A DNA stretch of 64,000 nt from Diadema antillarum (GCF_040938485.1 NW_027270917.1:5890001-5954000), one strand, 5' to 3'. Shown: positions 1 to 64,000, numbered from the stretch's first letter. Notes: a model not told the origin generated them from the sequence alone. Program-made: numbers and translations.

Positions 1-12635: not shown

Positions 12636-14540
12636 GTGAACCTCCTCTGGCGTGTTCACATGCTGAATACTGCTGATGAAAAGTGGAATGTCTGTAGTGA
12701 TCTACTTGAAGATATAGATACAGTGCTGACCAAAGTATACTGGTCTTTCATAGCTTCTTGTTTGTGTAGGGGATTTTGGAATTGTGCCAAAATATGTATT
12801 TTTTTTTTAACACTGTAATGTGCATTTTTATATTCACTTCATATGCATCATTTGGCGTAACTTATTGGAAGCTTTTCAGGAGTTTAGCTTAAAGGGTAAT
12901 ATTCTATGAGTATTGCTTAGAAAAGATGGTGATCTACATATGTCTTGTGTTTCGTCATTGCCTGTCATTACCTGTCATAACCTAGTTTGTACAGATTTAG
13001 TCTATGCAGACTCTGATCAGGTTTGATTTTTTTTTTTGTAGAATATTTGTAAACTTATTGTTTTAAACTCGGTCACACTCATAGTAAATGTATGGTTTTT
13101 AAAATGTACATGAATGCATGATCATATCGCTGTCTCCCTCATTCTTTAACAGGAAAAAAAAATAATAATAGCCTTGACTTTTTCTATCGCAGAAACACAA
13201 GTTCATTATCTTGAGTTATGTCAATGTATCAGATATTAATGTCAACAACAGGTCATGTGAAGTCAGCTTTGTTGATATATAGATCGTACCATGTGCCATA
13301 CTCGGGCTGATTCTTCCTTTCTGTTTTGGTAAACATAGGATTTTTATGATCTTTTGTGGGTTGAGGGTTTTATGGCTTTGATGGAAACTATCAAGGAGCA
13401 ATAAATTATTCATGAACACAAATTTGTGAGCTGGAACAGTTTCACTGCCTGTCATTGGAGTGGCTGCTAGTGCCATATGTACTTAGCTGATTTTTAATGG
13501 CCATTTCAAGTGTTCATTGCCACGTTAATATTTGCCTTGATGACATGGAAGTGAGACTAATATACTTTATGAACAGCAGGGGACTTAAAAGGTTTATTTC
13601 ACCTCAACTTGCTTATATTATTTGACCATGGAAATAGATATTCATTTTGCAACATAATCCAAATATTTCCATCTTGCCTTGAATTATTTTGTAAAATGGT
13701 GAAAGAAACTGTATCAATCATATCATATTTCTCACCACAATTGCATGATATCATGAGAATTTCAAATCTAAAAATTGCTCTATAGTTAAAAGGAAGAGAA
13801 TGTCAGAAAATGTGTGTGTAAATTTAGTTAAAGGTAAATATGATTAGATCCATGATGATGATGCTCTTTTTTCATTGTGTATGTGAATTAGTGATGACCA
13901 AACAGTAGAGGCAAGTTGGCACATTTTGCCTGTAATGAAAAGTTAAAGATTGATTCTTCAAAAGAGGTATAAATTCCAGGACGATAAGCACATGTATTGT
14001 AAGATAACAGTGAAAAATGATTTCACTCCAGTGCCAGCCTGATATGACTTCATTCTTGCAAAGCGATAGAGCAATAGCTATTTGAAGCCACTGATATGAA
14101 TATGCCTTCCCTGCTTGCTGATATATTAAGCATTCTTTCAAAGATTTTAATAATATTGACAAGGAAATCATAAAGAAACTATTTACAGGTACACATATGA
14201 GTAAGTCATTGTCGGGACCTAGGTTATTCTGTCTCATTCAGTGGATTGAGTATAATGGAACAGAATCAAAGAGATATAATAATGCTGTATTTTCTTGCCA
14301 ATAATTAAGGCATCTAACCCCTGAGTATACTCTTCTCCCTCTTTGATCATGCTGTAATGCATTTAATTCAATTCAATTCAATTCAATTCAATTCAGTTCA
14401 TTGTCAAGTCAATTTCAAGGCATTCATGTGCAGTAGAATATATTGTTCTAGTAGCTGCCCAATATAAATGTCCTTTTTTCATTATTATTAGTATAATTTT
14501 TCAAATTTTCAAGGAATTTTTACAAGATGATTGACAGCAT

Positions 14541-14748
14541 TAAAAAGTGGAAATTTTCTCGGTGTTGAAATTTTTGCGCTTTTTGTGCAACCAGAAATTA
14601 GCGCGAAAAATAAAAACACATGAATATTTCTTCATGCCGTATGTTCCAGTAGTTGATGTCTTGATTCCATGGAATTAAAAACATGCAAAACTCTTTTCAC
14701 CCAGCCAAGCGCGAAAAATTAGTCGCACGAAAATATCCACTTTTACAG
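14541..14748. mobile_element. Tc1/mariner-like MITE (CTGTAAAAGTGGA termini)
   Basis: Ends GAAAATATCCACTTTTACAG|TA. An inverted relative lies at 16489-16692. Confidence 0.6.
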
Positions 14749-15449
14749 TACATAGATCTGCATGAAGACAATCTTCTTTTTTTTCTCTCACTCCTGTCAT
14801 GAGGAGTTCACCTGTCATGACAGGTATGTATTCAGAAGGATACCCTTCTTTGGATAGTTATTTTATGGGCAAATTTCACCATGGAATCTACTGGGATTAC
14901 ATTATGCACTCGTCTGCCTACACTTGCCATATGCCATTTGACACTAATACCCAGTAGATGATGCATACGTTATATGGTGCTTGATAGGAGCCATTTGTAC
15001 AGAACATGCAAGCTGTAATGTGAGTAGTTACAGATTTCATGGTGTATTTTTCTTGATACTGGTCATCTCATCTGAAGATTTATTCTGCAATCATCCTTGC
15101 AATGAGGAGCTCTCATCTGCCAAATAGTGTAGAGGATGGGTTATTGAGAGAATCGGGGTGACTTTGTCTTTAAAACGAGACTGTTTACATGGTTAATAAT
15201 GCAGGGTGAAATATTCAATCCTTGGTCAATGTACAACATACAACTGATAAAGAATGTGTTTTTCTGTTCAGCCATGGGATATAACATTGTAACTATGTCA
15301 TCATTTGGGAGATGAGGAATTATATAATATCATAAATAAGGAATTCTCTCCCCCTTCACTGCCGAATTGATTTGATTTCATGTGAATGGAATTGATTTAT
15401 CTGCATGAAGATTTATCTAACATAACAGCTTTGGTTGCATTGAATGTTT

Positions 15450-15628
15450 GTATGGTAAGCAAGCAACCGCAGGACCAACAGATTAAAGTCCTGTCCAAAG
15501 AACTATAGGCAGCGAGGATAGAGTGCCATGCGTAGGAGTACAGCCACTCCAGCCAGAGGGACTCAAATCAGGGATCTCATAATCGACGGTGTGTGGTCTT
15601 GTCCATGGAGTTACAACAGCTCTATGTC
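15450..15628 (-). mobile_element. Decayed tRNA-derived SINE-like element
   Basis: The minus strand shows degenerate A-box (GTAACTCCATGG) and B-box (GATTTGAGTCC) motifs at tRNA-like spacing, followed by a body. Confidence 0.35.
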
Positions 15629-16050
15629 ACTTGTACTGAAACATCATATTGCATTGTCTAACACCATCTCAAGTTGAAATTCGGTAGTAATTGTGAGGCC
15701 TGTGTGTACCTCTTTGAATGTACTTTGTACAAGTAGAATAAACTTGATAAGTACCAAGCTCCTCATAGTCTCCAGTCCAACAATTTTTGAGGTCATATCT
15801 TGCTTGATTAAATTTAACAGTAATTTACTTGGTGTCAATGAATTTTAATACTTTTTTCATTAGGCCTTGTGAATGTGCATACATGTATATGTCATCACTG
15901 TATGAGTCTGTATTCAACAATCAGGAGATAAGACTTTTGTGAGATTGGTTAGAAAATATATACAATGTACATCTTATCCACTTTTGTAGCTTCCTCTTTG
16001 TGTTTTTACTATTTTTCGTCAAAGGATAGGAAAAAGTGTGTGTGTGTGTG

Positions 16051-16219
16051 CAGTGGCGGATCCAGAGGGGGGCGCACCGGGCGTAGGTCCTATGTCCCCT
16101 CTTTATTTTTTTTTTTAAACAAAAGAAATAAAAAGGAAAAAAATGGGGGGGGGGGGCACGTGCTGCCCTTTAATTTTGTAAAGGTGCCTCCCCTTTACAG
16201 AATTCCTGGATCCGCCCCT

Positions 16220-16220
<1 letters not shown>
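16051..16220. mobile_element. hAT-like MITE inserted in a (TG)n tract
   Basis: 15-bp TIR CAGTGGCGGATCCAG / CTGGATCCGCCCCTG, flanked by GT repeats. Confidence 0.75.
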
Positions 16221-16265
<45 letters not shown>

Positions 16266-16307
16266 TGTGTACATGTGTGAATTTGTATTTGAGTTTGGTG
16301 ATGTACT

Positions 16308-16431
16308 ATACACAGTGTAGCATTTTTTTTTTTAATTGATTTGAATTTGCAGTTCTCCTTCTAGATACTTACAATACACAGTGTAGCATTTTTTTTCCCC
16401 ATTGAATTTGCAGTTCTACTTCTGGATACTT
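16308..16431. repeat. Tandem duplication, ~66-bp unit x2
   Basis: ATACACAGTGTAGCATTTTT..TTGAATTTGCAGTTCT at 16308 and 16374. Confidence 0.75.
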
Positions 16432-16488
16432 GTCATAGATACATTGTATCTCAGAAACCCAATGTTCGGGTGACTCCTGTTTCAAGCA

Positions 16489-16692
16489 CTGTAAAAGTGG
16501 ATATTTTCGCATGAGTAATTTTTCGTGCTCGGACCGGTAAGATGAGTTTCGAGTCTTTTATTCCATGGAATCAGGACAATAAACTACTGCAACATGTGGT
16601 ATACAAAAATATTTGTGTGCTTTTATTTTTGCGCTAGCTTCTGGTTGCGCGACATGCGCGAAAATTTCCACACCGCGAAAATTTCCACCTAT
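16489..16692. mobile_element. Tc1/mariner-like MITE, inverted relative of 14541-14748
   Basis: Starts CTGTAAAAGTGGATATTTTCGC and shares internal TTCCATGGAA and GCGAAAATTTCCAC. Confidence 0.6.
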
Positions 16693-16749
16693 ATGATCGA
16701 ACAGTAAAGTCAATAAATACATAACAATTATTTTGAGAGCTAAACCTTT

Positions 16750-16917
16750 ACTTCATTGTAATTAGAATTTTAATATAACAGTGTTCATTATAACCAGAGT
16801 GTACAGTAGTAGGCATGTGGATATTGACATTTAACTTCATTGTAATTAGAATTTTAATATAACAGTGTTCATTATAACCAGAGTGTACAGTAGTAGGCAT
16901 GTGGATATTGACATTTA
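16750..16917. repeat. Tandem duplication, 84-bp unit x2
   Basis: CTTCATTGTAATTAGAATTTTAATATAACAG.. at 16751 and 16835, essentially identical. Confidence 0.9.
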
Positions 16918-17263
16918 GAGCAGGACATTTGGTGAATGAAAAGCAGCGAAAACATCCAAGTTCTTCTTCAACTCTACTTTCTGTTGAATTTACCTGTATG
17001 CAGAGCACAATGGGCTGCAATGACTGCTTTCTCATGTGATGACTAGATCATGGCATTCTGCCACAAGAGTAGCCCTTCTGCTAATTTTGATAGCTTTCAC
17101 AACCTTTTTCCTCATGAATCATTCCAAGTTCTAGTCTATACATGTAATACAATGCATTGGATGCCAGTGGCGATTCACGATAATCTAATGCTGCAAACAT
17201 TTCTTGCCTTATTTTTTACAGTTACTTTATATACATGTACACACACACACACACACTTATATA

Positions 17264-17591
17264 CCGGGTGTCCCAAAAAAAGCGGAACGGTGGATTATCA
17301 GTACCTTGCGGTCTAAAAGTTATATATCTTTTGACATCATTAGAAAGAGCATCTTCCGCAGAAGACTATGATATCAAAATCATTAAATTTGGTTCAGTAC
17401 TTTTTATTCTACACCAATTTCTGAAAATGCAGTCATTGTCAAATTTCGCCGGATTTTTGCGACTTATGAGATAATAATTTGAGTGCGACACGCGATCCAT
17501 ACGGTGAATATTGTGTAAGCTCGGTGATCCATGTCAACAAAAGATCCAGCTTTCACATTGGGCACGGGCCAGGAAAAAAACAGTGTGTGTG

Positions 17592-17632
<41 letters not shown>

Positions 17633-17922
17633 TCCCAATATGAAAGCGTTATCTTTTGTTGACATGGATCAACGAGCTTACACAATATTCACCGTATGGA
17701 ACGCGTGTCGCACCCAATTTATTATCTCATAAATCGCAAAAAATTGGAAATGACTGCATTTACAGAAATTGGCGTAGAATAAAAAGTACTGAACCAAATT
17801 TAATGATTTTGGTATCATGGTCTTCTGCGGAAGATGCTCTTTTTGATGATGTCAGAAAATATATCACTTTTAGAACGCAAGGTACTGAAAATCCACCGTT
17901 CCGCTTTTTTTGGGACACCCGG
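17264..17922. mobile_element. Foldback Tc1/mariner-like MITE (TA TSD)
   Basis: TA|CCGGGTGTCCCAAAAAAAGCGGAACGG ... CCGTTCCGCTTTTTTTGGGACACCCGG|TA, with ~300-bp arms around a central (TG)n. Mirrored ORFs appear on both strands. Confidence 0.85.
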
Positions 17923-20190
17923 TATATATATATATATATATGCTGGATCCTTGTGCACATTGCTCAGAATTATGAAATACAAATGTTCAGTACAATGAAA
18001 AATATACCAAAGATTTATTTTCATACAAATGTTTATTTTCATTGGAAGTTCTAAAATAATTACATAATTGCACATCATTTATATTTGTCATGAGGTAATA
18101 TACTAGATTTATATTTCTCATTTTGTGTGCCATAATACAGTCTGTTTCACATGTAATCCTTTTAATCCTTTCCATGATCTGGTGTCAATTTTTCATTACA
18201 ATTCCTTATATCAACATGGAGTACAGTTGTATATTGTAAAAATGAGATTTATAACAAAGATAATTGACTGTGGTGTATCTTGTGCAAGTTACTTGTGATG
18301 AATTGAATGCAGGTTTTAGAAGAAACTTGTTTCCATTTTAATCAGTACCCTAGTGTTGGGTCTAACTGCATCATCGCTGCAAAACATGGGGATTTTCACA
18401 TTGACATGAAACCCTCTTACATCTCCTCAAGTCAGTATGTGGTAGGAAAACACCTTGAGAGACAAGTTTTTGATTTAAGCCAAGTTTGTGTACACATTGA
18501 ATGATGACTGCATTGTTGGGTGCCTTTGAGCACTCTAAAGCAAACAAAAGCAAACTGACCTAAAGCCTACCATACTGAACTGTGCCAGATTTGGAGCTTT
18601 CGGGCACTCTCCTGAGAAAGAGTACCTCATGACGTGTTTTTAGAGGGGGTCACACATATTTGTATCAATAGGTCCATTCATCTTGCGCACTTGAACTACT
18701 TACAGCTGACCCAAACAAAGAGAAAGAACTCTTTGCATTATGACATATGTGCATGTTACATGCATTCTCACGTGTGAACTCTTGGTACGTTTTTGGTACA
18801 CTTTTCGAGCGCCTCGGGAAGTGGTCCATTTTTGGTTTGGTACAGTACAGTACAGTACACTTTAGGAGCGTTCGAGCACTCCTCTGGCGCAGGTACGCTA
18901 CAGATCGCTTCAGGACAGCGCTCGAACACATCCATTGATATCTGAGCACTTTGTGAGTTCACTTTTGATAAGATGGTTGACACAGTTTATGGAACATGAA
19001 GCAGTTGAGACAGCGTGTACAACTATGACAACAGATTTGATACACCATGGTCTAAAGTGGGTTGATTTTGAGATATTGCAAGACCTGACAATTCTAGTGA
19101 CAACAAGATATAATGTGACAAAATCTCACAGCAATGCATGCTGGGAAAGGTTGTTCTCACAAATGGGTAGAAGGTAGTGACATTTACGATATATTAATTC
19201 CACGAAGGATTACTCTGAACAGTTCTGATGAAAACTGAGAAAGTAATATTTTGAAGTTGTGATCATTCAAACATCCCCATTTGCTGTGTACTAACAAAAA
19301 ACGATGACGAAGAAGAAGAAATTACCATTTTCCCATCAAGTAGATTTCCAATGGTACATGCAACGTTAAGACAATAATTGCAAACATTTTTCTTTACAAC
19401 CCCAGCACATAAAGAATAAAATATTTCCTCACCAACAACAAAAAAGTGAGAGATCTTATGCATTTTTTCTTCTTTTTTTTTTTGGCACAGGGCAAATGGA
19501 AGATGAGCTCACCTGCTAAATCACAAGGTTGCCAATTTGTGTATTATTAATCACAGTTTAAAAAAAAACAATTGCAAGTACTTTCTGAGTTTTGATCAGA
19601 ATTTGCTATAAAACTTTCAGTGTCCTGTTCCATTTATCTGCTTCTATTCAGACACACTAATTTTCAAAGAAGACTTCTTTACTTTTGATTACCCTCAAGC
19701 CATTCCATGCAAGGCCAAGGGAGTTTATACCAGGTAACTAATTAACAGAATACATTTCTACCTGCTACAGTAACTGTATACTCATTCAGACTTGATTCCT
19801 TGTAATGCGTGCACATGTTGCAGAACTCCTGACTGAACCTCAATGGTGCACTTTCCAGAAGTTTTTTTTTCTATTCTACAGGGTACTGTGACCTGTAGGA
19901 TATTAAAACAAAAAGGATTTACATAACAATTGCAAATATTTGCTGACACTTAATAGTTTTCAATATCTGCTTGGATCATGATTGTGGTATTGGAAATCAC
20001 CTAGCACAAATTTGGATGAAACACAAATCAGTTGTTGTTGTTTTTTTCCATGATGTGTGACTGTTCAGATTCTCAGCTATTAGTAGTAGACAAAATTTCA
20101 TGTCTTGCACAACAGTCCCAAATTGAGCCACCCACATGAAGCACACTGTATGGGGCAGACACTAAAGCAAACCCATGTGTCTGTGTATCC

Positions 20191-23100
20191 TCATTCAATG
20201 CCAAATACCTCCAACAGCAACTGCTTCTTATTGACCTTCCCCATGGCATTGCGTGGAATCTCCTCCAAAACTTTCATCTCGGTTGGGATCTGGTAGGACG
20301 GCAGCCTGTCCCTGCCCCACTCTCTCAGCTGGAACAGGGTCAGACCTTCGCCCGGTTTGAGCGCTACGACGGCTGCCACCCGCTGGCCCCACGTGATGTC
20401 GGGGAGGCCGACGACGGCGACCTCGGTGATCGCGGGATGGGAGAGGAGGTGCCGCTCCACGTCGAGGGCGCTAATCTTGTAGCCTCCACTCTTGATGATG
20501 TCGACAGAGGACCGACCCAGGATGCGGTATGAGCCATTTTCGTAGCAGGCTGTGTCCCCTGATTCAAGAAAAATATTATATCATTTTTGTCAACATTAAT
20601 GTCCACTAGACAAAAGTTTTTCAGTCTGTTTTCTTTCATAAAATGAAAGGGTGCTGAATGAAGCATTACATGCCCAGCTCATCGACTAGTCTGATTTGAC
20701 ATCTCAACTGAGCAATGTAACCAACTATTATCCCACCATAATACTTCTACTGAACTACATGTGTATAATGTTCCTATGCAATTGCTTCCCTGTACCTATC
20801 TAATTTTTTTTCTTCTTCTTCTACTTGTGGAAAATTAAATAGGTTAAGGAGAGTGCCAGCTCAAATGTATATTGTGGATGTACTGAGCAGAAGCCAGATG
20901 AAACATTCTTTCTTGTGTGTTTTTTTTTAATCAGTTGTATCAACCTGACTAACATATTGCTTATCTATGTAAATATCTTCTATTTTCATCAAGCGATTTG
21001 TGTTTCTCAAATGATGCTCTCTCATTCAAGCATAATCATCTGACATCATTTCTGCTACTGTCTCAGAAGAATGGCTTGTCAAAGACATACGAACACATCT
21101 TCAACACAATGTGCTTTCTGTACTGGTACGGCTCATCGTCAATCCTCATGCCAACACATTATAGTCACAAATATTAATAAAAACCTACTGCACTCTTGAT
21201 TGTAGTTACTGAAACACTGACTGAAGTGGACAACTGCCAGTACATGAAATCATGTCTACACTCAAACATGACTGCGTTCATGTGCATGACGACTTACCAG
21301 TTTTGAACCAGCCGTCCTCTGTGAAGGTGTCTTTGGTTGCTTGAGGTTTATTCCAGTATTCCTTGAAGACAGCGGGACCTTTGACCTGCAGTTCACCTGC
21401 CTGACCCTCTGTGCCTGGTATGATGTCACTGTGGAGGGAGTCTCCTCTGACTATGATCTCATTGGATGGCGAGACGATCCTCACCTCCACCGTCGGGAAG
21501 GGATTTCCCACAGCTCCTAGCAATCAGAACATATACCGTAGTGAATGTGATCAAGGGAAATTGTGTAATTATAGGGAAACCACAATACAGCGAACTCTTG
21601 TTTTAACGAACACTGTTACAATGAAATTCTGGTTATAACGAAACTAGAAATGTCACTATGGCGACTGGTATGCCTCTGCCATAATGAATGGTTCTCCTAC
21701 AATAGGTCTACACAGTGTAGTAAAATTTCTTGACAATGTGTGATTACAGTTTCACATAATTGGCAAAATATTGAAATGACAGGTTTGTCACAAATGTGTT
21801 GAATGTTCACTCTCCTTGAACTAGATTTAATTAGATGAATGGCCATATGGTATAAGAGTGCAGGTATTTGTGGATTTGAGGATTTTTTCCTTGACTTTCG
21901 ACCCCTTTATATAACAAAGTGAAATTCAGCACTTTCACTTGACCTTCGACCTTTTAGCAAGAAACTTCCAAAGAAAATTTCTATTGGGTAATACAGTACA
22001 TGCATAAACTAAGTGTCAAAAAAAATCCTGCAGGCATTGCATAGATAAGAGGGAATAAGCAAAATTTTGAGGAGTTGACCTTGACCTTTGAACTCCTGAC
22101 CTTCGACTCATGACCCCTAAATTCTCTAGATAATTCCTACAAGTCAGTATATGCATATGTACCAAGTTCCATGAAGATACCTTGAACCATTTGCAAGATA
22201 TGGAGAAAAAAGTGAAATTTTAACATTTTCATCTGACCTCTGACCTTTTGACCTTCAATGACCCCATGACATGAAACTTTCTCTGGAGAATCTTTATTTG
22301 GTAGTACATGTATACACTATGTTTCAAGAAAATGCCTTCAGGCATTGCCTAGATATGGGGGAAATAGTGACATTTTGAGCATTTGACCTTGACCTTTTGA
22401 CTTTTGATCTTGAGCATACACCCCAAAAGTTGATAGGCACAACTTCGCCCAGTCATACATATACATGCCAAGTTTCATTAGGATACCTCAAACGGTTTTT
22501 TAGTTACGCTGTCCACAAAACTGATAACGGACGGAAAGACGAACAGATGGAAGGATGGAAGGATGGAAGGACAGAAGGACGGACGAACAGACAACCCGAA
22601 AACATAATGTCTCCGGCAACACTTCGCGGCGGAGGCATAATAAAAATTCAGACCACAACCTTCTTATCCTCTTTATGTGTTTTTATTGTTTACGTGTTTG
22701 GTTATAACAAAATTTCTATGTAACAAAAGAAGACTGCTGGTTCTCAGACTTCGTTATAAAGGGAGCCCGCTGTATAACAAGTTCGCTTACGAGGCAACAC
22801 CTTGAAGAGGTGAATTAGGCTGTCCCAACTTCTCACTGCTGTATTTTGCTAGTCTCTTTCATACATTTAAGAGGTAAAATCAGTGGTTCCAGTAACGTCC
22901 TTATAACATTATATCCTTGTACCATGCTTTCAATCATTTCACCAACATATGAACCTGTTCCATGGATGTTGTATCATCAAAGGAAATTTTATTCATGATG
23001 ACTTATCACTTCAGTCTGTAAAATATGTTCATGATGTCTCACAAAGGAACTGATGAGTAAGATGTAGCCATATAGCCTTTTCCATGCTAAACAGTTCCAC

Positions 23101-26100
23101 ATGAAAACATAAATCACAGGGCATGTAGTATCATTTTAGGCAAATCTTCATCTGGTCTTTTTCTAATCTATTTCATCAATTTTAATTCCCCATGTTAATT
23201 ATCTGTTTGGACCAAACCATGCAACTCAATTTCATAACCTACTACACCAAACTCTATAATCGTCGCTGGGGTGACAAGACCTTGTAGCTGCAATTTTGGT
23301 GAAAATGACTTTTTTTTATTAATGGTCAAATAATGGGTTAAGTGATGTCCTGTCCAAATCTCAACTGTCTTACTCCAAAAATGAAGCCACCATGGCATGT
23401 CAAAGGAAAGGCTACCCCATTCGCCACAGTGCTTTGGCCGCCATGTTTTTTGGCTCTCCTGAACATTTGACATTTTGTAGATACGAGGTCTTATGCCTAT
23501 TCATTTGTGTTATGTTTGTATCGTTTGCATGCTGGACATACTATGGGGCTTCATAACTGATGATGTAAAGGCATTGTTGAAATGCTATGTTACACCCTGT
23601 TAATTATTTGAAACACTTACAGTTTTGTCTAGGAGCATTCATTTCTGAGTTAGTGAAATTAGTGAAAAGCTAACTCAAAAAAAAAAAAAAAATATTGCAA
23701 AGACCAATACTTTACAAAGGAGTTTTGTATGATGGAGAATAAATTCAAACATATGACACTACAATTTTTATATTGCATTTAATCTAGACTTATAACTGTC
23801 TACATTTCTCACATAAGAATACTAAAGAGTCTCTTTGACCAATGTCATGACAAAATATGTGACCCGCGACAACGGTTTCAGGCAAAAGTCGCAAGAGCAA
23901 ATTTCCTCCTAGGCGAGGTACAAAGATCTTTACCATTATTTTTGTCGATTTGGGTTTTTTGCAGAAATGGAATCTTTGATATGTTTTCTACATCTACACT
24001 GAATTTCATAGCATAAGACTACGTTTTTCCTATCGAAAATGGAATTTTAAGCACCCTATGTTGGATCGCACTCGTCAGTTTCGAGCTTCTTTCGAACGCC
24101 GCACCAATATCCCCAGCGTTGCTACAGCGCAAGGTCTCGCATGCGATTGGCTTGTGCGTCGCACACATTTACATAATTCGGCTTTCGGAGACACCAGTTG
24201 CAGCGTTTGGGGAATGCTTCGTCCACGCGTGCATGATTTCATGCTCCATTGTTCTTGCTATAGTGGTTTATACGCTGTAGTGCGTGCTCTTCGTTTGGCT
24301 TTCTATCCAAACTATTCTACCGCAATGTTTGACAACAGAAGTGAAACAAATATCATTTAGCACGACATAATCGTGTGAAAAGAAAGAAACAATAGTCTAC
24401 TTGTACATGTAGTAAAAATTATGACAGCAGACTGACTCAAGGGAAGGTAGATGAGAGGAAAGGAGAGGTCACATGAAACCAGTTATATTCAAATACTACA
24501 CATCAAGATCGCTAACTAACGACTCATGTTTGTTTGTTTGTTTTAATATAATTAACACCACCGAACATGGCAACATATGCACGGCTTGTATATAAAAGCA
24601 AAACAAACAGGAAGCGTGACCTTTGCCAGCACTGGCATTTTTCTGCCTACAAAAGGGTCGCCAATGATAAAGTCAAATCAACAACAATGAAAACGCGATT
24701 TGTAAATGTGTGGATTCGCCACCCGCTCCTGTTACATGCACATGGTCATAGCGTGTGGATGCCATTGCGTAATGCGTGCACCCATACACATGTACACCAT
24801 ACGCGCAATTATCGTATCCGCCATCTTGAAAGACGTAATGGTAAAACAAACCCGAGCGAACCGCATTGTTTTTCGGCTCCATACGCTGAGCTCCTAGGAA
24901 GGGTGCCTGGGAAATTTGACTCTCTCAGTGAGCCAATCAGAAGGCGATGTGGTTGCTAGAGGCGGAGCTTAACATCGATTGGCACCATCGTACGGATGGG
25001 TGATTCTCACCTCGCATCGCCGCTCGAACATTGTCTTTGAGAAAGAGGTGAATCTTCAAAGCCCGTTTTCTCGCAATTTTGTCAGGCTAACAACTTAAAA
25101 AGTGCATTTTATTTCGCTTTCCATGCCCACTTATGGTGCCAAAGAATGCAAGTGTTTTATATCAATGCAAAGCTTAGGAAATGGGCAATGTGATCCAGTG
25201 AAAAAATGAATTTTCAAAATGCCCGACTTTTGCCTGAAACCGTTGTCGCCGGTCACATATGTTTACGGAGTACTTTCTGATGGTTCATTTTTCTTCCTTT
25301 CATGACCTCATTAAAGCTGGATAAATGAAGATGCTTTTCCTGTCCTCTAATGTACACTTTCACTTGATCGTTCCACAGTGAGTTCTAATTTCTACTAAAA
25401 ACAAACAAACAAATGCAAAGCAGAACAAAACAAAGGAACACATCAAATAAGGCATAGCGTATACCTGGCACTCTCTGACCCCTAAGAGGATTGGTGAGGG
25501 CCATTCCAATCTCCGTCATGCCGTATCTCTCCAGCAAAGTGTGACCAGAAATCTTCTTCCACTGCTCCATGACTGGTTGGGGGAGAGCCGCAGAGCCAGA
25601 AACCATTAACCTGCAAGTTGTGGGATTCACAGAACACAATAATTGTCAAGCCTTGGACTTGGCTATTTAAAAGAACCTTTAATTTGCTACCAGCCACTGA
25701 AGAGCCACTATATCATTGCCAGATCTTGGTCTTTTGAAGGTCTTATTTCATAGCAACATGATACATTTGTAAATACAAAATCTTGCTCAATAAGTTATCA
25801 CACTGAAAACAGGCACTTGGGATCCAGTAATATTTTTAATCTTGGTCTTCCAAAGGTATCAATTTTACGCATGGCAATAATTGTAAATTCTTGCTAAATG
25901 GGTACCTTACTCCTAATCAGGGAACTGAGATATACAGTATTGTCTGATCTAGTATTTGCCTTACTGACTAAGCAATGATTGCAAAATGTTCAACTTTGCT
26001 CAAAGTTGTAATAAACTGTAACTTTTGGTACGGTACGTTACTTCCTCTCAAAATAATGTATTGTGTGTCAGGCACTTTTCTAGACTCCGTTACAATAGTA

Positions 26101-27864
26101 GAGGGATCTTCTTCACCTTATCTTTTCCTTCAGTGTTGCCTGGATGAATGCCTGCACCTTAGGAGTCGTGTAGTTCTGTTGGTAGAATTCTATCAGCTTG
26201 GCATACACCGTCGGCACAGCCATGAACAAATTCACCCTGGGCGGGTCATCGCGTAGCAGCATATCCCACACCTGTTCACATACATATGAAGAACAATATT
26301 GTTATGTAACTAGTGAGGCATGCCAAGGCTCTTTACAAAACACCATTTCCATGCTCTCAAAACTGCAAGCATACAAAAATATAAGAATTACATTTACTCT
26401 AAAGATATTAGACTTAGCTCTCTAACATGAGACATCATGCTAAATGTGAAATGAACATCAAATAAAGAGGTGCGTTATCATATTAAAACTTCTTCTGGGT
26501 CTAGCCACACTTCATCCAAGCTGATACAGTGTGAATGATAAAAAATCTGCATAATTCAGCACCATATTTTAGGTATCCATACATTCGTACAAATATATCC
26601 TATAAGACTATCAAAAAATAATAANNNNNNNNNNNNNNNNNNNNNNNNNNNNNNNNNNNNNNNNNNNNNNNNNNNNNNNNNNNNNNNNNNNNNNNNNNNN
26701 NNNNNNNNNNNNNNNNNNNNNNNNNNNNNNNNNNNNNNNNNNNNNNNNNNNNNNNNNNNNAGGCTAAATATGTATCACTTCTTTTCTCATGATGTTCAAC
26801 ACATATCAAAGGAATAATGCATTCTGCAAGTGGTATTTTACATCCAACATGATGAAATTCCTCAGTAAAACATGTCATTATTTTACCTTCTCGGCACTGA
26901 AGCTTGGCAGCATCACACACGTTGCACCACACCAGAGAGGGCACGCTAGCACATTGACTATCCCATGGACATGGTGCAGAGGAAGAACATGTAGGATGAC
27001 GTCACTGGGCGCCCAACCCCAGGATGATACCATCATCTGGATCTGAGCTTGGAGGGCACTAAAGGTGGTCAACACTCCTTTGGGTCTCCCTGTGGTACCA
27101 CTGGTGTACACCAACATGGCCCCTCGACTCTTCCACTGAGTTTCCTTCCACTTTTGTGAGAGGGCATCCATGCTAATGAGATTTTGGGACTGGCTGCCAT
27201 TGAATCTGAAGATGGATATGCTATCTTCGAGAATATTGGATGCATCACTTGAGTGGTCATCCTGGGTTTCCATTCCAGGGCTAGTCTCAGAAAGGTAATT
27301 ACTGCTATGGGTGAAGGCATCTTCATCAATGAGGATGTAATTGATTTCATGTCTCTCCACAATGGGCAGGATCTTTGGAGCCAAGTCTGCGGTTGATATC
27401 ACCAGGGAAGTCTGTGAGTCCTCTATGACATACTCCAGTTCCGACTCGGGGTGCGTCTTGCAGAGCGGTACGGCCATTCCCCCACTCATCCACACTCCCC
27501 ACTGGGTGACTGTGTACGCCACATTATTGGGACACAAGAATGCCACTCTCTCGCTGTTGAGAATGACGCTCGACCCCCTCCTCCTGAGTTTTGTGTCCCT
27601 CTTGGCATTGCAGAGGATGTGACGTGAAAGCACTCTACTCCATCTGATGATGTCCTCGTACATGTATGATCCGTTAGAATCAACAATGGCTGTCCTCTCA
27701 CTGAAACCCTCTCTAATAGCTTGGAGAAAAGGTGTCCGAACTGCACTGAACTTTGAGGCATGTCTCTTTAGGCACAGCTGAGCACACTGGAAATTTCTGG
27801 TGGAACATGAAGCGAGAAGCTTTAAGCTCCTGAGTGGCCCAAGGCCCAGGTGATGAAGAATCAT
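20191..27864 (-). CDS. ACSF3: Malonate--CoA ligase ACSF3, mitochondrial acyl-CoA synthetase, 5 coding exons, ~621 aa
   Basis: Exons 27864-26887, 26271-26117, 25610-25465, 21516-21298 and 20558-20191, with GT-AG introns and consistent phases. Adenylate-forming motifs [47 protein letters not shown] and [11 protein letters not shown] are present, plus ACSF3-type [10 protein letters not shown] and [11 protein letters not shown]. The basic N-terminus resembles a mitochondrial presequence. Confidence 0.93.
21588..22772. mobile_element. pogo/Tigger-like MITE split by the Helentron-like insertion
   Basis: Left end TA|CAGCGAACTC (21588) and right end GAGCCCGCTG|TA (22772), with GTTATAAC subterminal motifs on both halves. 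Confidence 0.5.
21641..22643 (-). mobile_element. Helentron/DINE-1-like non-autonomous element, family 1, complete
   Basis: Sub-TIR ATGCCTC(C/T)GCC at both ends with a local inverted partner, a (GGAA/GGAC)-type tetranucleotide repeat, terminal stem-loop GTCGC-CATA-GTGAC followed by CTAGTTT, and no TSD. A second copy starts at 62339. Confidence 0.7.
23855..25260. mobile_element. 1.4-kb non-autonomous TIR element of unassigned superfamily
   Basis: ~37-bp TIR ATATGTGACC(C)GCGACAACGGTTTCAGGCAAAAGTCG at both ends and no transposase ORF. Confidence 0.75.
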
Positions 27865-29646
27865 CCTGACCTACTAGGTCCATCTGAAATGGGAAAAAAT
27901 AACACGTTTTCAAACAAACCTAAGTTGTACAGTACCAGGTATCTTAAACTTTTATTAATGAAACATTCACTCGACTGATTGATGCATTAAGGGACCTGCA
28001 CACATACACTCATGTAAGAGCATTCAAAATCTGCTTTTATATATTATGAGAGTTAACTATCATTGGTTTAAAGTGCTACATGTACATCATAAAATCCTAC
28101 TGCCACCTACTGATTTTGATTAGAAAATCCATGTGAGACCACTAATTTTGACCTAGCATGTTTCTGTAGAACTTTTAAGTGTACAAGGTATCATAACGTA
28201 AGGCCATTACTTCATACAAAGTAGATTGTCTCAAAATTGTATCATGTGTTTTGTAGCACATCTATAGCACTGATGAAATGTTTTGGAACAGCTTAGCAAA
28301 TGACTTTGCACTACTTTTAATGCAAATTTATGTCTCATCATTTTTATGTCTCATCATCTCTATCATGCTCTGGACAATCAGTGGCAATATTTGTTACAGG
28401 ATTAACATATGTTTCATACCACACAATTACAGTAGGATGTGTCAACACTTTTGATGGTCACCCAATACCGTAGTGCTGCTGCCACCACTGTACATGGGTT
28501 GCTGCAACAGACAAGTGGCCATAAAAGGACACAGAGGAGTCACAATTTCATCACCATCTCTACTAGCACTAATCTCGATGCCCCCTTGCCGTGTATCATC
28601 TCAGTGAAGTCAAGATGTTTTAGCTATGCCATCTTACCTACTACGTGTACTACTAGACCAACACTGGTCCAATACAGTGAATAACATTCCCTGATAACAC
28701 TCCCTGTTGAGGCTTGAGCTGCCGCACTCTGTGGTGTAGGCATCACTGTAACTGTATTAAAGGTTCATCTCACATAGATAATTATATTCCTTGGACAGTT
28801 GGACATGCAAATGTATGCTTGAAGCAAATTTGGTATTGATTCTATTGTTATGACTTATGTAGACCTAGGACAAAAAAAAAAAAAAATAAATAAAATTGTG
28901 AACTGCAGAGCTTAGCATCTAGGCCCTAAATTAATGTAGCATAGGTTGTCTATAGGGTCTAGATAGTGGGGAAAAGGTTTCTAAATTTATTTCTTGATAT
29001 CAGGAGTTATATAAACATCTTGTTGCAATGTTGGAAGTCTTGGTGTTTTTGCATGCAGTCAGTCCCACATCCCAGTAGAATTTGGTAATCGAAGAAAACT
29101 CTGGCCTCGTGTATCATTTGTACAAGATTTGATACAAGATCTATCATTATCTGACCAGTGTGTGTGTTTTTTTTTTTTTTTTGGGGGGGGGGAGGGGGCA
29201 TTTAGACTATTCCCAAGTCTAAAAGAGTAACGTTAGAGGCTCCTACAAAAAAAAAACAAACAAACAAACAAACAAAAAAAAAAAAGTACAAGCTACACAT
29301 AAACCACCGGTACTCACAACACAATTACCCTATCATCGAATTCTTTATTATCTCGTGAGCGGTCTATAGGGATTCCATGGTCTAGACGTTTATAGAGGTT
29401 GGCATATCACAGCATTAGTAGATCCAGACATAGCTCAGACTCATTCAGAGTAAAGCAGAGATAAAAGTACAACTTGAAATCGAATGGATGGGGCACAGCA
29501 ATCTTACCTAACAATCGACAGGCGGCAAATTTGTTGAGTAGCTTTCACCACATCATTTTATGCTAATTTCGTATTCAGCCATGCCCATGACGTGCAATGC
29601 ATAAAAACATATAATGATAAAATTATAAGTCTGTAAGTGGCCTTAC

Positions 29647-30400
29647 CGGCTGGACTCTGTCGAAGTGCTAGCAAAAGGCCCCAAGTCCAAGAAGTGACAG
29701 TCACTGGTATGGACGCCTCATCACCAGCCAGTAACTGTGCGCAGCGTTGCCAGGTCCCAACAGAGCAAAATCACCAAAAGGCTTGTAAAAAATCACCAAA
29801 AGCCACCAAAAATCACCAAATTTGGAAAAGCGTAGGTAAGGCTTCAATTTCAAGACAAGATTATGTCAATAAACCTTTATCAAACACTCTGAGCGAGTCT
29901 CGGTGCAATTTTCGGCGCGCCGTAGTCACACATACTAAATGCAAAATGTGTACGATGTGTATGGATATGTGAGTGTTTGTGTGTGTCGAGTGACAAGAAA
30001 GGGGCACATCTTATGTTTCTAAAGGAAATAAGGGGAAAACTTTGGGCAAAATGCATTTTCGTTTTCAATTAGTGTGATTATTTTTCATTGGTCTAAAAAT
30101 CACCAAAAAGTTACCAAAAATCACCAAATTTTGATTTGGTTACCAGGCTAAAATTTTGTCACCAAACAACTTCAAAAATCACCAAATTTCACCCTTTTTG
30201 GTTCCCGAAATCACCATCTGGCAACACTGACTGTGCGGTGGGCTCGCTGGAGCCACGCCGGGCGCGCGGGCCGGGGCGCGGCTGGGGCATCCGAAGCAGC
30301 GGCGCGGGAAGCCAGCCAGCCACAGCTTCATAGCCTAGCCAGCCACACACACAGGCGCTCGTCTCGCGCTCAAGTATCCTTGAAGCTTACAGAAGGGGAG
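29647..30400. promoter_or_regulatory. Probable bidirectional promoter for ACSF3 (-) and TRIQK (+)
   Basis: Minus-strand donor CCG|GTAAGG at 29647/29646 (putative ACSF3 non-coding exon 1) and a very GC/CpG-rich core at 30238-30370 between two divergent genes. Confidence 0.6.
29742..30229. mobile_element. hAT-like MITE
   Basis: Exact 8-bp TSD ACTGTGCG (29734-29741 and 30230-30237), TIR CAGCGTTGCCAG / CTGGCAACACTG, and subterminal AAATCACCAAA repeats at both ends. Confidence 0.9.
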
Positions 30401-30926
30401 TTATGCTGCATGCTGCTGTTGGTCGACTGCCTTCGCAACTCAGCGTCATATACATAATAATGTGATCTAGGAAATCTAATTAGAGTATCGGCTATTGGAA
30501 ATACGTGTCAAACATACTCTTCTAAAAGGGTAAGAAACATTCAATGTGTTGAGCATGTGTTTTCATTGCTAAAAATGTATTTGCAGGGAGCAGACGACAT
30601 CGTGTATTGTCATAAAGATTTGTTCAGTCCCATACACTGCATTGCTGGTGTGCTGTCTAAGATATGTGCCACGTATATACCCATAATATACGACGAGAAG
30701 TTCGGAGAGGTTTGGCACTTCTACTCATTCATTCCAAACAATGGAAGGAGCTAGGCAGTGTCAAGGTTCTCATGTACAAATGATGTCTATAAATAGGATT
30801 TTCTGCAAGTGAAAGTGTATCAATGAAAATGAAATCCTCCTGCAAAAATGGCCTTATATGAGCTGGTCGCGACATCTCTCCTATTATTATCATTAATCTT
30901 TATAGGAGTCACCCTATGAAGTACAG

Positions 30927-31121
30927 GGCCCTGTCTTATAAAACTTGTGATGGAAATCAATCACAAATCTCGTGAACGCTGCAATCAGTCACAACCTGTG
31001 ATTGATTGATTGCAGTTCTCCGTCTTAATTTCAATCATAACGTTTTAATAAGATGGATTTGCATTCAATCATAGAGTTGTGATTGATTTGAATCAATCAC
31101 AAGTCTTTATAAGACGGGGCC
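30927..31121. mobile_element. PIF/Harbinger-like palindromic MITE
   Basis: ~25-bp TIR GGCCCTGTCTTATAAAACTTGTGAT / ATCACAAGTCTTTATAAGACGGGGCC, 3-bp flanks CAG/TAG, and internal TGATTGAT motifs. Confidence 0.6.
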
Positions 31122-31551
31122 TAGATGTATTTCTTTTTCAGAACTGAAAGAAAAATCTACTTAGTGTATCTTACAGACACCAAATTCCCTCTCCAGAAAT
31201 GCATACTATAGGTTTTATTCTGACATGACACAATCCCTACAGTCAGCAAGTTTTAGAGTTCTTAAACAGTCTCAACTAATGTCCAAATCCTGATTATCGG
31301 GGGAAATTACTTGAAGTTAGTGACTTTAGTGTGTATCTTCCTTTCTTCTTTTCCTTGGCTTTTATTTCAAATCAAATAACACTTTAAGTCATTTTAAGTA
31401 CTCTTGCACATGCACTAAAATTACGATGTAATTTACTAGCATATTTGTTGATTCTTTTACCTACTTGCTGGTCCGATGGTTAGTTTGTCATCATATCTTG
31501 TTTTCTGTGTTCTCCCAAAGACTGCAAAGATAAGCCTGATCTCCGGAAACC

Positions 31552-32342
31552 ATGGGTAAAAAGGATGCCTCCCAGAGGGCACACCTGTCTGTTGATCAAT
31601 ACCGGAAGAGCATTGGCAAGCAGGAGCAGAAGAGAACAAAGAAGGACGTCAAGAGGATGAAGACTGAGGCCCAAGCTAGGAGAGGAGGTTTCGGCTTCAA
31701 GGTGAGAATTACAGGGGAAATATGTAGAAGATGCTGGTCTGGGCAAAATATGTCAATATTCTGCTTGTATATCAATAAAAAGGGCTGTAGGCTTTGTCCA
31801 ACAATGATTTGTGTCCATCCATTAGGAAAGATTAAGGGGGGGGGGGGGTTGTGTGTTTTGTGTCATGGTTTGTTTGCTTGCTTATTTGTGTTTTGTGGAG
31901 GCATTCTTGGTAATAGATAATACAGGAAAATGAAAAATTTAACTTTTTTCCCTACGCTACGGTTAGAATTCAGTTTGAAAGATACACTTTTGCATACTTG
32001 TATTTTCACTGAAAAATGACCTCACACAAATTACACTTGCAATGGAGGTGATGATGTGATCAATTCACAACTCTCCAATTGGTTGGTTTGTGCACAGAAT
32101 ATCAAAGTTATGATTTTGGTCCATAACTGGGTGCCCACAATTCTTCTTGTGGGTGCTAGGTACATGTATGGGTGCTAGATTTTTACCAGGCTTCAGCACT
32201 TTGATGCATATACAGCTGTAGTACAATTTACTCTTGTTGACTTCATGTAAGGATTCTGTGTATCAGTCAGTGGGAAGTTTATGGGATGATAACACCGATA
32301 CCTTTACCAGTTTACATGTGTGGTTTTGACGAAGATATCAAA

Positions 32343-32383
<41 letters not shown>

Positions 32384-34013
32384 CATGTATATATCTATAT
32401 AATATTGACTGGCCCTGAGGGAGGTACCAGAAAACATTGCCCAAACTGAAAGCATATTGCCCGAGTCGAAGACGAGGGCAATATGTTTTCAGTGCGGGCA
32501 ATATTTATCTGGTACCTCCCGAAAGAAAGGCCAGTCAATATCATAATTATTACCTATCCCTTAGGTAAATTAAGAAAATATGTGAATACGGCTATACACT
32601 GATACAGATCAAGCCACATTTGACTACCTGTAGACCATCAACATGTTGAATAATTGCAGAATTGTTCATCAATGTATATCATTCAACTCCAACTTCAAAG
32701 ATACATATGAAGTTGTAACAGGCAAACTTCAAACTTCTGAACGCTCTTACAGTACAGTTACACTTTATTTTTACTTCTCTGTTTAAAGTTGGAGAGTTGT
32801 AAAACTGATGGTCACTGTGCAATTACTGAGCACAAATGGACTAGTCATTGCCTAGTGCTGCTGTAAGTGGTCGACCTTGTATGAGCTGATTTATCAGCGT
32901 TCTTCTGCGGCGCGTGTAACTGACACCCTGGACGTCGTGGAAAGTTTTCTTTTCGTGGTCGATCGGAATGTTTACGTTTAAAGCAGGGAGGTGGGGAGAG
33001 AGATTCCACCCTCTCTCTCTCTTCCAACCTCCCCAAACCGGAAGACTGCACTGTTTGCACACATTGTTTTGTGTACGGTGCGGTGTGTGTAACCGACATG
33101 CAGCGACGTGGCGAAAAGCATATTGACTGCTGACCTCTAACCCTGCACAATAACAACTCCTGACCTTTAACCCTGCAAAATAACAACTGGAATTGCCTCG
33201 CAAAACTCCCTCGTATAGGTAATAATTATATATATATATGCACACACAAACAAACAAATAATATGTGTGTGAAATTATGTGAACCTTTAAAATTTCACAA
33301 CTTTCTTATTGAAGGTTCAGTTTTGATAAAACATCTACCAAATGTGTTCTGTTAGTTAGATTTTACTAAATTCTGCATTTTGCACTTGTCATTCAAATCA
33401 TAGTTCACACATGTATCAGGTTGGCGTCCAGTCCACATTTCTGTGCATACACAACAGCTATCAGAGAGCTTCCTGCACAGATATTCGAGAGAGCAGCAGC
33501 TGTTCTTCCCCTGGTAGTACAGTGGACTCCTGTTTTAACAAAGTCCTCGGAACCGGCAGTTTTCTTTTGTTATATCGAAATTTCATTATAACCTAACAAA
33601 TATACAATATAAAACATAGAGCGGATAATGTTGCAGCCTAAATTTTTACTTCGTTGTAATCGGAATTTTGTTATTTAACCGTGTTTGTTGTAAGGGGAGT
33701 GAACCGTATGTTTTTGTTGTTGTTTGGTTTTTGTTAACTACATATTATGATCTGAACCATTGTTCCCTACATGTATCTCTTTTTGTAGCAGTGCTCATAT
33801 GTATATAGATACGTATATATATGAGAAGTATGAAATATATACGAGAGGTATGAACAAATGAAATAAATTGAAATTGAAATGTGACTCTAATGTAATGAAG
33901 AATTTTGATCTTCCTTTTTCTTGTAGGAATCTATACTGGTCATCCTATCCATGCTTGGAGTAGTGACACTGATATATGCCCTCTTCTACTTTCAACTGAC
34001 TCCAAAGACGTGA
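31552..34013 (+). CDS. TRIQK: Triple QxxK/R motif-containing protein, 2 coding exons, 78 aa
   Basis: Exon 31552-31701 encodes MGKKDASQRAHLSVDQYRKSIGKQEQKRTKKDVKRMKTEAQARRGGFGFK and exon 33927-34013 encodes ESILVILSMLGVVTLIYALFYFQLTPKT*. This matches the MG(R/K)KDA..VDQYRK.IGKQ..K plus C-terminal TM signature of TRIQK. The AAG|GTGAGA donor and TTGTAG acceptor are both phase 0. Confidence 0.88.
32401..32541. repeat. 141-bp imperfect palindrome centred on GCCCGAGTCGAAGACGAGGGC
   Basis: Arms ATATTGACTGGCC..GGAGGTACCAGA..ATTGCCC pair with their reverse complement. Confidence 0.75.
33516..33712. mobile_element. pogo/Tigger-like MITE remnant
   Basis: Starts TACAGTGGACTCC..TTTTAACAAAGTCCTCGG, with GTTATA motifs. 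A relative lies at 61630-61866. Confidence 0.4.
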
Positions 34014-36824
34014 TGGCTTGGAGTTGAGGGACAGTTTCTGTTGTCTAATACACTGTATTAATTTGTGTGATTGTGCGTTAAATAAGAAATATGATTTGTA
34101 ATGCCATATTCTTTATTGCCAGTGAAACTGTGAGCTTACACATGCATTGAAGCCTACATGTATAGTCTGTTTGCTATAGAGTCTCACTGATAATGAATTG
34201 GGATATACATACAATGTATGAGTGAAAATTTCTCCACTATGTGCCTTTACATGTGCCTGACTGTGACATTTCATTTCAATTTTTTTTTTTTTTATCAGCA
34301 TACCTGCCTAATGGCACAGGGTGTACTTGATTTCATTGTTCACGTTTTGAAACTGTATAGATTTGAAAAAAAAGTTATTGACATGATTTTTTTTTTGTGT
34401 GTGTGATGGATAACTGAAAAAGAGATATACAGTATTTCCAAGTTAGAATCTTTGTAAACATTGTTTTTCTTTTTACCTATGGGCTCTTCTGCGTGTTTCA
34501 ATTAGTTCATTAGGTAATACTGGTTTCCCATTATCATAGATGGAAAGCAGACTTATCACCATTCAAATTTACTAAACTTTGTCAAAACAGTATCAAACAG
34601 TGAGTGATGGACGTCAGATGCCCATGGTACTGCTTTAAATCATCTGTTACAGGATGCACATTCGACTCTCATGTGTTGAACATAATAACTTTATTTAAAT
34701 ACATCGTTTTGCAAGGACAATGCACTAGAGCTCCATGGTGTTTTTTTTTTTTTATTATTATTCAGAGTATGCTAGTAGACTTCTGTGAAGACTGAGGAAA
34801 GTGTTCAGAAATAATTTTCCAAAGCTATGTTATCTCTATTTCAATTCAATCTTCAACTTAAAGCTTCTTAGACACCTATTAAATGCACTTTTGATAGTAT
34901 TTCCTGTTGTTAATGTTGTATTCTTATTGACCGACATATAAAATATGAGCAGAGGGCTACGGTAGTGGGTATCGTGCTTGCTGAAGGTTTTTACTGAATG
35001 AAAAGTCAAGAATTTATCTACTTTTCAGTGGTATTCAATTCATTCGCATTGCATGTGTTTTCAAACGTGGCAGCATTGGTGAACAGAGTACACTGTAGCC
35101 TGATTTTCCAAAATATTGTGTGATTTCCAAGTATGTTTTGCATCAGTGTTAAGAAAATACAATGTTGAGGCCAAGCACGCTTGAATTTGGCCTGAATGAA
35201 ATTAACATTTGGTGTAAGGTTCTCATTATAACAATTTGAATTGAATCTACAAAGGTACACTGTTTTGACAATAGTAAAGTGCAGATTGTGATAAAGGTAT
35301 GAATGTGAGAATACACTGTAGTTCCTTTTTTTTAATGCCATGTAATATGACATACAAATGTAGTCAGTTTACTACATACAGTCAACCTTGCCTAAGTCGA
35401 ATCTACTTGGACTGAAGAAATAGCTTTGACTTAAAGAAAATTCGACTTGTAAAGGGATTAAAGCCAATATAGAATATAAAGAGAAGACGACTTGAAAAAA
35501 CCTAATAGGCGAGTATTTGACTTGGGTGTATACTTACAGAGAGACAAGCTACTTTAAAACGGTTAAACATTTAAGAAGCTCCCGTGCAGTTTGTGAAGCT
35601 ATTGGCAGCATTGTCACGAGTTAAGTTATTTAGGTCAGTGTTCTTTTAGTTGATGATTCATTAAAAAAAAAATCTTGTCCATGTCGCATACATATATGTA
35701 ATGTAGCAGGGGATGTTATGTTATGTATTTGTCACTAGAAGAGTCCATTCTTTTATGGTGATCCAAATCATTGGTGTGTATAATGATCAGAAAACATTTT
35801 AGGAAAGACAAGAACTACATGTACCATATTATGGACATCTTTTTTGTTTATTTCTCTTTTTAACAGTATGATACATTCCATCATATAAATTTCCTCAATT
35901 TAGTTTTGATTTTCACTCAAATCAGTCAAATCACAAACCTATCTCATATTAGATACATGACAAGTTATGTGATTATAAGATTTTTAAAAAATCCTTATCG
36001 CAGATGTACACTTTACAGTTAAAAAAGAAGAAGAAGAACACTTTGAGCAATTTACAACATTAAGATAATACTGGTATGTAGTATATTATGCGACATTTCG
36101 ACATTCCAAGTTGCAGCTTCTATTGTTACTGCACTTACCCTGCAATGCAATAATAACCTCTGCTGTGTCTTGGAAAAAACAAAAGTACCAAATTTGGTAC
36201 ACACGTACAAGTTTTTTAGCAATAAATGTGGCTCAATCGTCCTCAACAAAAGTACTTTCTAATCTTGAGAGCAAGTGAGCAATATCGCCATGGTTATACA
36301 GTTTAACAACTTTATACATGATAAGAAAACACTGAGGTACTGTATGCGGAAGAGGTTTGAATAAGCATCGATTTTACAATACATACTTTGTTGATGTCTG
36401 TATTATAGTACTTGTAAGTTGACTGCATGAGTTTATGAGAAGTGGAATATGTAGATAAACTTATTACGTCATGACTATGAATTGCCTCTGTTGCCTTCCA
36501 CTTTTATTGGTGAACATTTCACAGTTAATAAATGTATGAATTATGTACATAATAACATACAGCTGTATGTGTTATTCTTCTTGAAAATCTGCAGTTCTTT
36601 GCACGCTCTTTATGACCACGACTGTGCATATAGCTCACCCAGTTTTGAACACATGGTGCATAATGAAGTAGCAACAGGATTGGAAAATGATTTTTTTTTT
36701 TCTTTTTCAAGTGCAACGACATTTACCTTGGCATTTTACCTTACACATCCACAATGTTAATGGAGTAAGTCTAATACACTGTACACTGTACATTGTATGA
36801 ATATGTGTTCACTTCTACTCTTCC

Positions 36825-37103
36825 GACCAAAATTGCATTTCAACCGGACATTCTTGGCTGCAAATTAAAATATAATTTAAAGCCAAAAGATCAGTGACCT
36901 TTGACCTAAAACCAATAAAGGATATTGTCCAAATTCTACACAGTATATCTACATCTTACGTATAGCAAACATGGACCATGTAAATGGACCGAGAAAATTC
37001 ACCGAGTATAGTTATCCGTAAATCGATTAAAAAAATGTAGGACGGACGGACGGGCAAGTCTAAAGCACAAGGTCTCGGCCACAATTCGGCCGGAGGCATA
37101 AAA
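36825..37103 (-). mobile_element. Helentron/DINE-1-like fragment
   Basis: (GGAC)n repeat then TCTCGGCC..GGCCGGAGGCATAAAA end, plus an internal TGACCTTTGACCT, as in family 1. Confidence 0.5.
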
Positions 37104-38301
37104 CGGCAATGATAGTAAAATTCTTGAATGCTGTATGGACGTTCATATACGTTGTACTGTATTGGAAAAAAAAAATCCATCAGAGGATCTTGCAGTTTGG
37201 GGTTTCCAGTTGTTCAAATAGGTAAAAAGTCGATTCTTTGTTGCGTGTTTTCATTTTCAGTTACGGCATTAAATTGTTGATAGCAATATACATATATTCT
37301 GTTTAAATCCAATATAAAGATGAACTATGGTATGAAGGAATTATAAGACACAGGGGTCGCCGAACGTTTTTCAAGATGTAAGGGGGTGGGGTGCCAAGGT
37401 CCAGGTCAATGGCTAACGTTGTCGATGAATATGTCTATGGGAATTTCCGGCAGAAAAACAAGACTTTATTCATTTCTTTTGAAACATCACATACATTGTA
37501 TGTCTACTATACATGTACTGATTATGTAGGTCCTAGTATCAAAATGCTCTCCATTTTAGCCACACATATCTGGAAAGTTTGCTCGACGTGACACAATAAG
37601 GGCATTCTCCTCCTTGGCGATATTATCGAAAACAAACGAAACAGGCAACAAAAGTCATTAGAACATAGGTAAGACAATACGTTATCTGCATAGTAACTAC
37701 TATACAGCAGGATATCAACAGTCCACAATAACTTTCCCTCAAAACTTTGGCAAATCTTTTCAGAAACCCGCGAAAAGGCAAGAAAAATAATGTTTGCGAG
37801 CATGGTCGCTCGTTTGATGAAGGAAAATATGAAATGTGTCTTCCTTCAGCTGATGATGATCAAATGAAGAGGGCGCTCTACTGGTTACAACTCCCAATCA
37901 ATTACGCAGAACTGCCCCACTACTCTCCATTCTTTTACCGACGGCGACTCGCTTGACACACGGATTTGTGAATATGAAAAATGTTCTAAGGGTTGACCCA
38001 AACTAATGGTTTCCAGGACGATCTTAGACGCGCTGTGTCTGAAAGTCACCTTCACAACCGTCACCGTAGTGCAAGATGCAGTGAGGTCATTATGTAACAG
38101 TTCGCAACATCAAGGACAATGGCATTACTCCAGGTCTCTATTGCACGTGATGAAGTCATTACCAATCAACTCCTCTTCATCCCCGGCGACATGCTGGTAC
38201 AGTATAATGCGATCACGATTATTGGACGGCCCACGCTACGGTAGGCGAGTGGCCAGTGATCGCTAGAGAAAGAGGGTGAGGGGAAGAATCTTGACATCCT
38301 C

Positions 38302-39637
38302 TCATTTCATTGTCATGGTCATCGAAGAACAGAGAATTACCTTGTCGTTTTGGTCAATAAGTCGAGCCTCTCCGTAGAAAGTTCCCTGCGTAAATATCAT
38401 TGATTGAACAAAAAAAAAATAACCATTACTGAAAAATGATTATGATAACCATAATGACATATTGGATAGTACAACGTTGATACTAAAACAACGAGGAGAA
38501 AATCGAAGAGCAAAATGGTGATGAGGAAGAAACATGAATCCTTGTTGGTTCGTTATGCAGAGAACTTGGTGACCAAGTGATGGCATGGTGACTGTTTTGA
38601 ACCTCTTAGTTTCCGCCCCTTCAAACATAAAAGAATACATAGAGTCAGTATCTACTACTGACTATGGCACCCATGTAACCTTTTCTTAGTTTGCCTTGCC
38701 ATGATTGCAGACCTTTGACGTCAAAAACAAACAAACGAACAAACGACCAGACTTGATTCTTGATGTTCTCTTTTGTTTTTCAAATGCATGTCCCAACAAT
38801 TCTCTTCAGAGGTTCGACTGAAAAAAGCAGAGAAAAGAGAGATTGCCTGATTATAGAGTAGATTCTTAGGGAAACTTTAGTAATTTCGGCATACTCGTAA
38901 AAATAAAACCGATAAATTTAGCTGTTCCCCGCACGTCTCAAGACCTCGATTGAAGCAATTGAAAAAAAAAAAAAAAAACCAATGTGCAAATAGCAAAGTT
39001 CGCATGGACCTAATCTCTCCCAGGATAGAGTTGAGAGATAGCGAAATGAGGGACACGATTATCATGTACACCACGTGTTCACAGGTCACGAAGTCATGTT
39101 GGACCCTTAGTGGTCTTCGTGAAGGGCAGTACACTTTACACTAATTGTCTTTAGAATACAATGCAGTAACTCCATAATGCTTAGCAGAATGGGATCGTTT
39201 CACAGAGGTGGTCCTTAATAAAAGGAGAGCGATTGAATTGCGTAGTATATAAAGAAAATGATACAAAAAAACACAGAATTGCTGATAGCAATTACGTTGA
39301 GCTTGGACAAAGTGAAGTACTGATCATTAGGTGTATAGTCGCAGAATATATACAAGTACCATGACACACTAATGCTGATTATCATCCAGAAGTCCAATAG
39401 TAATCGATTAACTTCTGACGCCCTCAACGTTACTGAATTATGTGAGTTGAAATCTGTTTTACGTATTGTCATGTTTCATCATCGGGTGATGCTCGTTGAC
39501 TCCGAAGATTCGTTAATCCCCCCAAAATTAAATAAGGTTCGTTATTCGAATGTTAGTTATTCCAAACACAGAAATTCCCTATACCTAAATGCTCTCATAA
39601 ATCCGAAATGAAAAATAGGCCGTTGATCTGAACATTT

Positions 39638-39675
<38 letters not shown>

Positions 39676-42516
39676 TATTCCAAAGGTTCGCTATTTCGAA
39701 GGTTCATTACTCTGTAAATCAAAGAAAAGGTTCGCTATTCCGAGAGCTTGTTAATCTGAAACGAAATAATAAGGTTCGTTATTCCGAAGGTTTATTGCTC
39801 AGAAAATGAAATATCTGAGAAAAATATTGAGTTAATTATTTAGCGTGGAAGATGAATGGGGCATATTAATGTGCACTATTATATACTACACTTGAACATG
39901 TTACCAAGTAACGCGGGGTAGTAACCCTTTTATTTTACGTAGGCCTATAATCGTGTTCAAACATGCATCACCACTGGACACAAACGGATACCAGTTGCTA
40001 TTGGCTGTTTTCGTAATCACGTTGAGGATGCAATACTTTCTGTTTTCCTTCGGGGTCACTGACCCCAGCCTGTTCTCCATTTTTCCATATGTAGGCCCTA
40101 TACACATGACATTGTGTGTTAATTGCTTTGGAATAACGTGCAAAACAAGTCCTTTCATCTGTGTGTGTTCTCTATAAAAGAAAACACAAACACAAGAAAA
40201 CAGACATCTTTGTCGTGATACATGCAGAGTACTGAGTATAAGAAGATTGCGCTGCTGTTTTGTAAGTCACGGATGTGGATATAAACGGAAAATTATATGT
40301 AACCTACCTTTGGAACTAATGCAGACAGGTGCTGCTCTCTTACATAGTACTGATCTCCTGCGAAAGTGAAGAAAAGGATTATATTATAGTTAGAGATTAC
40401 TATTTCACAAACACACTTGATCACGGTATTATCATAGGATTTTATTGATACATTATACATCAGGAGTAACTCAAGTGGTTCCTTTAAAGAAAGCTTCAGT
40501 TTTCTTATTGATTTCATATCAAAGGAAAATCACATGAAGATCAGTGCAGATTCCATGGGATATTTGTAAAATGATGTCATCATCACTTCTGCCAATTTGA
40601 GTATGTGGGTATAACTGCGATTAATACCAGTGTCTTATAAAAGTTTTTATTTCAGACTTTCTTCTGTAGAAATAAAACTAACTTCAACTTGAATATCGTG
40701 TGAAATTTCACTTCAATCGCATCTTGCTCTTCATTTATATTTTACACAAGAGCACTGACATGTCATCTGAGTATACAAAAGTGAAATCATTTGATTGTGC
40801 AGATGTGATTATGGACAAAAGTGAACAAGTACCGTTGAAAATGGGAATACAGATTGTAGTATACAATGACCTTCCATTTCCTCATTGCTTTTACTGTAAC
40901 AGCACGGAGGCTCATGTCAAATTATGCTACTTCCGTTTACAAAAAGAAAAACAAAATGCAGGAAACTTGAGTCCTTGGCCCATTTGCAGTGATGGGGAAA
41001 ATAAGGTTATGAATAATAACACGAAAAACATTAAGAAAACAACTCATACGATCGAATAGAGAAACAACACAAGGTCGCCATTTGAAATTCAACTTGGGGC
41101 TTTTGAAAGCTTACTCGCATTAATAATGTTCAGTCACCGTTATAGTTATCTGTACTGGGGATTGTCCCGACTTTAATCAAAAGCTAGGACTATCATTCAT
41201 TGGTGATGCTTTCTTATTAGAAAAGTGAGTTTGACTGATAAGAGGGCAAAGAGACAGTATTATACCGTATGTTCCCCCCCCCAAAAAAAAAAAAATATAT
41301 ATATATATATAGTGAGACCCTCTGCAATGATAACTTTAAGAATAGTGAATCAATCCAAATACAGTTTCAGGGTATGAAACTATAACTTATTACCCTGTCT
41401 TTTCTGTCTTTTCTCATTTCTAAAAGCGCTTAGAGACTTGAATGTAATTTGCGCTCTATAAAAATGGTTTATTATTATTATTACCCACATCTTACCGAAA
41501 ACCCCATCCGATTTGGTTCAGTGGTCAAAGAGACCCTGAAATAGCATTCAGACAGTTTTATCACATTGGAAGTTATCAATGCGAAAATCCGATTGTATTT
41601 TTCTTTTTTTCTTGGGGGGGGGGGGGACATACTGTATAGCATACCTTTCGCTATGGGACACTTGAAGAAATCCCCTTCGGTTTCTAAGTCTCCGAAGTCA
41701 AACGTGTTGCCGTAGAAATGCATTTTGTTGTACTCGATGCTCACCTCGGCTTTTCCCATGACAACATCGTATTCTGGAAAGAAATATGGGGAGGGGGATC
41801 AGCGAAAGTTAGCCTTGATTAGAAAGCTTTTATCATCTTTGCCACAGCTCATGTCATTTCCACAATCACATAGGAATCATGAATCTATGTTCGCCATATT
41901 TTTTTTTCTAACATTGGCTACTTAGTATTGTTTCAAGAGGTATAGGGATATTACTTCAGAAAAAGTGTTGTAAATGCCAACAGTGTCAAGCTAAATTTGA
42001 GGTGCACTTGGAAAGGGTGATAAGATACTATAACTGTTTGGTTGATGATAATTAAGGACAAAGCGAAGNNNNNNNNNNNNNNNNNNNNNNNNNNNNNNNN
42101 NNNNNNNNNNNNNNNNNNNNNNNNNNNNNNNNNNNNNNNNNNNNNNNNNNNNNNNNNNNNNNNNNNNNNNNNNNNNNNNNNNNNNNNNNNNNNNNNNNNN
42201 NNNNNNNNNNNNNNNNNNNNNAGAGGACCGGGATTATAATGCCTTGTAACGCACTTTGAGCACTGCTCATATCTCATGGTGAAAAGGCTCTATAAAACAT
42301 TAAACAATATAAACAATGACGATAATGATGCCTATTATTAGTATCATTACCAATTTAATTCTAAAATTATTCACGCAGTGATAATAATCAGTCATGATCA
42401 CAATCATAGTGCATTTGTCAAAACAAATTTTGGATGGCAAAATCGTGAACGCGGGTTGGCGGTGCGGTAATGACGTTACCAGATCGGAATGAAAACTGCA
42501 AAACAAGTCTTATCAC

Positions 42517-42548
<32 letters not shown>

Positions 42549-42814
42549 GGAGAAGGTTGCAACATAAATTTTGTGCACATCGTGTATGCGTAATAGTACA
42601 GTGACCCTCATGCAAATCAATTCACATAGTCACTATTTCCTTGAGCTAGGGATATATAGAGTAGCGAGGATGTGCTCTGTAGGAATACAATACAATGCAA
42701 AACTATACATTGTAGTTATTATTGTCTGTGGTCGTTCCCATGCACCTGCATGTTTCTTGTTGACGATACTGTCAATATGTCATAAGGGATTGATACGTTA
42801 TCATAGCATCAATC

Positions 42815-42861
<47 letters not shown>

Positions 42862-45800
42862 CGTGTATAAATTACATGATTAGACGTCTACCCATCTATT
42901 CATATGTTTCAGATCCATCTTCCAATTATGCCCATCTCTCTGTGATAAGACTTGTGTTGCTATATATCTATCTGTCTGTCTACATATGTAAAATTTTGTG
43001 TCCGACCCTGCTATTTTACTGCCTGCTGAAGTTAGCACGAAAATATGCTGATTTTTTTTTTTTTTACTTCATGCTTTATACAACTATCTGGTGATGAGAA
43101 TTGCCTTGATAATATTATATACATGTATAGTGCTACGAATCTCTTTATGTGCTGTACTGTTGAGAGACATTGTGATATAGAGAGAAAAGCGTTATTGTCG
43201 AAAACTTGCCCTAAGCTTCACAATATGAGGGGTTATTATTTCCACTATAGATTATTACAGGAATGGCATCAGAAATGGCATGCAGTGACCAATTCACACG
43301 CCCCTCATGGATAACCTAATCACTCCAATGTATGTTATTGCCCACTCATGGATCGAACGGAGTCGGGTCATTTTTTGATTTGCTCCAATTTTCTTTTCTT
43401 TTCTTTTCTTTTACACACCTGGTGAGGTGAAGAAAATATATCACATCTATTCAATTCCATCATCCTTTTATGTGTTAATTTGTCAAGAGGATGTTTGGGA
43501 TATGAAAGGGGTTCTTCGGTTATATACACTGACCATTTACATTGAGGTGTGAAGAGAGACGTCGATCAAGCCAAGTAATAATTATACTGACCTGTTGTTT
43601 ACACATGTATTCATGGAGAATCGAAATCTAATCCCATCCATTCTCACCCTATTCGGCAAGCTTGATATACAATGCAAATGTCATCAACTTTGTACCGTTC
43701 CAACGACACTCTCACCCTTAAAAATGTTTTTAAAAAATGAAAAGTTGATTGATACGATTATATTGCAGAGGAACCATCGTTTTTATATTGGCGCTCTTTG
43801 CCTTTCAGTGTAAATTTGTAACTATTTACTTTAAACTGTCAGCATTCGTCATTAAAGTTCAAGTTCATTGACATTTACTTCCATCAAATATGAATATAAT
43901 ATAATTACAAGTAACATGCGGTCAATTTGAAAATCCTGGGGCACATCTCTAGAAGAATACATGTTATATCTTCTGATTCATTTCGTGTTATGTTTGACGA
44001 AAAAGAAAGAAGGAATGAAATAAATGAAATGAAATGAAATGAAATGAAATGAAATGAAAATGAAAGAATTGTTACCGTATAGTTCAATCGTATATTCATT
44101 GAGCTACAGTGTGTTGTAAAGCTCCATATGGCATGATCACTGAGACAACAATGGTAGCCATTATTTTCATGGAACAGGCTCTTAATCCTGCTAATTAATC
44201 TCCGACTGAACTGAACCGATTAATGGATGACCTTTCCTTTCAAGATGAGCCGATCGTCTGGCACTTCATTATCTTGTCTTATCTCTGTCTCTGTTGATCC
44301 TTGATACTTCTTGTTAACAAACGTCAACCTACTACCCACAGACACCTTGTGGAATGACCTCACGTGAACAGAACATGATTGTTTCAACTACTAGTAGATT
44401 ACGAGTGCTTTTAAACATGGATAACGATAATAATTATGAAGATGAAAATATATGTCCTTTTCTCCCACGAACACACATGGGTGTGGCATCGTACCCATCT
44501 ATAGCTTAATCGATGTTTGCAGTACGCAACATTAAATTGATGATTTATGTTACAATTCATGTGTGAAAATCTGGGCATCAGAAATTTATTTCCTTTTGAT
44601 GGGAGGGGGTTAAACTAATCTATTGATGATTTATATTACGACAACCTTTTTTATTATCATTCATCAGATTATGTTTTACAATGAAGCGCACATGCGTGAA
44701 TGTATTAACACAGCAGTGAAAGTACTATTCTGCCATCACCATCAGCAATGAAATTGCTGCTCATTTAATATCAATATCATTTCGAATTCTTACCTGCCGT
44801 GGTGTCTACGAGAATATCAGTCTGAACAATTTTAGCGTCAAAGGCTATTACGTTTTTTCACCCAAGATTCATTCCGTTTCAATCAACAATTGCTATTATT
44901 CCGTACAGTCTACAAGAATCTTCAGCTTATTGAAGGAGGCAGACTTAACCAGAAGAAGACGACATTCTTAAGTCTTCATTATCAAGCAATCGTTAACCCT
45001 TTATCACCGGCGAAAAAAAAAAATTGAGTTCTCTGTGCAATGGAAGGACTTAATGGGGGTCTCAGAATCTCGCACAAGGAAAAGGCAAACAATATCATAA
45101 TGCAGTCAAACCTGCCTTAGCGGTCACCTGTCTATAGGCGGCCACCTGTCGTATACAGCCACTAAAAACAATTCCCCCGAGAGAACAGCCATGTACGCGA
45201 TCATGTCTACAGCGGCCACCTGTCTATGACGGCTTGTGTTTGTCTCCCTTGGGTGGCCGCTATAGACAGGTTTGACCGTGTAATTTCTTGTATCCTTACC
45301 TAGAGTGGTGTTGAAGATGATGACGTTCTTCAGACCTCCATTATCCTCATCGGGCAAGAGAAGGACTTTCCCCACGACGGGAGGGTCCTCATCATCTGAA
45401 ATACAAAGGAGAGATTTGGTTGCCTTCATTTTGTCAGCCAATTGTCGTGTTTAAACACGTTATAGAACAAACAAGTAGAATTCGACACAATGAACTGGCT
45501 TTCATATCATGTAGACAGAGTCTCACCCGGAAAGGGGAATGACAGAAGTTTAATCAGAATCAAAGATGAAATACTGCTGTTATGAAAGGTTAAAATTTCA
45601 CACGTTTTCACCGCATAGCAATATTGGCTGTGACCCGTGACACACGCAAACTTCCCCACGTCTCTTATTTTGGTTGTGGTCGACCCACATCTGTACTAAA
45701 CTTCCTATACCTGACATGAAATCAAGGAGAACAAGTTGTGCAGCCTTCTCGCAAAGTCATTGTGTAGTATTGTAATGAGTATGGCCCAGAAACTGCAGAC

Positions 45801-48800
45801 GACGTATACGGGGAAAGGGGTTGTGACACTAGTCTTACTGCACAATTTATCGACCAAACATGTCTATAATATTGTGCAAACATGAAGAAACAAAGAGACA
45901 AACAAACCAAGGGAGAGTTGTGAGGTGACTTACGGCATCCTCAACTCTTTCCCCTTTCTATGCATATCATAATGGTTAAAGCCCATTGCATATTATCACT
46001 ATCCGGTGAAGACGTGCCTGTGTGAAACTGAAAATTATAGCTTAATTTCTTATTTCATGCCTATTTTTGATGAATTTTTTAGAGTTCTGCTCGCCTTTTT
46101 TTTAAACTCTTTTCAACAGGGTAAAACCTGAAATATATAAGTTTGAAACCTAATCTAAACACTGGATGATTATACACTATTAATTGTGCGAACATGTTTT
46201 GCTTCATTGTATAGAAATCAAGATAATTTAATTGCAACCAACGATTGATGACTGATAAAGAATAACACCAAACCCATCGTTACACAGCAAACGTATCTGT
46301 TAAACAACTGCACCGAATGACGTGGTGGATGTGGGAGTGATAACTATGAGTGATACAGTTTTTAGTGTGGTAACTGGGCAAAGAAATAGCTGCAATACAT
46401 CCGAAATATACGTTCAATTTCGATCACATTTTATCACATGAACTCAAATTTAGTTCCATTGATATACAATATAATATCTAAATTTGAGGCTCATGATTAT
46501 AAAATCTGAAAGGTTTTAATCTGTATTGGAAAAATCAATTAGACGATCAATGAGCATTTCTAATTATTGAGGTTTGTTGGCAGTACAATGTATAGGCGTT
46601 TATGAGGCCATCCGGGGTTTTGACATAAATGTCACTTGTCTCAAATGGCAACTGCATATCTCCGTTTTATACAAGCAGTAACTGATGAAGTATAGTGTAA
46701 AATATATTTTGTTTCATATCTTATGTTTATGGAAGAGTCAGTCGCTCATATCGAAGCAAAACAAAATAAGACATTTTATCTCTCATAATCATCACACGGG
46801 GAGCAAATTAATGTTGAAATAACGTACTATGGATCTCCATGGTAACAATAGCTCCCTTCCGACGCGTATCGCTATTATAGTGAGCTTGATGAAATTACCA
46901 CAAATGTTCTCCAAGTCAGTGCATCTTATATACAGAGGCCCAGTCACTAAAATGTCGCATGACATTTAGATTGAATAACGGATAAAGTTCTACGCTAAAC
47001 GGATGTTGAATATAGGCCGGCAGACATTGTTAGCTCAAGGATCTGACAAAATATGCAAGAGAAGACAACAGACGATGACGCTTCATCATCTCTTTGCCAT
47101 GTTAAACAATAGCAGNNNNNNNNNNNNNNNNNNNNNNNNNNNNNNNNNNNNNNNNNNNNNNNNNNNNNNNNNNNNNNNNNNNNNNNNNNNNNNNNNNNNN
47201 NNNNNNNNNNNNNNNNNNNNNNNNNNNNNNNNNNNNNNNNNNNNNNNNNNNNNNNNNNNNNNNNNNNNNNNNNNNNNNNNNNNNNNNNNNNNNNNNNNNN
47301 NNNNNNNNNNNNNNGTTTGAAAGTAAACAGCTGACGAGACAGAGGAGGCATCATTCTTAATGAGCTAGAGACAAGGGTGCTATAATTAGTATATTTACTA
47401 GGTCTGTGATTCATGTTTGAGTCTTTAATGTTCATGCTTCGTTTTAGCCTCATTTAAAGGATGTCTCTGCGAAACGTTGAACCTTTTCCACTCTATTTAA
47501 TTTGTAATTTTCAAGTATTTTGTGAGATACTGGATGTTAAACAGTATAGTTTCCTTCTTCATCGTGCGGTGGTCAAAGAGGTTGCCTTCACTCACGGCAG
47601 ATATTATATAGTGTTTTCATGCCAAGAACTGACCGCCATTATATAATTTGGTGAGAGGCGGCTTTTAAAGTCTTCAACGCAGCCTGGGTTAATTGTTGAT
47701 GACCGGCACATCTTGAGGCGAGTAACTATTTCTAATCCATGGCCGAGCTACCGTAATTGATGTTTTCCTGACCATTCCATGTATGACTGCTCTGAATGCC
47801 CTCTTGATAGTTGCGAAACTTGAAGCATGCACCATGATGATTTTCTTTTCGCGCATGGGTATAGCAGTTTTCTTTTCAATGTTGAATGCAGCATATTATA
47901 GATACTTCATTCAATCATATTGTGCAACCTACAGCTCCTTCACCCCCCACCCCTTGGTCTCCCTCCCTCCCCACTTCTTCAGGTGAACAGTCTACCCCAT
48001 CACGGTCCATTTAAGGATGAACCTCGTATTACTATTACCATACAATATAGAGTAAGACCTACATTATTCACCAAACGTTCATTATGAGGCATAAACACAA
48101 CTCCGTCGGGGCCACAAGATTAGGACGTGTATGCCTCACTGGTTTGGCCCAATTTGAATATAATGCTACGACTTACTATTTCCACAAAGACGTCTAGGCA
48201 TTGACCCTGTACACTCACACCTTCGAGTTGCCCGTTAACACGGTTCGGCGTCTCGTTCAGTGCTCTGTAAATTTTGTCAACAACTTTGACGTTAATGCAT
48301 GATGCCCGTGACTCTACGGGGGGGGGGGGGGGGGGGGGGGGGGTCGCTTAGAGATTTTCATCGCGAGTGAGAGTAGTAGCGATGAAACCATCGCACAATA
48401 TGGAAACTTTTCATGATGGAAGCGTCGAAAGACTCACCATCCACACCACAGGATGCGCTATAAGGATAACGTTATCCACATAAGGAGGTAGTGTGACGCC
48501 TTATATTGGAGGCAATGTGATACCTCCTTGGTTATCCGTAATCCCAATAAATTTGTACAACGTTCAATGTGACATGCGAGTGCCTTGAGGTGCTGTATGA
48601 CCCTACAGCGACGATGTCAAGAAGAGACCAAGAGCATCTCCACGGAGGAGGAGAGGACAGTTGGGTCATACCATGTACTTCCTGATTGTGCTCTTGAATA
48701 ATTGATAAGTCATGTGCATTCAATTTCTACTGAATTATTAACAAATTTGGTCAACTAAAAGAACGTCTGTACAAGGGAGTGGGAGAGAATAGTTTTATAT

Positions 48801-49746
48801 TACGGATTTACTTACTGATTGCTCATGAGTGATTGATAAGTCAAATTGATCGAATTCCACGTCTATTAGATTATTACGAAATGCGAAATAGAAAAATCTG
48901 TGAAAATGAAATACAAACAGATGCATTTTTTGTTGTTCTTTATCAATAGGGTTTATAATTAATTACAAACTGTACTAAAGGGCCCCTGTACGCTCCGTGA
49001 TAATACCTACCACAATACGCCCAGATGTTGCCCAGCTCCACGAAGTCGTTGTCTTTCACCCACTTATCCCAGTCAAAGAACTTGATACCATGACGACCAC
49101 GCCCATTGTGACGTACTCCATCTCCCTCTCCATCCTCCACCTCCCCATCTCCATCCTCTGCGCGTTCTCCACCATTGCCACCTGCATCACGTAACTTCTC
49201 GTCATCCCCGTCTTCCTTCTCAACATCTACAATAGGTACCTTCTCCTCATGATCTGCCACACCCACGCTTTGCTTATTGGCTTGCCCGGCACCCTCTACC
49301 TCACCATTGCCTTCATCTTCGATAGCATTTGCATCTGCTTCTGCATCACCGCCATCTGCATCTGCATCATCACCCACAGCTTCTACTTGTTTAATGTTGT
49401 CGCTCTCTGCCTTTGCTGGTTCCTTCGTTGTCCTTTCCTTGATCGTATTTATCAAGGCATCTTTGTCAACGTTCACTCCTTGGTTCTCGTCCTCCGCTGA
49501 TGCGATGACTTTGTGTGCCTTGAGATGGTGAAATCTGGGTTTGGCCTCGATCGGTTGGGCTTTCTGCTCCATTCGGTTAGCTGCCAGCAGGTCTTCGGCC
49601 GATTCATGGTTGAAGAACTTCAGATACAGACCTAATGTCACACATACGGTGCACAGCACCCCGATCAGCAACCGTTTGCCTGACATCCTCCTCCGCGAGA
49701 GACCAAACACAGCACGAATACATCCAGTTGTTTGCCAAAGCATCAT
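38302..49746 (-). CDS. Type II membrane-anchored protein with acidic stalk and C-terminal ML (MD-2-related lipid-recognition) domain, 5 exons, ~364 aa
   Basis: Exons 49746-49011, 45395-45300, 41773-41645, 40357-40308 and 38385-38302 splice GT-AG in phase (1,1,1,0). The joined C-terminus reads IWAYC-DDDEDPPVVGKVLLLP..VIIFNTTLEYDVVMGKAEVSIEYNKMHFYGNTFDFG..FKCPIAKGDQYYVREQHLSALVPKGTFYGEARLIDQNDKVILCSSMTMTMK*. This follows the ML beta-sandwich pattern (C..CPxxxG..PxGxYxxxxxLxDxxxxxxxC). Family recognised by eye, no search run. The start may instead be the ATG at 49686. Confidence 0.75.
39500..39830. repeat. Degenerate GGTTCGTTATTCCGAA minisatellite interrupted by (TG)n
   Basis: About 8-10 recognisable variants of a 16-nt unit. 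Confidence 0.6.
44022..44068. repeat. (AAATG)n pentanucleotide microsatellite
   Basis: Direct reading. A related (AATTC)n tract lies at 14366-14400. Confidence 0.9.
45103..45278. mobile_element. pogo/Tigger-like MITE
   Basis: TIR CAGTCAAACCTG / CAGGTTTGACCG with internal GCGGCCACCTGTCTA repeats. It lies 21 nt from the exon-2 donor of the ML gene. Confidence 0.7.
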
Positions 49747-50277
49747 ATAACACCGACCAGCCAACACAAATGCGAGCGCGGGGTTTGATTCGGACGCAAC
49801 GCGCGCAGTGTACAAAATCGTCTGCTCTTGTGTTGTGATCAGCTGGATCACACGTGCTGCTCTGCTGCCGAGTACCAGTACCTAGAAACCGCAGCTCAAG
49901 CTTTTCCCTGCTTGCGGGTCAGAAATGTCAACAATCAGCCCATGTACAGCAGATACTTGGGGTCGGCAAACTTTTGTCGCATCGACCGATCGGGGAATGC
50001 GAGAAGCCCGTGAATATACCTTTGTAGCTCTTCGCGGAAGAGGATGTTCTTTCTCCCAGGAACAATTGGGATTTCGTTATTCAGTGATGGCCGACTGGTT
50101 TGCAGCTGCAGGAATCAGCGTGATGTCTTCGCGATCGAATCTAAGAGCAAAGAGAAGTGGAGAGCGGCTCAAACGGGTCCTTACGATTAGAACTGCTCGA
50201 CTTTTCTGTCATCTTATCTCTGAGATGAAGAGCAAACAGACTAAAATGAAGGAGGCCCGGGCAATAGACATACTTAA

Positions 50278-50650
50278 AGTGATCGTATAGTTTTGGTTGA
50301 GACCTAATTTCAGGTTTCTAACATTTCTTGGTGAGATAATGAAAAACCTCTTATGAAACATGAAAAATCATGTAATTCTATGAGGAATTCAAAGATTATT
50401 TGACGAAAATTGGTTTTGAAATGGCTGAGGTATCCAAAACAGAGCGATTCTGATAAAGTGTGGAACCCACACTTTATTACGATCGCTTTGTTTTACTTTG
50501 TTTTTGCATGTTTCAGTCATTCCAAACCCGAATCTCATCAAATAAACTTTGAATTCCTGTTAAAATGGTATGCTCTGTACTATATCATAAGTGTTTTCTT
50601 GGTAAAGTTAGAAGCCCAATTCTCATCTCCACCAATACTGTACTATCCCT
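50278..50650. mobile_element. Kolobok-like MITE family A, inverted copy
   Basis: TTAA flanks at 50274-50277 and 50651-50654. Reverse-complement similarity to 3312-3670 (TATAGTTTTGGTTGAGACC ... CTCATCTCCACCAATACTGTAC). Confidence 0.75.
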
Positions 50651-63168: not shown

Positions 63169-64000
63169 TTTAAAAGAAACCTGTACTGACATTTTCTACT
63201 TGTCTGATAATTCTAATCTACATTTTTTGATGCCTACAACTGGAAAGAGAGGATTCTAAAACCCAGGATAAGCCTGTGATGATTTTTTGAAAAAAATGAA
63301 AACAAGCAAGCCAAGGAACGATCCACACAATGTGGCATACGTCACAGGTGCCAACCTCCGACTTTAGCAAAACGAACTACACATGTCAATTTACTGATGA
63401 AATCTCACACGAAGTACTGCAAAAACTGTTATTTAGTAAAATTGCAATATGGAGCTGAAATAAACATGTTAAACAATATTTATTAATTTTTAAAAGGAAT
63501 CTCTTCAAAAGCTTTTTATTTAGATAAAATTTATGGGGAATATTCCAGATATGCAAAATGAAATTGGCATCTTGTCCGAACGTGCTGCCCATAGAAAACT
63601 GTGTGTACATAAGTCCCGTAAGTAACGTTGCACTAACTATGCATTGATGATGAGCGATAATGGTTCGACATCACAGTTCAAACTATCTAACGAAGATGAG
63701 GACTGAGTGATTCTTAAAATCTAAATCCAAAAAATAGTCAACGGCAATCACGGTTTACGCCTAGTTAGAAGAAAACGGCACTCAGTACATATAGACTCTA
63801 GACTAGAACTAGGACCAGGACTAGTGAGCAGTCAAGGACCGAGAAGATTCTACTCGCCGCCCCGTCGACAGCTGTACGTGCACAGCGCTAATAATAGGCA
63901 CAGCGTAAACGTTTGGTATGCAATACCCTGCTGCCAGAACTTGAAGAAAGTCCAGACGAAAGTCCAGACTCCAAGGTCTAGCGTTGCCGCTAGATCTAGG

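What the first reader, a model, noticed from the sequence alone, without database searches (positions are those of the whole stretch)
38302..49746. Membrane-tethered ML lipid-binding protein built like a Golgi glycosyltransferase
Seen: five exons splice in frame into a short basic tail (..LSRRRMSGKR), one hydrophobic segment (LLIGVLCTVCVTLGLYL), a ~190-aa Asp/Glu/Gly/Ala-rich low-complexity stalk and an ML-type domain with an NTT sequon. Established: characterised ML proteins (NPC2, MD-2/LY96, MD-1, GM2 activator) are soluble, signal-peptide proteins that carry lipids or present them to receptors. Inference: here the lipid pocket sits on a long flexible type II tether with the tail-TM-stem layout of Golgi enzymes. 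It could act as a luminal or cell-surface lipid shuttle or sensor that reaches across to another membrane or receptor. The ORF track misses the domain because it is split over four small exons.
Basis: partly seen in the sequence, partly recalled or inferred. Interest (0 to 1): 0.78.

Follow-up and report, generated by a model that had tools for sequence, protein, structure and literature searches.

The report
Membrane-anchored NPC2-like lipid-binding protein gene
This is a real, expressed sea-urchin gene for an NPC2/MD-2-type (ML) lipid-binding domain that is fixed to a membrane by its own N-terminal anchor instead of being secreted, and it belongs to a conserved, so far uncharacterised family found from jellyfish to amphioxus.

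Summary
On the minus strand, five exons with canonical AG/GT sites (49746-49011, 45395-45300, 41773-41645, 40357-40308, 38385-38302) join in frame to 364 aa. Both assembly gaps lie in introns. Spliced contigs of public runs carry the exon 1-2 joint and the exon 2-3 joint.

The C-terminal 138 aa are identical to those of an annotated Diadema setosum protein. That protein matches Pfam ML (PF02221, 34 bits) and folds like yeast NPC2 (Z 9.7), MD-1 and GM2 activator.

The N-terminus is a signal anchor rather than a cleaved signal peptide. It has a basic tail and about 20 hydrophobic residues ending in aromatics, followed by a conserved NH-P-P-x-E-x-L-x-A-N type motif with no small-x-small cleavage site. 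In relatives the segment starts as late as residue 68.

About 35 proteins share this layout, from echinoderms, a hemichordate, amphioxus, molluscs, a bryozoan, a priapulid, a centipede and cnidarians. They form one clade apart from signal-peptide ML proteins, and all are annotated as uncharacterised.

The acidic stalk is specific to some lineages (12-169 aa) and evolves fast. The "long reach" idea is therefore not a family feature. AlphaFold confidence figures suggest the ML domain sits near its own anchor. Lipid binding and localisation remain untested. This is a new variant of a known kind, of moderate interest.

The parts
49672..49746 (-). Start codon (ATGATG) and 25-aa basic cytosolic tail, with 6 K/R and no D/E in the 15 residues before the anchor
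   Evidence: The same ATGATG and frame are kept in D. setosum, while indels break the frame upstream of it. The S. purpuratus tail ..PRRKMAGKR resembles ..SRRRMSGKR. A contig of run X5 reaches 49807, so both ATGs are in the mRNA. The NCBI model of D. setosum starts at the later Met (49686).
49612..49671 (-). Hydrophobic signal-anchor / transmembrane segment, residues 26-45, ending in the conserved Y-L-x-F-F
   Evidence: Kyte-Doolittle maximum 2.1. AlphaFold helix 2-25 of P0001 has pLDDT 89-97. The family median uncharged run is 19 aa, against 15 in signal-peptide ML proteins.
49564..49611 (-). Conserved juxtamembrane motif and helix (N-H-E-S-A-E-D-L-L-A-A-N-R..; family consensus F-N/R-H-P-P-x-E-x-L-x-A-N)
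   Evidence: Alignment A1. AlphaFold helix 30-43 has pLDDT 93-96. There are 0 nonsynonymous and 2 synonymous differences to D. setosum across TM plus motif.
49078..49563 (-). Acidic, Gly/Ala-rich disordered stalk or loop of about 160 aa
   Evidence: Composition. pLDDT is 36-60. dN/dS is 0.46, with a 21-nt indel against D. setosum. The length varies from 12 to 169 aa across the family.
49011..49077 (-). Family-specific W-D-x-W..V-x-L/I-G helix and the first Cys of the ML domain (C245); end of exon 1, donor GTAGGT
   Evidence: W199, G212 and C218 of P0001 are invariant in A1. The exon 1-2 joint is seen in a spliced contig.
47116..47314 (.). Assembly gap inside intron 1
   Evidence: The intron is spanned by the spliced contig joint 49011-45395. 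The letters were not looked up.
45300..45395 (-). Exon 2: ML strands 1-2 with the family-invariant N-x-T sequon (N274, NTT)
   Evidence: Contigs in X1 and X5 cover exactly 45300-45396.
42069..42221 (.). Assembly gap inside intron 2
   Evidence: Loose ends at 45300 continue into the exon 3 sequence. The orthologue is colinear with no extra residues.
41645..41773 (-). Exon 3: central ML strands up to the C-P-I-A-K motif. Gly305 replaces the first Cys of the middle disulfide
40308..40357 (-). Exon 4 (50 nt): G-D-Q-Y-Y-V-R-E-Q-H-L-S-A-L-V-P-K, the conserved P-x-Y/L-L/V-P-K-G loop region
   Evidence: There are two synonymous differences to D. setosum.
38302..38385 (-). Exon 5: last two ML strands with the closing Cys (C356) and the stop codon

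Best explanation
The locus is an intact, transcribed five-exon gene of a diadematid sea urchin. It encodes a single-pass type II membrane protein with these parts in order:
- a 25-aa basic cytosolic tail;
- an uncleaved signal anchor of about 20 residues;
- a conserved juxtamembrane helix;
- an acidic disordered segment of about 160 aa;
- a short W-x-x-W helix;
- an N-glycosylated, disulfide-bonded ML (NPC2/MD-2-type) beta-sandwich facing the lumen or the cell exterior.

It belongs to a conserved animal family of anchored ML proteins. The closest characterised relative of that family is fungal Npc2, also called 'PG/PI transfer protein'.

Shown: gene structure, transcription and splicing of exons 1-3, the ML fold, family membership, the one-clade position, and purifying selection on the anchor and ML domain.

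Inferred: the topology, from the positive-inside rule, the length and position of the hydrophobic segment, the absence of a cleavage motif, and a sequon and cysteines on the C-terminal side.

Most likely mechanism (inferred, about 50%): the ML sandwich takes up a sterol or other lipid between its two sheets, as NPC2, GM2 activator and MD-1 do. Because it is tied to the membrane, it works at the luminal or outer leaflet of its own membrane. There it would lift a lipid out or hand it to a neighbouring membrane protein or enzyme. The conserved anchor-juxtamembrane module would set the position or bind the partner. The acidic segment would be an ambulacrarian elaboration of the linker, not the core of the mechanism.
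For: Gene model and frame.

Spliced contigs at the E1-E2 and E2-E3 junctions, and coverage restricted to exons in run X1.

Orthologue P0001 with PF02221 at E 3.8e-8.

Fold:
- Foldseek top 35 hits are all ML proteins (MD-1, yeast NPC2, MD-2, NPC2, GM2AP, Der p 2), E 2.6e-6 to 3e-4.
- VIA-align gives yeast NPC2 Z 9.7, rmsd 3.1 A, 131 of 143 residues aligned.
- The family profile matches yeast Npc2 at E 5.5e-12 and MD-1 at 6e-4.

Family:
- 58 phmmer hits among 1.84 billion representatives.
- 33 full-length members with the same tail, TM, motif, linker, W-helix and ML order are aligned in A1.
- All anchored members lie on one side of a branch with SH-aLRT 100 and length 1.23, against 15 signal-peptide ML proteins.

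Anchor rather than signal peptide:
- Uncharged run median 19 aa (up to 22), starting at residue 1-68. The N-flank carries 2-6 K/R and 0-1 D/E. The run ends in aromatics followed by H-P-P.
- The signal-peptide relatives start at residue 2-4 and end in A-x-A-like sites directly before the ML domain.
- AlphaFold gives a 24-residue helix.

Selection: 0 nonsynonymous and 7 synonymous changes in the W-helix plus ML domain, 0 and 2 in TM plus motif, and dN/dS 0.46 in the stalk.
Against: No experiment or dedicated predictor (SignalP, DeepTMHMM) was available, so topology is inferred.

In echinoids a Lys interrupts the hydrophobic run (17 + K + FF). T-L-G at its end could in principle serve signal peptidase.

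Lipid binding is inferred from the fold only. Sequence identity to any characterised ML protein is 10-20%. Diadema has lost one Cys of the middle disulfide (G305) and S. purpuratus has lost both, so the pocket region may behave differently.

RNA evidence comes from assembled contigs of runs whose RNA status is a guess (X1) or unknown (X5). Exons 3-4-5 junctions rest on the orthologue's annotation, canonical sites and conservation.

The compartment is unknown.
Confidence: 0.6

Rival explanations
1. The hydrophobic segment is an ordinary cleaved signal peptide. The mature product would be a secreted, soluble, acidic protein with a C-terminal ML domain, for example an extracellular lipid carrier or a calcium-binding matrix protein.
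For: If translation started at the later Met, as in the NCBI model of D. setosum, the N-terminus M-S-G-K-R plus 17 uncharged residues looks like an n-region and h-region. T-L-G before L-Y-L could fit the -3/-1 rule. All characterised ML proteins are secreted. The stalk is strongly acidic, with net charge -23.
Against: Across the family the segment is 19-22 residues long and ends in Y-x-x-F-F followed by H-P-P, with no conserved small-x-small site. It begins as late as residue 43 (P0019) or 68 (Aplysia P0018). The residues right after it are among the best conserved in the protein. The upstream ATG and tail are conserved in D. setosum, and a similar tail is present in S. purpuratus. The sister signal-peptide ML proteins look quite different.
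Confidence: 0.1
2. The anchor is real but temporary. As with many Golgi type II enzymes cut by SPPL3 or stem proteases, the protein would be cleaved in or just after the membrane segment, possibly at the conserved motif. The working form would then be a shed, soluble ML protein carrying an acidic propeptide-like extension.
For: The tail-TM-stem layout is the one whose members are commonly shed (PMC8918473, found). The conserved motif lies exactly at the luminal end of the helix. Several members have di-basic residues after A-N, such as R-R, R-K-R and K-K. The long disordered stalk is accessible to proteases.
Against: AlphaFold confidence figures suggest that the anchor helices lie in a fixed position relative to the ML domain (pTM 0.84 in the oyster member, 0.64 in Diadema despite about 140 disordered residues). 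That fits a working membrane-bound unit better. The di-basic sites are not conserved, and Diadema has A-N-R-M-E. There is no direct evidence of cleavage.
Confidence: 0.2
3. The ML domain does not carry lipid. It would be a protein- or glycan-binding module, acting as an MD-2/MD-1-like subunit of a receptor such as one of the many echinoderm TLRs, tethered in cis.
For: MD-1 and MD-2 are among the best structural matches (Z 6.2-7.9; profile E 6e-4 to MD-1). Related beta-sandwiches such as the Wzt carbohydrate-binding domain and RhoGDI also appear lower in the lists.
Against: The closest relative by both sequence and structure is yeast Npc2, a sterol and lipid carrier. MD-1 and MD-2 themselves bind lipid. 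The family also occurs in cnidarians, bryozoans and priapulids, and nothing links it to TLR expansions.
Confidence: 0.15
4. The model is an annotation artefact or a decaying gene. Either unrelated open frames have been stitched together across assembly gaps, or this is a pseudogene.
For: Two gaps lie within the span. Four exons are very short (50-129 nt). The middle disulfide is incomplete.
Against: All splice sites are canonical and the frame is open over 364 codons. Two junctions are present in spliced contigs. The same protein is annotated in D. setosum, with only synonymous changes in the ML exons. Orthologues exist in four echinoderm classes.
Confidence: 0.02

Closest known systems
Fungal Npc2 / 'phosphatidylglycerol-phosphatidylinositol transfer protein' (S. 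cerevisiae Npc2, PDB 6r4m/6r4n) and the amoebozoan PG/PI-TP-like ML proteins
   Same: It is the best match by family profile (E 5.5e-12) and by structure (Z 9.7, 131 residues). It shares the D-x-C...C-P-I/L motif, the P-x-G-x-Y loop and the closing Cys. The nearest non-anchored sequence relatives are about 150-aa ML proteins of this type, such as Filamoeba P0028.
   Different: Those proteins are soluble, with a short cleaved signal peptide directly before the domain. The protein here has a cytosolic tail, a signal anchor, a conserved juxtamembrane motif, a linker and a W-x-x-W helix. The anchored family is separated from them by a long, fully supported branch.
Animal NPC2, GM2 activator, Der p 2 / Der f 2
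   Same: They share the ML beta-sandwich (Pfam PF02221; Z 6.2-7.4) and the terminal disulfide, and they act in the lumen or outside the cell.
   Different: Identity is only 12-18%. Those proteins are free carriers that diffuse between membranes and partners. This one is covalently tied to a membrane.
MD-2/TLR4 and MD-1/RP105
   Same: An ML domain is held at a membrane surface, and the structural similarity is Z 6.2-7.9.
   Different: There the ML protein is secreted and held non-covalently by an LRR receptor. Here the domain has its own anchor, and no LRR partner is known.
Type II Golgi-resident glycosyltransferases (layout only)
   Same: Both have a short basic cytosolic tail, one N-terminal membrane segment of about 20 residues, a disordered stem and a folded luminal domain.
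   Different: There is no catalytic domain here. The stem is acidic and poor in Ser/Thr/Pro (6%), not the usual glycosylated stem. Golgi residence is untested.
NPC1 N-terminal domain (analogy)
   Same: A luminal lipid-binding domain is tethered to a membrane protein by a flexible linker and takes or gives lipid at the membrane surface.
   Different: The fold is unrelated and it is part of a 13-TM transporter. The comparison rests on general knowledge and was not tested here.

Membership tests
ML domain superfamily (Pfam PF02221, E1_DerP2_DerF2) | Sequence match to the family profile above the curated threshold | tested here: met
   P0001, identical to the window protein over the domain, scores 34.2 bits against a cut-off of 22.7, E 3.8e-8, over 3-131 of 133 profile positions. 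Single exons alone give no hit.
ML domain superfamily (Pfam PF02221, E1_DerP2_DerF2) | Two-sheet immunoglobulin-like beta-sandwich superposable on solved ML proteins | tested here: met
   The AlphaFold model has pLDDT about 95 over residues 190-337. All top Foldseek and VIA hits are ML proteins, with Z up to 9.7.
ML domain superfamily (Pfam PF02221, E1_DerP2_DerF2) | Conserved cysteines: a terminal pair linking the first and last strands, plus an internal D-x-C...C-P pair | tested here: inconclusive
   The terminal pair is present (C245, C356). The internal pair is incomplete in Diadema (G305, C316 kept) and absent in S. purpuratus, but present in the other family members.
ML domain superfamily (Pfam PF02221, E1_DerP2_DerF2) | Binds a lipid in the cavity between the sheets | not testable with these tools
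   No coordinates or assays were available. Lipid binding is inferred from the fold only.
Characterised ML proteins as a class (NPC2, MD-1/2, GM2A, Der p 2): soluble, single-domain, cleaved signal peptide | Short N-terminal cleaved signal peptide directly before the domain | tested here: not met
   The hydrophobic segment is 19-22 aa long, is preceded by tails of up to 67 aa, ends in aromatics plus H-P-P, and is followed by a 12-169-aa linker. No dedicated predictor was available.
NPC2 orthologue group | Groups with NPC2 and has the same length and architecture | tested here: not met
   Identity to bovine or human NPC2 is 16%. The architecture differs. The family forms its own clade next to amoebozoan-type ML proteins. 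NPC2 sequences themselves were not in the tree.
Anchored ML family defined here (echinoderm, hemichordate, cephalochordate, mollusc, bryozoan, priapulid, myriapod and cnidarian 'uncharacterized' proteins) | Order of parts: basic tail, about 20-aa TM ending Y-x-x-F-F, F-N/R-H-P-P..E..L..N motif, linker, W-x-x-W..V-x-I-G helix, ML domain with invariant N-x-T | tested here: met
   The window protein has every element. It is nearest to D. setosum P0001 and S. purpuratus XP_030831835, within an echinoderm clade with support 99.
Type II (N-in, C-out) single-pass membrane proteins | Positive-inside charge bias, an uncleaved N-terminal hydrophobic helix, and glycosylation and disulfide signs on the C-terminal side | tested here: met
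   The N-flank has 6 K/R and 0 D/E, and the C-flank 1 K/R and 3 D/E. This rests on sequence only, with no experiment.
Golgi-resident type II proteins | Localisation to Golgi cisternae | not testable with these tools
   Only the layout and a rather short membrane segment are suggestive.

The most novel reading that the evidence does not exclude
The window shows one member of an old, animal-wide family of membrane-anchored NPC2-like proteins that no paper found here describes. The family was not seen in vertebrates, insects or nematodes among the hits. In this reading, a conserved transmembrane-juxtamembrane module holds the ML pocket against the luminal or outer leaflet. One polypeptide would then do what NPC2 with NPC1, or MD-2 with TLR4, do as two. 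That would be a new way of extracting or presenting membrane lipid. In ambulacrarians the acidic insert would add a second property, such as calcium binding or spacing.
Probability: 0.3. Interest if true: 0.7.

Novelty: new variant of a known kind. Interest (0 to 1): 0.55.

Why it matters
ML proteins (NPC2, MD-2, MD-1, GM2 activator, mite group 2 allergens) are textbook examples of small soluble lipid carriers. A conserved clade that carries its own membrane anchor shows that this fold is also used as a fixed, membrane-bound device.

The clade has a juxtamembrane motif as well conserved as the domain itself, and it occurs from cnidarians to cephalochordates. It gives a defined set of uncharacterised genes to test in tractable animals such as sea urchin, oyster, Clytia and amphioxus, for roles in luminal sterol or lipid handling or lipid sensing.

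It also matters for annotation. These genes are labelled 'uncharacterized' or, misleadingly, 'PG/PI transfer protein', and at least one model (D. setosum) probably starts at the wrong Met.

Tried and rejected
- Pfam on single exons gave nothing because they are too short.
- My first guess for exon 4 (about 38640-38580..YSFMFEGAETKRFK..) could not be joined in frame to exon 5 with a good donor. The orthologue and the family alignment place exon 4 at 40357-40308.
- The word-indexed protein search found only the D. setosum orthologue with exon 1 or with the ML region. With the family alignment it was swamped by low-complexity words, though it added Clytia. The exhaustive phmmer search was needed.
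- phmmer of the domain alone against PDB sequences was only marginal (E 0.21). The family profile was needed.
- The language-model and structure atlas searches gave only generic ML clusters for the whole protein and nothing usable for the N-terminal 70 residues.
- No tandem paralogue lies in the window.
- Six literature searches and two paper look-ups found no description of an anchored ML protein. Subscription journals are not covered.
- Earlier notes of this scan held nothing for this place or topic.
- Model coordinates and PAE were not available. The suggested closeness of the juxtamembrane helix to the ML domain rests only on pTM and pLDDT arithmetic and on the residue ranges of structural alignments.
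- The D. setosum locus L001 was used for exon comparison only, not to read the stretches that correspond to the gaps.

Full report
**1. What is in the sequence**

The gene lies on the minus strand. Exon 1 opens with ATGATG at 49746 and runs to a GTAGGT donor after 49011. The other exons are 45395-45300, 41773-41645, 40357-40308 and 38385-38302. Each follows a pyrimidine-rich ...CAG acceptor, and each internal exon is followed by GTAAGG, GTATGC or GTAGGT.

Joined, they give 1095 nt, or 364 codons, with no stop. My own first guess for the fourth exon, near 38600, could not be joined in frame and was wrong.

**2. The gaps**

The unread stretches 47116-47314 and 42069-42221 lie in introns 1 and 2.

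I laid contigs of four public runs on 45200-49950.
- Run X1 is a relative about 91% identical, with high depth on exons only. It holds a contig that joins 49011 directly to 45395, skipping 3615 letters whose ends read GT..AG on the minus strand.
- In X1 and in X5 (0-2 differences, probably the same species) the contigs covering exon 2 continue beyond 45300. The letters there are the reverse complement of the start of exon 3.
- X5 also covers 49516-49807, so the mRNA starts upstream of both candidate ATGs.
- X2 and X4 cover intron 1 evenly. They are genomic DNA of a relative.

The frame across both gapped introns is thus shown by spliced sequence, and no gap letters were filled. The exon 3-4 and 4-5 junctions were not covered by this single call. 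They rest on canonical sites, the orthologue and conservation.

**3. Orthologue and domain**

Exon 1 finds one protein in 5.8 billion: an 'uncharacterized protein' of Diadema setosum (P0001, 337 aa, 89% identical).
- It is colinear with the window protein and 100% identical over the last 138 residues.
- Differences are confined to the stalk: about 17 substitutions and a 7-aa indel.
- The annotated start also differs.

P0001 matches Pfam ML (PF02221) at 34.2 bits, E 3.8e-8, nearly end to end.

I made an AlphaFold model of P0001 with a 33-sequence family alignment.

| Residues of P0001 | Feature | pLDDT |
|---|---|---|
| 190-337 | beta-sandwich (ML domain) | about 95 |
| 2-25 | helix | 89-97 |
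| 30-43 | helix | 93-96 |
| about 50-190 | no structure | 36-60 |

Foldseek ranks only ML proteins at the top: MD-1, yeast NPC2, MD-2, bovine NPC2, GM2 activator and Der p 2, with E 2.6e-6 to 3e-4. The second-look aligner gives yeast NPC2 Z 9.7 (rmsd 3.1 A, 131 of 143 residues), MD-1 7.9 and ant NPC2 7.4. A profile of the family matches yeast Npc2 at E 5.5e-12 and MD-1 at about 6e-4. The domain alone was only marginal.

**4. A family, not a one-off**

An exhaustive phmmer search with the domain against 1.84 billion representatives gave 58 hits at E <= 0.001. About 35 of them share one layout:
- a basic N-terminal tail of 0-67 residues;
- a hydrophobic segment ending Y-(L/V)-x-F-F;
- a conserved F-(N/R)-H-P-P-x-(D/E)-x-L-x-A-N stretch;
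- a linker of 12-169 residues;
- a W-(D/E)-x-W...V-x-I-G helix;
- the ML domain, with invariant first Cys, N-x-T sequon, C-P motif, Gly and last Cys.

Named members are listed below. Every name is 'uncharacterized', 'ML domain-containing' or an automatic 'PG/PI transfer protein'.

| Group | Species |
|---|---|
| Echinoderms | S. purpuratus, Antedon, Amphiura, Acanthaster |
| Hemichordate | Ptychodera |
| Cephalochordate | Branchiostoma |
| Gastropods | Aplysia, Babylonia, Arion |
| Bivalves | Crassostrea/Magallana, Pinctada |
| Bryozoan | Bugula |
| Priapulid | Priapulus |
| Centipede | Strigamia |
| Cnidarians | Rhopilema, Clytia |

In a maximum-likelihood tree of the domains, all anchored members fall on one side of a branch with SH-aLRT 100 and length 1.23. 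Four N-terminally incomplete entries and two over-long models that look fused fall with them. The other side holds 15 ordinary signal-peptide ML proteins of about 150 aa, such as Filamoeba. The echinoderm sequences form a clade with support 99. No vertebrate, insect or nematode member was seen, but only about 30 hits could be named.

**5. Anchor or signal peptide?**

No predictor was available, so I compared the two groups.

| Feature | Anchored family | Signal-peptide relatives |
|---|---|---|
| Uncharged run | median 19 aa (13-22) | median 15 aa |
| Start of run | residue 1-68, median 16 | residue 2-4 |
| Before the run | 2-6 K/R and almost no acidic residues | M-K or M-N |
| End of run | bulky aromatics, then H-P-P or H-G-P | A-x-A-like triplets |
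| What follows | conserved motif, then linker | start of the domain, directly |

Prolines in that position are unfavourable for signal peptidase. A segment that begins at residue 43 or 68, and whose downstream neighbour is as conserved as the domain itself, is a signal anchor.

The invariant sequon and the cysteines put the ML domain in the lumen or outside the cell, which gives type II topology. This is inference from sequence.

In echinoids the run is 17 residues, then Lys, then F-F. That is the weakest case, and it leaves about a 10% chance of cleavage.

**6. Start codon**

The D. setosum genomic locus (L001) carries the same ATGATG and the same 20 codons upstream of the annotated Met, with one conservative change. 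Further upstream, indels destroy the frame. The S. purpuratus protein also has an extended tail ending ..P-R-R-K-M-A-G-K-R, like ..S-R-R-R-M-S-G-K-R here. The 364-aa reading is therefore more likely than the 337-aa one. The topology is the same either way.

**7. Selection**

The table compares the window with D. setosum.

| Region | Nonsynonymous | Synonymous | dN/dS |
|---|---|---|---|
| W-helix plus ML domain | 0 | 7 | 0 |
| TM plus motif | 0 | 2 | 0 |
| Stalk | 18.5 | 10.5 | 0.46, plus a 21-nt indel |

The anchor module and the domain are the constrained parts. The stalk is a tolerant spacer.

**8. How it probably works**

The stalk in Diadema is about 161 aa. Its composition is 27% D+E, 14% G and 12% A, with net charge -23 and only 6% S/T/P. 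It is therefore not a mucin-like glycosylated stem.

Across the family the linker can be as short as 12-30 residues. The conserved design thus keeps the ML domain close to the membrane.

AlphaFold of the 204-aa oyster member gives pLDDT 92 and pTM 0.84 for the whole chain: membrane helix, three short helices and the ML domain. For Diadema the pTM of 0.64 is more than the ML domain alone could contribute. My estimate for the domain alone is about 0.45 of 337 residues. Structural alignments to MD-1 and yeast NPC2 also include model residues 33-47.

Together these figures suggest that the juxtamembrane helix packs near the ML domain. The acidic segment could then be a loop rather than a rope. I could not see coordinates or PAE, so this is a lead and not a result.

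My best reading is a membrane-bound NPC2-like lipid handler working at the luminal or outer leaflet of its own membrane, with the anchor-motif module setting position or binding a partner. Confidence:
- about 0.85 for the architecture;
- about 0.5 for lipid handling.

Shedding of the ectodomain, as for many type II Golgi proteins (PMC8918473), cannot be excluded.

**9. Comparison with the known, and novelty**

The fold and superfamily are known, and automated pipelines already tag these proteins with the ML domain. Three things are not described in any paper I could search: the covalent type II anchor, the conserved juxtamembrane motif and W-helix, and the existence of an animal-wide clade with this design.

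I file it as a new variant of a known kind. It is not an NPC2 orthologue and not an MD-2 homologue in the functional sense. It fails the 'soluble, cleaved signal peptide' feature that all characterised ML proteins share.

**10. Verdict**

Interest is moderate (0.55). The finding is solid and gives a testable, unstudied family, but function and localisation are still inference.

Noticed in passing
window 26881-27864 (-): A long open exon encodes an AMP-binding enzyme, an acyl-CoA synthetase-type protein (PF00501, E 4.8e-35). It lies downstream of the ML gene on the same strand, and the assembly gap 26625-26760 lies just beyond its end.
   Followed up: partly
window about 45204-45276 (intron 2 of the ML gene): A short element has summed contig depth above 20,000 in the genomic runs X2 and X4, with many contigs ending at its borders. 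It is a very high-copy interspersed repeat of these urchin genomes.
   Followed up: no
window 41645-41773 (exon 3); alignment A1 columns for C278 and C289 of P0001: Echinoids have lost the internal ML disulfide. Diadema has Gly where the family has Cys but keeps the C-P cysteine, now unpaired. S. purpuratus has lost both. Crinoid, brittle star and sea star keep both.
   Followed up: partly
window about 49332 (exon 1, stalk): There is a 21-nt (7-aa, G-G-D-A-E-A-D) length difference between the window species and D. setosum. Runs X2 and X4 show the same deletion, so the acidic region changes by in-frame indels.
   Followed up: partly
L001:1941-2000 (D. setosum locus): The NCBI model of the D. 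setosum orthologue starts at the third in-frame Met. The upstream ATGATG and 20 codons are conserved, so that model is probably 20 residues short.
   Followed up: yes
P0033 (Pinctada, 949 aa) and P0058 (Strigamia, 787 aa): Two over-long database models carry an ML domain that falls inside the anchored clade. They look like predictions fused to neighbouring genes rather than new architectures.
   Followed up: no
window 39641-39700 and 42520-42560: Simple repeats lie inside introns 4 and 2: (TG/CA)n, and (GA/TC)n next to a G-run. They are ordinary microsatellites.
   Followed up: no
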